Source of the DNA: Escherichia coli
GTDB lineage: Bacteria > Pseudomonadota > Gammaproteobacteria > Enterobacterales > Enterobacteriaceae
Reading direction: 5' to 3' (one strand)
DNA length: 64,000 nt
Assembly: GCF_044324875.1 (NCBI RefSeq)
Contig: NZ_CP172185.1
In this document: one piece after another, positions 1-64,000 of the stretch
Layout of the letters: every line of letters starts with the position of its first letter
How positions within the stretch are numbered: the stretch's first letter is position 1
Made by a program: the position numbers and the translations under genes
Notes under the pieces: model-generated
Database searches by the model: none
What the model was told of the DNA's origin: nothing
The model's input: only the letters and a program-made list of their open reading frames with translations

Positions 1-1168
1 AGACCACTTTATCAAGCGTGGTGTAACGGAATACCTGTGCCCACATTGTTCTGCGTTAGCTCTGTTCTCCCTACAGTTAAATGCGCCGTCAGGTGGTAAA
101 GGCTACCGCACCGGTTTACGCGGCGGTGGGCCGATGACCACTCTGATTGAATTACAGGAATATCAGGGCAATCAACAAACGCCCTTGTGGCGCAAACTGT
201 GGCTCAATGTGATGCCGCAGGACGAAGCCGACTTACCGCTACCCAAAAAATTTGACGATCTGGTTTTCCCCTGGCTTGGCCCGACGCGTACCAGCGAACT
301 GGCCGGTGCGGTGGTAACCGATGATCAGGTTAATAAACTCCAGGCGTACTGGGGAATGCCGCGGCGTATTCGTATTGATTTTAATACCACGACAGTCGGC
401 AACTGCGATATTTGCGGCGAGCAGAACGACGCGCTCCTGAGCCTGATGACGACCAAAAATTACGGCGCGAATTATGCCATGTGGCAGCATCCCTTAACGC
501 CTTACCGTGTACCCCTTAAAGAGGGCGGCGAGTTTTACTCGGTCAAACCACAACCAGGCGGTTTAATCTGGCGCGACTGGTTAGGCCTTATCGAAACGGG
601 TAAATCAGAAAACAATACGGAACTTCCCGCGCTGGTGGTGAAACTCTTTAATGCCAGCAGTCTCAAGCAGGCAAAAGTGGGCCTGTGGGGATTTGGTTAT
701 GATTTTGACAACATGAAAGCGCGCTGTTGGTACGAACACCATTTTCCGCTGCTGCTCGATAAAAAAGAAGGCCAGATACCGAAGCTGCGGCTGGCTGCGC
801 AAACGGCTTCACGGATTCTGAGTCTGTTACGGAGTGCATTGAAAGAAGCGTGGTTCTCCGATCCAAAAGGTGCACGGGGTGATTTCAGTTTTGTGGATAT
901 CGACTTCTGGAACAAAACTCAGCATCGCTTCCTGAGGTTAGTGCGCCACATTGAAGAAGGTCAGGATGCGGATGAATTACTCAGCAAATGGCAAAAGGAA
1001 ATTTGGTTATTCGCGCGTCAGGATTTTGACGAGCGTGTCTTCACCAATCCATATGAGCCCGTTGATTTGAAACGCGTCATGACCGCGCGCAAGAAATATT
1101 TTACAACATCGGCGGAGAAGCAAAATGCTAAAGCCGCCAGGGAGAAAAAGCAGGAGGCTGCTGAATGA
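1..1168 (+). CDS. casA: Cascade large subunit Cse1/CasA (type I-E), 5' end lies upstream of the window
   Basis: Reading frame of ORF 134..1168 stays open back to position 2; first gene of a tightly overlapping cse1-cse2-cas7-cas5-cas6e-cas1-cas2 series ending at a type I-E CRISPR array; identity from operon position and size rather than sequence recall. Confidence 0.75.
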   Translation, partial: DHFIKRGVTEYLCPHCSALALFSLQLNAPSGGKGYRTGLRGGGPMTTLIELQEYQGNQQTPLWRKLWLNVMPQDEADLPLPKKFDDLVFPWLGPTRTSELAGAVVTDDQVNKLQAYWGMPRRIRIDFNTTTVGNCDICGEQNDALLSLMTTKNYGANYAMWQHPLTPYRVPLKEGGEFYSVKPQPGGLIWRDWLGLIETGKSENNTELPALVVKLFNASSLKQAKVGLWGFGYDFDNMKARCWYEHHFPLLLDKKEGQIPKLRLAAQTASRILSLLRSALKEAWFSDPKGARGDFSFVDIDFWNKTQHRFLRLVRHIEEGQDADELLSKWQKEIWLFARQDFDERVFTNPYEPVDLKRVMTARKKYFTTSAEKQNAKAAREKKQEAAE

Positions 1169-1701
1169 GTATTGTAAAAGAGGAGCACAAAGCCACGCTG
1201 CGTAAATGGCACGAAGAGTTGCAGGAAAAACGCGGCAATCGTGCCAGTCTGCGGCGTAGCACAACGGTTAATGATGTTTGTCTGTCAGAAGGGTTTCGTT
1301 CTCTGCTGATGCAGACCCACACTTTGTGGAAAATTGAAGCACAAGAGTGGCGTTTTACCGCACTGGCGCTGGTCGCCGCAGTTAGCGCCAATGTTAAAGC
1401 TATTGATGAACGGCAGCCTTTTGCCGCGCAGCTGGCGGCGGTAATGTCGGAGGGGCGTTTTACTCGCCTGTCGGCAGTAAAAACGCCTGATGATTTACTG
1501 CGTCAGTTACGTCGCGCGGTCAAATTATTAAATGGTTCCGTCAATCTTATCTCTTTGGCAGAAGATATTTTCCGCTGGTGCCAGGAGAGCGACGACCTGC
1601 TCAATCATCACCGCCGCCAGCAGCGGCCAACAGAATTTATCCGTATCCGCTGGGCGCTGGAATATTACCAGGCTGGCGACGCCGATAACGAACAAAATTA
1701 A
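1165..1701 (+). CDS. casB: Cascade small subunit Cse2/CasB (type I-E)
   Basis: 178 aa ORF; ATG overlaps the casA stop (ATGA); size and position as expected for Cse2; sequence differs from the K-12 CasB I recall. Confidence 0.7.
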   Translation: MSIVKEEHKATLRKWHEELQEKRGNRASLRRSTTVNDVCLSEGFRSLLMQTHTLWKIEAQEWRFTALALVAAVSANVKAIDERQPFAAQLAAVMSEGRFTRLSAVKTPDDLLRQLRRAVKLLNGSVNLISLAEDIFRWCQESDDLLNHHRRQQRPTEFIRIRWALEYYQAGDADNEQN

Positions 1702-1715
1702 TAAAGGACTATCTC

Positions 1716-2771
1716 ATGACGACATTTATTCAGCTTCATTTGTTAACCGCTTACCCTGCTGCCAACCTTAACCGTGATGACACCGGTGCGCCAAAAACTG
1801 TGGTACTGGGTGGAGCAACGCGTCTGCGCGTTTCCTCACAAAGTCTGAAACGTGCGTGGCGCACTTCTGCACTTTTTGAACAGGCACTGGCGGGCCATAT
1901 TGGTATTCGCAGTGGGCGTATTGCGCGTGAGGCGGCAACTATCCTGATTGAGAAAGGCATCGAAGAGAAAAAAGCCATCGAATGGGCGGCAAAAATTGCG
2001 GATTATCTTGGGAAAGCTAAAAACGACAAAAAACCAAAAGATCCGCTCACTAACGCCGAAACTGAACAGCTAGTCCATATCAGCCCGGCAGAATTTGACG
2101 CCGTAAAAGCGCTGGCCCATCAACTGGCCGAAGAAAAGCGCGCGCCAAAAGAGGAAGATCTCGCTTTGTTACGTAAAGATCGCATGGCGGTAGATATCGC
2201 TATGTTTGGTCGTATGCTGGCGAATAAACCCGAATTTAATGTTGAAGCCGCCTGCCAGGTCGCGCATGCATTTGGTGTCAGTGAAACGATTGTCGAAGAT
2301 GATTTTTTCACCGCCGTTGATGATTTGCGCCAGGCTTCTGAAGATGCCGGTGCCGGGCATCTTGGTGAAACCGGATTCGGTTCTGCGCTGTTCTACACCT
2401 ATATCTGCATCGATAAAGATCTGCTGGTCGAAAACCTCGGCGGTGACGAAGCGTTAGCTAATCAGACCTTGCGCGCCTTTACGGAAGCCGCACTTAAAGT
2501 CTCCCCAACCGGCAAACAGAACAGCTTTGCCAGCCGTGCCTACGCCTCCTGGGCGCTGGCAGAAAAAGGCACTGAACAACCACGCTCTCTGGCGGCGGCT
2601 TTCTATGAACCCATTAATGGCACCCGGCAGTTAGATGTGGCGGTGCAGCGTATTACAACGCTTCGCGAAAATATGAATACGGTCTATGAACAGAAGACCG
2701 AATGCGCAAGCTTTGACGTGATGAACAAACAGGGAAGCATGAAGGACGTGCTGGACTTTATCTGCGCGTAA
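1716..2771 (+). CDS. casC: Cascade backbone subunit Cas7e/CasC
   Basis: 351 aa ORF immediately after cse2, correct size and position for Cas7e. Confidence 0.75.
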   Translation: MTTFIQLHLLTAYPAANLNRDDTGAPKTVVLGGATRLRVSSQSLKRAWRTSALFEQALAGHIGIRSGRIAREAATILIEKGIEEKKAIEWAAKIADYLGKAKNDKKPKDPLTNAETEQLVHISPAEFDAVKALAHQLAEEKRAPKEEDLALLRKDRMAVDIAMFGRMLANKPEFNVEAACQVAHAFGVSETIVEDDFFTAVDDLRQASEDAGAGHLGETGFGSALFYTYICIDKDLLVENLGGDEALANQTLRAFTEAALKVSPTGKQNSFASRAYASWALAEKGTEQPRSLAAAFYEPINGTRQLDVAVQRITTLRENMNTVYEQKTECASFDVMNKQGSMKDVLDFICA

Positions 2772-2781
2772 GGGGCGGCTA

Positions 2782-3528
2782 ATGAGCCAATATTTGATTT
2801 TTCAGCTTCATGGGCCAATGGCATCCTGGGGCGTCGATGCCCCCGGCGAAGTGCGTCATACCCATGAACTGCCTTCGCGCTCAGCATTGCTGGGGCTGCT
2901 GGCTGCCGGGGTAGGGATTCGGCGTGATGATACCGAACGATTAAACGCGTTTAACCGCCACTATTCACTGGTGGTTTGCGCCAGCCGTAACCCGCGCTGG
3001 GCACGGGATTATCACACGGTCCAGATGCCAAAAGAGGTGCGTAAAGCGCGTTATTTCAGCCGTCGCGAAGAGTTGAGCGCCCCTGATCTTCTGAGCGCGA
3101 TTATCTCCCGGCGCGACTACTACACCGATGCCTGGTGGATGGTGGCGGTGGCAACAACCCCCGATGCGCCTTACAGGCTTGAACAGTTGCAGGACGGTTT
3201 ACGTCATCCGGTTTTTCCGCTTTATCTGGGGCGAAAAAGTCATCCGCTGGCGTTACCACTTGCGCCGTTACTGCTCGAAGGCAACGCGTCTGATGTCTTA
3301 CGTAACGCATACCAACAGTATCAGGATAGTTTCCGCGAACTGAAAGTCTCACTCCCGAAACTTCAGGATGAATGCTGGTGGGAAGGGGAACACGACGGCC
3401 TGGTCGCGAGCAAAATATTACGTCGCCGGGATGTTCCTTTAAATCGTCAGCAGTGGCTGTTTGGGGAACGCACCATCAATCAGGGGCCGTGGCTCAGCAA
3501 GGAGGAACCATGTACCTCTCAAGAATAA
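2782..3528 (+). CDS. casD: Cascade subunit Cas5e/CasD
   Basis: 248 aa ORF; N-terminus MSQYLIFQLHGPMASWG...SALLGLLAAGVGIRRDD resembles the CasD N-terminus as I recall it. Confidence 0.8.
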   Translation: MSQYLIFQLHGPMASWGVDAPGEVRHTHELPSRSALLGLLAAGVGIRRDDTERLNAFNRHYSLVVCASRNPRWARDYHTVQMPKEVRKARYFSRREELSAPDLLSAIISRRDYYTDAWWMVAVATTPDAPYRLEQLQDGLRHPVFPLYLGRKSHPLALPLAPLLLEGNASDVLRNAYQQYQDSFRELKVSLPKLQDECWWEGEHDGLVASKILRRRDVPLNRQQWLFGERTINQGPWLSKEEPCTSQE

Positions 3529-4156
3529 CCTTACATACCGGCCAGCTTTTGCCTGCGCAGTTGCTGCATTTGGTGGATCGCGGTGAATATGTAATGCATC
3601 AGTGGCTGTGGGATCTTTTTCCTGGCGGCAAAGAAAGGCAATTTCTTTATCGTCGGGAAGAACTCCAGGGGGCGTTTCGCTTTTTTGTCCTGTCGCAGGA
3701 ACGCCCGGCGGAAAGTGATATTTTCACCATCGAATGCCGACCATTTGCGCCAGAGTTGCGTACCGGACAATCCCTTTGTTTCAACCTGCGGGCGAATCCA
3801 ACAATTTGTAAAGCGGGCAAACGCCACGACTTGCTGATGGAGGCGAAACGGCAGGTGAGGGGGCAGGTGGAAGGAAGTGATGTCTGGTTGCATCAACAAC
3901 AGGCGGCGCTGGACTGGCTGGCAGCGCAGGGGGAAAGAAGCGGTTTTACACTACTGGATACCTCGGTCGATGCCTACCGACAACAGCAACTGCGGCGGGA
4001 AAACTCCCGGCAACTGATCCAGTTCAGTAGCGTGGATTATACGGGGATGCTTACGGTCACCGATCCTGGGTTATTTCTGCAACGTCTCAGTCAGGGGTAT
4101 GGCAAAAGCCGGGCGTTCGGTTGTGGTCTGATGCTGATCAAACCCGGAGCAGAGGC

Positions 4157-4160
<4 letters not shown>
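3510..4160 (+). CDS. casE: Cas6e/CasE pre-crRNA endoribonuclease
   Basis: Start set at ATG 3510 (MYLSRI..., AGGAGG 5 nt upstream) inside the longer ORF 3372..4160; overlaps the end of casD; position before cas1. Confidence 0.75.
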
Positions 4161-5370
<1,210 letters not shown>

Positions 5371-5466
5371 GTTAGACGTTCTTTAAAAATAAGGAAATGT
5401 TTGAATTTAGTTGGTAGATTGTTGATGTGGAATAAATTTGTTTAAAAACAGATATGTATGCTTAGT
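5371..5466 (+). promoter_or_regulatory. CRISPR leader (AT-rich, between cas2 stop and first repeat)
   Basis: About 96 bp AT-rich non-coding stretch directly upstream of repeat 1; leader-array promoter expected here by analogy with E. coli I-E arrays. Confidence 0.6.
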
Positions 5467-5983
5467 GTGTTCCCCGCGCCAGCGGGGATAAACCGCTTTT
5501 GTTTCTGATTTCTACGCCTGTGGGTAAGTGTTCCCCGCGCCAGCGGGGATAAACCGGAGCAACTACTCGCAGCACAACAGGCAGGTAGGTGTTCCCCGCG
5601 CCAGCGGGGATAAACCGTTTTCTCTAATTACAGTGATTTTTCAAAATCCGTGTTCCCCGCGCCAGCGGGGATAAACCGCGATTCAAAAATAAAATGACGA
5701 CGGAGGAGGCGTGTTCCCCGCGCCAGCGGGGATAAACCGCCGTCGAAGTGACCATGCTCTTTCATTGTGATGTGTTCCCCGCGCCAGCGGGGATAAACCG
5801 AACACAGCGTAAAACCGTCGCAGCCATGCCGAGAGTTCCCCGCGCCAGTGGGGATAAACCGATTGGTCGGTTATGCATCCTGCTAACCAGATTGTGTTCC
5901 CCGCACCAGCGGGGATAAACCGTAATATTAGACTAATGTTTTTTTGTTGAGTTCGTGTTCCCCCGCCACTGCGGTAGAACTCC
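5467..5983 (+). CRISPR. Type I-E CRISPR array: 9 repeats of 29 bp (last degenerate), 8 spacers of 32 bp, 61 bp period
   Basis: Repeat GTGTTCCCCGCGCCAGCGGGGATAAACCG begins at 5467, 5528, 5589, 5650, 5711, 5772, 5833, 5894; repeat 7 reads GAGTTCCCCGCGCCAGTGGGGATAAACCG and repeat 8 GTGTTCCCCGCACCAGCGGGGATAAACCG; degenerate terminal repeat at 5955..5983. Confidence 0.97.
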
Positions 5984-6004
5984 CAGCTCCCATTTTCATA
6001 CCCA

Positions 6005-7042
6005 TCAAGACGCCTTCGCCAGCTCCTTCACCAGCGGTAGCATTATCCGCATAACATCACGGCAGCGACGTTCTATTCTTCCTGGAAGTGCCTTATCAAT
6101 ATGTTGTTGATTATCCAGTCTTACGTCATGCCAGCTATTTCCCGCAGGGAATGCAGCTGTTTTTGCGCGTTGCTGATAACCATCCTTATTCCCAAGATTC
6201 CAATTTGTTGCTTCTACCGAAAGTACGGCAATACCGGCTTTGTCGAAAACTTCGGCGTCATTACAACAGCCAGTACCCTTCGGATAATTTTTATTCAAAC
6301 CCGGATTGGTCGTTGCGGCAATTCCATGACTACGCGCAATTGCCAGTGCCCTGTCGCGCGTTAATTTCCTTACTGCTTCAGGGGTTTTTACACCACTGTT
6401 GAAATACAATTTATCGCCAACAATTAAGTTATCGAGATTAATCACCAGCAGCGTATTTTTCTTTTCGGTGTCACTCATCCGCTTGAGTAAATTCTCAGCT
6501 CCTAATTTCCCTTCCTCTTCACCACTGGTCGCCACAAATCGAATACCATACTCGGTAGGCGTATTTTTCAGGCGTTCTGCCAGTTCCAGCATGACACCTA
6601 AACCTGCGGCGTTATCATCCATTCCTTGTAACGTCAGTCCGCCGAGATTGGCATCGGCGTCAGCATCGCTCAGCGGGGCGTAAGTATCCAGATGCGCCAT
6701 AATGATGATCTGCTGCGGCGCTTTGCCTTCATGAGCGGCAATCACCGTACTTCCCGTCACGTTATGCCAGCTCTTGCGATTATCGCGGGCGGTATAAATA
6801 TACCGACTATTAAATGTCCGAATATCACTGCGATAACCCATTTGCTGAAACTGTTGGCGAATATAATCGGCAGATAACATTTCTGCAGGAGTTCCGGTCA
6901 TGCGTCCCGGAAAGAAAGTAGCAATATGTCGTGCCTGGGTATTAGCAAAATCGCCAGGTTTAGGTGACGAGGCGTGTACGGGGAGAATAAAGCATACGCC
7001 GAGCGCCAGGGCAGCGGTACGGTGGCGCAATGCGGAAAACAT
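6005..7042 (-). CDS. iap: Alkaline phosphatase isozyme conversion aminopeptidase
   Basis: 345 aa ORF with N-terminal signal peptide; classical position next to the CRISPR array. Confidence 0.9.
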   Translation of the reverse strand: MFSALRHRTAALALGVCFILPVHASSPKPGDFANTQARHIATFFPGRMTGTPAEMLSADYIRQQFQQMGYRSDIRTFNSRYIYTARDNRKSWHNVTGSTVIAAHEGKAPQQIIIMAHLDTYAPLSDADADANLGGLTLQGMDDNAAGLGVMLELAERLKNTPTEYGIRFVATSGEEEGKLGAENLLKRMSDTEKKNTLLVINLDNLIVGDKLYFNSGVKTPEAVRKLTRDRALAIARSHGIAATTNPGLNKNYPKGTGCCNDAEVFDKAGIAVLSVEATNWNLGNKDGYQQRAKTAAFPAGNSWHDVRLDNQQHIDKALPGRIERRCRDVMRIMLPLVKELAKAS

Positions 7043-7293
7043 AGTGAGTCCTTAAATACCATGCAAATTTTTTTACCGCCATAGTATGAAACTGCCGCTG
7101 CGCTAAAACAATTTCAAATCTTCCTAAACGCCCGAAATCCGGTGGCTTAAGCACTTTTTGATATTAGCTTTGCCAAATCGTTATTCCGTTAAGGAACTAC
7201 TCATTCTAATTGGTAATTTCATTCGTTCTCTTACGCTCCCTATAGTCGAAACATCTGATGGCAAGAAAATAGCGGTATTGCAAAGGAACGGTT

Positions 7294-8202
7294 ATGGATC
7301 AAAAACGACTTACTCACCTGCGGCAACTGGAGGCGGAAAGCATCCACATTATTCGCGAGGTGGCGGCAGAATTCTCAAATCCGGTGATGCTCTACTCTAT
7401 CGGTAAAGATTCCAGCGTCATGCTGCATCTGGCGCGCAAGGCGTTTTATCCAGGTACGCTGCCTTTCCCGTTGCTGCATGTCGATACCGGCTGGAAATTC
7501 CGCGAGATGTATGAGTTCCGCGATCGTACGGCGAAAGCCTACGGCTGCGAGCTGCTGGTGCATAAAAACCCGGAAGGCGTGGCGATGGGGATTAATCCAT
7601 TCGTGCACGGCAGCGCGAAACATACCGATATTATGAAAACTGAAGGCCTGAAACAGGCGCTGAACAAATACGGTTTTGATGCCGCCTTCGGTGGTGCGCG
7701 CCGTGACGAAGAGAAATCCCGCGCTAAAGAGCGAATCTACTCTTTCCGTGACCGCTTCCATCGCTGGGATCCGAAAAATCAGCGCCCGGAGCTGTGGCAC
7801 AACTACAACGGGCAAATTAACAAAGGCGAAAGCATCCGCGTCTTCCCGCTCTCTAACTGGACCGAGCAGGATATCTGGCAATACATCTGGCTGGAAAATA
7901 TTGACATTGTTCCACTGTATCTCGCTGCGGAACGACCGGTTCTGGAACGCGACGGTATGTTGATGATGATTGATGACAACCGTATCGACCTGCAACCGGG
8001 AGAAGTGATTAAAAAACGGATGGTGCGTTTCCGTACGCTGGGCTGCTGGCCGCTGACCGGTGCGGTGGAGTCAAATGCACAAACACTGCCGGAAATCATC
8101 GAAGAGATGCTGGTTTCCACCACCAGTGAACGCCAGGGTCGCGTGATTGACCGCGACCAGGCGGGGTCTATGGAGCTGAAAAAACGTCAGGGGTATTTTT
8201 AA
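7294..8202 (+). CDS. cysD: Sulfate adenylyltransferase subunit 2
   Basis: 302 aa, [27 protein letters not shown]...; PAPS-reductase-like fold; followed by cysN and cysC. Confidence 0.95.
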
Positions 8203-8203
8203 G

Positions 8204-9631
8204 ATGAACACCGCACTTGCACAACAAATCGCCAATGAAGGCGGCGTCGAAGCCTGGATGATTGCGCAACAACATAAAAGCCTGCTGCGTTTTCTGACCT
8301 GTGGTAGCGTCGATGACGGCAAAAGTACCCTGATTGGTCGCCTGCTGCACGATACCCGCCAAATCTACGAAGATCAGCTCTCATCGCTGCATAACGACAG
8401 TAAACGTCACGGCACCCAGGGCGAAAAACTGGATCTGGCACTGCTGGTGGACGGCCTGCAAGCTGAGCGCGAACAGGGCATCACCATTGACGTGGCTTAC
8501 CGTTATTTCTCTACCGAGAAGCGTAAATTTATTATCGCCGATACCCCAGGGCACGAGCAGTACACTCGCAATATGGCGACTGGCGCATCGACATGTGAAC
8601 TGGCGATCTTACTGATCGATGCCCGTAAAGGCGTGCTCGATCAAACCCGTCGTCACAGTTTTATCTCCACACTGTTGGGGATCAAACATCTGGTCGTGGC
8701 GATCAACAAAATGGATCTGGTGGGTTACAGTGAAGAGACGTTCACCCGTATTCGCGAAGATTATCTGACGTTTGCCGGGCAGCTGCCGGGTAATCTGGAT
8801 ATCCGCTTTGTGCCGCTCTCTGCACTGGAAGGCGACAACGTGGCTTCGCAAAGTGAAAGTATGCCGTGGTACAGCGGTCCGACACTGCTCGAAGTGCTGG
8901 AAACCGTGGAGATCCAGCGAGTGGTGGATGCCCAGCCAATGCGCTTCCCGGTGCAGTACGTTAATCGCCCGAATCTCGATTTTCGTGGCTACGCCGGAAC
9001 GCTTGCCTCCGGTCGCGTGGAAGTCGGGCAACGTGTCAAAGTGCTGCCCTCTGGTGTGGAATCAAACGTCGCGCGGATCGTGACTTTTGATGGCGATCGC
9101 GAAGAAGCCTTTGCCGGAGAAGCGATCACCCTGGTGCTGACGGATGAGATCGACATCAGCCGTGGCGATCTGCTGCTGGCGGCAGACGAAGCGTTACCGG
9201 CTGTGCAGAGCGCGTCGGTGGATGTGGTATGGATGGCGGAACAGCCGCTTTCCCCAGGCCAGAGTTACGACATCAAAATTGCCGGTAAGAAGACGCGTGC
9301 TCGTGTTGATGGCATTCGTTATCAGGTTGATATTAATAACCTTACCCAACGCGAAGTTGAAAACCTGCCGCTGAACGGCATCGGCCTGGTGGATCTCACT
9401 TTTGACGAGCCACTGGTGTTAGATCGTTATCAGCAAAACCCGGTTACCGGTGGGCTGATTTTTATCGATCGCCTGAGCAATGTGACCGTGGGTGCCGGTA
9501 TGGTGCACGAGCCAGTTAGCCAGGCAACTACTGCGCCATCTGAATTCAGTGCATTCGAACTGGAATTGAATGCCCTGGTTCGCCGCCACTTTCCACACTG
9601 GGGCGCGCGCGATTTGCTGGGGGATAAATAA
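8204..9631 (+). CDS. cysN: Sulfate adenylyltransferase subunit 1 (GTPase)
   Basis: 475 aa with GTP-binding motifs ([18 protein letters not shown]). Confidence 0.95.
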
Positions 9632-10236
9632 TGGCGCTGCATGACGAAAACGTCGTCTGGCATAGCCATCCGGTCACTGTGCAACAACGCGAGCTACACC
9701 ACGGTCATCGTGGTGTAGTGCTGTGGTTTACCGGCCTCTCCGGGTCCGGTAAATCAACGGTCGCCGGGGCGCTGGAGGAGGCGTTACATAAACTCGGCGT
9801 CAGTACGTATCTGCTGGATGGCGACAATGTTCGCCATGGATTATGCAGCGATCTCGGTTTTAGCGATGCCGATCGTAAAGAGAATATCCGTCGCGTCGGT
9901 GAAGTGGCGAATTTGATGGTTGAAGCCGGACTGGTGGTGCTGACCGCATTCATCTCGCCACACCGCGCCGAACGCCAGATGGTTCGCGAACGCGTAGGAG
10001 AAGGGCGCTTTATCGAAGTGTTTGTCGATACACCGCTGGCGATTTGCGAAGCCCGCGATCCAAAAGGCTTATATAAGAAAGCGCGTGCCGGTGAACTGCG
10101 TAACTTTACGGGAATAGATTCCGTTTACGAAGCGCCTGAATCGGCAGAAATTCATCTCAATGGTGAACAATTAGTAACAAATTTGGTACAGCAATTATTA
10201 GATCTGTTGAGACAGAACGATATTATCAGATCCTGA
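9631..10236 (+). CDS. cysC: Adenylylsulfate (APS) kinase
   Basis: 201 aa with P-loop GLSGSGKST; overlaps the cysN stop. Confidence 0.95.
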
Positions 10237-10285
10237 GACACCACCGGGTTTCCATGCCCGGTTCGTCAAAGTAACAGGATCAAAT

Positions 10286-10609
10286 ATGCGTAATAGCCAT
10301 AACATTACACTAACAAATAACGACAGCCTTACTGAGGATGAAGAAACCACATGGTCACTGCCTGGTGCCGTGGTCGGTTTTATCTCCTGGTTATTTGCGC
10401 TGGCGATGCCGATGTTGATTTATGGCTCTAACACGCTGTTCTTCTTTATCTACACCTGGCCTTTCTTTTTGGCACTGATGCCTGTCGCGGTAGTGGTGGG
10501 GATTGCGCTGCATTCATTGATGGACGGAAAGCTACGCTACAGTATTGTTTTCACCCTGATGACAGTAGGCATTATGTTTAGCGCACTGTTTATGTGGCTA
10601 CTGGGCTAA
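10286..10609 (+). CDS. ygbE: Small inner-membrane protein YgbE
   Basis: 107 aa hydrophobic ORF in the expected position between cysC and ftsB. Confidence 0.8.
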   Translation: MRNSHNITLTNNDSLTEDEETTWSLPGAVVGFISWLFALAMPMLIYGSNTLFFFIYTWPFFLALMPVAVVVGIALHSLMDGKLRYSIVFTLMTVGIMFSALFMWLLG

Positions 10610-10802
10610 TTTGTACTTTCTTGTCTCCTCTGTTCATAATTCAAACCGTAACTAATAATGAGATTATGTTCTGCACGCCCTGGGTATACGTAACAATGGA
10701 CAAATGTGGTACATTTGCCCGCGTTGTCGCGGTATCCCCAACAGAGGATGTAGAGTCATCTTCGGATGCATGGGATGATGATGCCGTTTTTCAGGGGGCA
10801 GG

Positions 10803-11114
10803 ATGGGTAAACTAACGCTGCTGTTGCTGGCTATTCTGGTCTGGCTACAGTATTCGCTGTGGTTCGGTAAGAACGGTATACATGACTATACCCGCGTCAA
10901 TGATGATGTGGCGGCACAGCAAGCTACAAACGCGAAACTTAAAGCGCGAAACGATCAACTTTTTGCCGAAATTGACGATCTCAATGGCGGCCAGGAGGCG
11001 CTCGAAGAGCGTGCGCGTAATGAACTCAGCATGACCAGGCCGGGCGAAACTTTTTATCGTCTGGTGCCTGACGCGTCGAAGCGCGCACAGTCTGCGGGGC
11101 AAAACAATCGATAA
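10803..11114 (+). CDS. ftsB: Cell division protein FtsB
   Basis: 103 aa, N-terminal TM segment then coiled coil; [25 protein letters not shown]... Confidence 0.9.
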
Positions 11115-11132
11115 ATCAGCCCAGGAATTAAC

Positions 11133-11843
11133 ATGGCAACCACTCATTTGGATGTTTGCGCCGTGGTTCCGGCGGCCGGATTTGGCCGTCGAATGCAAAC
11201 GGAATGTCCTAAGCAATATCTCTCAATCGGTAATCAAACCATTCTTGAACACTCGGTGCATGCGCTGCTGGCGCATCCCCGGGTGACACGTGTCGTCATT
11301 GCCATAAGTCCTGGCGATAGCCGTTTTGCACAACTTCCTCTGGCGAATCATCCGCAAATCACCGTTGTAGATGGCGGTGATGAGCGTGCCGATTCCGTGC
11401 TGGCAGGTCTGAAAGCCGCTGGCGACGCGCAGTGGGTATTGGTGCATGACGCCGCTCGTCCTTGTCTGCATCAGGATGACCTCGCGCGATTGTTGGCGTT
11501 GAGCGAAACCAGCCGCACGGGGGGGATCCTCGCCGCACCAGTGCGCGATACGATGAAACGTGCCGAACCGGGCAAAAATGCCATTGCTCATACCGTTGAT
11601 CGCAACGGCTTATGGCACGCGCTGACGCCGCAATTTTTCCCTCGTGAGCTGTTACATGACTGCCTGACGCGCGCTCTAAATGAAGGCGCTACCATTACCG
11701 ACGAAGCCTCGGCGCTGGAATATTGCGGATTTCATCCGCAGTTGGTCGAAGGCCGCGCGGATAACATTAAAGTCACGCGCCCGGAAGATTTGGCACTGGC
11801 CGAGTTTTACCTCACCCGAACCATCCATCAGGAGAATACATAA
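11133..11843 (+). CDS. ispD: 2-C-methyl-D-erythritol 4-phosphate cytidylyltransferase
   Basis: 236 aa; [10 protein letters not shown] motif; followed by ispF. Confidence 0.93.
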
Positions 11844-12322
11844 TGCGAATTGGACACGGTTTTGACGTACACGCCTTTGGCGGTGAAGGCCCAATTATCA
11901 TTGGTGGCGTACGCATTCCTTACGAAAAAGGATTGCTGGCGCATTCTGATGGCGACGTGGCGCTCCATGCGTTGACCGATGCATTGCTTGGCGCGGCGGC
12001 GCTGGGGGATATCGGCAAACTGTTCCCGGATACCGATCCGGCATTTAAAGGTGCCGACAGCCGCGAGCTGCTACGCGAAGCCTGGCGTCGTATTCAGGCG
12101 AAGGGTTATACCCTGGGCAACGTCGATGTCACTATCATCGCTCAGGCACCGAAGATGTTGCCGCACATTCCACAAATGCGCGTGTTTATTGCCGAAGATC
12201 TCGGCTGCCATATGGATGATGTTAACGTGAAAGCCACTACTACGGAAAAACTTGGATTTACCGGACGTGGGGAAGGGATTGCCTGTGAAGCGGTGGCGCT
12301 ACTCATTAAGGCAACAAAATGA
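11843..12322 (+). CDS. ispF: 2-C-methyl-D-erythritol 2,4-cyclodiphosphate synthase
   Basis: 159 aa, [39 protein letters not shown]... Confidence 0.95.
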
Positions 12323-24258: not shown

Positions 24259-24544
24259 GGGGTTATGTCCGGTTCCCTGATATTAAATGGGGTGTGATGG
24301 TTTTTATTTTCGTTGTAATCACATAAGGCGCACATGATACCGGAGTTAATCATTTCAGGGGAAGAAGCGAACGGCGAGTTCTTGATGGTGATTCCGGGAA
24401 AGATGCTGTTTTGCAGCTTTTGCGTGATGCTTATGAAGCAAGTACGCAAAATTGTATCGGTTGGCTAACCCTTCTTCTTTAGAGTCATAGTGCCCTTTAA
24501 GATTAAGTTGTAATATAAATGCATCTTAATGAGATGGAGGCAGC

Positions 24545-24889
24545 ATGTCCGGCAAGCGTATCTCTCGTGAAAAACTGACGATTAAAAAAATGATCGATCT
24601 TTATCAAGCGAAATGCCCGCAGGCGTCAGCGGAGCCGGAGCATTATGAGGCGTTGTTTACTTACGCGCAAAAGCGGCTGGATAAATGTGTGTTCGGCGAA
24701 GAGAAACCAGCCTGTAAGCAGTGTCCGGTGCACTGTTACCAGCCTGCAAAGCGTGAAGAGATGAAACAGATTATGCGTTGGGCTGGGCCGCGAATGCTGT
24801 GGCGTCATCCGATCTTAACCGTGCGTCATCTCATCGATGACAAGCGTCCGGTGCCGGAGTTGCCAGAAAAATATCGTCCAAAGAAATAA
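24545..24889 (+). CDS. ygbA: Conserved Cys-rich protein YgbA
   Basis: 114 aa ORF next to mutS; size and position match ygbA as recalled. Confidence 0.7.
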   Translation: MSGKRISREKLTIKKMIDLYQAKCPQASAEPEHYEALFTYAQKRLDKCVFGEEKPACKQCPVHCYQPAKREEMKQIMRWAGPRMLWRHPILTVRHLIDDKRPVPELPEKYRPKK

Positions 24890-24927
24890 ATCTGCCGGAG
24901 AGCCATACTCTCCGGCAAATAAGGCGC

Positions 24928-25356
24928 TTACGCTTTGGTGGCAATCAGGATGGCTGATGCTTTGATCAATGCAATAACGCGCGAGCCAGTGGTGAGTTTC
25001 ATTTCATCCTGACTTTCATTTGTTACCACTGCCACAATTTCAAAACCCGCATCCGTTTTGATATGGACAGTGGCGTTCACTGCTCCTTCGGTGATTGTCG
25101 ACACGCTGCCAGCAAACTGGTTGCGAGCAGAGAATTTCAGTCCACAGTCTTCCGTTGCCAGCGTTACCCACGGGGCTTTAATCAGGGCAATCGCTTCTTT
25201 CCCTTTCGCCAGACCCAGCGCTTGCTGGCTGCTGTGAGTCACAATTGCCACCAGCTTTGCACCACCTGCCAGCGTCAGTTCTACTTCATCATTCACAGCG
25301 CCCATTGCTACTGCGCTAACTGTTCCGGTTAATTGATTTCTTGCTGAAACTGCCAT
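24928..25356 (-). CDS. Molybdate-binding di-TOBE molbindin (Mop/ModG-like)
   Basis: Two tandem ~70 aa TOBE-like halves (ARNQLTGTVS...; ARNQFAGSVS...); start set at ATG 25356 with AGGAGG RBS. Confidence 0.75.
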   Translation of the reverse strand: MAVSARNQLTGTVSAVAMGAVNDEVELTLAGGAKLVAIVTHSSQQALGLAKGKEAIALIKAPWVTLATEDCGLKFSARNQFAGSVSTITEGAVNATVHIKTDAGFEIVAVVTNESQDEMKLTTGSRVIALIKASAILIATKA

Positions 25357-25400
25357 ACTGCCTCCTTTCATTGAATGTTGATCGAGTATAACCACATCTG

Positions 25401-27479
25401 TTAAATCAATGCCGATTTATCAATTCCCAGTCGCTTCATCCGTGACAGCAGAGTCGTGCGTTTCAGCCCCAGACGTTGCGCAGCGCCTTTAGGCCCGGCA
25501 ACCACGCCGTTGGTTTCTTTCAGCACGCGAACAATCAACTGATATTCATCTTCGCCCTCCTGGGCGACAACCGTTGCGGCAGGCGGCGTTTCAGGCTCCG
25601 GTAAAGCAATATCAGGCAATGACAGCTGCAGCACGTTGCCGCGTGTTAGCAATACCGCGCGCTCAATGACGTTTTCCAGTTCGCGTACGTTACCCGGCCA
25701 CTCCATGTTGCTCAAGGTGCGCAGCGTCTCGGCAGGAATGCTGTCGATATTGCGCCCCAGACGACGGGCAATTTTGAAGGTAAAGGCTTTCGCCAGCAGC
25801 GGAATATCTTCCGGACGCTCGCGTAGTGGCGGCAGGTGAATCGGGAATACGTTCAGGCGGTAATAGAGATCGCTACGGAACTCACGGTCGGCGACCATTT
25901 TTTTCAGATCGCGGTTAGTTGCGGCGATTAGACGCACGTCCGTCTGAATGATTTTGTTGCTGCCGAGACGTTCAAACTCCTGTTCCTGTAATACACGCAG
26001 CAACTTCGGCTGTAACTCCAGTGGCATATCGCCCACTTCGTCGAGGAACAGGGAGCTTTTATCCGCCAGTTCAAAACGACCGATACGCTGGGCGCTGGCA
26101 CCGGTAAAAGCCCCACGCTCATGACCAAACAGATCGCTCTCCAGCAATCCGGCAGGCATCGCCGCGCAGTTCATTTTGACCATGCGGCGATTATTACGCC
26201 CACTGAGATTATGGATAGCACGGGCAATCAGCTCTTTACCCGTGCCAGTTTCACCGAGGATCAGCACGGTACTGTCACTTTGCGCCACCATTTCAACTTG
26301 TTTAAGCACGCTGTACATGGCTTCGCTGCGGCCAATAATCTCGCCAAATTCACTATCAACATTGTTGAGCTGCTCGGTCAGGGCGAGGTTTTCATCAACC
26401 AGCCGTTCTTTCAGACGATGGATTTCCTGATAGGCGAGGGCGTTATCGACAGCGATTGCCACACGTTCGGCAATCTGGCGCAGTAAATTCAGATTGGTAG
26501 TGGTAAACACTTTCTCTTCGCATTGCGCCAGTTTCAGCACGCCCAGCATGGTGTCGCCAGACATCAGCGGTAACAGGCACAAGGTTTGAATCTGGTTGCC
26601 CCAGGTGTCGAACAACATGCGTTCATAGGGGGCTAAATCGTCCCGCTCGTGGAGATTAATCAGCAGCATCTCTTTGCTTTTGAACACGCGTTCGGTGAGG
26701 GTTCCGGCTTCATCGACTTCGCTCTGTTCGTGGGCGGGATGCTGTTTATCAAGATAGTGAGTGGAGTAGATGTTGAGTTTGTTTTTACGGTGGCTGCGTA
26801 AGACGATGCTGATATCGTCAATGTCGAAGTAGTAATGGATTTCTTTGGCGACTTCGCTGACCAGTTCGTCCATATCCAGGCGGGAAAGCACCGCGTTGGT
26901 AATGGCAACCAGGATGCGGAAGTTATCGCGCTCCCGGCATAACAACTCATAGTCGACATTATTGACGACGCGGCTCTGGATTTGTTCGGTGACGACAGAA
27001 ACGATCTGCGTAAATGTTTGCAGACGATTGAACTCTTTTTCGCTCCAGGGGCGATCGTCATAACGAATAAATTCACAGCCACCAAAAATATGCCCTTCCG
27101 CCGCCAGTGGCATCAGGCAATAGTGACCAAATTTGGGGTATAGCCCACCTGCGGCCAGCTGCGGCCAGGTTTCACAAAATTCTTCGTAACTGCAATGCAG
27201 CGTATCAGGGCGCGACAAAATGCTGCGTACCGGACCGTGTGCCAGAACAGTTTCGTCTTCATATTTAATGGGGGTGTCTTTTTCACGCGATGCGTAATAA
27301 GACGCACGTTGAGTCTGCGCTTGCCACAACACAATAGCCGCGTTGTCGGCGAGCGCAGAACGCTTTACCAGTTGCGAAAGAGCCTCACACAGCGAGGCCA
27401 GATCGGGCTGCTGCAATAGTGTCCGAGTGATGTCGAACAACCCTTGTTGTCCGAGATCACTCATCGGTGTATATGACAT
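25401..27479 (-). CDS. fhlA: Formate hydrogenlyase transcriptional activator (sigma54 enhancer-binding protein)
   Basis: Start set at MSYTPMSDLGQQGLFDITR...; GAF domains, AAA+ motif [15 protein letters not shown]-terminal HTH. Confidence 0.95.
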   Translation of the reverse strand: MSYTPMSDLGQQGLFDITRTLLQQPDLASLCEALSQLVKRSALADNAAIVLWQAQTQRASYYASREKDTPIKYEDETVLAHGPVRSILSRPDTLHCSYEEFCETWPQLAAGGLYPKFGHYCLMPLAAEGHIFGGCEFIRYDDRPWSEKEFNRLQTFTQIVSVVTEQIQSRVVNNVDYELLCRERDNFRILVAITNAVLSRLDMDELVSEVAKEIHYYFDIDDISIVLRSHRKNKLNIYSTHYLDKQHPAHEQSEVDEAGTLTERVFKSKEMLLINLHERDDLAPYERMLFDTWGNQIQTLCLLPLMSGDTMLGVLKLAQCEEKVFTTTNLNLLRQIAERVAIAVDNALAYQEIHRLKERLVDENLALTEQLNNVDSEFGEIIGRSEAMYSVLKQVEMVAQSDSTVLILGETGTGKELIARAIHNLSGRNNRRMVKMNCAAMPAGLLESDLFGHERGAFTGASAQRIGRFELADKSSLFLDEVGDMPLELQPKLLRVLQEQEFERLGSNKIIQTDVRLIAATNRDLKKMVADREFRSDLYYRLNVFPIHLPPLRERPEDIPLLAKAFTFKIARRLGRNIDSIPAETLRTLSNMEWPGNVRELENVIERAVLLTRGNVLQLSLPDIALPEPETPPAATVVAQEGEDEYQLIVRVLKETNGVVAGPKGAAQRLGLKRTTLLSRMKRLGIDKSALI

Positions 27480-27552
27480 TTTGTTCTTCCAGGAAAGCAC
27501 CGCAAAGCGGTGCAAAAGGTCATTGACTAACTATAGGAGATTTAGAATTTTA

Positions 27553-28563
27553 TTAGCATATACGCGGAAGCGGTTCGGCGTGCGGTAGATCGAGGGTTCG
27601 TTTCACGCCATACAGACCGGCAAGACGAACACCTTTACGTTCCACCACTTCACCAATCAGCGCCGCGTCTTTTCCCAGTGGATGGGAATGTAACGCTGCC
27701 AGCACTTGCTCTGCCGCGTTGCGTTCAACGGCGATCACCAGTTTGCCTTCGTTGGCAAAGTTAAGGGCGTCCAGTCCCAGCAGTTCGCAAACGCCGCGCA
27801 CAGCAGGTTTAACCGGCAGTGCCGCTTCTGAAATTTCAATACCGCAACCGCAGGCTGCCGCGAACTCATGAACTACCGCGTTCACACCACCACGGGTGGC
27901 ATCACGCAGCGCTTTCACGCCGGGAATGTCACGCAGCGTCTGAATAAGCGGCGTTAGTACCGCACAGTCGCTGACCAGTTCGCCATCCAGCCCCAGCTGC
28001 TCACGCAGGTTAAGGATAGTCGCCCCGTGGTCGCCGAGTGTACCGCTAACCAGCAATACATCGCCTGCGGTTAGCGTCTGTGCGCCCCAGTGAATATTCG
28101 CCGGAATTGCGCCCATGCCAGCGGTGTTGATAAACAGTTTATCTGCCGCGCCGCGCTGCACCACTTTAGTATCGCCAGTGACGATGGCAATGCCTGCCGC
28201 GCGCGCGGTTTCTGCCATGCTGGTCACTACGGCTTTCAGTGTCTCCATCGGCAATCCTTCTTCGAGGATAAAGCCACAGGAGAGATAGCGCGGAATAGCG
28301 CCACTGACCGCAACGTCATTCGCGGTGCCGCAAATCGCCAGCTTGCCGATATTACCGCCAGGAAAGAACAGCGGGTCAATGACGTAACTGTCGGTGGAGA
28401 ACGCCAGACGGTCGCCTTCCGCTACCAGCTGCGCCAGATCAAGACGGGCCTGATCTTCCTGCTCTGCCAGCCACGGGTTGGCAAAGGCTTCCATAAACAG
28501 GCTGTTGATTAATTGCTGCATCGCCTGGCCGCCGCTGCCGTGGGCGAGTTGGATATTATTCAC
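27553..28563 (-). CDS. hypE: Hydrogenase maturation protein HypE
   Basis: 336 aa, MNNIQLAHGSGGQAMQQLINSLF... ending PRIC. Confidence 0.95.
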   Translation of the reverse strand: MNNIQLAHGSGGQAMQQLINSLFMEAFANPWLAEQEDQARLDLAQLVAEGDRLAFSTDSYVIDPLFFPGGNIGKLAICGTANDVAVSGAIPRYLSCGFILEEGLPMETLKAVVTSMAETARAAGIAIVTGDTKVVQRGAADKLFINTAGMGAIPANIHWGAQTLTAGDVLLVSGTLGDHGATILNLREQLGLDGELVSDCAVLTPLIQTLRDIPGVKALRDATRGGVNAVVHEFAAACGCGIEISEAALPVKPAVRGVCELLGLDALNFANEGKLVIAVERNAAEQVLAALHSHPLGKDAALIGEVVERKGVRLAGLYGVKRTLDLPHAEPLPRIC

Positions 28564-29681
28564 GCTTCACTCTCCTGCTGACGATACTGATACCACGCGG
28601 CGCACGCTCCTTCGGAGGAGACCATCAGTGCACCAAACGCGGTTTGAGGATTACAGGTGTTACCAAACAGCGGGCATTGATGCGGCTTACATTTGCCCGT
28701 TAATACTTCGCCACAACGCGCACGCGGGTCATCGCAGACCTGCTGCGGTGCCGGGCGGAAATGCGCTTCGGCATCGAATCGTTGATAATCCGGCGTCAGG
28801 TGTACACCAGAAGATTCAATCACGCCTAAGCCGCGCCATTCGCTGTCGCCGTTGACACAGAACACATCGGCAATCGCCTGTTGCGCCAGCAGGTTACCGG
28901 CATCCGGCACCACCCGACGATACTGATTCTCCACCTTGCTGTGGGCCGCTATTTTCTGCTCCACCAGCATGACCACGCCTTGCAGTAGATCAAGCGGTTC
29001 GAAACCAGCCACCACCAGCGGACGATGAAAATCGCTGGCGATAAAATTATAGGCATCAGTGCCGATCACCATACTGACGTGGCCGGGCGCGAGGAACGCG
29101 TCGATACCGTTATCCGGCTGTTCCAGCAAACTGCGCAGTGTTGGGATGAGCGTAATATGCTGGCAGAAGAAGTAAAAATTCTGCACATCGCGGGCTTTTG
29201 CCTGTTGCAGCGTGATGGCGGTGGTCGGCATGGTGGTTTCAAACCCTAAGCCGAAGAACACCACTTTGCGGGTTGGATTCTCCTGAGCCAGTTTTAACGC
29301 ATCCATTGGCGAGTAAACGATGCGCACATCGGCACCGCGTGCCTTTGCCTGTAACAGCGAACCCTGTTTCCCTGGTACGCGCATGGCGTCGCCAAAGGTA
29401 CAGAAGATGACTTCCGGATGGCTGGCAATCTCCACGCAGGTGTCGATTCTACCCATCGGCAGTACACACACCGGGCAACCGGGACCGTGGATAAACTCAA
29501 CGTTTTCCGGTAGCAACTGGTCGAGGCCGAATTTAAAAATGGCGTGGGTATGACCGCCACACACTTCCATAATCCGCAGAGGGCGTTCGGCGGTGTAAGA
29601 GAGATGTGAAGCACGTTCGCGCAGATGCTCAATTAACTGCATCACCTGTTCCAGCGCGCGATATTCATCAACAAAACGCAT
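28560..29681 (-). CDS. hypD: Hydrogenase maturation protein HypD
   Basis: 373 aa, MRFVDEYRA...; Cys motifs. Confidence 0.95.
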   Translation of the reverse strand: MRFVDEYRALEQVMQLIEHLRERASHLSYTAERPLRIMEVCGGHTHAIFKFGLDQLLPENVEFIHGPGCPVCVLPMGRIDTCVEIASHPEVIFCTFGDAMRVPGKQGSLLQAKARGADVRIVYSPMDALKLAQENPTRKVVFFGLGFETTMPTTAITLQQAKARDVQNFYFFCQHITLIPTLRSLLEQPDNGIDAFLAPGHVSMVIGTDAYNFIASDFHRPLVVAGFEPLDLLQGVVMLVEQKIAAHSKVENQYRRVVPDAGNLLAQQAIADVFCVNGDSEWRGLGVIESSGVHLTPDYQRFDAEAHFRPAPQQVCDDPRARCGEVLTGKCKPHQCPLFGNTCNPQTAFGALMVSSEGACAAWYQYRQQESEA

Positions 29682-29953
29682 TATTTTTCCTCGCCATACA
29701 ACAGCGCACCGACATCCGGCTCAACGTCAAACATATTTTGTAAGGCGTCGAGAGTGTCGCGCGCTTCGGCTTCATTAATTACGCTCATGGCAAAGCCAAC
29801 GTGAACCAGTACCCACTGGCCTACGCGTGGCTGACCGTTTTCATCGCAGCTGCCGACTAACGTTAAATCGACATCGCGCTGAATGCCGCAGACGTCGACT
29901 TTCGCCTGGTTGCCGTCAATGGTGCGGATTTGGCCGGGAACGCCTATGCACAT
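29681..29953 (-). CDS. hypC: Hydrogenase maturation chaperone HypC
   Basis: Start set at [19 protein letters not shown]... (90 aa) within the longer ORF. Confidence 0.93.
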
Positions 29954-30816
29954 CGCTGTGTCTCCAGCCAGTTCAGCCACTGGTCCATCCCTTCGCCGCT
30001 GGTGGCGGAAATAAGGATGATTTCAATTTCTGGATTGACTTCGCGGGCGCAGGCGATGCACTTCTCAACGTCAAAGTTGAGATACGGCAGCAGGTCAACT
30101 TTGTTGAGCAGCATCAGCGAGGCGGCGGCAAACATATGGGGATATTTCAGCGGTTTGTCTTCACCTTCGGTAACGGAAAGCACCGCCACTTTGTGTTTTT
30201 CACCGAGATCGAAGCTCGCCGGGCAAACGAGATTGCCGACGTTTTCGATAAACAAAATACCGTTATCGTCCAGTGGCAGGCGCGGTGCGGCGTCGGCAAT
30301 CATCTGTGCGTCAAGATGGCAGCCTTTACCGGTGTTCACCTGAATCGCTGGTGTGCCGGTAGCGCGAATGCGTGCGGCATCGTTCACGGTTTGCTGGTCG
30401 CCTTCAATAACTGCGCACGGAACGCTGTCTTTCAGGCGCATTAAAGTTTCCGTCAGCAGGGTGGTTTTACCGGAACCAGGGCTGGAAACCAGGTTGAGCA
30501 CCAGTTGCTTGCGGGCAGCAAAGCGCGCGCGGTTGCGTTCAGCCAGACGGTTATTTTTGTCCAGCACGTCAATTTCGACTTCCAGCATCCGACGCTGGCT
30601 CATGCCCGGCGAGTGAGTGCCCGCTTCGCCATGACCGTAATGCAGGTCGCCTTCTTCAGTCTGGCTGGGGGTAAATTCAGGCGCTTTAATGCCGGTGATT
30701 TTCATCTTCGGGCGTGCCGCCGGGGCAAATGGCGCGCTACGAAACGCGGAATGAGGGTTATGTTCATCACCCTCGATATACAGGTTGCCTTCACCGCAAC
30801 CGCATGTTGTACACAT
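29944..30816 (-). CDS. hypB: Hydrogenase nickel incorporation GTPase HypB
   Basis: 290 aa; [11 protein letters not shown]-terminus, His-rich region, P-loop GSGKTT. Confidence 0.95.
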
Positions 30817-30819
30817 CGC

Positions 30820-31170
30820 TCACTCCTGGTCTATTTCTATCCGCCGAATCTGTAAACCGTCGTCTGCCACAATCTGTAGCATGTCACCATGACACTGTGG
30901 ACAGCGGCGGACGCGTTGGGTCAGTAGCGTCACATACTGTTGGCATGTTTCACACCAGCATTCGGCCTCTTGTTCTTCGAGGTGCAGTTTACAACCTTCC
31001 GCCACGCTGCCGCGGCAAACCAGATCAAAACAAAAGGCAAGAGAGCTGGTTTCGACACAAGAAAATGCGCCAATTTTGAGCCAGACCCCAGTTACGCGTT
31101 TTGCGCCGTGTTTTGCGGCCTGCTGTTCGATCAATTCCAGTGCCCGTTGGCAGAGGGTTATTTCGTGCAT
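30820..31170 (-). CDS. hypA: Hydrogenase nickel insertion protein HypA
   Basis: Start set at MHEITLCQRALELIEQ... (116 aa); CxxC...CxxC zinc motif. Confidence 0.93.
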   Translation of the reverse strand: MHEITLCQRALELIEQQAAKHGAKRVTGVWLKIGAFSCVETSSLAFCFDLVCRGSVAEGCKLHLEEQEAECWCETCQQYVTLLTQRVRRCPQCHGDMLQIVADDGLQIRRIEIDQE

Positions 31171-31201
31171 ATCGCCTCCCATTAACTATTGCCAGCTACA
31201 A

Positions 31202-31217
31202 GCAATAATTGTGCCAG
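31202..31217 (-). promoter_or_regulatory. Candidate sigma54 (-24/-12) promoter for the hyp operon
   Basis: Reverse complement reads CTGGCACAATTATTGC (TGGCAC-N5-TTGC), a match to the sigma54 consensus, about 30 bp upstream of the hypA start. Confidence 0.6.
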
Positions 31218-31240
31218 TGTTGATTATCCCTGCGGTGAAT

Positions 31241-31290
31241 AATGTCGATGATGTCGAAATGACACGTCGACACGGCGACGAAATTCATCT
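31241..31290. promoter_or_regulatory. Candidate FhlA upstream activating sequences in the hyp-hyc divergent region
   Basis: Inverted and direct repeats of TGTCGA/TCGACA (atgtcgatgatgtcgaaatgacacgtcgacacggcgacgaaattcat) between two sigma54-type promoters. Confidence 0.35.
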
Positions 31291-31328
31291 TTAGCTTAAA
31301 AATCGCTTTAATAACAACAAATTAAAAG

Positions 31329-31346
31329 TTGGCACAGAAAATGCTT
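31329..31346 (+). promoter_or_regulatory. Candidate sigma54 (-24/-12) promoter for the hyc operon
   Basis: TTGGCACAGAAAATGCTT with GG and GC separated by 10 nt, about 38 bp upstream of the hycA ATG. Confidence 0.55.
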
Positions 31347-31381
31347 AAAGCTGGCATCTCTGTTAAACGGGTAACCTGACA

Positions 31382-31843
31382 ATGACTATTTGGGAAATAA
31401 GCGAGAAAGCCGATTACATCGCACAGCGGCATCGTCGCCTACAGGACCAGTGGCACATCTACTGCAATTCGCTGGTTCAGGGGATCACGTTATCGAAAGC
31501 GCGCCTGCATCACGCCATGAGCTGCGCGCCGGACAAAGAACTCTGTTTCGTCCTTTTTGAACATTTTCGTATTTACGTCACCCTGGCGGATGGCTTTAAC
31601 AGCCACACCATCGAGTATTACGTCGAAACAAAAGATGGTGAAGACAAACAGCGGATTGCGCAGGCGCAACTGAGCATTGACGGCATGATTGATGGCAAGG
31701 TCAACATCCGCGATCGCGAACAGGTTCTGGAACACTATCTCGAAAAAATCGCTGGCGTTTACGACAGCTTATACACCGCCATTGAAAACAATGTGCCGGT
31801 GAATTTAAGCCAACTGGTAAAGGGACAAAGCCCGGCAGCATGA
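31382..31843 (+). CDS. hycA: Formate hydrogenlyase regulatory protein HycA
   Basis: 153 aa, MTIWEISEKADYIAQRHRRLQDQWHIY... Confidence 0.95.
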   Translation: MTIWEISEKADYIAQRHRRLQDQWHIYCNSLVQGITLSKARLHHAMSCAPDKELCFVLFEHFRIYVTLADGFNSHTIEYYVETKDGEDKQRIAQAQLSIDGMIDGKVNIRDREQVLEHYLEKIAGVYDSLYTAIENNVPVNLSQLVKGQSPAA

Positions 31844-31967
31844 GCTGAGGCTTTGCCCGTTTTGCAGGCGTTACGCCTGTTTGGGGATGGGCGTGTCGAT
31901 GAGTGTCGAAAATGACATTTCATCGGCATGTTTTCGTCAAAAATGACAATCACCTGAGGAATGCCTG

Positions 31968-32579
31968 GTGAATCGTTTTGTAATTGCTGACTCCACGCTC
32001 TGTATCGGCTGCCACACCTGTGAGGCCGCCTGTTCAGAGACGCATCGCCAGCACGGCCTGCAATCAATGCCGCGCCTGCGAGTGATGCTCAATGAAAAAG
32101 AATCTGCGCCGCAGCTCTGTCACCACTGTGAAGATGCGCCCTGTGCGGTGGTTTGCCCGGTTAACGCCATCACCCGCATTGATGGGGCCGTGCAGTTGAA
32201 TGAAAGTCTGTGCGTAAGCTGCAAACTGTGCGGCATCGCCTGCCCGTTTGGCGCAATTGAATTTTCCGGCAGCCGTCCGCTGGATATTCCGGCAAACGCC
32301 AATACCCCGAAAGCGCCACCGGCACCGCCTGCTCCGGCGCGTGTCAGCACATTGCTTGACTGGGTGCCAGGTATTCGCGCGATTGCCGTCAAATGTGACC
32401 TTTGTAGTTTTGATGAACAAGGTCCGGCCTGCGTGCGGATGTGCCCGACTAAAGCTCTGCATCTGGTGGATAACACCGATATCGCCCGCGTCAGCAAACG
32501 TAAGCGTGAGCTGACTTTTAACACGGACTTTGGCGATCTCACCTTGTTTCAGCAGGCTCAAAGTGGAGAGGCTAAATGA
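31968..32579 (+). CDS. hycB: Formate hydrogenlyase Fe-S subunit HycB
   Basis: 203 aa with multiple CxxCxxCxxxCP ferredoxin motifs. Confidence 0.95.
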   Translation: MNRFVIADSTLCIGCHTCEAACSETHRQHGLQSMPRLRVMLNEKESAPQLCHHCEDAPCAVVCPVNAITRIDGAVQLNESLCVSCKLCGIACPFGAIEFSGSRPLDIPANANTPKAPPAPPAPARVSTLLDWVPGIRAIAVKCDLCSFDEQGPACVRMCPTKALHLVDNTDIARVSKRKRELTFNTDFGDLTLFQQAQSGEAK

Positions 32580-34402
32580 GCGCAATTTCCCTGATCAATA
32601 GCGGCGTAGCGTGGTTTGTCGCCGCCGCTGTTCTGGCATTTCTCTTTTCTTTTCAAAAGGCGCTAAGCGGCTGGATAGCCGGAATTGGCGGCGCGGTGGG
32701 TAGCCTGTATACGGCAGCCGCGGGCTTTACTGTGCTGACTGGCGCGGTTGGCGTGAGCGGTGCGCTGTCGCTGGTAAGCTATGATGTGCAAATCTCTCCG
32801 CTTAACGCGATTTGGCTGATTACGCTCGGCCTGTGCGGTCTGTTTGTCAGCCTCTACAACATTGACTGGCATCGCCACGCGCAGGTGAAGTGCAACGGCT
32901 TGCAGATCAATATGTTGATGGCTGCCGCCGTCTGCGCCGTCATCGCCAGCAATCTCGGCATGTTCGTGGTAATGGCCGAAATCATGGCCCTGTGTGCGGT
33001 GTTCCTCACCAGCAACAGCAAAGAGGGCAAACTGTGGTTTGCGCTGGGGCGTCTTGGCACTCTGCTGCTGGCGATTGCCTGCTGGCTGCTGTGGCAGCGT
33101 TACGGCACGCTGGATCTGCGCCTGCTGGATATGCGTATGCAACAGCTGCCGCTCGGTTCCGATATCTGGCTGCTCGGTGTGATTGGCTTTGGCCTGCTGG
33201 CCGGGATTATTCCGCTGCACGGCTGGGTGCCGCAGGCACATGCTAACGCCTCTGCGCCAGCTGCGGCGTTGTTTTCCACGGTAGTCATGAAAATTGGCCT
33301 GCTGGGCATTTTAACCCTGTCACTGCTGGGCGGTAATGCACCGCTGTGGTGGGGGATCGCGCTGCTGGTGCTCGGTATGATCACCGCGTTTGTCGGCGGT
33401 CTGTATGCGTTGATGGAACACAATATCCAACGTCTGCTGGCTTACCACACCCTGGAAAATATCGGCATCATCCTGCTGGGGCTGGGCGCTGGCGTAACGG
33501 GTATCGCGCTCGAACAACCGGCGCTGATTGCCCTTGGTCTGGTCGGTGGTCTGTACCATCTGCTTAACCATAGCCTGTTCAAAAGCGTACTGTTCCTCGG
33601 GGCGGGGAGCGTCTGGTTCCGTACCGGTCATCGCGATATCGAAAAACTCGGTGGTATTGGCAAGAAAATGCCGGTTATCTCCATCGCCATGTTAGTCGGG
33701 CTGATGGCAATGGCGGCGCTGCCGCCGCTGAACGGGTTTGCCGGGGAATGGGTTATCTATCAATCCTTCTTCAAACTGAGCAATAGCAGCGCGTTTGTTG
33801 CCCGTCTGCTGGGGCCGCTGCTCGCTGTGGGTCTGGCAATTACCGGTGCGCTGGCGGTGATGTGTATGGCGAAAGTCTATGGCGTCATGTTCCTCGGCGC
33901 GCCGCGTACCAAAGAAGCCGAAAACGCCACCTGTGCGCCGCTCCTGATGAGCGTAAGCGTGGTGGCACTGGCGATTTGCTGCGTCATTGGCGGTGTTGCT
34001 GCGCCGTGGCTGCTGCCGATGCTCTCTGCTGCTGTACCTCTGCCGCTGGAGCCTGCTAACACCACCGTTTCTCAACCCATGATCACGTTGCTGCTGATTG
34101 CCTGCCCGCTGCTGCCATTCATCATTATGGCGATTTGCAAAGGCGATCGTTTGCCGTCGCGTTCCCGCGGCGCGGCCTGGGTGTGCGGCTACGACCATGA
34201 AAAATCAATGGTGATTACTGCTCACGGTTTTGCCATGCCGGTGAAACAGGCGTTTGCGCCAGTGCTGAAACTGCGCAAATGGCTGAATCCGGTGTCGCTG
34301 GTGCCGGGCTGGCAGTGCGAGGGGAGTGCGTTGCTGTTCCGCCGGATGGCGCTGGTTGAACTGGCGGTACTGGTGGTGATTATTGTTTCACGAGGAGCCT
34401 GA
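32576..34402 (+). CDS. hycC: Formate hydrogenlyase membrane subunit HycC (NuoL-like)
   Basis: 608 aa polytopic membrane protein. Confidence 0.95.
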   Translation: MSAISLINSGVAWFVAAAVLAFLFSFQKALSGWIAGIGGAVGSLYTAAAGFTVLTGAVGVSGALSLVSYDVQISPLNAIWLITLGLCGLFVSLYNIDWHRHAQVKCNGLQINMLMAAAVCAVIASNLGMFVVMAEIMALCAVFLTSNSKEGKLWFALGRLGTLLLAIACWLLWQRYGTLDLRLLDMRMQQLPLGSDIWLLGVIGFGLLAGIIPLHGWVPQAHANASAPAAALFSTVVMKIGLLGILTLSLLGGNAPLWWGIALLVLGMITAFVGGLYALMEHNIQRLLAYHTLENIGIILLGLGAGVTGIALEQPALIALGLVGGLYHLLNHSLFKSVLFLGAGSVWFRTGHRDIEKLGGIGKKMPVISIAMLVGLMAMAALPPLNGFAGEWVIYQSFFKLSNSSAFVARLLGPLLAVGLAITGALAVMCMAKVYGVMFLGAPRTKEAENATCAPLLMSVSVVALAICCVIGGVAAPWLLPMLSAAVPLPLEPANTTVSQPMITLLLIACPLLPFIIMAICKGDRLPSRSRGAAWVCGYDHEKSMVITAHGFAMPVKQAFAPVLKLRKWLNPVSLVPGWQCEGSALLFRRMALVELAVLVVIIVSRGA

Positions 34403-34404
34403 GA

Positions 34405-35328
34405 ATGAGTGTTTTATATCCGTTAATTCAGGCGCTGGTGTTATTTGCCGTTGCGCCGCTGCTCTCCGGTATAACCCGCGTGGCGCGTGCCCGCTTGCAT
34501 AACCGTCGCGGGCCGGGCGTGTTGCAGGAGTATCGCGACATTATCAAACTGCTGGGTCGCCAGAGCGTTGGCCCGGATGCCTCCGGCTGGGTGTTCCGCC
34601 TGACGCCGTATGTGATGGTGGGCGTCATGCTGACTATCGCTACTGCGCTGCCGGTGGTGACCGTTGGTTCTCCGCTGCCGCAGCTGGGCGATTTGATCAC
34701 TTTACTGTATCTCTTTGCCATCGCGCGTTTCTTCTTTGCTATTTCTGGTCTGGATACCGGTAGCCCGTTTACCGCTATCGGCGCGAGCCGTGAAGCGATG
34801 CTTGGCGTGCTGGTCGAACCGATGTTGCTGCTTGGTCTGTGGGTTGCCGCACAGGTTGCCGGTTCCACCAACATCAGCAACATCACCGACACCGTTTATC
34901 ACTGGCCGCTGAGCCAGAGCATCCCGCTGGTGCTGGCGCTTTGTGCCTGTGCGTTCGCCACTTTTATCGAAATGGGCAAACTGCCGTTCGACCTGGCGGA
35001 AGCCGAGCAGGAGTTGCAGGAAGGTCCGCTCTCTGAGTACAGCGGCAGCGGCTTTGGCGTCATGAAATGGGGTATCAGCCTGAAACAGTTGGTGGTGCTG
35101 CAGATGTTCGTCGGGGTGTTTATTCCGTGGGGACAAATGGAAACCTTCACCGTCGGTGGGCTGCTGCTGGCGTTGGTGATTGCCATCGTCAAACTGGTGG
35201 TTGGCGTCCTGGTTATCGCGCTGTTCGAAAACAGCATGGCCCGTCTGCGTCTTGATATTACTCCGCGCATTACCTGGGCTGGGTTTGGCTTTGCATTTTT
35301 AGCGTTCGTCTCCTTGCTGGCGGCGTGA
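34405..35328 (+). CDS. hycD: Formate hydrogenlyase membrane subunit HycD (NuoH-like)
   Basis: 307 aa membrane protein. Confidence 0.95.
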   Translation: MSVLYPLIQALVLFAVAPLLSGITRVARARLHNRRGPGVLQEYRDIIKLLGRQSVGPDASGWVFRLTPYVMVGVMLTIATALPVVTVGSPLPQLGDLITLLYLFAIARFFFAISGLDTGSPFTAIGASREAMLGVLVEPMLLLGLWVAAQVAGSTNISNITDTVYHWPLSQSIPLVLALCACAFATFIEMGKLPFDLAEAEQELQEGPLSEYSGSGFGVMKWGISLKQLVVLQMFVGVFIPWGQMETFTVGGLLLALVIAIVKLVVGVLVIALFENSMARLRLDITPRITWAGFGFAFLAFVSLLAA

Positions 35329-35345
35329 TTAAAGAGAGTTTGAGC

Positions 35346-37055
35346 ATGTCTGAAGAAAAATTAGGTCAACATTATCTCGCCGCGCTGAATGAGGCATTTC
35401 CGGGCGTCGTGCTGGACCACGCCTGGCAGACCAAAGATCAGCTGACCGTGACCGTGAAGGTGAACTACCTGCCGGAAGTGGTGGAGTTTCTCTACTACAA
35501 GCAGGGGGGCTGGCTGTCGGTGCTGTTTGGTAACGACGAACGCAAACTGAATGGTCATTACGCCGTTTACTACGTGCTGTCGATGGAGAAGGGCACCAAA
35601 TGCTGGATAACCGTGCGCGTTGAAGTTGACGCCAACAAACCGGAGTATCCGTCCGTGACGCCGCGCGTTCCGGCGGCGGTGTGGGGCGAGCGTGAAGTGC
35701 GCGATATGTACGGTTTGATTCCGGTAGGGCTTCCGGATGAACGTCGTCTGGTGCTGCCGGATGACTGGCCGGATGAACTTTATCCGCTGCGTAAAGACAG
35801 CATGGATTATCGTCAGCGTCCGGCACCGACTACCGATGCTGAAACCTACGAGTTTATCAACGAACTGGGCGACAAGAAAAACAACGTCGTGCCGATTGGT
35901 CCGCTGCACGTCACTTCTGACGAACCGGGCCACTTCCGTCTGTTCGTCGATGGCGAAAACATTATCGACGCCGACTACCGCCTGTTCTATGTCCATCGCG
36001 GCATGGAAAAACTGGCGGAAACCCGCATGGGTTACAACGAAGTGACCTTCCTCTCTGACCGTGTGTGCGGGATCTGCGGCTTTGCTCACAGCACCGCCTA
36101 CACCACGTCGGTGGAAAACGCGATGGGTATTCAGGTGCCAGAACGTGCGCAGATGATCCGCGCCATTCTGCTGGAGGTAGAACGCCTGCACTCGCATCTG
36201 CTCAACCTCGGCCTCGCCTGTCACTTTACCGGTTTCGACTCCGGCTTTATGCAGTTCTTCCGCGTGCGTGAAACCTCCATGAAAATGGCAGAGATCCTCA
36301 CCGGTGCGCGTAAAACCTACGGCCTGAACCTGATCGGCGGGATTCGTCGCGATCTGCTGAAAGATGACATGATCCAGACCCGCCAGCTGGCGCAACAGAT
36401 GCGTCGTGAAGTGCAGGAGCTGGTGGATGTGCTGCTGAGCACACCGAATATGGAACAGCGTACTGTCGGCATTGGTCGTCTGGACCCGGAAATCGCCCGC
36501 GATTTCAGTAACGTTGGCCCGATGGTCCGCGCCAGCGGTCACGCCCGCGATACCCGTGCCGATCACCCGTTTGTTGGTTATGGCCTGCTGCCAATGGAAG
36601 TCCACAGCGAGCAGGGCTGCGACGTTATTTCCCGTCTGAAAGTTCGTATCAACGAAGTCTATACCGCGCTGAACATGATCGACTACGGTCTGGATAACCT
36701 GCCGGGCGGTCCGCTGATGGTGGAAGGCTTTACCTATATTCCGCACCGTTTTGCGCTGGGCTTTGCCGAAGCGCCGCGCGGCGACGATATCCACTGGAGC
36801 ATGACCGGCGACAACCAGAAGCTGTACCGCTGGCGCTGCCGTGCCGCGACCTACGCGAACTGGCCGACCCTGCGCTACATGCTGCGTGGCAACACTGTTT
36901 CCGATGCGCCGCTGATTATCGGTAGCCTGGACCCTTGCTACTCCTGTACCGACCGCATGACCGTGGTCGATGTACGTAAGAAGAAGAGCAAAGTGGTGCC
37001 GTACAAAGAACTCGAGCGTTACAGCATTGAGCGTAAAAACTCGCCGCTGAAATAA
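35346..37055 (+). CDS. hycE: Hydrogenase 3 large subunit HycE
   Basis: Start set at MSEEKLGQHYLAALNEAFPG... (569 aa); NiFe ligand motifs RVCGICGFAH and DPCYSCTDR. Confidence 0.96.
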   Translation: MSEEKLGQHYLAALNEAFPGVVLDHAWQTKDQLTVTVKVNYLPEVVEFLYYKQGGWLSVLFGNDERKLNGHYAVYYVLSMEKGTKCWITVRVEVDANKPEYPSVTPRVPAAVWGEREVRDMYGLIPVGLPDERRLVLPDDWPDELYPLRKDSMDYRQRPAPTTDAETYEFINELGDKKNNVVPIGPLHVTSDEPGHFRLFVDGENIIDADYRLFYVHRGMEKLAETRMGYNEVTFLSDRVCGICGFAHSTAYTTSVENAMGIQVPERAQMIRAILLEVERLHSHLLNLGLACHFTGFDSGFMQFFRVRETSMKMAEILTGARKTYGLNLIGGIRRDLLKDDMIQTRQLAQQMRREVQELVDVLLSTPNMEQRTVGIGRLDPEIARDFSNVGPMVRASGHARDTRADHPFVGYGLLPMEVHSEQGCDVISRLKVRINEVYTALNMIDYGLDNLPGGPLMVEGFTYIPHRFALGFAEAPRGDDIHWSMTGDNQKLYRWRCRAATYANWPTLRYMLRGNTVSDAPLIIGSLDPCYSCTDRMTVVDVRKKKSKVVPYKELERYSIERKNSPLK

Positions 37056-37064
37056 GGAATCGCC

Positions 37065-37607
37065 ATGTTTACCTTTATCAAAAAAGTCATCAAAACCGGC
37101 ACGGCGACCTCGTCTTATCCGCTGGAGCCGATTGCGGTTGATAAAAACTTCCGTGGTAAGCCAGAGCAGAACCCGCAGCAGTGCATCGGCTGCGCGGCCT
37201 GCGTCAATGCCTGCCCGTCAAACGCCTTAACGGTTGAAACCGACCTCGCCACAGGAGAGCTTGCCTGGGAGTTCAATCTTGGACGCTGCATCTTCTGTGG
37301 ACGCTGCGAAGAAGTCTGCCCGACGGCGGCGATCAAACTGTCGCAAGAGTACGAACTGGCGGTGTGGAAGAAAGAAGACTTCCTGCAACAGTCCCGTTTC
37401 GCGCTGTGTAACTGCCGCATCTGTAATCGTCCTTTCGCCGTCCAGAAAGAGATCGACTACGCCATTGCACTGCTTAAGCACAATGGTGACAGTCGCGCGG
37501 AAAACCACCGCGAAAGCTTTGAGACTTGCCCGGAATGTAAGCGCCAGAAATGCCTGGTGCCGTCCGACCGTATTGAACTGACTCGCCATATGAAAGAGGC
37601 CATCTGA
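37065..37607 (+). CDS. hycF: Formate hydrogenlyase Fe-S subunit HycF
   Basis: 180 aa with two 4Fe-4S motifs. Confidence 0.95.
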
Positions 37608-38374
37608 TGAGCAATTTATTAGGCCCCCGTGACGCCAACGGCATTCCGGTCCCGATGACGGTGGATGAATCCATCGCCAGCATGAAGGCGTCGTTACTGA
37701 AAAAAATCAAACGTTCTGCCTACGTTTACCGCGTGGACTGCGGCGGCTGCAACGGCTGCGAAATCGAAATTTTCGCCACTTTGTCGCCGCTGTTCGATGC
37801 AGAACGCTTCGGCATTAAAGTCGTTCCTTCACCGCGTCATGCGGATATTTTACTGTTTACCGGCGCGGTCACCCGTGCAATGCGATCCCCTGCGCTGCGT
37901 GCGTGGCAGTCCGCGCCGGACCCGAAAATCTGTATCTCCTACGGTGCCTGCGGTAACAGCGGTGGCATTTTCCACGATCTCTACTGCGTGTGGGGCGGTA
38001 CGGATAAAATCGTCCCGGTGGATGTCTACATTCCGGGCTGCCCGCCAACGCCTGCCGCTACGCTATACGGCTTTGCAATGGCGCTCGGCCTGCTGGAGCA
38101 GAAAATTCACGCCCGTGGGCCGGGTGAGCAGGATGAACAACCGGCGGAGATCCTGCATGGCGATATGGTGCAGCCGCTGCGTGTGAAAGTAGATCGCGAA
38201 GCACGCCGCCTGGCGGGTTACCGTTACGGTCGCCAGATTGCCGATGACTTCCTGACACAGTTAGGGCAGGGCGAAGAGCAGGTTGCACGCTGGCTGGAAG
38301 CGGAAAACGATCCGCGTCTGAACGAGATTGTCAGCCATCTGAATCATGTTGTTGAAGAGGCGCGTATCCGATGA
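37607..38374 (+). CDS. hycG: Hydrogenase 3 small subunit HycG
   Basis: 255 aa NuoB-like. Confidence 0.95.
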
Positions 38375-38781
38375 GTGAAAAGGTGGTGTTCAGTCAACTG
38401 AGCCGTAAATTTATTGATGAGAACGATGCCACGCCCGCCGAGGCGCAGCAGGTGGTCTATTACAGCCTGGCGATTGGTCACCACCTTGGGGTTATCGATT
38501 GCCTGGAAGCGGCGCTCACCTGCCCGTGGGATGAATATCTGGCATGGATTGCCACTCTGGAGGCGGGCAGCGAAGCCCGCCGCAAAATGGAAGGCGTGCC
38601 GAAATATGGTGAGATCGTCATCGACATTAACCATGTGCCGATGCTGGCCAACGCATTCGATAAAGCCCGGGCAACGCAAACTTCGCAGCAGAAAGAATGG
38701 AGTACAATGCTGTTAAGTATGCTGCATGATATTCATCAGGAAAACGCCATCTATTTGATGGTGAGGAGATTGCGTGACTGA
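38371..38781 (+). CDS. hycH: Formate hydrogenlyase maturation protein HycH
   Basis: 136 aa in expected position. Confidence 0.9.
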
Positions 38782-39244
38782 CGTTTTACTCTGTGTTGGC
38801 AATAGCATGATGGGCGATGATGGCGCAGGCCCGCTGCTGGCGGAAAAGTGCGCCGCCGCGCCGAAAGGTAACTGGGTGGTGATTGACGGCGGTAGCGCAC
38901 CGGAAAACGACATTGTCGCTATCCGCGAACTGCGCCCGACACGACTGCTGATTGTCGACGCCACGGATATGGGGCTAAACCCCGGCGAGATCCGCATCAT
39001 CGACCCGGATGACATCGCCGAGATGTTTATGATGACTACCCATAACATGCCGCTGAACTACCTTATCGACCAGTTAAAAGAAGATATTGGCGAAGTGATT
39101 TTCCTCGGCATCCAGCCGGATATCGTCGGCTTTTACTACCCGATGACCCAGCCGATTAAAGACGCCGTAGAAACCGTTTATCAACGGCTGGAAGGCTGGG
39201 AAGGGAATGGCGGCTTCGCACAGTTAGCGGTGGAAGAAGAGTAG
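38774..39244 (+). CDS. hycI: Hydrogenase 3 maturation endopeptidase HycI
   Basis: 156 aa, [25 protein letters not shown]... Confidence 0.95.
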   Translation: MTDVLLCVGNSMMGDDGAGPLLAEKCAAAPKGNWVVIDGGSAPENDIVAIRELRPTRLLIVDATDMGLNPGEIRIIDPDDIAEMFMMTTHNMPLNYLIDQLKEDIGEVIFLGIQPDIVGFYYPMTQPIKDAVETVYQRLEGWEGNGGFAQLAVEEE

Positions 39245-39304
39245 TTTTTCAGTAAGGAATCAGGACAGGGATGTTCTTGATGAGGGAATCAGAACTGATA
39301 GCAA

Positions 39305-39397
39305 ACGCCAGATTGCCCGATGCGCTGCGCTTATCGGGCCTACCTGGTTCGTGCGACATGTAGGCCGGATAAGGCGTTCACGCCGCATCCGGCACTG
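39305..39397. repeat. REP/BIME element (two palindromic units)
   Basis: gcccgatgcgctgcgcttatcgggcctac and gtaggccggataaggcgttcacgccgcatccggc, classic REP palindromes between convergent hycI and ascB. Confidence 0.85.
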
Positions 39398-39401
39398 TTA
39401 C

Positions 39402-42292
<2,891 letters not shown>

Positions 42293-42548
42293 CGGATTTT
42301 ATCCTGTTATCAGTAGGGTAGATGTAGTTGTTATCAGTCGACGTGACGGAAAAATGCCGATGCTGAAACGGAATTAGGAAACCGGTTTCACAAAATCATG
42401 AATAGTTGTCACTAAATAAGCAAGAGAGTTAATTGTTCATTTTTTATATTTGTGAAACCGGTCACCTGAATATTTTTCCCGCCGATTGCGCAAGGACAAT
42501 CGGCAAACGGTGCAGTACACTGCGTTGATTGCGTGTAAAGGGATGAAA

Positions 42549-43562
42549 ATGACGACGACGATGCTGGAAGTGGCGAAGCGCGCCGGGGTTTCAAAAGCGA
42601 CCGTTTCCCGCGTGCTTTCAGGTAATGGCTACGTCAGCCAGGAGACTAAAGATCGCGTGTTTCAGGCGGTAGAAGAGAGCGGTTACCGTCCAAACTTGCT
42701 GGCGCGCAATCTGTCGGCGAAGAGTACTCAGACGCTGGGGCTGGTCGTGACCAACACACTTTACCACGGCATTTATTTTAGTGAATTACTCTTTCATGCC
42801 GCGCGAATGGCGGAAGAGAAAGGGCGACAGTTGCTATTGGCAGATGGTAAACACAGCGCCGAAGAAGAGCGCCAGGCGATTCAGTATCTGCTGGATTTGC
42901 GCTGCGACGCCATTATGATTTACCCGCGTTTTTTAAGTGTGGATGAGATCGATGACATCATTGACGCGCACAGTCAGCCGATAATGGTGCTTAATCGCCG
43001 CCTGCGCAAAAATAGCAGCCATAGCGTCTGGTGCGATCATAAACAGACCAGCTTTAACGCCGTGGCAGAGTTGATAAACGCCGGACATCAGGAGATTGCT
43101 TTCCTTACCGGCTCGATGGATTCCCCCACCAGCGTTGAACGTCTTGCCGGGTATAAAGACGCGCTGGCGCAGCATAGTATTGCGCTCAATGAAAAACTTA
43201 TCGCTAACGGTAAATGGACGCCCGCCAGCGGGGCCGAAGGGGTAGAAACGTTGCTCGAACGTGGGGCTAAATTTAGCGCGTTAGTTGCCAGTAACGACGA
43301 TATGGCGATAGGTGCGATGAAAGCGTTACACGAGCGCGGCGTAGCGGTGCCAGAGCAGGTGTCAGTTATCGGATTCGATGATATCGCTATTGCCCCCTAC
43401 ACCGTTCCGGCTCTCTCCAGCGTAAAAATTCCGGTGACTGAGATGATTCAGGAAATTATTGGACGGCTGATTTTTATGCTCGATGGCGGGGATTTCTCAC
43501 CGCCGAAAACCTTCAGCGGAAAATTGATCTGCCGCGACTCACTCATTGCCCTTTCGCGATAA
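42549..43562 (+). CDS. ascG: LacI/GalR-family repressor of asc operon
   Basis: Start set at MTTTMLEVAKRAGVSKATVSRVLSG...; HTH then periplasmic-binding-like domain. Confidence 0.92.
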   Translation: MTTTMLEVAKRAGVSKATVSRVLSGNGYVSQETKDRVFQAVEESGYRPNLLARNLSAKSTQTLGLVVTNTLYHGIYFSELLFHAARMAEEKGRQLLLADGKHSAEEERQAIQYLLDLRCDAIMIYPRFLSVDEIDDIIDAHSQPIMVLNRRLRKNSSHSVWCDHKQTSFNAVAELINAGHQEIAFLTGSMDSPTSVERLAGYKDALAQHSIALNEKLIANGKWTPASGAEGVETLLERGAKFSALVASNDDMAIGAMKALHERGVAVPEQVSVIGFDDIAIAPYTVPALSSVKIPVTEMIQEIIGRLIFMLDGGDFSPPKTFSGKLICRDSLIALSR

Positions 43563-43575
43563 ACATTGTCATCAC

Positions 43576-43610
43576 ATGTCATCGTCACTAGTGTCGATGA
43601 CATCGTTTTT
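43576..43610 (+). terminator. Intrinsic terminator after ascG
   Basis: 28 bp near-perfect palindrome atgtcatcgtcactagtgtcgatgacat followed by TTTTT. Confidence 0.6.
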
Positions 43611-43710
43611 CCTGCATTGCAGAATTTAATTTCTTTAAATAACAGTAAATTAAAAACTGGCATGATTTGTGAATGTATCGGCGCATTAACTGTCATTGCT
43701 GGAGAATTTG

Positions 43711-44238
43711 ATGAACCGTTTCATCATTGCTGACGCGAGTAAATGTATTGGTTGCCGTACCTGTGAAGTGGCGTGCGTGGTTTCTCATCAGGAGAATCAG
43801 GACTGTGCATCGCTGACCCCGGAAACTTTTTTACCGCGAATCCATGTCATTAAAGGTGTGAACATTTCTACGGCGACCGTCTGCCGTCAGTGTGAAGATG
43901 CACCGTGCGCTAACGTCTGCCCGAATGGTGCTATCAGCCGTGATAAAGGGTTTGTTCATGTGATGCAGGAACGTTGCATTGGTTGCAAAACCTGCGTTGT
44001 GGCTTGCCCGTATGGCGCGATGGAAGTGGTGGTACGTCCGGTGATTCGCAACAGCGGCGCGGGGCTGAATGTACGGGCTGACAAAGCCGAAGCCAATAAA
44101 TGCGACCTCTGTAACCATCGTGAAGACGGCCCGGCGTGTATGGCGGCTTGCCCGACCCATGCGCTGATTTGTGTCGATCGTAATAAACTTGAACAACTGA
44201 GCGCAGAAAAACGTCGCCGTACGGCGCTGATGTTCTAA
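43711..44238 (+). CDS. hydN: Electron transport ferredoxin-like protein HydN
   Basis: Start set at [22 protein letters not shown]... (GGAGAA RBS); four 4Fe-4S motifs. Confidence 0.93.
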
Positions 44239-44390
44239 AAATCTTACAGAACTGTTCTGGTATCAAAGGAATTCCCGGAAATATTCGTAGAATACGAAGC
44301 GGGCAGTATCGCCGACCTGTGACTGCCGGATGCGACGCGCTCGTGTCCGGCTGGGCGGGTTACGCAATTCATGATGGCGGGAATAACTCA

Positions 44391-46631
44391 ATGGCAAAAA
44401 ACACATCTTGCGGTGTTCAACTGCGTATTCGTGGCAAAGTGCAGGGCGTCGGTTTTCGTCCGTTTGTCTGGCAGCTGGCACAGCAATTAAATCTTCACGG
44501 CGATGTCTGTAATGACGGCGATGGCGTAGAAGTCCGGCTGCTGGAAGACCCGGAAACGTTTCTTGTTCAATTGCATCAGCACTGCCCGCCGCTGGCGCGT
44601 ATTGATAGCGTCGAGCGTGAGCCGTTTATCTGGTCACAACTGCCCACCGAGTTCACTATCCGTCAGAGCACAGGCGGCGTCATGAATACGCAAATTGTTC
44701 CCGATGCCGCGACTTGTCCTGCCTGTCTTGCTGAAATGAATACCCCGGGCGAGCGGCGTTATCGTTATCCGTTTATCAACTGTACCCACTGCGGCCCACG
44801 TTTCACCATTATTCGCGCGATGCCTTACGACCGCCCGTTTACCGTGATGGCGGCGTTTCCGCTGTGTCCGGCCTGTGACAAAGAATATCGCGACCCGCTC
44901 GATCGTCGCTTCCACGCCCAGCCGGTGGCCTGCCCGGAGTGTGGCCCCCATCTTGAATGGGTAAGTCATGGTGAACATGCAGAACAAGAGGCGGCATTAC
45001 AGGCAGCTATCGCACAGTTAAAAATGGGCAACATTGTCGCCATCAAAGGGATTGGCGGATTTCATCTCGCCTGCGATGCGCGTAACAGTAACGCGGTGGC
45101 GACACTGCGGGCGCGCAAACATCGCCCGGCGAAACCGCTGGCGGTTATGTTGCCAGTGGCAGAAGGTTTACCAGACGCTGCCCGTCAGTTGCTTACCACA
45201 CCCGCCGCGCCGATTGTGCTGGTGGATAAAAAATACGTTCCTGAGCTTTGTGATGATATCGCCCCTGGCCTTAACGAAGTTGGGGTGATGTTGCCTGCGA
45301 ATCCGCTTCAGCATTTGCTGTTACAGGAACTGCAATGTCCGCTGGTGATGACCTCCGGCAACCTGAGCGGTAAACCACCGGCTATCAGCAACGAACAGGC
45401 GCTGGCGGATTTGCAGGGCATTGCCGACGGATTCTTGCTACATAACCGCGACATCGTGCAGCGGATGGATGATTCAGTGGTGCGCGAAAGCGGCGAAATG
45501 CTGCGCCGTTCGCGGGGGTATGTGCCGGATGCGCTGGCTTTGCCTCCGGGTTTTAAAAATGTTCCGCCTGTGCTGTGTCTCGGCGCGGATCTGAAAAACA
45601 CCTTCTGCCTGGTGCGCGGCGAACAAGCGGTGTTGAGTCAGCATCTGGGCGATTTAAGTGACGATGGCATCCAGATGCAGTGGCGCGAAGCGTTACGCCT
45701 GATGCAAAACATCTACGATTTTACCCCGCAATACGTTGTGCATGACGTGCATCCGGGCTATGTCTCCAGCCAGTGGGCGCGCGAAATGAATCTGCCGACG
45801 CAAACGGTGCTGCATCATCATGCTCATGCGGCAGCGTGTCTGGCAGAACATCACTGGCCACTGGATGGCGGTGATGTCATTGCGTTGACGCTCGACGGTA
45901 TCGGTATGGGGGAGAACGGCGCTTTATGGGGCGGCGAGTGCCTGCGGGTGAACTATCGCGAATGCCAGTACCTGGGCGGCTTGCCAGCGGTGGCGCTTGC
46001 TGGGGGCGATTTGGCGGCGAAGCAGCCGTGGCGTAACCTGCTGGCGCAGTGCCTGCGCTTTGTGCCTGAGTGGCAGAATTACCCTGAAACGGCAAGTGTG
46101 CAACAGCAAAACTGGAGCGTGCTGGCGCGGGCCATTGAGCGTGGAATTAACGCGCCGCTGGCCTCATCGTGTGGGCGTTTGTTCGATGCTGTGGCGGCGG
46201 GACTGGGCTGTGCGCCAGCCACGTTAAGTTATGAAGGTGAAGCGGCTTGTGCTCTGGAGGCGCTCGCAGCCTCATGTGACGGAGTGACGCATCCGGTGAC
46301 GATACCGCTGGTGGACAATCAACTGGATCTCGCCACTTTCTGGCAGCAGTGGCTGAACTGGCAGGCACCGGTTAATCAACGCGCGTGGGCGTTTCATGAT
46401 GCGCTGGCGCAGGGTTTTGCCGCGTTGATGCGTGAGCAGGCCACGATGCGCGGTATCACTACGCTGGTATTTAGCGGCGGGGTTATTCATAACCGTTTGC
46501 TGCGTGCACGTCTGGCGCATTATCTCGCTGATTTCACATTGCTCTTTCCACAGAGTTTACCGGCGGGTGATGGCGGCTTGTCTCTGGGGCAGGGGGTTAT
46601 TGCTGCGGCGCGCATCCTGCATGCTGCATAG
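44391..46631 (+). CDS. hypF: Carbamoyltransferase HypF
   Basis: Start set at [25 protein letters not shown]... (acylphosphatase domain), then two CxxC zinc fingers, YrdC and Kae1-like domains. Confidence 0.95.
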
Positions 46632-46675
46632 TGGTGGATGTGGCGTAACTAAGCGTAAAAAGAGCGCGGACAGTC

Positions 46676-46696
46676 CCCTCGCCCTTTGGGCGAGGG
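46676..46696. terminator. Hairpin between convergent hypF and norW (possible terminator)
   Basis: 9 bp stem CCCTCGCCC ... GGGCGAGGG with 3 nt loop; no clean T-run. Confidence 0.4.
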
Positions 46697-46708
46697 AGAA
46701 AACCATGC

Positions 46709-47842
46709 CTACACCGGCAACGTTTTCAACAATCCAAACGCCTCTTTCATCCGATCCTCACTGACCACAAAGGCGCGAAGCTGGTCAGTATCGTCAACGC
46801 CGCGTGCCACCATTCCCTGATGTTCGGTACAAATCTGCCAGCGCAAATCCCGACGCTGGGTTTCACCTGCCAGATGCAGCGGTAATTCCGGCGTTTTGAT
46901 TTTCACCAGCATCGCCGGGAGTTTCAGCGGCGTGTTATTGCCGAGAAGATTTTTTGCCAGCACCATCGCGCTAAGTTGAATCGGCTGGAGGAACGGCAAT
47001 ACCTGACCGTTAATTTCCGCGCAATCGCCCAGCGCATAAATATCGGCATTACTGGTTTGCAGATAACTATCGACGCAAACGCCGCGATTAATCGTCAGCC
47101 CGGCGCGTCGTGCCAGGGCGGTTTCCGGGCGCAGCCCGGTGGCGGCAATTACCGCATCCACTTCGATGCTGCGCTGGCGGTCCAGCGTTGCCAGAATGCC
47201 AGAATCCGTTTTTTCCAGCCCCTGCAACTGAGATTTCAACAGCAGATGAACGCCCATCTCCGTCAACCGATGCTGCAAGCGGCTGCTTACTTCCGGTGGC
47301 ATTAACGACGCCAGAATACTGGCAGCGTTGTCGATTAGCGTGACCGCTTTGCCTGCACGACAAAAATCCATCGCCAGTTCGCTACCAATCAAGCCACCGC
47401 CAACAATCAACACGCGTCGGGCATCCCGCAGTTGCGTTTCACAGGCGCGATACTCTTGCTGACTATTTAACGTCAGCATTAACTCACGCCCAGGCACTGG
47501 CGGGACAAAGGCACTGGCACCAGTTGCCAGCACCAGCTTGTCGTATTGCCACTGATTATTCTGGCTTTTCACCACATGGGCTTCGGCATCGATATCCGTT
47601 ACCCAGGTGTGCGGAAACAGGCGCAGATTAAACTTCTCGGCAAATTCACCTGCCGTCTGGCGGGTAAGGTCATCGGCACGTTGCCCCTGGCTGATAACAT
47701 GGCTGAGGTCAGGTTTGTTGTACTCATCCATGCTGTCGGCGGCAATCAGGGTTAATGGAATACTGGCGTCCTGTTTGCGAATATTTTTCACCAGTTGGCG
47801 GGCGGCGAAGCCCGAACCAATGATCACAATGCCGTTGCTCAT
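46709..47842 (-). CDS. norW: NADH:flavorubredoxin reductase
   Basis: 377 aa, [25 protein letters not shown]...; FAD/NAD Rossmann motifs. Confidence 0.95.
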
Positions 47843-49278
47843 TTTGCCTCCGATGCCAGTTCGTCAAAGACGTCTTTGCCGAGAGAGCATTCCGGGCACA
47901 GGAAGTTATCCGGGACTTCACTCCACGGCGTTCCTGGCGCAACGTCCTGCATTGGCTCGCCTTTTGCCGGATCGTAAATCCACTGGCAGACGCTGCACTG
48001 CATCCGTGGGCCGAGGTCAGCCGTCGTGGTGGCAGAGGTTTCTTCTTTAACCACCGTATTCACCGTGCTCTGCGGCAGCGGCGCGAGCGCCCACTGACGG
48101 GCGATTTCGCGACCGTGTTCACGACATAGCTCCAGAGCGTCCTGGTCCGGTCGCCATTTGGCTTTCAGGCTAAGCGACATTTCGAAACCTGCATCCTGCA
48201 GGCGTGTGGAAAGACGATCCACCGCACCGCCGCTCCAGCCGTGAGATCCGAAAGCACTGGCGCGTTTGTTACGGAAGCGTAAACCAGTCATCTCCTCCAC
48301 CAGCCCGGCGATTTTCGGCATCATCACATTATTCATCGTCGAAGTGCCAACCAGCACGCCTTTTGAGCGGAAGACATTGGTCAGGATTTCGTTTTTATCG
48401 CTTCGGGCGACGTTGAAAATTTTTACCGCCACGCGTGGGTCGGTTTCCGCAATACCCTGGGCGATAGCGTCAGCCATCATGCGGGTGTTATTCGACATGG
48501 TGTCGTAGAAAATGGTGATTCTGTCTTCCTGATAATCCGCCGCCCATTTCAGGTACAGCTCGACAATTTGCGTCGGGTTATCGCGCCATACCACGCCGTG
48601 AGAGGTCGCTATCATATCGACTGGCAAGTTAAAGCCCAGGATCTCGGTAATTTTCGGCGTTACCAGGCGGCTGAACGGCGTCAGGATATTGGCGTAGTAA
48701 CGCTGGCACTGCTCGAAAAGCTCAGTCTGATCCACTTCATCGTTGAAAAGATGCTCGTCGCAGTAGTGCTGACCGAAAGCATCGTTACTGAACAGCACCG
48801 CGTCGCCTGTCAGGTAAGTCATCATGCTGTCCGGCCAGTGCAGCATTGGTGTTTCGACAAAAATGAGCTGTTTGCCGTTGCCGATATCCAGCATGTCGCC
48901 AGTTTTCACCACATTAAAATTCCACTCCGGATGATGGTGATGACCATTTATCGAGTCGATAGCGTTGGCAGTACAGTAGATCGGCGTATCGGGAATTTGT
49001 GCCATCAGTTCGGTCAGCGCCCCGGCGTGGTCCTCTTCTGCATGGTTAATCACGATGTAATCGATATCCGCCAGATCGATTTCATTACGCAGGTTCTGCA
49101 CAAATTCGCGGCTGAATTTATGGTCAACGGTGTCGATCAGCACGTTTTTTTCTTCGCGGATGAGGTAGCTGTTGTAGCTGCTGCCGCGCAGCGTTTTATA
49201 TTCTGTGCCGTGAAAATCACGCACTTCCCAGTCACGTTGACCAACCCAATGAATGTTATTTTTCACCACAATAGACAT
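47839..49278 (-). CDS. norV: Anaerobic nitric oxide reductase flavorubredoxin
   Basis: 479 aa; metallo-beta-lactamase/flavodoxin domains and C-terminal rubredoxin CxxC...CxxC. Confidence 0.95.
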
Positions 49279-49324
49279 AGCAACCTCAATTTATTCAGCG
49301 TGTTCTAAAAAGATGTCTTGCTAA

Positions 49325-64000: not shown

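What the first reader, a model, noticed from the sequence alone, without database searches (positions are those of the whole stretch)
5467..5983. Eight-spacer array of unknown targets; point variants in the two oldest full repeats
Spacers, leader-proximal first: cttttgtttctgatttctacgcctgtgggtaa; gagcaactactcgcagcacaacaggcaggtag; ttttctctaattacagtgatttttcaaaatcc; cgattcaaaaataaaatgacgacggaggaggc; ccgtcgaagtgaccatgctctttcattgtgat; aacacagcgtaaaaccgtcgcagccatgccga; attggtcggttatgcatcctgctaaccagatt; taatattagactaatgtttttttgttgagttc. By eye none matches elsewhere in this window. Repeats 7 and 8 each carry a substitution inside the palindromic core (CCAGTGGGG and CCCCGCACC), and the terminal repeat is degenerate, consistent with leader-distal ageing.
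Basis: seen in the sequence. Interest (0 to 1): 0.45.

Follow-up and report, generated by a model that had tools for sequence, protein, structure and literature searches.

The report
E. coli CRISPR array targeting prophages
This is an ordinary E. coli type I-E CRISPR immune-memory array sitting next to its cas genes; three of its eight "unknown" spacers trace to two E. coli prophages and to the SSU5 family of phage-plasmids, so it is well-understood biology rather than a new kind of element.

Summary
There are nine 29-nt repeats at 61-nt spacing (5467-5983) and eight 32-nt spacers, all transcribed correctly. The array sits between cas2 and iap, the classical E. coli CRISPR1/CRISPR2.1 position. 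It belongs to the O157:H7-type variant (A-type repeat GTGTTC..., leader-A, cas-EO genes), not the K-12 type.

"Unknown targets" no longer holds for three spacers:
- S1 matches 32/32 the integrase gene of a lambdoid prophage at ttcA in two E. coli genomes.
- S3 matches 32/32 a prophage gene at the icd site in E. coli draft genomes.
- S7 matches 29-31/32 an ATPase gene of SSU5-family phage-plasmids (746 plasmid records, 12 phage records).

All three protospacers carry an ATG PAM, the motif reported as commonest for this variant. S4 and S8 occur only in other E. coli arrays. S2 and S5 have no match; S6 matches only a related metagenome array.

The two core changes (a G:U wobble and a loop base) keep the hairpin. 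The variant repeats are inherited together with S6-S8 in a metagenome array. The degenerate last repeat is conserved across E. coli.

No array in 5,426 complete E. coli genomes shares more than one spacer with this one. Interest is low.

The parts
2..1168 (+). casA/cse1, 3' part (the gene starts upstream of the window)
   Evidence: Open frame from the window start. 97.4% aa identity to O157:H7 Sakai CasA residues 133-520, but only 21% to K-12 CasA.
1165..1701 (+). casB/cse2
   Evidence: Intact 178-aa ORF. 84% aa identity to Sakai CasB.
1716..2771 (+). casC/cas7e
   Evidence: 100% aa identity to Sakai CasC and 30% to K-12 CasC.
2782..3528 (+). casD/cas5e
   Evidence: 99.6% aa identity to Sakai CasD.
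3510..4160 (+). casE/cas6e, the pre-crRNA endonuclease
   Evidence: 96.3% aa identity to Sakai CasE and 27% to K-12 CasE.
4157..5080 (+). cas1e
   Evidence: 98.7% aa identity to Sakai Cas1 and 85% to K-12 Cas1. The ORF is intact.
5077..5370 (+). cas2e
   Evidence: 97.9% aa identity to Sakai Cas2 and 85% to K-12 Cas2.
5371..5466 (+). AT-rich leader (leader-A type)
   Evidence: Identical to the O157:H7 Sakai leader except within its first 8 nt next to cas2, and clearly different from the K-12 leader. No sigma-70 consensus was found by the simple scan, so the promoter is not shown.
5467..5800 (+). Repeats R1-R6, six identical A-type repeats (starts 5467, 5528, 5589, 5650, 5711, 5772), interleaved with spacers S1-S5
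   Evidence: They fold into a 7-bp hairpin with a 4-nt loop at -15.1 kcal/mol.
5496..5527 (+). Spacer S1 (newest)
   Evidence: 32/32 match to the 5' end of the integrase gene of a lambdoid prophage inserted at ttcA (the Rac site) in E. coli STEC384 and STEC379. PAM is ATG. The integrase falls in phrog_1.
5557..5588 (+). Spacer S2
   Evidence: No match in phages, plasmids or complete E. coli genomes. No match in IMG/VR, exact or relaxed, or in JGI metagenomes, exact.
5618..5649 (+). Spacer S3
   Evidence: 32/32 match in IMG/VR UViG_2529293142_000021 and in several E. coli draft assemblies. The target is a 241-aa gene (phrog_2600) between kilR and xis/int of a prophage at icd. PAM is ATG.
5679..5710 (+). 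Spacer S4
   Evidence: Found only inside CRISPR arrays of 27 complete E. coli genomes. In the two arrays examined (M7424, F374) it is spacer 12 and no other spacer is shared. No protospacer was found.
5740..5771 (+). Spacer S5
   Evidence: No match anywhere.
5801..5832 (+). Spacer S6
   Evidence: No protospacer was found. It is present in the array of metagenome contig OJKD01002219.1.
5833..5861 (+). Repeat R7, variant GAGTTCCCCGCGCCAGTGGGGATAAACCG
   Evidence: It carries T2A and C17T. The G10:U17 wobble keeps the hairpin at -13.2 kcal/mol. The same variant lies between S6 and S7 in OJKD01002219.1.
5862..5893 (+). Spacer S7
   Evidence: 31/32 match to Klebsiella SSU5-like phage-plasmids and to one E. 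coli plasmid. 29/32 match to Salmonella phage SSU5 and to the E. coli SSU5-like plasmid examined; the other 175 E. coli plasmid records score 90-95% identity. The target is a phrog_886 ATPase gene and the PAM is ATG. In the four targets read, mismatches are at position 11, plus 6, 12 or 30.
5894..5922 (+). Repeat R8, variant GTGTTCCCCGCACCAGCGGGGATAAACCG
   Evidence: G12A lies in the loop and the hairpin is kept at -14.3 kcal/mol. The same variant precedes S8 in the TUM14771-type arrays and in OJKD01002219.1.
5923..5954 (+). Spacer S8 (oldest, the anchor)
   Evidence: It is the last spacer in the four of the seven complete E. coli genomes whose arrays were read (identical 6-spacer arrays) and in OJKD01002219.1. 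No protospacer was found.
5955..5983 (+). Terminal degenerate repeat R9, GTGTTCCCCCGCCACTGCGGTAGAACTCC
   Evidence: The canonical hairpin is lost. It closely resembles the terminal repeats of K-12, M7424 and O157:H7.

Best explanation
This is the canonical chromosomal type I-E CRISPR array of E. coli, called CRISPR1 or CRISPR2.1, lying between cas2 and iap. It belongs to the O157:H7-type variant, with A-type repeats, leader-A and cas-EO genes.

**How it works (established type I-E biology, not tested here)**
1. Cas1-Cas2 inserts 33-nt fragments next to the leader. The fragments are taken from invading DNA beside an A(A/T)G motif.
2. The array is transcribed from the leader.
3. Cas6e cuts each repeat at the base of its hairpin, giving 61-nt crRNAs.
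4. Cascade uses these crRNAs to find PAM-flanked protospacers, and Cas3 then degrades the target.

**What the memory records**
- It records encounters with temperate elements of Enterobacteriaceae: two lambdoid-type E. coli prophages (S1, S3) and the SSU5 phage-plasmid family (S7).
- The three oldest units (S6-S8, with their mutated but hairpin-competent repeats) are an inherited block.
- The five newer spacers were added in this lineage.

**Shown versus inferred**
- Shown: the anatomy, variant membership, targets, PAMs, polarity and inheritance.
- Inferred: present-day expression and interference. In E. coli the system is normally H-NS-silenced.
For: **Array and setting**
- The repeat periodicity is far beyond chance.
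- The array is flanked by intact casB-C-D-E, cas1 and cas2, an AT-rich leader, and iap.
- Cas proteins are 96-100% identical to O157:H7 Sakai (CasB 84%), while the Cascade subunits that aligned (CasA, CasC, CasD, CasE) are only 21-34% identical to K-12. The leader is essentially identical to Sakai's.
- The repeat carries the 'A' base that defines CRISPR-A in PMC3737337.

**Targets**
- S1 matches a prophage integrase 32/32 (E = 2e-5 in 28 Gb).
- S3 matches an icd-site prophage 32/32.
- S7 matches 746 plasmid records and 12 phage records of the SSU5 family. All plasmid hits vanish when S7 is removed from the query.
- All three targets belong to phage protein families.
- All three protospacers, in the crRNA-sense orientation, are preceded by ATG. 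The chance of this is about (1/64)^3.
- CAT (= ATG) is reported as the commonest PAM for leader-A arrays (34 of 55) and as interference-proficient.
- Dion et al. [quoted passage not shown]

**Polarity and inheritance**
- The related array in OJKD01002219.1 shares only the trailer-end S6-S7-S8. The TUM14771-type arrays share only S8. All differ at the leader end.
Against: - No expression or interference data exist.
- cas3 lies outside the window, so the system's completeness is unknown.
- The simple promoter scan found no sigma-70 consensus in the leader.
- Five of eight spacers have no identifiable protospacer.
- S7 has no perfect target in any record. All four targets read base by base differ at position 11, and no record in any collection matched 32/32.
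- S8's crRNA would lack a normal 3' hairpin, because R9 is degenerate.
- Rfam returned no CRISPR-DR family hit.
Confidence: 0.9

Rival explanations
1. The array is a silent relic. It is a frozen record that no longer gives immunity, because it is H-NS-silenced or cas3 is defective, and it is useful only as a lineage marker.
For: - E. coli I-E is described as repressed and its arrays as stable over long periods (Dion et al. introduction).
- Arrays are identical across unrelated isolates: four 6-spacer arrays and two 18-spacer arrays.
- The M7424/F374 lineage keeps 18 spacers despite a cas1 pseudogene.
- No sigma-70 consensus was found in the leader.
- S7 has no perfect target.
Against: - All seven cas ORFs in the window are intact.
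- The six leader-proximal repeats are perfect.
- The two newest traced spacers (S1, S3) match rare E. coli prophages perfectly, with a functional PAM. This indicates comparatively recent, PAM-selective acquisition.
Confidence: 0.35
2. The spacers target prophages or a phage-plasmid resident in the same genome. The array would then regulate or repress those elements, or be tolerated only because it is inactive, rather than exclude invaders.
For: - S1 and S3 hit E. coli prophages exactly.
- About 10% of complete E. coli genomes show some self-targeting.
- A paper whose abstract was seen (PMC9782134) claims that CRISPR-Cas controls cryptic prophages in K-12.
Against: - No protospacer lies in the 64-kb window.
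- The two complete genomes holding the S1 prophage do not hold S1 in a CRISPR array.
- Self-targeting of a prophage in the same genome was rare, at 18 events among 1,014 genomes.
Confidence: 0.1
3. The S7 match to SSU5-family elements is not a true origin. It would be a chance or convergent similarity, and the spacer would come from something else.
For: No 32/32 match exists among 746 plasmid records and 12 phage records. All four targets examined differ at position 11, which is a non-synonymous D/N difference.
Against: - The match is 31/32 with E = 6e-5 to 2e-4.
- It always falls in the same gene and orientation, with an ATG PAM.
- The other mismatches are all at synonymous wobble positions of the target gene.
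Confidence: 0.05

Closest known systems
E. coli O157:H7 str. Sakai CRISPR2.1 locus with cas-EO genes (ECs_3608-3615)
   Same: - Same position, between cas2 and iap.
- Same A-type repeat.
- Leader identical except within its first 8 nt next to cas2.
- Cas proteins 96-100% identical.
- Same kind of degenerate terminal repeat.
   Different: - No spacer is shared. Sakai has 4 spacers, ending in the common anchor GGCGCACTGGATG....
- CasB is only 84% identical.
E. coli K-12 MG1655 CRISPR1 (cas-EK, T-type repeat GAGTTC..., leader-T)
   Same: - Same locus and type I-E architecture.
- 29-nt repeat and 32-nt spacers.
- Similar degenerate terminal repeat, and variant repeats at the trailer end.
   Different: - Cascade proteins that aligned are only 21-34% identical, and Cas1/Cas2 85%.
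- The leader differs.
- K-12 acquires with CTT (= AAG) only, whereas the O-type uses CWT (PMC3737337).
- No spacers are shared.
Array in metagenome contig OJKD01002219.1 (locus L014)
   Same: Its three trailer-end spacers are S6, S7 and S8, with the identical R7 and R8 variants.
   Different: - Its 13 leader-side spacers are all different.
- Its terminal repeat differs (GTGTTCCCCGCGCCAGCGGGGAACTCTCA).
- Its iap-side flank looks more diverged from the window than those of the complete genomes.
TUM14771 / MS 69-1 / 755 / GN02461 six-spacer CRISPR1 arrays
   Same: They share the anchor spacer S8 together with the G12A repeat variant.
   Different: - The other five spacers differ.
- The terminal repeat is of a different (hybrid) form.
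- The overlapping cas-side segment (3' end of casD, casE, cas1, cas2, leader and part of the array) is about 94% identical at nucleotide level.

Membership tests
CRISPR array (general) | Several near-identical short direct repeats at a constant period, separated by unique spacers of constant length | tested here: met
   Nine repeats, 61-nt period and eight unique 32-nt spacers. Shuffles give 0 expected repeat matches.
CRISPR array (general) | An AT-rich leader on one side and cas genes next to it | tested here: met
   The 96-nt AT-rich leader (5371-5466) lies directly after cas2.
Type I-E CRISPR-Cas (E. coli CRISPR2 repeat type) | A 29-nt repeat ...CCCCGCGCCAGCGGGG... that forms a Cas6e-type hairpin | tested here: met
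   The consensus repeat is identical to that of other E. coli arrays. It is predicted to form a 7-bp stem with a 4-nt loop.
Type I-E CRISPR-Cas (E. coli CRISPR2 repeat type) | Signature genes cse1, cse2, cas7e, cas5e, cas6e, cas1e and cas2e | tested here: met
   All are present and open in the window (casA is partial at the window edge). RefSeq annotates homologous regions as type I-E.
Type I-E CRISPR-Cas (E. coli CRISPR2 repeat type) | cas3 present and intact | not testable with these tools
   cas3 lies upstream of casA, outside the window (gene order).
Type I-E CRISPR-Cas (E. coli CRISPR2 repeat type) | Protospacers flanked 5' by AWG (AAG or ATG) in the crRNA-sense orientation | tested here: met
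   All three traced protospacers have ATG.
E. coli cas-EO / leader-A / CRISPR-A variant (Diez-Villasenor et al. 2013) | The repeat has A (not T) next to its leader-proximal end in their orientation, which is GTGTTC here | tested here: met
   Eight of nine repeats start GTG. Only R7 has the T-type GAG.
E. coli cas-EO / leader-A / CRISPR-A variant (Diez-Villasenor et al. 2013) | Leader and cas genes of the O157:H7 type | tested here: met
   Direct comparison with Sakai and K-12.
E. coli cas-EO / leader-A / CRISPR-A variant (Diez-Villasenor et al. 2013) | Bias towards the CAT (= ATG) PAM among natural protospacers | tested here: met
   3 of 3 here. The paper reports 34 of 55.
Rfam CRISPR-DR families | A covariance-model hit to a CRISPR direct-repeat family | tested here: inconclusive
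   There was no CRISPR-DR hit at the gathering threshold or at E<=1; only weak chance hits to Chlorobi-1 appeared. Whether the library holds such models is unknown.
Active adaptive immune system | crRNA production, interference against matching targets, and new spacer uptake | not testable with these tools
   This needs RNA data or experiments. The only indirect evidence is intact cas ORFs and PAM-correct perfect matches.

The most novel reading that the evidence does not exclude
The type I-E system of this under-sampled E. coli lineage may be naturally active against temperate elements. Its two newest traceable spacers are perfect, PAM-correct hits to rare E. coli prophages.

Its old, inherited spacer S7 may still give interference or priming against the whole SSU5 phage-plasmid community, which is found in Klebsiella, Escherichia, Enterobacter, Yersinia and Salmonella. 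In the four targets examined, the only mismatches besides position 11 fall at positions 6, 12 and 30. From my knowledge of published Cascade structures, not checked here, these are bases that Cascade does not pair.
Probability: 0.15. Interest if true: 0.4.

Novelty: new member of a known kind. Interest (0 to 1): 0.15.

Why it matters
It matters little beyond bookkeeping, because the locus is a textbook system. Three modest points of value remain:

- **Targets.** It adds a concrete example to the view that E. coli CRISPR memory is directed at prophages and phage-plasmids. This includes the clinically widespread SSU5-like elements.
- **PAM bias.** It gives a clean natural illustration of the ATG-PAM bias of the O157-type variant.
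- **Lineage marker.** The nested sharing of spacers is a usable marker for a lineage that is at least 0.8-1.1% diverged from every complete RefSeq E. coli genome in the three segments compared. S8 is shared with seven complete genomes. S6-S8 are shared with one metagenome array. S1-S3 and S5 were found in no other array, and S4 recurs only in one unrelated array type.

Tried and rejected
**Whole-array search.** I searched the leader plus array against 5,426 complete E. coli genomes. Only repeat-level matches came back (75-79% identity over the full length), so the same array is absent from that set.

**Spacer searches that found nothing**
- Exact IMG/VR scans for S2, S4, S5, S6 and S8 found nothing.
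- Relaxed 23-nt patterns with N at positions 6, 12 and 18 found nothing for S2 and S5 in IMG/VR.
- The genome-contig scans for S6 and S5 found nothing.
- The exact metagenome scan for S2 found nothing.
- The relaxed metagenome scan for S6 gave one real hit, which was an array rather than a protospacer, and two chance hits with 8-9 mismatches.

**Second spacer against the same element (primed adaptation).** I extended the icd-site prophage to about 37 kb and scanned all fetched loci at up to 9 mismatches. No second hit appeared.

**Naming the targeted prophages.** A search of deposited phages for relatives of the S1 and S3 prophages returned only short fragments.

**Literature and supplements.** Searches for the spacer strings found nothing.

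**Rfam.** No CRISPR-DR hit.

**Rejected idea.** A terminator-like hairpin is formed by the end of R1 and the start of S1. It is no more than chance gives, since shuffles average 1.2 such sites. It also competes with the much stronger repeat hairpin.

Full report

Yes. The 29-nt sequence GTGTTCCCCGCGCCAGCGGGGATAAACCG occurs eight times on the + strand at an exact 61-nt period, from 5467 to 5922. Six copies are perfect, one has 2 mismatches and one has 1. Dinucleotide-preserving shuffles give zero such matches. A ninth, degenerate copy (GTGTTCCCCCGCCACTGCGGTAGAACTCC) occupies 5955-5983.

None has another match in the window on either strand, even allowing 10 mismatches.

One detail was missed. 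Repeat 7 (5833-5861) has two changes, T2A and C17T, not one.

**2. What is it?**

*Context.* The array lies directly downstream of seven open cas reading frames: casA (partial at the window edge), casB, casC, casD, casE, cas1 and cas2, spanning 2-5370 on the + strand. A 96-nt AT-rich leader follows (5371-5466). Downstream of the array come iap on the opposite strand (6005-7042) and then cysDNC. This is the classical E. coli CRISPR1 position, called CRISPR2.1 in the nomenclature of Diez-Villasenor and colleagues.

*Source organism.* The flanks are E. coli. However, the best identity to any of 5,426 complete RefSeq E. coli genomes is only 99.2% for the cas side, 99.2% for iap-cysC, and 98.9% for 23 kb of core genes further along. 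The source lineage is therefore poorly represented among complete genomes.

*Which type I-E variant.* Direct comparison shows the O157:H7-type variant.
- Cas proteins are 96-100% identical to strain Sakai, with CasB at 84%.
- The leader is identical to Sakai's except within its first 8 nt next to cas2.
- The K-12 Cascade subunits that aligned (CasA, CasC, CasD, CasE) are only 21-34% identical, and K-12 Cas1/Cas2 are 85% identical.
- The repeat begins GTGTTC. This is the 'A' form (GAACAC in the opposite orientation) that Diez-Villasenor et al. 2013 define as CRISPR-A, which they link to leader-A and cas-EO genes (PMC3737337).

**3. Repeat variants**

Folding places the consensus repeat in a 7-bp stem (positions 5-11 paired with 16-22) with a 4-nt loop, at -15.1 kcal/mol.
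- R7's C17T turns G10:C17 into a G:U wobble (-13.2 kcal/mol).
- R8's G12A lies in the loop (-14.3 kcal/mol).
- Both repeats keep the same structure.
- R7's other change, T2A, is the K-12-type base.
- Only the terminal repeat loses the hairpin.

The variants are not private to this strain. The G12A repeat precedes S8 in the TUM14771-type arrays. Both R7 and R8 variants, together with S6-S7-S8, are present in the 16-spacer array of metagenome contig OJKD01002219.1.

A new repeat is copied from the leader-proximal repeat at each integration; this is established type I-E mechanism, not tested here. The repeats upstream of the variants are canonical. The substitutions therefore most likely arose after those repeats had left the leader-proximal position (inference), and they were then inherited.

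The degenerate terminal repeat resembles those of K-12 (GAGTTCCCCCGCCTCTGCGGTAGAACTCC), M7424 and O157:H7, which follow a different last spacer. It is a conserved old feature of the locus, not decay in this strain.

Taken together, 'leader-distal ageing' is a fair description of where the variation sits. The variants are nonetheless hairpin-preserving and inherited.

**4. Spacer targets**

I searched all eight spacers, joined by runs of N, with blastn at E<=10 against INPHARED phages and PLSDB plasmids. The complete E. coli genomes were searched at E<=1 with all eight spacers and at E<=10 with S7 left out. I followed this with exact or relaxed scans of IMG/VR, JGI metagenomes and GTDB species genomes.

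| Spacer | Result | PAM |
|---|---|---|
| S1 (newest) | 32/32 to the first codons of a tyrosine integrase gene in a prophage at ttcA in STEC384 and STEC379 | ATG |
| S2 | No match | - |
| S3 | 32/32 to a 241-aa gene (phrog_2600) of a prophage at icd, in an IMG/VR contig and E. coli draft assemblies | ATG |
| S4 | Only in CRISPR arrays of 27 complete genomes; no protospacer | - |
| S5 | No match | - |
| S6 | Only in the array of OJKD01002219.1; no protospacer | - |
| S7 | 29-31/32 to a phrog_886 ATPase gene of SSU5-family phage-plasmids | ATG |
| S8 (oldest) | Only in arrays of 7 complete genomes and OJKD01002219.1; no protospacer | - |

*S1.* The prophage carries int, xis, exoVIII, gam, cI/cro, replication genes, ninG and lysis genes. 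It is inserted at ttcA, the Rac attachment site. It has almost no nucleotide relatives among deposited phage genomes.

*S3.* The target gene lies between kilR and xis/int of a prophage inserted at icd, the e14 site. The host flank is 98.6% identical to K-12. The prophage combines a lambda-like early region and head genes with P2-like contractile-tail genes. It also lacks close relatives among deposited phages.

*S7.*
- It matches 12 phage records and 746 plasmid records. By organism the plasmid hits are Klebsiella 307, Escherichia 202, Enterobacter 86, Yersinia 62 and Salmonella 48.
- All plasmid hits disappear when S7 is left out of the query.
- In complete E. coli genomes it hits 177 plasmid records.
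- The best matches are 31/32: Klebsiella elements and one E. coli plasmid.
- Salmonella phage SSU5 and the one other E. coli plasmid read base by base (p09EL50) match 29/32. The remaining 175 E. coli plasmid records fall in the 90-95% identity band.
- All four targets examined differ from the spacer at position 11, a D/N codon difference. The other mismatches fall at positions 6, 12 or 30, which are wobble positions of the target gene.
- From my knowledge of Cascade structures and mismatch studies (Semenova 2011; Jackson, Mulepati and Zhao 2014; Fineran 2014; not checked here), every sixth position is not base-paired and the seed is positions 1-5 and 7-8. On that basis these targets would carry one effective, non-seed mismatch.

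*PAM evidence.* Three ATG PAMs out of three in the correct orientation is very unlikely by chance, about (1/64)^3. This fits the report that CAT (= ATG) is the commonest PAM of leader-A arrays (34 of 55) and supports interference.

*S4.* In the two arrays examined (M7424 and F374, identical 18-spacer arrays, with cas1 carrying an internal stop) it is spacer 12. No other spacer is shared.

*S8.* It is the last spacer in the four of the seven complete genomes whose arrays were read. All four arrays are identical and hold 6 spacers.

*Sensitivity.* By my estimate from the BLAST scoring scheme, matches of roughly 28/32 or better would have been seen in the three BLAST collections.

*No primed adaptation seen.* No second spacer hits the fetched parts of the S1 or S3 prophages. 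I therefore see no sign of several spacers taken from one element.

**5. Array history**

Sharing is nested from the trailer end.
- S8 is shared with seven complete genomes and the metagenome array.
- S6-S8 are shared with the metagenome array only.
- S1-S3 and S5 were found in no other array. S4 recurs, but only in one unrelated array type.

No array in the complete-genome set shares more than one spacer with this one. This confirms leader-proximal growth.

S4's presence in an otherwise unrelated array means either independent capture of the same protospacer or recombination. I cannot tell which.

**6. How it most likely works**

By membership in a very well-studied system: Cas1-Cas2 integrates AWG-flanked fragments at the leader, the array is transcribed from the leader, Cas6e cleaves at the hairpin base, and Cascade plus Cas3 destroy PAM-flanked matches.

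- Shown here: anatomy, variant, targets, PAM and polarity.
- Inferred: current expression and interference.

E. coli type I-E is described as H-NS-repressed (Dion et al. 2024). cas3 is outside the window, and the simple promoter scan found nothing in the leader. The alternative that the array is a silent relic therefore stays open, at about one in three.

**7. Comparison with what is known, and verdict**

Every defining feature I could test for a CRISPR array, for type I-E, and for the cas-EO/leader-A/CRISPR-A variant is met. cas3 and activity could not be tested.

The finding that traced spacers hit prophages agrees with Dion et al. [quoted passage not shown]

The array is a new allele of a known locus, not a new kind of thing. 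Its interest is low. Its modest value lies in the SSU5 phage-plasmid spacer, the clean ATG-PAM pattern, and its use as a lineage marker.

Noticed in passing
L014 (metagenome contig OJKD01002219.1) 1-583, joining the first repeat at 584: Phage-like coding sequence runs straight into the first CRISPR repeat with no leader. It is 64% identical at protein level to the exoVIII/Gp157 region of the S1-target prophage. The last 32 nt before the repeat are preceded by AAG. This looks like an assembly chimera joined through a spacer that perfectly matches a phage present in the same sample.
   Followed up: partly
window 1-5466, 6005-10236 and 40000-63000: No complete RefSeq E. coli genome out of 5,426 exceeds 99.2% identity on the cas side, 99.2% on iap-cysC, or 98.9% over 23 kb of core genes. 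The source appears to be an under-sampled E. coli lineage. No IS elements are present in the window.
   Followed up: partly
window 1165-1701 (casB): CasB is only 84% identical to O157:H7 Sakai CasB, while the neighbouring Cas proteins are 96-100% identical. This suggests a mosaic or recombined segment inside the cas operon.
   Followed up: no
window 5955-5983, compared with L004 2533-2561 and L014 1560-1588: The same last spacer, S8, is followed by two different terminal repeats. The window has a K-12-like degenerate form. TUM14771 and the metagenome array have a form that is canonical up to position 21 and then joins the trailer. Separate trailer-end deletions or gene conversion would explain this.
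   Followed up: partly
window 17119-17193 and 39247-39396: These are the only two breaks in collinearity with E. coli CP062824.1. The window lacks a roughly 1-kb hypothetical gene downstream of rpoS. It also lacks the HigB/HigA toxin-antitoxin pair between hycI and ascB.
   Followed up: partly
window 5481-5497: A terminator-like hairpin followed by a T-run is formed by the 3' end of repeat 1 and the start of spacer S1. It is no more than shuffles give (mean 1.2) and competes with the stronger repeat hairpin.
   Followed up: partly
L003 491-1414 and L024 1-414 (E. coli M7424 and F374): The lineage that shares spacer S4 has cas1 annotated with an internal stop, yet keeps an 18-spacer array that is identical in both genomes.
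   Followed up: no
L005 18806-40032 (STEC384 prophage at ttcA); L008, L026 and L028 (prophage at icd): Neither prophage targeted by S1 or S3 has a close nucleotide relative among 50,697 deposited phage records. The icd-site prophage combines lambda-like early and head genes with P2-like contractile-tail genes.
   Followed up: partly
window 63110-63554: Three tRNA genes lie in a cluster near the window end, one of 90 nt and two of 74 nt.
   Followed up: no

Follow-up and report, generated by a model that had tools for sequence, protein, structure and literature searches.

A ModG-type molbindin gene directly downstream of fhlA, probably ancestral in Enterobacteriaceae and deleted in K-12-type Escherichia coli

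A small gene that follows fhlA in Escherichia coli is probably an ancestral ModG-type molbindin gene, which ends the hyp-fhlA cluster and was deleted in the lineage of K-12. Its product would buffer or store an oxyanion in the cytoplasm and is likely to be made together with FhlA. The gene was analyzed in a stretch of 64,000 nucleotides (the window), where it occupies positions 24928 to 25356 on the minus strand, stop codon included. It is real but ordinary: by homology it encodes a small molybdate-binding protein, and it is already annotated. The RefSeq record of the protein, WP_000301062.1, carries the name "TOBE domain-containing protein," and "molybdopterin-binding protein" is used as an alternative name among E. 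coli genomes.

The initial annotation had described, at these coordinates, a 142-amino-acid protein made of two TOBE domains, with a strong ribosome-binding site and a position immediately downstream of fhlA on the same strand, and all of this was confirmed. The open reading frame runs from an ATG at 25356 to a stop codon at 24930 to 24928, and the predicted N terminus reads MAVSARNQLTG. A Shine-Dalgarno sequence, AGGAGG, lies on the minus strand at 25366 to 25361, 4 nt ahead of the ATG, and almost every spacer of the orthologues retains (A/T)GGAGG. The ATG at 25356 was taken as the start because the orthologues are 142 amino acids long and share the same methionine. A longer reading of 155 amino acids from a GTG at 25395 was rejected on the grounds of orthologue length, the shared methionine start, and the position of the ribosome-binding site.

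Directly upstream on the same strand lies fhlA (25401 to 27479, minus), whose stop codon is at 25403 to 25401. Its 692-amino-acid product was identified as the formate hydrogenlyase activator by NF011958 (1,548.6 bits) and by the RefSeq annotation of an identical stretch. The two genes are separated by a spacer of 44 nt (25357 to 25400). On the other side, the convergent ygbA (24545 to 24889, plus), identified by NF007713/NF007716 and existing annotations, encodes 114 amino acids here.

The signals around the gene were then considered. A terminator scan called no terminator-like site within the 44-nt spacer, and the fold of the spacer (-4.3 kcal/mol, z = +0.3) was no better than that of shuffled sequence. 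Between the gene and ygbA, a GC-rich hairpin on the minus strand (24920 to 24890) with a 14-bp stem and a T-run forms an intrinsic terminator (-23.3 kcal/mol, z = -5.3). Thus, with a terminator-free spacer and a strong terminator after the gene, read-through from fhlA is the simplest expectation. No sigma-70 consensus promoter was called in a scan of 24300 to 25900. Escherichia, Citrobacter, and Kluyvera share the conserved block TGTGG[CT]TATACT (25396 to 25385, minus) within an otherwise variable spacer, and similar TATA(A/C)(T/A) boxes are present in the spacers of other genera. The TATACT at 25390 to 25385 may be the -10 element of a promoter without a -35 element, or it may be another signal; on sequence conservation it is a lead only. 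When the ModE operator pattern TATAT-N7-TAYAT was searched for with up to 2 mismatches, no site was found between 24900 and 25700, and the number of matches in the window as a whole (38 found versus 44 expected) was at chance level.

The domain assignment is clear. A Pfam search of the 142-amino-acid protein returned PF03459 (TOBE) twice, at residues 4 to 66 (E = 1.6e-17) and at residues 76 to 137 (E = 6.2e-16), with no further significant domain. The NCBIfam profile TIGR00638 (Mop) matched in 2 stretches with 142 bits against a cutoff of 55. Among solved structures, the best match by sequence was ModG of Azotobacter vinelandii (1h9j; E = 5e-33, residues 1 to 140), with 49% identity over the full length, followed by the di-Mop domain of E. 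coli ModE with 39%. An AlphaFold model built from a 30-sequence alignment had a mean pLDDT of 96.7 and superimposed on ModG 1h9j with a TM score of 0.95 and a root mean square deviation of 1.3 Å, versus a TM score of 0.89 for the ModE di-Mop domain.

For the ligand positions, we relied on the molbindin Tub. As reported in a 2025 structure paper, the type-2 sites of Tub are formed by Ser4, Arg6, Lys60, and Ala61 of one subunit and Ser40 of its neighbor, the type-1 sites by the backbone of Ala20, Val21, and Asn22, and both are similar to the sites in ModG, Mop, and ModE (PMC11980592). Tub numbering applies directly to domain 1 and with an offset of 72 to domain 2. On this basis, the type-2 residues of Tub (S4, R6, S40, K60, and A61) correspond to S4, R6, T40, K60, and A61 in domain 1 and to S76, R78, T112, K132, and A133 in domain 2. 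The type-1 residues A20, V21, and N22 recur as A20, V21, and N22 in domain 1 and as A92, V93, and N94 in domain 2. In both domains, these positions are invariant or nearly so in a set of 30 homologues with identities as low as 49%. Both domains therefore look competent for oxyanion binding, as far as conserved residues can indicate.

Comparison with known systems places the protein closest to ModG. A. vinelandii ModG (PDB 1H9J, 1H9K, and 1H9M) likewise consists of two tandem Mop/TOBE domains only, in about 140 amino acids, and both proteins carry the ligand motifs SARN, T..S, and KA(P/S) in both domains. An existing catalogue of gut bacteria already lists the two-TOBE "TudG/ModG" architecture (PMC11980592). 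In the single-domain molbindins of the Mop/Tub type (Clostridium pasteurianum MopII, 1GUG; Eubacterium limosum Tub, 9BEB), domains of about 70 amino acids form hexamers; each domain of the present protein aligns residue for residue with Tub, but here two such domains are fused, as in ModG. The C-terminal di-Mop part of ModE (1H9R/1H9S and 1O7L) is the same two-TOBE module, and its domain-1 ligand residues are identical. However, its second Mop domain has NADN in place of SARN and NAD in place of KAS. The protein is thus ModG-like rather than ModE-like, since the second domain of ModE has lost the ligand motifs while both domains here keep theirs.

Two other identities were rejected. ModE itself has an N-terminal DNA-binding winged-helix domain, which is missing here; only ModE residues 124 to 261 align, and NF007957 reached 88 bits against a cutoff of 369. 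For an ABC ATPase of the ModC/WtpC type, only the C-terminal 65 or so residues of the profiles matched, far below the cutoffs. In NCBIfam, the ModE, ModC, and WtpC profiles all gave sub-threshold partial matches confined to their C-terminal parts.

In architecture, in full-length sequence and fold similarity, and in ligand positions, the protein has the features of ModG-type molbindins. Its setting differs. The modG gene of A. vinelandii, which is encoded with the mod transport and regulation genes (modEABC), contrasts with the gene here, which ends the hyp-fhlA cluster, has fhlA and ygbA as neighbors, and belongs to a host that fixes no nitrogen. A setting among mod genes characterizes the type example ModG and does not define the family.

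The order of genes was surveyed in one genome per species and then by tblastn with HypE, FhlA, YgbA, and MutS of the window. Among 41 species-representative loci with a TOBE protein at least 80% identical, 36 encoded FhlA immediately upstream in the same orientation, with spacers of 36 to 101 nt, most often 44 nt. Species with this arrangement include Escherichia albertii, a cryptic Escherichia lineage, Citrobacter, Klebsiella, Raoultella, Kluyvera, Enterobacter, Pluralibacter, Yokenella, Lelliottia, and Kosakonia. Contigs of Escherichia fergusonii showed the order fhlA-TOBE-ygbA, as in the window. Two of the 41 loci, from a Phytobacter and from Kosakonia sp. S29, had HypE upstream instead of FhlA, and the remaining 3 had other neighbors. 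The order hypE-TOBE recurred in one more Phytobacter locus (80% identity). In the three loci in which the gene followed hypE with no fhlA between them (L042, L047, and L066), the gap was 132 nt in L042 and L066. Since the fhlA-TOBE order extends across Enterobacteriaceae, the gene is ancestral to this locus, and K-12 represents the derived state.

More distant or relocated copies were also encountered. Homologues at 67 to 73% identity in Hafnia, Edwardsiella, Cedecea, and Mangrovibacter had unrelated neighbors, and some closer homologues, in Pantoea and Salmonella, were also found in unrelated contexts. The link with fhlA may therefore be positional only. The Salmonella enterica copies (87 to 89% identity; L005, L006, and L089 to L091) did not adjoin fhlA but lay near fimbrial usher and chaperone genes and IS66/IS21 fragments, in L089 also near a YedY-like molybdoenzyme pair, which suggests relocation or reacquisition.

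On the side of ygbA, a Raoultella contig had fhlA-TOBE followed by a sitABCD-like transporter, and in Raoultella and Klebsiella (L007 and L021 to L026) a sitABCD-like metal ABC transporter separates the TOBE gene from ygbA. In Salmonella, SPI-1 with sitABCD occupies the corresponding position.

Taken together, homology and position suggest the following picture. The protein would assemble, as ModG does, into a trimer with six Mop domains, and as many as eight oxyanions (molybdate or tungstate) would be trapped at the subunit interfaces. The trimer would buffer or store the cytoplasmic oxyanion pool. Transcription would probably occur by read-through from fhlA, with a weak promoter of the gene itself as a possible second source, and the protein would be made under fermentative conditions, when FdhH, the Mo- and Se-containing component of formate hydrogenlyase (FHL), is assembled. 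Full expression of fdhF and hyc needs ModE-molybdate in addition to FhlA and formate (PMC3149613). A buffer or store of molybdate encoded next to fhlA is coherent with this, because molybdate is already known to matter for the FHL regulon. The gene is dispensable for FHL, since FHL operates in K-12 and Salmonella with no such gene at the site. A full-text literature search found no paper on the enterobacterial gene or on a link between fhlA and a molbindin; a paper on the nitric oxide transcriptome of CFT073 mentions ygbA, and the TOBE gene is absent from it.

A storage or sensing role tied to FHL, as the initial annotation proposed, is plausible from homology and position. If the protein were a regulatory sensor and not a store, the loaded form would act on FhlA, on ModE, or on molybdenum cofactor insertion and tune hyc and fdhF to molybdenum. 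The tight and long-conserved adjacency to fhlA, the known dependence of hyc and fdhF transcription on molybdate (PMC3149613), and the use of the same di-Mop module as the sensor of ModE would all fit such a function. However, the protein lacks a DNA-binding domain or any other output domain, and molybdate-dependent control of hyc persists in K-12, which lacks the gene. In addition, the gene of Phytobacter follows hypE without an intervening fhlA, and some homologues lie far from fhlA. We therefore regard a sensor as unlikely, and equally doubtful is the idea that the protein relays or senses molybdate specifically for the FHL regulon. Storage or buffering is preferred.

An equally improbable variant is that the protein binds tungstate in the manner of TudG, either sequestering tungstate so that molybdoenzymes such as FdhH are not mis-metallated or supplying tungsten. 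TOBE sites take both oxyanions, and whether molybdate or tungstate is the physiological ligand is not readable from the sequence (PMC11980592). Many proteins of ModG architecture in gut microbes are predicted to be linked to tungsten (PMC11980592). The di-Mop domain of ModE, moreover, crystallizes with tungstate (1h9r). On the other hand, no tupABC or tungstoenzyme gene adjoined the gene in any locus examined. E. coli also depends on molybdenum enzymes, and this was counted against tungstate.

The distribution of the gene within E. coli was determined in 5,426 complete genomes. The segment was present in 1,892, always chromosomal and in a single copy, and the copy was full length in 1,889 of these and partial in 3. 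The exact protein sequence occurred on at least 1,000 contigs in a public protein collection, and CFT073 encodes an identical protein (WP_000301062.1, locus C_RS15650). Named examples taken from BLAST, which carry no phylogroup assignment, include CFT073, LF82, ATCC 25922, an O25b:H4-ST131 strain, and APEC O2:K1:H4 as carriers and K-12 derivatives, O157:H7, ECOR29, and O111:H8 as strains without the gene.

Alignments with K-12-type sequence located the difference precisely. The segment absent from K-12-type E. coli corresponds to 24928 to 25399 of the window (about 470 bp; net difference, 466 bp) and has its edges 2 nt past the fhlA stop and at the stop codon of the TOBE gene. In a K-12-like chromosome (L001), the fhlA stop is followed by two bases and then by the terminator hairpin that elsewhere is found after the TOBE gene, with ygbA beyond it. 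A 141-bp probe over the K-12 junction had a full-length match in 3,505 of the 5,426 complete genomes. Gene state and deletion junction together accounted for 5,397 of them, with one shared junction, and no repeats or mobility genes were found at the segment borders in these alignments. On this evidence, the K-12 state is a derived deletion of about 470 bp common to the 3,505 genomes, and the lineage that includes K-12 and O157:H7 would have lost the gene through one clean event.

The initial annotation had placed no gene at this position in K-12, rightly so, but its description of the gene as inserted between ygbA and fhlA did not hold. Horizontal insertion of a strain-specific gene would agree with the lack of this gene in K-12 and in 65% of the complete E. 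coli genomes, and the Salmonella copies do sit in islands bearing insertion sequences and fimbrial genes. Yet the same position is occupied in E. albertii, E. fergusonii, the cryptic Escherichia lineage, Citrobacter, Klebsiella, Kluyvera, Enterobacter, and others, the divergence of the gene tracks that of its flanking genes, its GC content is normal, and its borders are free of repeats and mobility genes. Insertion is therefore highly improbable, and ancestral presence followed by deletion in the K-12 lineage is the reading we retain. With regard to divergence, FhlA and MutS of E. albertii are 98% identical in protein to those of the window, and a dS of 0.37 for the TOBE gene is in line with this.

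The reading frame was intact in all 40 gene sequences translated (the window and 39 loci), and dN/dS was 0.03 to 0.09 overall: 0.026 against E. albertii and 0.05 to 0.09 against other genera. The open reading frame is thus not a chance reading frame, and judged from these ratios the gene is under strong purifying selection. That it could be a decaying, functionless remnant heading for loss, as its loss from the site at least twice (in K-12-type E. coli and in Salmonella, whose copies lie elsewhere) and the partial copies in three E. coli genomes might suggest, is hardly credible in view of this selection, the nearly complete set of full-length E. coli copies, and the conserved ribosome-binding site and ligand residues.

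Here, a conserved fhlA-linked gene seems to have escaped experiments because it is deleted in K-12, which adds another case of K-12 as a derived, gene-poor state. The carriers include the B2 pathogens CFT073 and ST131. If the protein buffers molybdate for FdhH, carriers, which make up about a third of sequenced E. coli, may better withstand molybdenum scarcity or tungstate during fermentation. If the protein were a relay or sensor, conserved in most Enterobacteriaceae yet lacking in K-12, molybdenum-dependent control of FHL in natural E. coli would depart from the textbook picture drawn from K-12. The practical value is small, and knowledge of molbindins is unchanged.

Some further differences were observed around the locus. 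In the K-12 deletion haplotype, the 3' end of ygbA differs (24880 to 24930 of the window; 1995 to 2040 of L001), giving a product of 117 amino acids versus 114 in the window. The terminator hairpin also differs between the haplotypes, with GCCGGACAGG...CCTGTCCGGC in the K-12 type versus GCCGGAGAG...CTCTCCGGC in the window, and both forms are stable.

The neighboring mutS-rpoS region is variable as well. At lower coordinates of the window, rpoS is followed by the hydroxyarylic-acid decarboxylase genes vdcB and vdcC (16072 to 19759, plus). The pphB allele (20048 to 20716, minus) shares only about 86% DNA identity with the pphB carried by most E. coli genomes and is far more divergent than the neighboring mutS or fhlA. 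Between pphB and mutS lies a gene for a 287-amino-acid Sel1/TPR-repeat protein (20729 to 21592, minus) with a low GC content of 0.41 to 0.44; the full segment was present in only 181 of the 5,426 complete E. coli genomes, with a best match of 98.9%, and it appears to be a short foreign insertion within the mutS-rpoS region, which is polymorphic. In strain AF40, fhlA-ygbA is 100% identical to the window, yet a block from ygbI to ltnD/otnK, unlike that of the window, follows mutS-pphB; the two sides of mutS therefore differ in history.

Follow-up and report, generated by a model that had tools for sequence, protein, structure and literature searches.

The divergent hypA-hycA control region of the formate regulon in a strain of Escherichia coli: sigma-54 promoters, FhlA-type arrays and their spacing across the Enterobacteriaceae

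What directs transcription away from the short spacer that separates the hydrogenase-maturation (hyp) operon from the divergent hydrogenase-3 (hyc) operon, and are the elements concerned intact in the strain of Escherichia coli considered here? An earlier note on this DNA had proposed a sigma-54 promoter on each strand, with repeats between them to which the activator FhlA would bind. We examined this proposal over a 64-kb stretch of the genome (the whole stretch analysed, hereafter the window), against the corresponding region of K-12 and across related species. Our analysis indicates that the hypA-hycA spacer (31171-31381) is very probably the classical, already known region from which divergent transcription in the E. 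coli formate regulon is controlled, and that the control region between the two operons is intact and ordinary in this strain.

The locus and its two sigma-54 promoters

The window runs from the cas/cys region to the argQ tRNA cluster and is colinear with K-12 over this length; its minus strand carries hypA, hypB, hypC, hypD, hypE and fhlA, in this order, and its plus strand hycA, hycB (from 31968) and hycC onward (Table 1). The spacer is 211 bp long and shares 208 of its 211 bases with K-12, the hypA-hycA-hycB stretch as a whole is 99% identical to its K-12 counterpart, and the 601 bp around the feature are found in 5425 of 5426 complete E. coli genomes. The gene for the activator, fhlA, is likewise intact and colinear with K-12 fhlA (97.9% identity). 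The hypA reading frame opens with the ATG at 31170, as in K-12, the encoded protein starting with MHE[ILVM] in all 80 related loci (see below), and it is preceded by a ribosome-binding site with GGAGG at 31175-31179, the positions 31174-31179 being nearly invariant in 81 spacers. The left edge of the spacer, which the earlier note had set at 31183, is 12 bp off because it was taken from an in-frame ATG at 31182, upstream of the true start. A scan of 30700-32100 for sigma-70 promoters and terminators returned none exceeding the shuffle expectation.

Table 1. Coordinates of the features discussed in the text (positions in the window)
Feature	Position	Strand	Remarks
fhlA, formate-sensing sigma-54 activator	25401..27479	-	last hyp-operon gene; ORF uninterrupted (MSYTPMSDLG...)
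hypA CDS	30820..31170	-	116 aa, MHEITL start; ORF list and K-12 annotation (351-bp hypA)
hypA ribosome-binding site	31175..31180	-	GGGAGG, read from the sequence
Predicted hyp transcription start	31190	-	from motif centre 31209 by the start-site rule; 20-nt leader
hyp sigma-54 promoter CTGGCACAATTATTGCT	31201..31217	-	-24 GG 31214-31215, -12 GC 31202-31203
Putative FhlA upstream activating sequence	31243..31272		TGTCGA TGA TGTCGA AA TGACA CG TCGACA
IHF-like core TAACAACAAATTA	31312..31324	+	in A/T-rich tract ~31295-31328
hyc sigma-54 promoter TTGGCACAGAAAATGCT	31329..31345	+	-24 GG 31331-31332, -12 GC 31343-31344
Predicted hyc transcription start and 26-nt hycA leader	31356..31381	+	motif centre 31337 + 19
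hycA, anti-activator of FhlA	31382..31843	+	153 aa; ORF and K-12/RefSeq annotation
Putative second FhlA enhancer TGTCGATGAGTGTCGAAAATGACA ... TTTTCGTCAAAAATGACA	31894..31948		hycA-hycB spacer
hydN-hypF promoter module	43566-43684		array 43566-43606, core 43640-43652, motif CTGGCATGATTTGTGAA 43657-43673, predicted start 43684

The two sigma-54 consensus matches quoted in the earlier note are both present exactly as written: that of hyp, CTGGCACAATTATTGC, reads from 31217 to 31202 on the minus strand and matches the core TGGCAC-N5-TTGC without mismatch, and that of hyc, TTGGCACAGAAAATGC, lies at 31329-31344 on the plus strand and shows a single mismatch in the core (ATGC for TTGC). In both, the GG and the GC are exactly 10 bp apart within TGGCAC-N5-TTGCW. 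The loose consensus TGGCAC-N5-TTGC with one mismatch shows no enrichment in the window (7 matches vs 7.6 expected), and a search with it tells little when taken alone. The position-weight-matrix scan that had been suggested as a check ranks the hyp site first and the hyc site third among the ~128,000 positions of the whole 64-kb window: with an RpoN matrix derived from 186 promoters (Table 2 of PMC7658346, the source also of an FhlA matrix from 13 sites), the hyp site scores 19.05 bits, where the maximum is 21.05, and the hyc site 15.58 bits, the known norV promoter coming second.

Occupancy by sigma-54 and promoter status have been shown by others on the K-12 sequence. In the sigma-54 ChIP-seq of K-12, the hypA site OS28 (CTGGCACAATTATTGCT) has an occupancy of 201 and a matrix score of 14.09, each the highest in the table, and the hycA site OS27 (TTGGCACAAAAAATGCT) an occupancy of 91; according to the same source, both are flagged as experimentally confirmed promoters in EcoCyc and are occupied by sigma-54 even in aerobic minimal medium (PMC4591121). 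The hyp motif of the present strain is identical to OS28, and its hyc motif differs from OS27 only at spacer base 31337. Further, the Salmonella homologues are enriched 31x and 71x in sigma-54 ChIP-chip, their expression depending on sigma-54 by 26x and 5.6x (PMC3844500), and genomic SELEX with the RpoN holoenzyme in vitro gives a peak in the hycA/hypA spacer (PMC8743547). The two motifs are documented in the literature as the promoters from which sigma-54 serves hypABCDE-fhlA and hycABCDEFGHI.

The rule of PMC4591121, which places the start site 19 bp downstream of the motif centre, yields predicted leaders of 20 nt for hyp and 26 nt for hyc, the very distances (20 and 26) printed in that source; moreover, a conserved block, TCTCNNTTAANCGGGTAACCTGAC, starts at the predicted hyc start (31356) and continues to the hycA ATG. 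As far as the accessible record goes, transcription would begin about 12 bp downstream of each -12 element, as the earlier note had expected, the predicted starts reproducing the published distances (PMC4591121).

Several other motifs in the window came to our attention alongside these promoters. A second (C)TGGCA occurs exactly 22 bp downstream of each -24 element and ends at the predicted start (31190-31195 after 31212-31217, and 31352-31356 after 31330-31334); it is seen in Escherichia only (4 and 6 of the 81 spacers, respectively) and, being probably a coincidence, was discarded as a feature. The sigma-54-like motif TGGCACATCTACTGCA inside hycA (31451-31466, plus strand; 15.05 bits, little below the hyc promoter) was likewise rejected: it overlaps conserved Trp...Tyr-Cys codons, whose constraint accounts for it, and the GC of its -12 element is lost (TGT) in many species. 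A ChIP-seq peak at this motif, 114 bp from the hyc promoter, would not be resolvable from that of the promoter. The norV sigma-54 promoter TGGCACGCAATCTGCA (49326-49341, minus strand) matches the K-12 ChIP-seq site OS25 (PMC4591121).

The window departs from K-12 elsewhere. Relative to K-12, 513 bp (24887-25399) are added between the fhlA stop and the ygbA side, wherein a gene on the minus strand (about 24928-25356), immediately downstream of fhlA, codes for a 142-aa molbindin-type protein with two TOBE domains. This segment, annotated as encoding a "TOBE domain-containing protein", is present in 1892 of 5426 complete E. coli genomes (35%) and absent from K-12; it is a common presence/absence polymorphism with no bearing on the hyp/hyc spacer. 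The earlier note had described this molbindin insertion as nearby; it is situated 5.8 kb from the spacer, past the fhlA stop codon, and on these grounds we reject it as a threat to the regulatory architecture. The gene adjoins the activator of a molybdenum-dependent pathway and might merit a separate look. Two known variable regions also differ: in the rpoS-mutS interval (17110-21695) the ygbI-N block is replaced, pphB is 86% identical and ~1 kb is added before mutS, and the cas1/cas2 region (4177-5499) is 74% identical to K-12.

Two arrays of FhlA-type repeats and an IHF-like core

Between the two promoters, the plus strand has TGTCGA at 31243 and again at 31252, and TCGACA at 31267-31272 completes the inverted pairs. 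TGTCGA is found 51 times in the window, with a triple within 30 bp being unique to 31243-31272; when the 51 occurrences were placed at random, any such triple arose in 1.4% of trials. The FhlA matrix scores 31243-31256 at 16.13 bits, the second-best match in the window; the matrix probably includes these very sites, the high scores are in part circular, and they show identity with characterised sites, not independent support. Of the published FhlA consensus CATTTCGTACGAAATG, which PMC4987338 credits to Leonhartsberger 2000, the CGAAATG half is present at 31255-31261. The array is identical to that of K-12, and the block 31242-31270 is strongly conserved in the 81 aligned spacers. The match to the matrix and to the consensus, together with this conservation, supports the reading of the TGTCGA/TCGACA repeats as an FhlA site that the earlier note had offered. 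That they should also lie at the expected upstream-activating position holds for hyc, whose predicted start has the array centred at -98 (as against -97 at hydN), and not for hyp, where the centre is at -67, which is not canonical. A further TGTCGA pair, at 17822/17842, was dismissed as an FhlA site: it is coding-type sequence without FhlA-matrix support.

We also recovered a second array with internal dyad repeats in the hycA-hycB spacer. It contains the best FhlA-matrix match of the window (31904-31917; 17.49 of 17.66 bits) and another of 12.2 bits (31935-31948), the two best matches of the window falling one in each array. This array is identical to its K-12 counterpart and nearly invariant in 77 distinct spacers, more strictly so than the intergenic one; in Enterobacter and Klebsiella the hycA-hycB spacer measures 67-83 bp and retains little but the FhlA array and the hycB ribosome site. 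There is no sigma-54 motif after it, and it must therefore act at a distance; the predicted hyp start is 704-758 bp away, with the array on its upstream side. We take the hycA-hycB array to be the probable enhancer of the hyp promoter and the intergenic array to be that of hyc; work by Lutz et al. 1990 and Schlensog et al. 1994 is reported to have assigned them in this way, with the hycA-hycB enhancer driving hyp (mainly) and the intergenic one driving hyc. A full-text literature search that included the site sequences and the K-12 start coordinates, the primary footprinting papers being outside its reach, turned up no statement of footprint coordinates or of a hyp enhancer assignment.

Just past the hycA stop, at 31858-31886, the same spacer can fold into a stem-loop with CAGGCGT/ACGCCTG in a longer helix (-24.7 kcal/mol; z-score -2.1). 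This segment is confined to Escherichia, Salmonella and Citrobacter, the other genera having a much shorter hycA-hycB spacer.

The third element is a candidate IHF-like core upstream of the hyc promoter, with one mismatch (31314) to WATCAANNNNTTR and a position of -44 to -32 relative to the predicted hyc start. Across the window as a whole this pattern shows no enrichment (52 matches vs 46 expected), so the case for the core consists of its fixed position and its conservation: among the 81 spacers, the best core stands 17-19 bp ahead of the hyc TGGCA and fits WATCAANNNNTTR perfectly in 27 and with one mismatch in another 29, i.e., 56 of the 81 hold it at this distance with 0-1 mismatch. The architecture drawn in the earlier note stands with respect to the elements that it named, and is incomplete in leaving out this core and the second FhlA enhancer.

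Conservation, spacing and the choice of enhancer

A HycA-based scan with one genome per species retrieved 80 loci from the Enterobacteriaceae (Escherichia, Salmonella, Citrobacter, Enterobacter, Klebsiella, Raoultella, Kluyvera, Kosakonia and others), and 81 distinct spacers were aligned. The genes hypA and hycA are divergent in all 80 species, with a spacer of 188-223 bp. Its conserved blocks fall exactly on the hypA ribosome site, the two promoters, the enhancer, the IHF-like core and the leader of hycA, and the sequence outside them varies freely. At both promoters TGGCA and TGC are invariant and the N5 bases variable in the 81 distinct spacers: hyp keeps TGGCA and TTGC unchanged across genera, and hyc a conserved TGGCA(C/T)-N5-NTGCTT. 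The distances between these blocks take on a few discrete values across genera: 127-131, 117-118 or 107 bp from promoter to promoter; 48, 59-62, 70-71 or 84 bp from the enhancer to the hyc -24 element; and 45, 57-59 or 69-70 bp from the enhancer to the hyp -12 element. The changes come in steps of ~10-12 bp, that is, whole helical turns, a pattern that is suggestive only, as few independent indel events underlie it. This cross-genus footprint and the helical-turn spacing are the only mildly new material in our analysis.

From established knowledge of bacterial enhancer-binding proteins and of the formate regulon, the following mechanism can be proposed. The sigma-54 RNA polymerase would wait in closed complexes at two back-to-back -24/-12 promoters, the leftward one serving hypABCDE-fhlA (predicted start 31190) and the rightward one hycABCDEFGHI (predicted start 31356), and the opening of either would require the AAA+ activator FhlA. 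Bound to the TGTCGA/TGACA array at 31243-31272 and with its ATPase stimulated by formate, FhlA would contact the polymerase by DNA looping, whereupon its hydrolysis of ATP would remodel the closed complex, with an IHF bend probably helping at hyc. For hyc, the array at -98 and the IHF-like bend site at -44 to -32 would constitute a standard enhancer-bend-promoter module, which appears to be repeated at hydN; for hyp, the second array (31894-31948), ~700-760 bp upstream of the hyp start, would be the most likely enhancer. The first hyc gene, hycA, codes for the FhlA anti-activator and fhlA itself ends the hyp operon; the region would thereby govern both its own activator and the latter's antagonist, and be the point where a positive and a negative feedback loop meet.

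In our assessment the hycA-hycB array most likely supplies the hyp promoter, and the geometry of arrays and bend site agrees with the intergenic array serving hyc and the distal one serving hyp; given the footprint and the spacing, there is a small probability of the intergenic enhancer acting on hyp as well. The fuller version of the latter idea, in which the intergenic array, as the earlier note implied, activates both promoters and the hycA-hycB array is auxiliary or serves hyc from downstream, we regard as unlikely. It could draw on the distance from the enhancer to hyp, which is also kept to whole helical turns across genera, and on the divergent zraP/zraSR sigma-54 promoters, which have a single activator site in common and a spacer of comparable length. 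Against this, no more than 67 bp separate the array centre from the hyp start, and the 25 bp in between lack any bend element, be it IHF-like or A/T-rich; hyc and hydN both have an array at -98/-97 plus a bend site; an independent and more conserved FhlA array lies 700 bp upstream of hyp without an adjacent promoter of its own; and the deletion and footprint literature reportedly gives hyp to the distal array. A more specific claim, that selection holds both promoters and the enhancer in helical register, such that one FhlA oligomer could fire either closed complex, strikes us as distinctly improbable. If true, the region would act as a bidirectional switch in which the distal hycA-hycB array tips the balance in favour of hyp, and the textbook picture of one enhancer per promoter at the hyp/hyc locus would need revision.

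Two other explanations concern the identity and the reality of the motifs themselves. The repeats might bind a regulator other than FhlA, for instance ModE, reported as a secondary activator of hyc and as necessary for maximal hyc and fdhF expression (PMC3149613, PMC2636881), or might be structural DNA without an activator role; we hold this to be very unlikely, given that the repeats fit the FhlA matrix and consensus and that repeats of their family are also present in the hycA-hycB spacer and ahead of hydN, the other two FhlA-dependent sites of the window. The least probable reading, with a negligible chance of being correct, is that these are functionless chance matches to a short consensus in an A/T-rich spacer. 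The unenriched loose sigma-54 pattern (7 vs 7.6 expected) and the 51 occurrences of TGTCGA in the window are what one would cite in its favour; set against them are the ranks 1 and 3 with the RpoN matrix, the sole TGTCGA triple cluster of the window, the occupancy of the K-12 counterparts by sigma-54 in vivo (PMC4591121) and the fact that 80 species conserve these sites base by base amid freely varying spacer sequence. The conservation and the ChIP-seq data refute it.

Few sigma-54 control regions have been characterised as thoroughly as this one, which is essentially unchanged here and has little discovery value. Its practical value is that of a calibration point, the call of the hyp/hyc region from sequence only having proved correct. 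The base-resolution footprint over 80 species, which covers the promoters, the FhlA arrays, the IHF-like core and the leader, might also serve as a guide for formate-inducible expression cassettes.

Comparison with known systems

The closest comparison is the K-12 hyc/hyp region, which is the same locus, and whose divergent promoters and FhlA upstream activating sequence were reportedly described by Lutz et al. 1990, Schlensog et al. 1994 and Hopper et al. 1994. Its hyp promoter, enhancer and hycA-hycB array are all identical to those of the present strain. The differences amount to three spacer substitutions, none of them at a consensus or conserved position, in keeping with the claim of the earlier note that the regulatory architecture is intact: 31305 (G; T in K-12) falls in the unconserved A/T tract, 31318 (C; T in K-12) at one of the unspecified bases (N) of the IHF-like core, and 31337 (G; A in K-12) in the spacer between the hyc -24 and -12 elements, where G is also seen in E. 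albertii and E. whittamii.

Within the window, the hydN-hypF promoter resembles that of hyc in having a TGTC/TGAC dyad array at -97 and an IHF-like core, TAACAGTAAATTA, 18 bp before its TGGCAT; its sigma-54 motif is the K-12 ChIP-seq site OS26 (PMC4591121). Unlike the hyp/hyc region, it is unidirectional, with no divergent partner, and has a weaker -12 element (GTGAA; 11.0 bits). In Salmonella Typhimurium, the hycA and hypA promoters occupy homologous positions, are bound by sigma-54 and show sigma-54-dependent expression (PMC3844500). The S. enterica spacer of the aligned set keeps all the conserved blocks, and differs in having TGGCAT for TGGCAC at both -24 elements and TGACGA variants of the repeat units.

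A parallel outside the formate regulon is provided by zraP/zraSR, where back-to-back sigma-54 promoters ~130-150 bp apart likewise have activator sites between them, and where, according to what Leonhartsberger et al. 2001 are said to have described, the divergent promoters share one ZraR enhancer. This system differs from hyp/hyc in its activator and in that one enhancer would serve both of its promoters, whereas hyp probably has a second, distal enhancer. The motif centres are 154 bp apart at zraP/zraSR (PMC4591121 positions), as against 128 bp at hyp/hyc.

Follow-up and report, generated by a model that had tools for sequence, protein, structure and literature searches.

The 157-bp spacer between the convergent genes hycI and ascB of Escherichia coli, flanked by their two stop codons, raises the question of what it contains and what it might do to the two transcripts that meet there. 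We addressed this question in a 64,000-nt stretch of E. coli DNA (contig NZ_CP172185.1; hereafter the window, in whose coordinates positions are given), for which a preliminary description had placed two inverted REP units at the junction and had suggested a REP consensus search and a comparison with K-12 as checks. The spacer and its flanks are laid out as follows:

38774-39244, plus strand: hycI, converging with ascB
39245-39313, plus strand: segment of the hycI 3′ UTR ahead of the REPs, 69 nt, missing in Citrobacter, Pseudocitrobacter and Enterobacter
39314-39343, plus strand: Z2-type REP unit TGCCCGATGCGCTGCGCTTATCGGGCCTAC, 27/30 to the Z2 consensus, sense for the hycI transcript
39344-39359, no strand assigned: linker CTGGTTCGTGCGACAT, 16 nt, short (of S-type length), joining the CTAC...GTAG feet
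39360-39394, minus strand: Y-type REP unit, reverse complement of TGCCGGATGCGGCGTGAACGCCTTATCCGGCCTAC, 35/35 to the consensus, sense for the ascB transcript
39402-40838, minus strand: ascB, converging with hycI

The spacer contains a REP pair corresponding to REP197

Both REP units lie within 39314-39394, their CTAC/GTAG feet face to face across the 16-nt linker; the Z2 unit begins 69 nt past the hycI TAG, and the Y unit (TGCC) 7 nt past the ascB TAA. A gapped REP pattern (GATGCG N4-16 CTTATCNGGCCTAC) had two exact matches in the 64 kb, at 39319-39343 (plus strand) and 39360-39389 (minus strand), against 0 in 100 shuffles, and the REP tail motif alone occurred four times where 0.45 matches were expected. 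For blastn-short, we used Y, Z1 and Z2 consensus units, which were validated by exact copies that take turns in the BIME-2 at yahG-yahI of a different strain. These searches placed the Y unit at 39360-39394 (minus strand, 35/35, E = 1.5e-15) and the Z2 unit at 39314-39343 (plus strand, 27/30, E = 1.7e-5), where two of the three differences from the consensus form a compensatory T-A to C-G stem change. Only three matches in the 64-kb window were significant with the Y, Z1 and Z2 units, the third being the srlD-gutM unit described below. A fixed-spacing form of the 1984 REP consensus gave no match at up to three mismatches, its spacing being unsuited to Y and Z2 units. The gapped-pattern and unit-wise matches are far above chance, and the two inverted units of the preliminary description are borne out.

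As a 251-bp query, the junction matched at least 186,469 places in 5,425 of 5,426 complete E. coli genomes (median at least 38 per genome), from which it follows that its REPs belong to a high-copy repeat family. The conserved GTAG/CTAC tetranucleotide foot is present in both units, each of which combines a consensus match, an imperfect palindrome, the foot, an extragenic site and high copy number.

The K-12 RefSeq annotation holds no repeat features over a 49-kb stretch, and an Rfam scan of the window returned tRNAs only; Rfam apparently lacks any REP family. The three Rfam tRNA matches form a cluster at 63110-63554 that corresponds to the K-12 serV-argV/Y/Z/Q region. The supplement of a 2026 preprint lists 'REP197, Convergent, 2842502-2842424, ascB, hycI', and projection of this element from the ascB stop codon places it at window positions 39314-39392, so that the suggested K-12 comparison yields an element at equivalent coordinates that the listing classes as convergent. 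Judged by sequence and position, the hycI-ascB pair is the catalogued K-12 element REP197, already known and an ordinary member of a well-described family; its value for annotation is small. REP197 of K-12 MG1655 and the window pair share the locus, both units and the linker length, with spacers of 158 and 157 bp, respectively. They differ in the Z2 foot, which is degenerate in K-12 (GGCCTTC, with several substitutions upstream) and canonical in the window (GGCCTAC).

REPs of types y, z1 and z2 combine into BIME-1 (z1 and y with a long L linker) or BIME-2 (z2 and y with a short S linker, usually in tandem and with strain-variable copy number), and the linker sequences vary (Ton-Hoang et al., PMC3333891). 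At hycI-ascB we found the composition of BIME-2, a Z2 unit and an inverted Y unit, joined by a linker of 16 nt versus 17 nt at the yahG-yahI BIME-2. The similarity between the two linkers is marginal, shuffled sequences doing equally well in 224 of 5,000 cases for one yahG-yahI copy and in 1,466 of 5,000 for the other. Neither a tandem array nor a repeated s, l or r flank was found at the junction. With BIME-2 composition in a lone unit, the pair is best named a single-unit BIME of Z2/Y composition. BIME-1 was ruled out, there being no Z1 match and a linker of only 16 nt.

A second REP lies inside the srl/gut operon

The preliminary description had also reported a REP-like hairpin following gutM, at about 53150-53200. 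The features concerned are:

52774-53133, minus strand: gutM, downstream neighbor of the REP
53165-53194, minus strand: degenerate single Z2-type REP, 28/30 by eye, foot CATAC (GGCATAC versus GGCCTAC), sense for the srl/gut mRNA
53239-54018, minus strand: srlD, upstream neighbor of the REP

The hairpin is indeed a Z2-type REP (blastn-short match of the Z2 unit at 53169-53194, minus strand, 25/26, E = 6.8e-8), a degenerate member given its CATAC foot in place of CTAC, but its site is upstream of gutM: srlD and gutM are both on the minus strand, and a REP between them is therefore inside the operon. The proposal that these elements mark operon boundaries consequently holds for the hycI-ascB pair at its convergent junction and fails for the intercistronic srlD-gutM REP. 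K-12 also carries the latter, and a 161-bp query centered on it was found contiguous, once per genome, in 5,405 of 5,426 genomes, which makes it essentially fixed.

Upstream of this REP, a perfect 10-bp GC-rich hairpin (GCGGAGATCC-GTTAA-GGATCTCCGC, 53208-53232, minus strand) stands 6 nt past the srlD stop codon; it is not a REP, has no U tract and is kept in K-12 with a loop change and a G-U pair. Between hydN and hypF, a degenerate single REP-like hairpin (TGCCGGATGCGACGCGCTCGTGTCCGGC, 44324-44350, plus strand) without the CTTATC...CTAC tail corresponds to K-12 REP196 (2837466-2837492), which the preprint supplement also lists beside a Rho-binding peak; the preliminary description had passed over this hairpin. 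Repeats of another kind form a CRISPR array at 5466-5922 (probably longer), with at least eight copies of the 29-nt repeat GTGTTCCCCGCGCCAGCGGGGATAAACCG, presumably the E. coli type I-E CRISPR repeat, at a 61-bp period; Tandem Repeats Finder missed this array, which was detected by a separate repeat search.

The hycI-ascB pair is polymorphic among E. coli genomes

An intact Z2-linker-Y arrangement adjoining ascB was present in 3,385 of 5,426 E. coli genomes (62%), and the whole window-like junction including the hycI end in 2,743. The term 'core-genome punctuation' used in the preliminary description is thus not strictly apt for the hycI-ascB pair, in contrast to the near-fixed srlD-gutM REP. 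The variant alleles were:

Y unit lost, junction GTAGG/TTAC (O157:H7 type): 309 genomes
Y unit lost, junction GTAG/TTAC (SCU-102 type): 398 genomes
linker lost (GGGCCT-T-GTAGGCC): HM50, SCU-306 and CEA601S
IS621 inside the Z2 foot: O104:H4 C227-11 and 2012EL-2448
three REPs, 49-bp insert: strain E01 only

Y-less alleles amount to at least 707 E. coli genomes, and in various other strains the linker is absent, inverted or duplicated. The three-REP allele occurred in one genome (E01) of the 5,426, the remaining search matches being palindrome artefacts. Apart from its insert (locus L002, 1645-1693), which comprises the inverted linker and a chimeric REP with 5′ GTAG and 3′ CTAC, the E01 junction shows no change; a template switch in two steps across the quasi-palindrome could have produced the insert, but so could an error of assembly.

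The allele with IS621 can be read against two target matches in the REP feet:

39333-39343, plus strand: IS621 target ATCGGGCCTAC, 10/11 to the wild-type target ATCAGGCCTAC, core CT, unoccupied in the window
39360-39370, minus strand: second 10/11 match to the IS621 target

The published wild-type IS621 bridge-RNA target is the 11-bp ATCAGGCCTAC with a CT core; the K-12 foot ATCGGGCCTTC has two mismatches to it and the window foot ATCGGGCCTAC one. In O104:H4 C227-11 (locus L008, about 206-1483) and 2012EL-2448, IS621 (∼1.28 kb) sits at the CT core of the Z2 foot with CT on both sides, the element lying at ATCGGGCCT/AC; on the right of IS621, the BIME linker is inverted relative to the window. 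From a spread sample, we estimate that a few percent of genomes carry this allele. Natural insertion by the IS621 bridge recombinase is thus documented at the hycI-ascB REP.

About half of the genomes have accessory genes between hycI and the Z2 unit, and the extra 69 nt that follow hycI in E. coli mark the spot where such genes enter and leave. In other E. coli strains, they include a HigB-family toxin (Pfam E = 4e-22) with an HTH_3 partner, as well as proteins of 197-251 aa without a Pfam match (L006 768-1495; L005 777-1532; L007 834-1446). The hycI 3′ UTR of the window holds an imperfect 23-nt direct repeat (74% identity) at 39244-39266 (GTTTTTCAGTAAGGAATCAGGAC) and 39273-39295 (GTTCTTGATGAGGGAATCAGAAC), and the GGGATGT that sits between its two copies is found at both edges of a ∼750-bp insertion in CEA601S. 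The repeat may be a scar of accessory-gene gain or loss, or else due to chance.

A REP after ascB recurs in other genera

Scanning with a DNA pattern for the C-terminus of ascB yielded 120 loci, 45 of them with convergent hycI and ascB, and nearly every short hycI-ascB spacer contained GC-rich palindromic units. A REP following ascB in the E. coli orientation, its stem starting 6-9 nt past the stop codon, was found in at least 14 species of about six named genera (Escherichia, Pseudocitrobacter, Citrobacter, Enterobacter, Klebsiella and Pseudenterobacter, plus two contigs without a reliable genus label). The 14 species are a selection from 37 tabulated, the rest including three with an inverted unit, about eight with other palindromes and about 12 with long spacers. 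We compared stems by explicit arm extraction, because inverted REPs pair mutually and render MFE hairpin counts noisy: the outer stem is retained, with double changes at pair 4 (G-C in 8, C-G in 3) and pair 6 (A-T in 5, G-C in 8), and Pseudocitrobacter has exactly the Y unit of E. coli. A second REP lies 4-5 nt past the hycI stop codon in Citrobacter sp. Awk4 and R56, Pseudocitrobacter and several Enterobacter, with spacers of 79-93 bp. The occurrence of two-REP spacers in other genera makes it probable that two REPs were the ancestral state and that the E. coli alleles without Y arose by deletion.

That a REP keeps its place next to ascB across genera is the sole mildly unexpected result of this analysis. 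It permits the tentative proposal that this REP is ancient and position-constrained, the compact pair having been kept as a shared module for 3′ ends and translation damping since before the genera split; we regard this as somewhat doubtful, and homogenization of REPs within genomes could mimic the conservation. If true, it would run counter to the common opinion that REPs do not keep their positions from one genus to another.

Further sequences at the junction were noted in these genera. Seven Citrobacter loci (L014, L029, L066, L122, L071, L061 and L075) have hycI-ascB spacers of 445-501 bp. That of Citrobacter werkmanii (L014 3228-3479, plus strand), the one Citrobacter spacer scanned, contains a SymE-family type I toxin gene (Pfam E = 1.3e-19) with hairpins on either side, a second kind of toxin module at this junction. 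In Enterobacter and relatives (L018, L024, L127, L076, L073 and L093), another GC-rich palindromic family occurs, CCCTCTCCCC N3-4 GGGGAGAGGG, often followed by TTAGGGTGAGGGG, sometimes in several tandem copies and sometimes beside a REP. Genes for ascB with 95-98% amino-acid identity to E. coli were also present on contigs labeled Chryseobacterium sp. 18061 (L081, also with hycI and a REP), Alkalicoccobacillus (L056) and a Collinsella MAG (L067), which are probably contaminants of those assemblies.

Does the pair act at all?

The pair might be selfish or neutral DNA, REPs spread by RAYT (TnpA-REP) that pile up harmlessly between convergent genes and have no role for hycI or ascB. The strong allelic variation at the site speaks for this, as do published findings that ∼60% of the REPs of E. 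coli are located between convergent genes and that TnpA-REP cleaves and recombines BIMEs in vitro, with strain-variable copy number (PMC3333891); the junction also gathers HigB/HTH genes, SymE toxin genes and IS621. However, the constant orientation of the ascB-proximal REP, the start of its stem 6-9 nt from the stop codon across the species above and its compensatory stem changes form a pattern that neutral drift would hardly produce, though the REP machinery could imitate it through homogenization. We therefore consider this explanation possible, with odds clearly against it.

Alternatively, the pair could act as DNA, a BIME-2 gyrase site that relieves positive supercoils between the converging transcription units. 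BIME-2s are enriched for in vivo gyrase cleavage with the Y unit as the preferred target (PMC6379681), and a perfect Y unit is located here between convergent operons. Yet the strong named gyrase sites are multi-copy BIME-2s (PMC6379681), whereas hycI-ascB is a single unit, neither hycI nor ascB was found in the accessible part of the supplementary tables of the gyrase-cleavage study, and Y-less alleles are common. Such a role is unlikely.

RNA structure and termination signals

Each REP folds as a separate stem-loop on both strands (whole-spacer z-scores −3.1 and −3.5), the Z2 hairpin occupying 39315-39339 in the plus-strand fold; the stems measure 8+4 and 8+2 bp, each broken by an internal loop. 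Stable GC-rich hairpins on both strands, together with the 78 REPs located inside published bidirectional terminators, would suit a bidirectional intrinsic (Rho-independent) terminator. Between 38900 and 39700, however, no site with a hairpin and a U tract was found on either strand: the stems are followed by CTAC... and ...CACTG, so that the pair is not an intrinsic terminator by this measure. REP197 was also not seen in the accessible part of the bidirectional-terminator overlap table, and we consider this explanation very improbable.

The C-rich signal lies beyond the REPs:

39172-39291, minus strand: C-rich, G-poor tract in ascB-sense RNA just past the REPs, equivalent of the K-12 Rho peak (about 39160-39280 in the skew profile)

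In this tract, the excess of C over G is +15 to +19 per 80 nt, beyond the 99th percentile for the window; C-richness is weaker (+7 to +11) in the hycI-sense RNA that follows the REPs. A table in the 2026 preprint gives a Rho-binding peak at K-12 2842525-2842645 on the ascB-sense strand, 23-25 nt from REP197, which coincides with the tract downstream of the REPs. By its composition, the tract appears rut-like. The preliminary description had called the units probable mRNA stabilizers or terminators; in the intrinsic sense, the latter term fails for want of a hairpin plus U tract, and it may hold solely in a Rho-associated or exonuclease-blocking sense.

That the site encodes a small protein (a 109-aa ORF at 39320-39649, plus strand, or a 42-aa ORF at 39260-39388, minus strand) can be dismissed, for although both ORFs appear in the mechanical ORF list, they cross REP units and run antisense to ascB, no CDS is annotated at the site in K-12 or strain E01, and 'yahH', annotated in one genome on the yahG-yahI BIME, exemplifies an ORF generated by a REP array.

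A possible role in the 3′ ends of both transcripts

The explanation that we favor overall, with a probability of roughly 85%, is a single-unit BIME-2-type Z2/Y pair equal to REP197 with a Rho/exonuclease mechanism at the 3′ ends. Transcripts of the hyc operon and of ascFB would run through the pair, and Rho would stop both further downstream; 3′-5′ exonucleases would then trim the RNA back to the REP hairpins, giving steady-state 3′ ends at which the hairpins would protect the upstream mRNA. With both convergent transcripts trimmed in this way, one element would serve both units, and the pair most likely shapes the 3′ ends of both the hycI and ascB mRNAs. Trimming of Rho-dependent transcripts back to stable stem-loops has been reported, with 24% of the 144 stem-loop termini studied located at annotated REPs (PMC6061677). 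Published work further describes REP325 as a partial Rho-dependent terminator and stabilizer, and REPs between convergent genes as associated with higher expression of both genes. Other published results are less supportive of protection: placing REPs behind a reporter failed to produce the expected stabilization and, according to one published source, terminal REPs had no general effect on half-life.

The Y hairpin could in addition affect translation. REPs <16 nt from a stop codon are reported to hold up ribosomes at termination and to reduce translation of the gene upstream (Liang et al. 2015, as summarized in PMC12306157). At 7 nt past the ascB stop codon, the Y hairpin falls into this class and is a candidate damper of AscB synthesis. 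The asc genes are cryptic in K-12, which weakens the argument for tuned AscB expression, and the Y-less, linker-less and IS621-bearing alleles indicate that strains can do without the intact pair.

At the DNA level, REP-directed recombination would act on the pair, and this would account for the allelic variation of the pair. IS621 insertion is the one such event observed directly, whereas RAYT action and template switching at the pair are what we infer. The natural allelic series and the positionally equivalent REPs in other genera could test the roles as stabilizer, Rho attenuator and translation damper without engineering.

Comparison with known REP systems

As at hycI-ascB, Z2 and Y units of opposite orientation take turns in the BIME-2 arrays of yahG-yahI and REP325 (yjdM-yjdN), their feet separated by a short linker; these are tandem arrays of 2-6 BIME units, whereas hycI-ascB consists of one. 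The REP 3′-end stabilizers and partial Rho-dependent attenuators of the malE-malF paradigm and REP325 share with hycI-ascB a 3′ UTR or intercistronic hairpin, the lack of a U tract and Rho-related signals nearby. Their function has been shown by experiment, while that of hycI-ascB is proposed by inference. With respect to stop-proximal REPs (Liang, Rudd and Deutscher 2015; nrdAB), the ascB Y unit at 7 nt fits the limit of <16 nt, with a putative effect on ascB; the Z2 unit, 69 nt from the hycI stop codon, is outside this class. Finally, the window foot matches the type of the natural REP targets of IS621, an IS110-family element guided by a bridge RNA, and carries no IS621 itself.

Follow-up and report, generated by a model that had tools for sequence, protein, structure and literature searches.

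The 28-bp palindrome that lies between ascG and hydN in Escherichia coli is very probably the upstream activating sequence (UAS, or enhancer) of the sigma-54-dependent hydN-hypF promoter, where it would be bound by FhlA. This reading draws on the anatomy of the element, its conservation, its spacing and the identity of the promoter, together with the dependence of the operon on FhlA and formate that is described in the literature. From these we infer FhlA as the bound protein, the number and placement of its subunits, and the bending of the DNA by IHF. The first-pass annotation had taken a terminator of ascG as the probable function and a protein-binding site as the second possibility; that order is reversed here in favour of a protein site serving hydN, given the information content of the arms, the retention of the element where ascG is missing, the spacing to the promoter and the layout of the core.

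Results

The palindrome in the ascG-hydN intergenic region

The DNA analyzed (the window) was a stretch of 64,000 nucleotides from E. coli contig NZ_CP172185.1 comprising the hyp-hyc-asc-hydN-hypF-nor region, in reversed orientation with respect to K-12 (K-12 coordinate = 2,881,816 minus window position). Positions 43563-43710, to which the first-pass annotation had drawn attention, are exactly the 148-bp ascG-hydN intergenic region. On the plus strand this is preceded by the TAA stop codon (43560-43562) of an ORF at 42486-43562 that matching E. coli genomes label ascG, and followed by the coding sequence of hydN (43711-44238), the first gene of the regulated operon, with a Shine-Dalgarno GGAG at 43701-43704 and an ATG at 43711. 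A transcript 3' terminus assigned to hydN (PMC10687069, supplementary file 4) maps to window position ~44365 (K-12 2837451, minus strand) in the hydN-hypF gap, just before the start of hypF (~44391), and suggests that some transcripts terminate or are processed between hydN and hypF.

Read directly, the ascG stop is followed by ACAT, TGTCATC, ACA, the palindrome (arms ATGTCATCGTCACT and AGTGTCGATGACAT; 43576-43603, either strand), CG and TTTTT. The palindrome begins 13 nt past the stop codon and is self-complementary at 26 of its 28 positions, with 13 of 14 arm pairs matched and a single T/T mismatch pair. Among zero-spacer palindromes with 14-bp arms it ranked first in the 64-kb window, the runner-up having 11 of 14 pairs, and 13 of 14 was attained in only 3 of 200 window shuffles. 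The earlier description of a near-perfect 28-bp palindrome and a TTTTT run directly after the ascG stop was thus borne out, with a CG preceding the T run. The latter (T5, 43606-43610, plus strand) forms, with the RNA hairpin of the palindrome, a terminator-like structure which may have a secondary role in Escherichia.

Within the palindrome, a conserved 26-bp core (43577-43602) comprises four YGWCR pentamers, TGTCA (43577-43581), CGTCA (43583-43587), TGTCG (43592-43596) and TGACA (43598-43602), arranged around a variable 4-nt centre, CTAG (43588-43591). The inner 14-mer CGTCA-CTAG-TGTCG (43583-43596), which has the layout YGWCR-N4-YGWCR, is the putative core site of an FhlA dimer. An extra promoter-distal half-site, TGTCATC (43567-43573, plus strand; pentamer P1, TGTCA), precedes the palindrome. 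The repetition of TGTCATC/GATGACA motifs upstream of hydN that had been pointed out previously was also found on counting, with three copies within 36 bp (at 43567, 43577 and, on the minus strand, 43596) as compared to 15 in the window as a whole.

The palindrome element had one match within the window, and a 56-bp form of it occurred at a single place in 5425 of the 5426 complete E. coli genomes, a single-copy distribution on which a dispersed palindromic repeat of the REP/BIME type was rejected. Rfam covariance models gave no match at an E-value of 1 or better across 43300-43900. A sigma-70 promoter-like arrangement, ATGACA-17-CAGAAT at 43597-43625, was also discarded as no better than chance (1 found versus 1.2 expected).

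Conservation of the element across hydN loci

The region upstream of hydN was compared in 80 loci (L001-L080), one per species, together with an asc-less E. coli locus (L081) and the window, giving 82 in total. The genera included Escherichia, Salmonella, Citrobacter, Klebsiella, Raoultella, Enterobacter, Kluyvera, Kosakonia, Lelliottia, Trabulsiella and Cedecea, as well as others. The pattern TGTCATCGWCA-N4-TGWCGATGACA was present upstream of hydN with three mismatches or fewer in 81 of the 82 loci, and 46 loci of the set formed by the window and L001-L080 matched this 26-bp pattern with no mismatch at all. In an alignment of 81 loci anchored on the palindrome centre, the arms carried 1.89 bits per position, compared to 0.86 for the 4-nt centre, at which 19 different tetramers were observed, and 0.35 for the flanks. 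Only one arm position was variable, being T..A in 52 loci, T..T in 25 and A..T in 4. The inner 14-mer, CGTCA-CTAG-TGTCG in the window, reads CGTCA-N4-TGACG in most genera, and the N4 spacing of this inner core was the same in all loci. The additional upstream pentamer (YGWCA) is located 7 bp before the first pentamer of the palindrome in most genera and 10 bp before it in Escherichia; the block containing it carried 0.88 bits per position.

The sole locus which lacked the outer palindrome arms was that of Enterobacter sp. Ag1 (L050). It retains the inner core, CGTCAAAAGTGTCG, 59 bp from the -24 GG and ~120 bp upstream of hydN, an indication that the essential part of the element may be the inner 14-mer.

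The sigma-54 promoter and the spacing of the proposed enhancer

The sigma-54 (-24/-12) promoter of hydN-hypF, CTGGCATGATTTGTGAA, is located at 43657-43673 on the plus strand, with the GG at 43659-43660. It is letter for letter the sigma-54 ChIP-seq site OS26, which was assigned to hydN, is flagged as experimentally confirmed in EcoCyc and has a start site predicted 27 bp before the gene (PMC4591121). Placed on the window, this prediction corresponds to position 43684. The Salmonella counterpart of the promoter, TGGCACGATTCGTGTATA, was bound by sigma-54 in ChIP-chip, and hydN-hypF in Salmonella is tabled as both FhlA- and sigma-54-dependent (PMC3844500). A 2025 review, citing Maier et al. 1996, describes hydN-hypF as a member of the formate regulon whose expression is enhanced by formate-FhlA (PMC11841067). 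The sigma-54 promoter was kept in all hydN loci compared.

The palindrome centre lies 69 bp upstream of the -24 GG and at about -94.5 from the predicted start, within the range of roughly 80-150 bp upstream of a bona fide -24/-12 promoter that is expected for a UAS. This is the normal place for a bacterial enhancer. Across the loci the distance from the centre to the -24 GG was bimodal, being 68-71 bp in 51 loci and 58-61 bp in 30, while 62-67 bp was seen in none. About one helical turn separates the two modes. The loci come from related species and are not independent, and such spacing is suggestive support for an enhancer.

Between palindrome and promoter, in an A/T-rich tract, the plus strand carries an IHF-like site, TAACAGTAAATTA (43640-43652; WATCAR-N4-TTR with one mismatch). 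In 63 of the 82 loci a site of this kind, with one mismatch or fewer, occupies the same position, -18 relative to the T of TGGCA, and the position in the window would be one at which IHF binds. The order of enhancer, IHF-like site and promoter at hydN is the usual layout of such regions. What distinguishes a UAS, namely selection on both sequence and helical phase with a bending site in between, was seen here in the information content of the arms, the distances to the promoter and the IHF-like site.

A second sigma-54 promoter of the window, that of norV (49330-49460, minus strand), has three GTCA-N3-YGAC NorR sites and an IHF-like site which abuts TGGCAC. The activator of norVW is a GAF-domain enhancer-binding protein (see PMC2831303). 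The norVW enhancer of NorR (~49400-49460) resembles the hydN region in having GTCA...YGAC inverted repeats, a sigma-54 promoter and an IHF-like site. It differs in consisting of three separate GTCA-N3-YGAC units (GT-N7-AC), whereas at hydN there is one compound palindrome with an N4 core; the NorR half-site is almost identical to the pentamer at hydN, but the spacing is one base shorter.

Comparison with known FhlA sites

The known FhlA enhancer regions of the window, namely the hypA-hycA intergenic region and the hycA-hycB gap, served for comparison. When the published 14-position FhlA matrix (PMC7658346, Table 2) was run over the window, the top matches were at 31904, 31243 and 31935, in the hyp and hyc regions. 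On this matrix the hydN inner core scored 6.9 bits, the fdhF core 8.3 bits and the hyc and hyp sites 12-18 bits, and a score of at least 6.9 bits was reached at 204 of 63,987 window positions, so that the matrix speaks neither for nor against a site at hydN. The 13 source sites of the matrix do not include the hydN core, since no C is counted at position 1. A 16-mer FhlA consensus, CATTTCGTACGAAATG, attributed to Leonhartsberger et al. 2000, had at least 7 mismatches at hydN and 5-7 at the hyc and hyp enhancer regions, also a poor fit. Fitting neither hydN nor the regions upstream of hyc and hyp, this consensus could not be used as a test.

The layout YGWCR-N4-YGWCR is common to the hydN inner 14-mer, the fdhF motif CGTCAAAACTGACG (centred at ~-104.5 upstream of K-12 fdhF), the motif CGACACGGGTGTCG upstream of hyfA, the hyp sites at 31904 and 31935 and the hyc site at 31243. 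It occurred 18 times in the window against 5.2 expected, a number reached in none of 100 shuffles; outside long ORFs there were six matches, four of which are the hyc site, the two hyp sites and the hydN site. The hyc, hyp and hydN elements also have the 9-mer TGTCGATGA in common (found 5 times versus 0.53 expected) and are among the four densest pentamer clusters of the window. Dense YGWCR clusters or matrix-like matches were also noted inside coding regions, at 26953-26997 (in ORF 25401-27500, probably fhlA) and at 42944-42966 (in ascG), where they are probably driven by Asp, Ile and Val codons.

The UAS regions of fdhF, hyc, hyp and hyf are like that of hydN in having clusters of YGWCR pentamers upstream of the sigma-54 promoter of a formate-induced operon, and the fdhF core CGTCAAAACTGACG agrees with the hydN consensus at all ten specified positions. 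The hydN element nevertheless stands apart as a near-perfect 26-bp palindrome of four pentamers, the fdhF, hyc, hyp and hyf sites being less symmetric with A-rich centres. Comparable arrays of same-direction and mirrored pentamers are present at hyc (31236-31280) and hyp (31890-31950). In those two enhancers the pentamers are offset by 8-9 bp and the cores are N3 or N4, while at hydN the offsets are 6 bp and the core is N4. The distance from core to GG is likewise longer at fdhF (79 bp) and hyc (81 bp), both counted by hand, than at hydN (69 bp, or 58-59 bp).

Outer and inner pentamers at hydN are offset by 6 bp and so lie on different faces of the helix. This is hard to reconcile with a description in the literature of FhlA as binding to one side of the DNA. 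In the literature that could be searched in full text, no hydN site sequences, no FhlA ChIP or DAP data and no report of direct FhlA binding at hydN were found.

Linkage of the palindrome to hydN rather than ascG

An AscG ortholog, 74-87% identical outside Escherichia, ends just before the palindrome in ~66 of 81 loci, and the ascG-hydN synteny is therefore old. The palindrome was nonetheless kept in 13 of the 14 loci without an adjacent AscG-like ORF, among them Salmonella arizonae and diarizonae, E. albertii and two Citrobacter, and the inner core was present in all 14. Within E. coli, ~727 of 5426 complete genomes (~13%) have no ascG beside hydN. In the asc-less E. coli locus examined (L081, 3990-4160), homology to the window begins again at 43557, immediately at the stop codon of ascG; the closest gene on the upstream side is encoded on the opposite strand. 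This lineage has a perfect palindrome (CGACA...TGTCG), in place of the T/T mismatch of the common allele.

Scanning of metagenomes with the 26-bp pattern returned at least 120 stretches, of which 80 copies were fetched and examined. A hydN-like coding sequence adjoined the palindrome in 80 of 80, with the HydN start 108-124 bp downstream in 78; in one copy (L094) the match begins at HydN residue 27 (191 bp), and in another (L118) the contig ends at the palindrome so that hydN is cut off. Among these copies the full 26-bp palindrome was seen at hydN only. Since it is kept in loci without ascG and stands beside hydN in metagenomic DNA, the palindrome travels with hydN.

Alternative explanations

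That the palindrome is primarily a Rho-independent terminator of ascG, acting as an RNA hairpin with a U-tract and without specific protein binding, is improbable. As with such terminators, a hairpin and a T-run directly follow a stop codon in E. coli: the element begins 13 nt after that codon, its position after ascG is old (~66 of 81 loci), and RNA from 43574-43612 forms a hairpin of -13.1 kcal/mol (z -3.9, a value that 1 of 200 shuffles attained), with a U-U mismatch, ahead of CG-U5. A consensus terminator scan, however, did not call the palindrome, owing to its internal mismatch, and five or more T come after it in only 12 of the 68 loci in which ascG precedes it. Unlike in Rho-independent terminators, it is the sequence of the stem which is kept and not merely its pairing; the stem is invariant, without covariation except at the one W position, while the loop drifts. 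The stem of E. coli, the lineage with the T-run, is A/U-rich and weakened by the T/T mismatch (-13 kcal/mol as opposed to -21 to -23 kcal/mol in other genera), and in those other genera with stronger stems the U-tract is mostly absent. The palindrome is moreover retained where ascG is missing, including the E. coli locus with an opposite-strand gene upstream. No ascG 3' end was present among the entries listed in the supplements of PMC7815308, PMC12207403 and PMC10687069, which, for a weakly expressed gene, is a weak negative. Because the U-tract is rare and the arms are conserved as sequence with no compensatory change, termination is not the conserved function of the palindrome, and may at best be a secondary, Escherichia-specific role. 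The ascG terminator proposed in the first-pass annotation thus keeps its hairpin and CG-U5 in the window but loses its place as the leading explanation. A combined use in Escherichia, in which the hydN enhancer would also terminate or insulate ascG transcription, with either the RNA hairpin or a roadblock of bound FhlA as the means, is a tentative possibility. The hairpin and CG-U5 are present in all Escherichia loci with an adjacent AscG ORF (the window, L002, L003, L004 and L006), and the T-run is also retained in asc-less E. coli (L081). Against it, a CG separates the T-run from the stem, which is A/U-rich and mismatched, and the T-run was lost in asc-less E. albertii (L005), a single locus that fits relaxed selection.

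Binding by a protein other than FhlA, such as its paralog HyfR, another enhancer-binding protein of which NorR would be an example, or a factor specific to hydN, is only slightly less improbable than a terminator without protein binding. In its favour, hydN alone carries the 26-bp palindrome in full, the score of the site on the published FhlA matrix is weak, and the NorR sites of the window have a very similar half-site. Their spacing is N3, however, against N4 in the hydN core of all loci, and a NorR site at hydN was rejected on this difference; moreover, the literature assigns hydN-hypF to FhlA and formate (PMC11841067, PMC3844500). A role of the palindrome as operator for AscG, a repressor of the LacI/GalR type whose gene lies just upstream, is extremely improbable, the sole points in favour being adjacency to ascG and the palindromic shape. 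LacI-family operators have a conserved central CG. The palindrome bears no resemblance to that family, its centre being the variable part, and the element is unchanged where ascG is absent, in Salmonella and in asc-less E. coli. Because the palindrome survives the loss of ascG, the operator was rejected.

Discussion

An enhancer bound by FhlA remains the preferred explanation of the hydN palindrome, and from it a mechanism can be proposed. FhlA, a formate-sensing enhancer-binding protein, would place its C-terminal helix-turn-helix domains on the YGWCR pentamers, with the inner pair CGTCA-N4-TGWCG as the core dimer site. The outer TGTCA/TGACA pair and the extra upstream TGTCA would provide auxiliary contacts, possibly for the FhlA tetramer that has been reported, which the four pentamers would fit. 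The A/T-rich tract with its IHF-like site would bend the DNA, allowing formate-activated FhlA, ~94 bp upstream of the start, to contact the closed complex of RNA polymerase and sigma-54 at 43657-43673. Hydrolysis of ATP by FhlA would then open this complex and lead to transcription of hydN-hypF.

A more elaborate possibility, which we regard as rather unlikely, is that hydN has a distinct super-site of four half-sites plus the distal pentamer, engaging an FhlA tetramer in a manner different from that at hyc, hyp and fdhF, and that in Escherichia the T-run has been co-opted as a terminator or roadblock. If this were true, a single DNA element would be both enhancer and terminator, insulating a sigma-54 operon from ascG read-through.

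The link of FhlA and formate to hydN-hypF has been known since the 1990s, and HypF is needed for the maturation of all [NiFe] hydrogenases. Switching of this operon by FhlA and formate is thus established already, and what is added here is the definition of a precise and highly conserved site. The comparison with other enhancers suggests that current FhlA matrices, dominated by sites of the hyc and hyp type, under-score cores of the CGWCA type as found at fdhF, hyf and hydN. The hydN element is not a new kind of system; it supplies a precise, testable DNA element for a known regulatory link. Its unusual symmetry, together with near base-for-base conservation across the Enterobacteriaceae, would make it well suited to structural or footprinting studies of DNA recognition by an FhlA oligomer.
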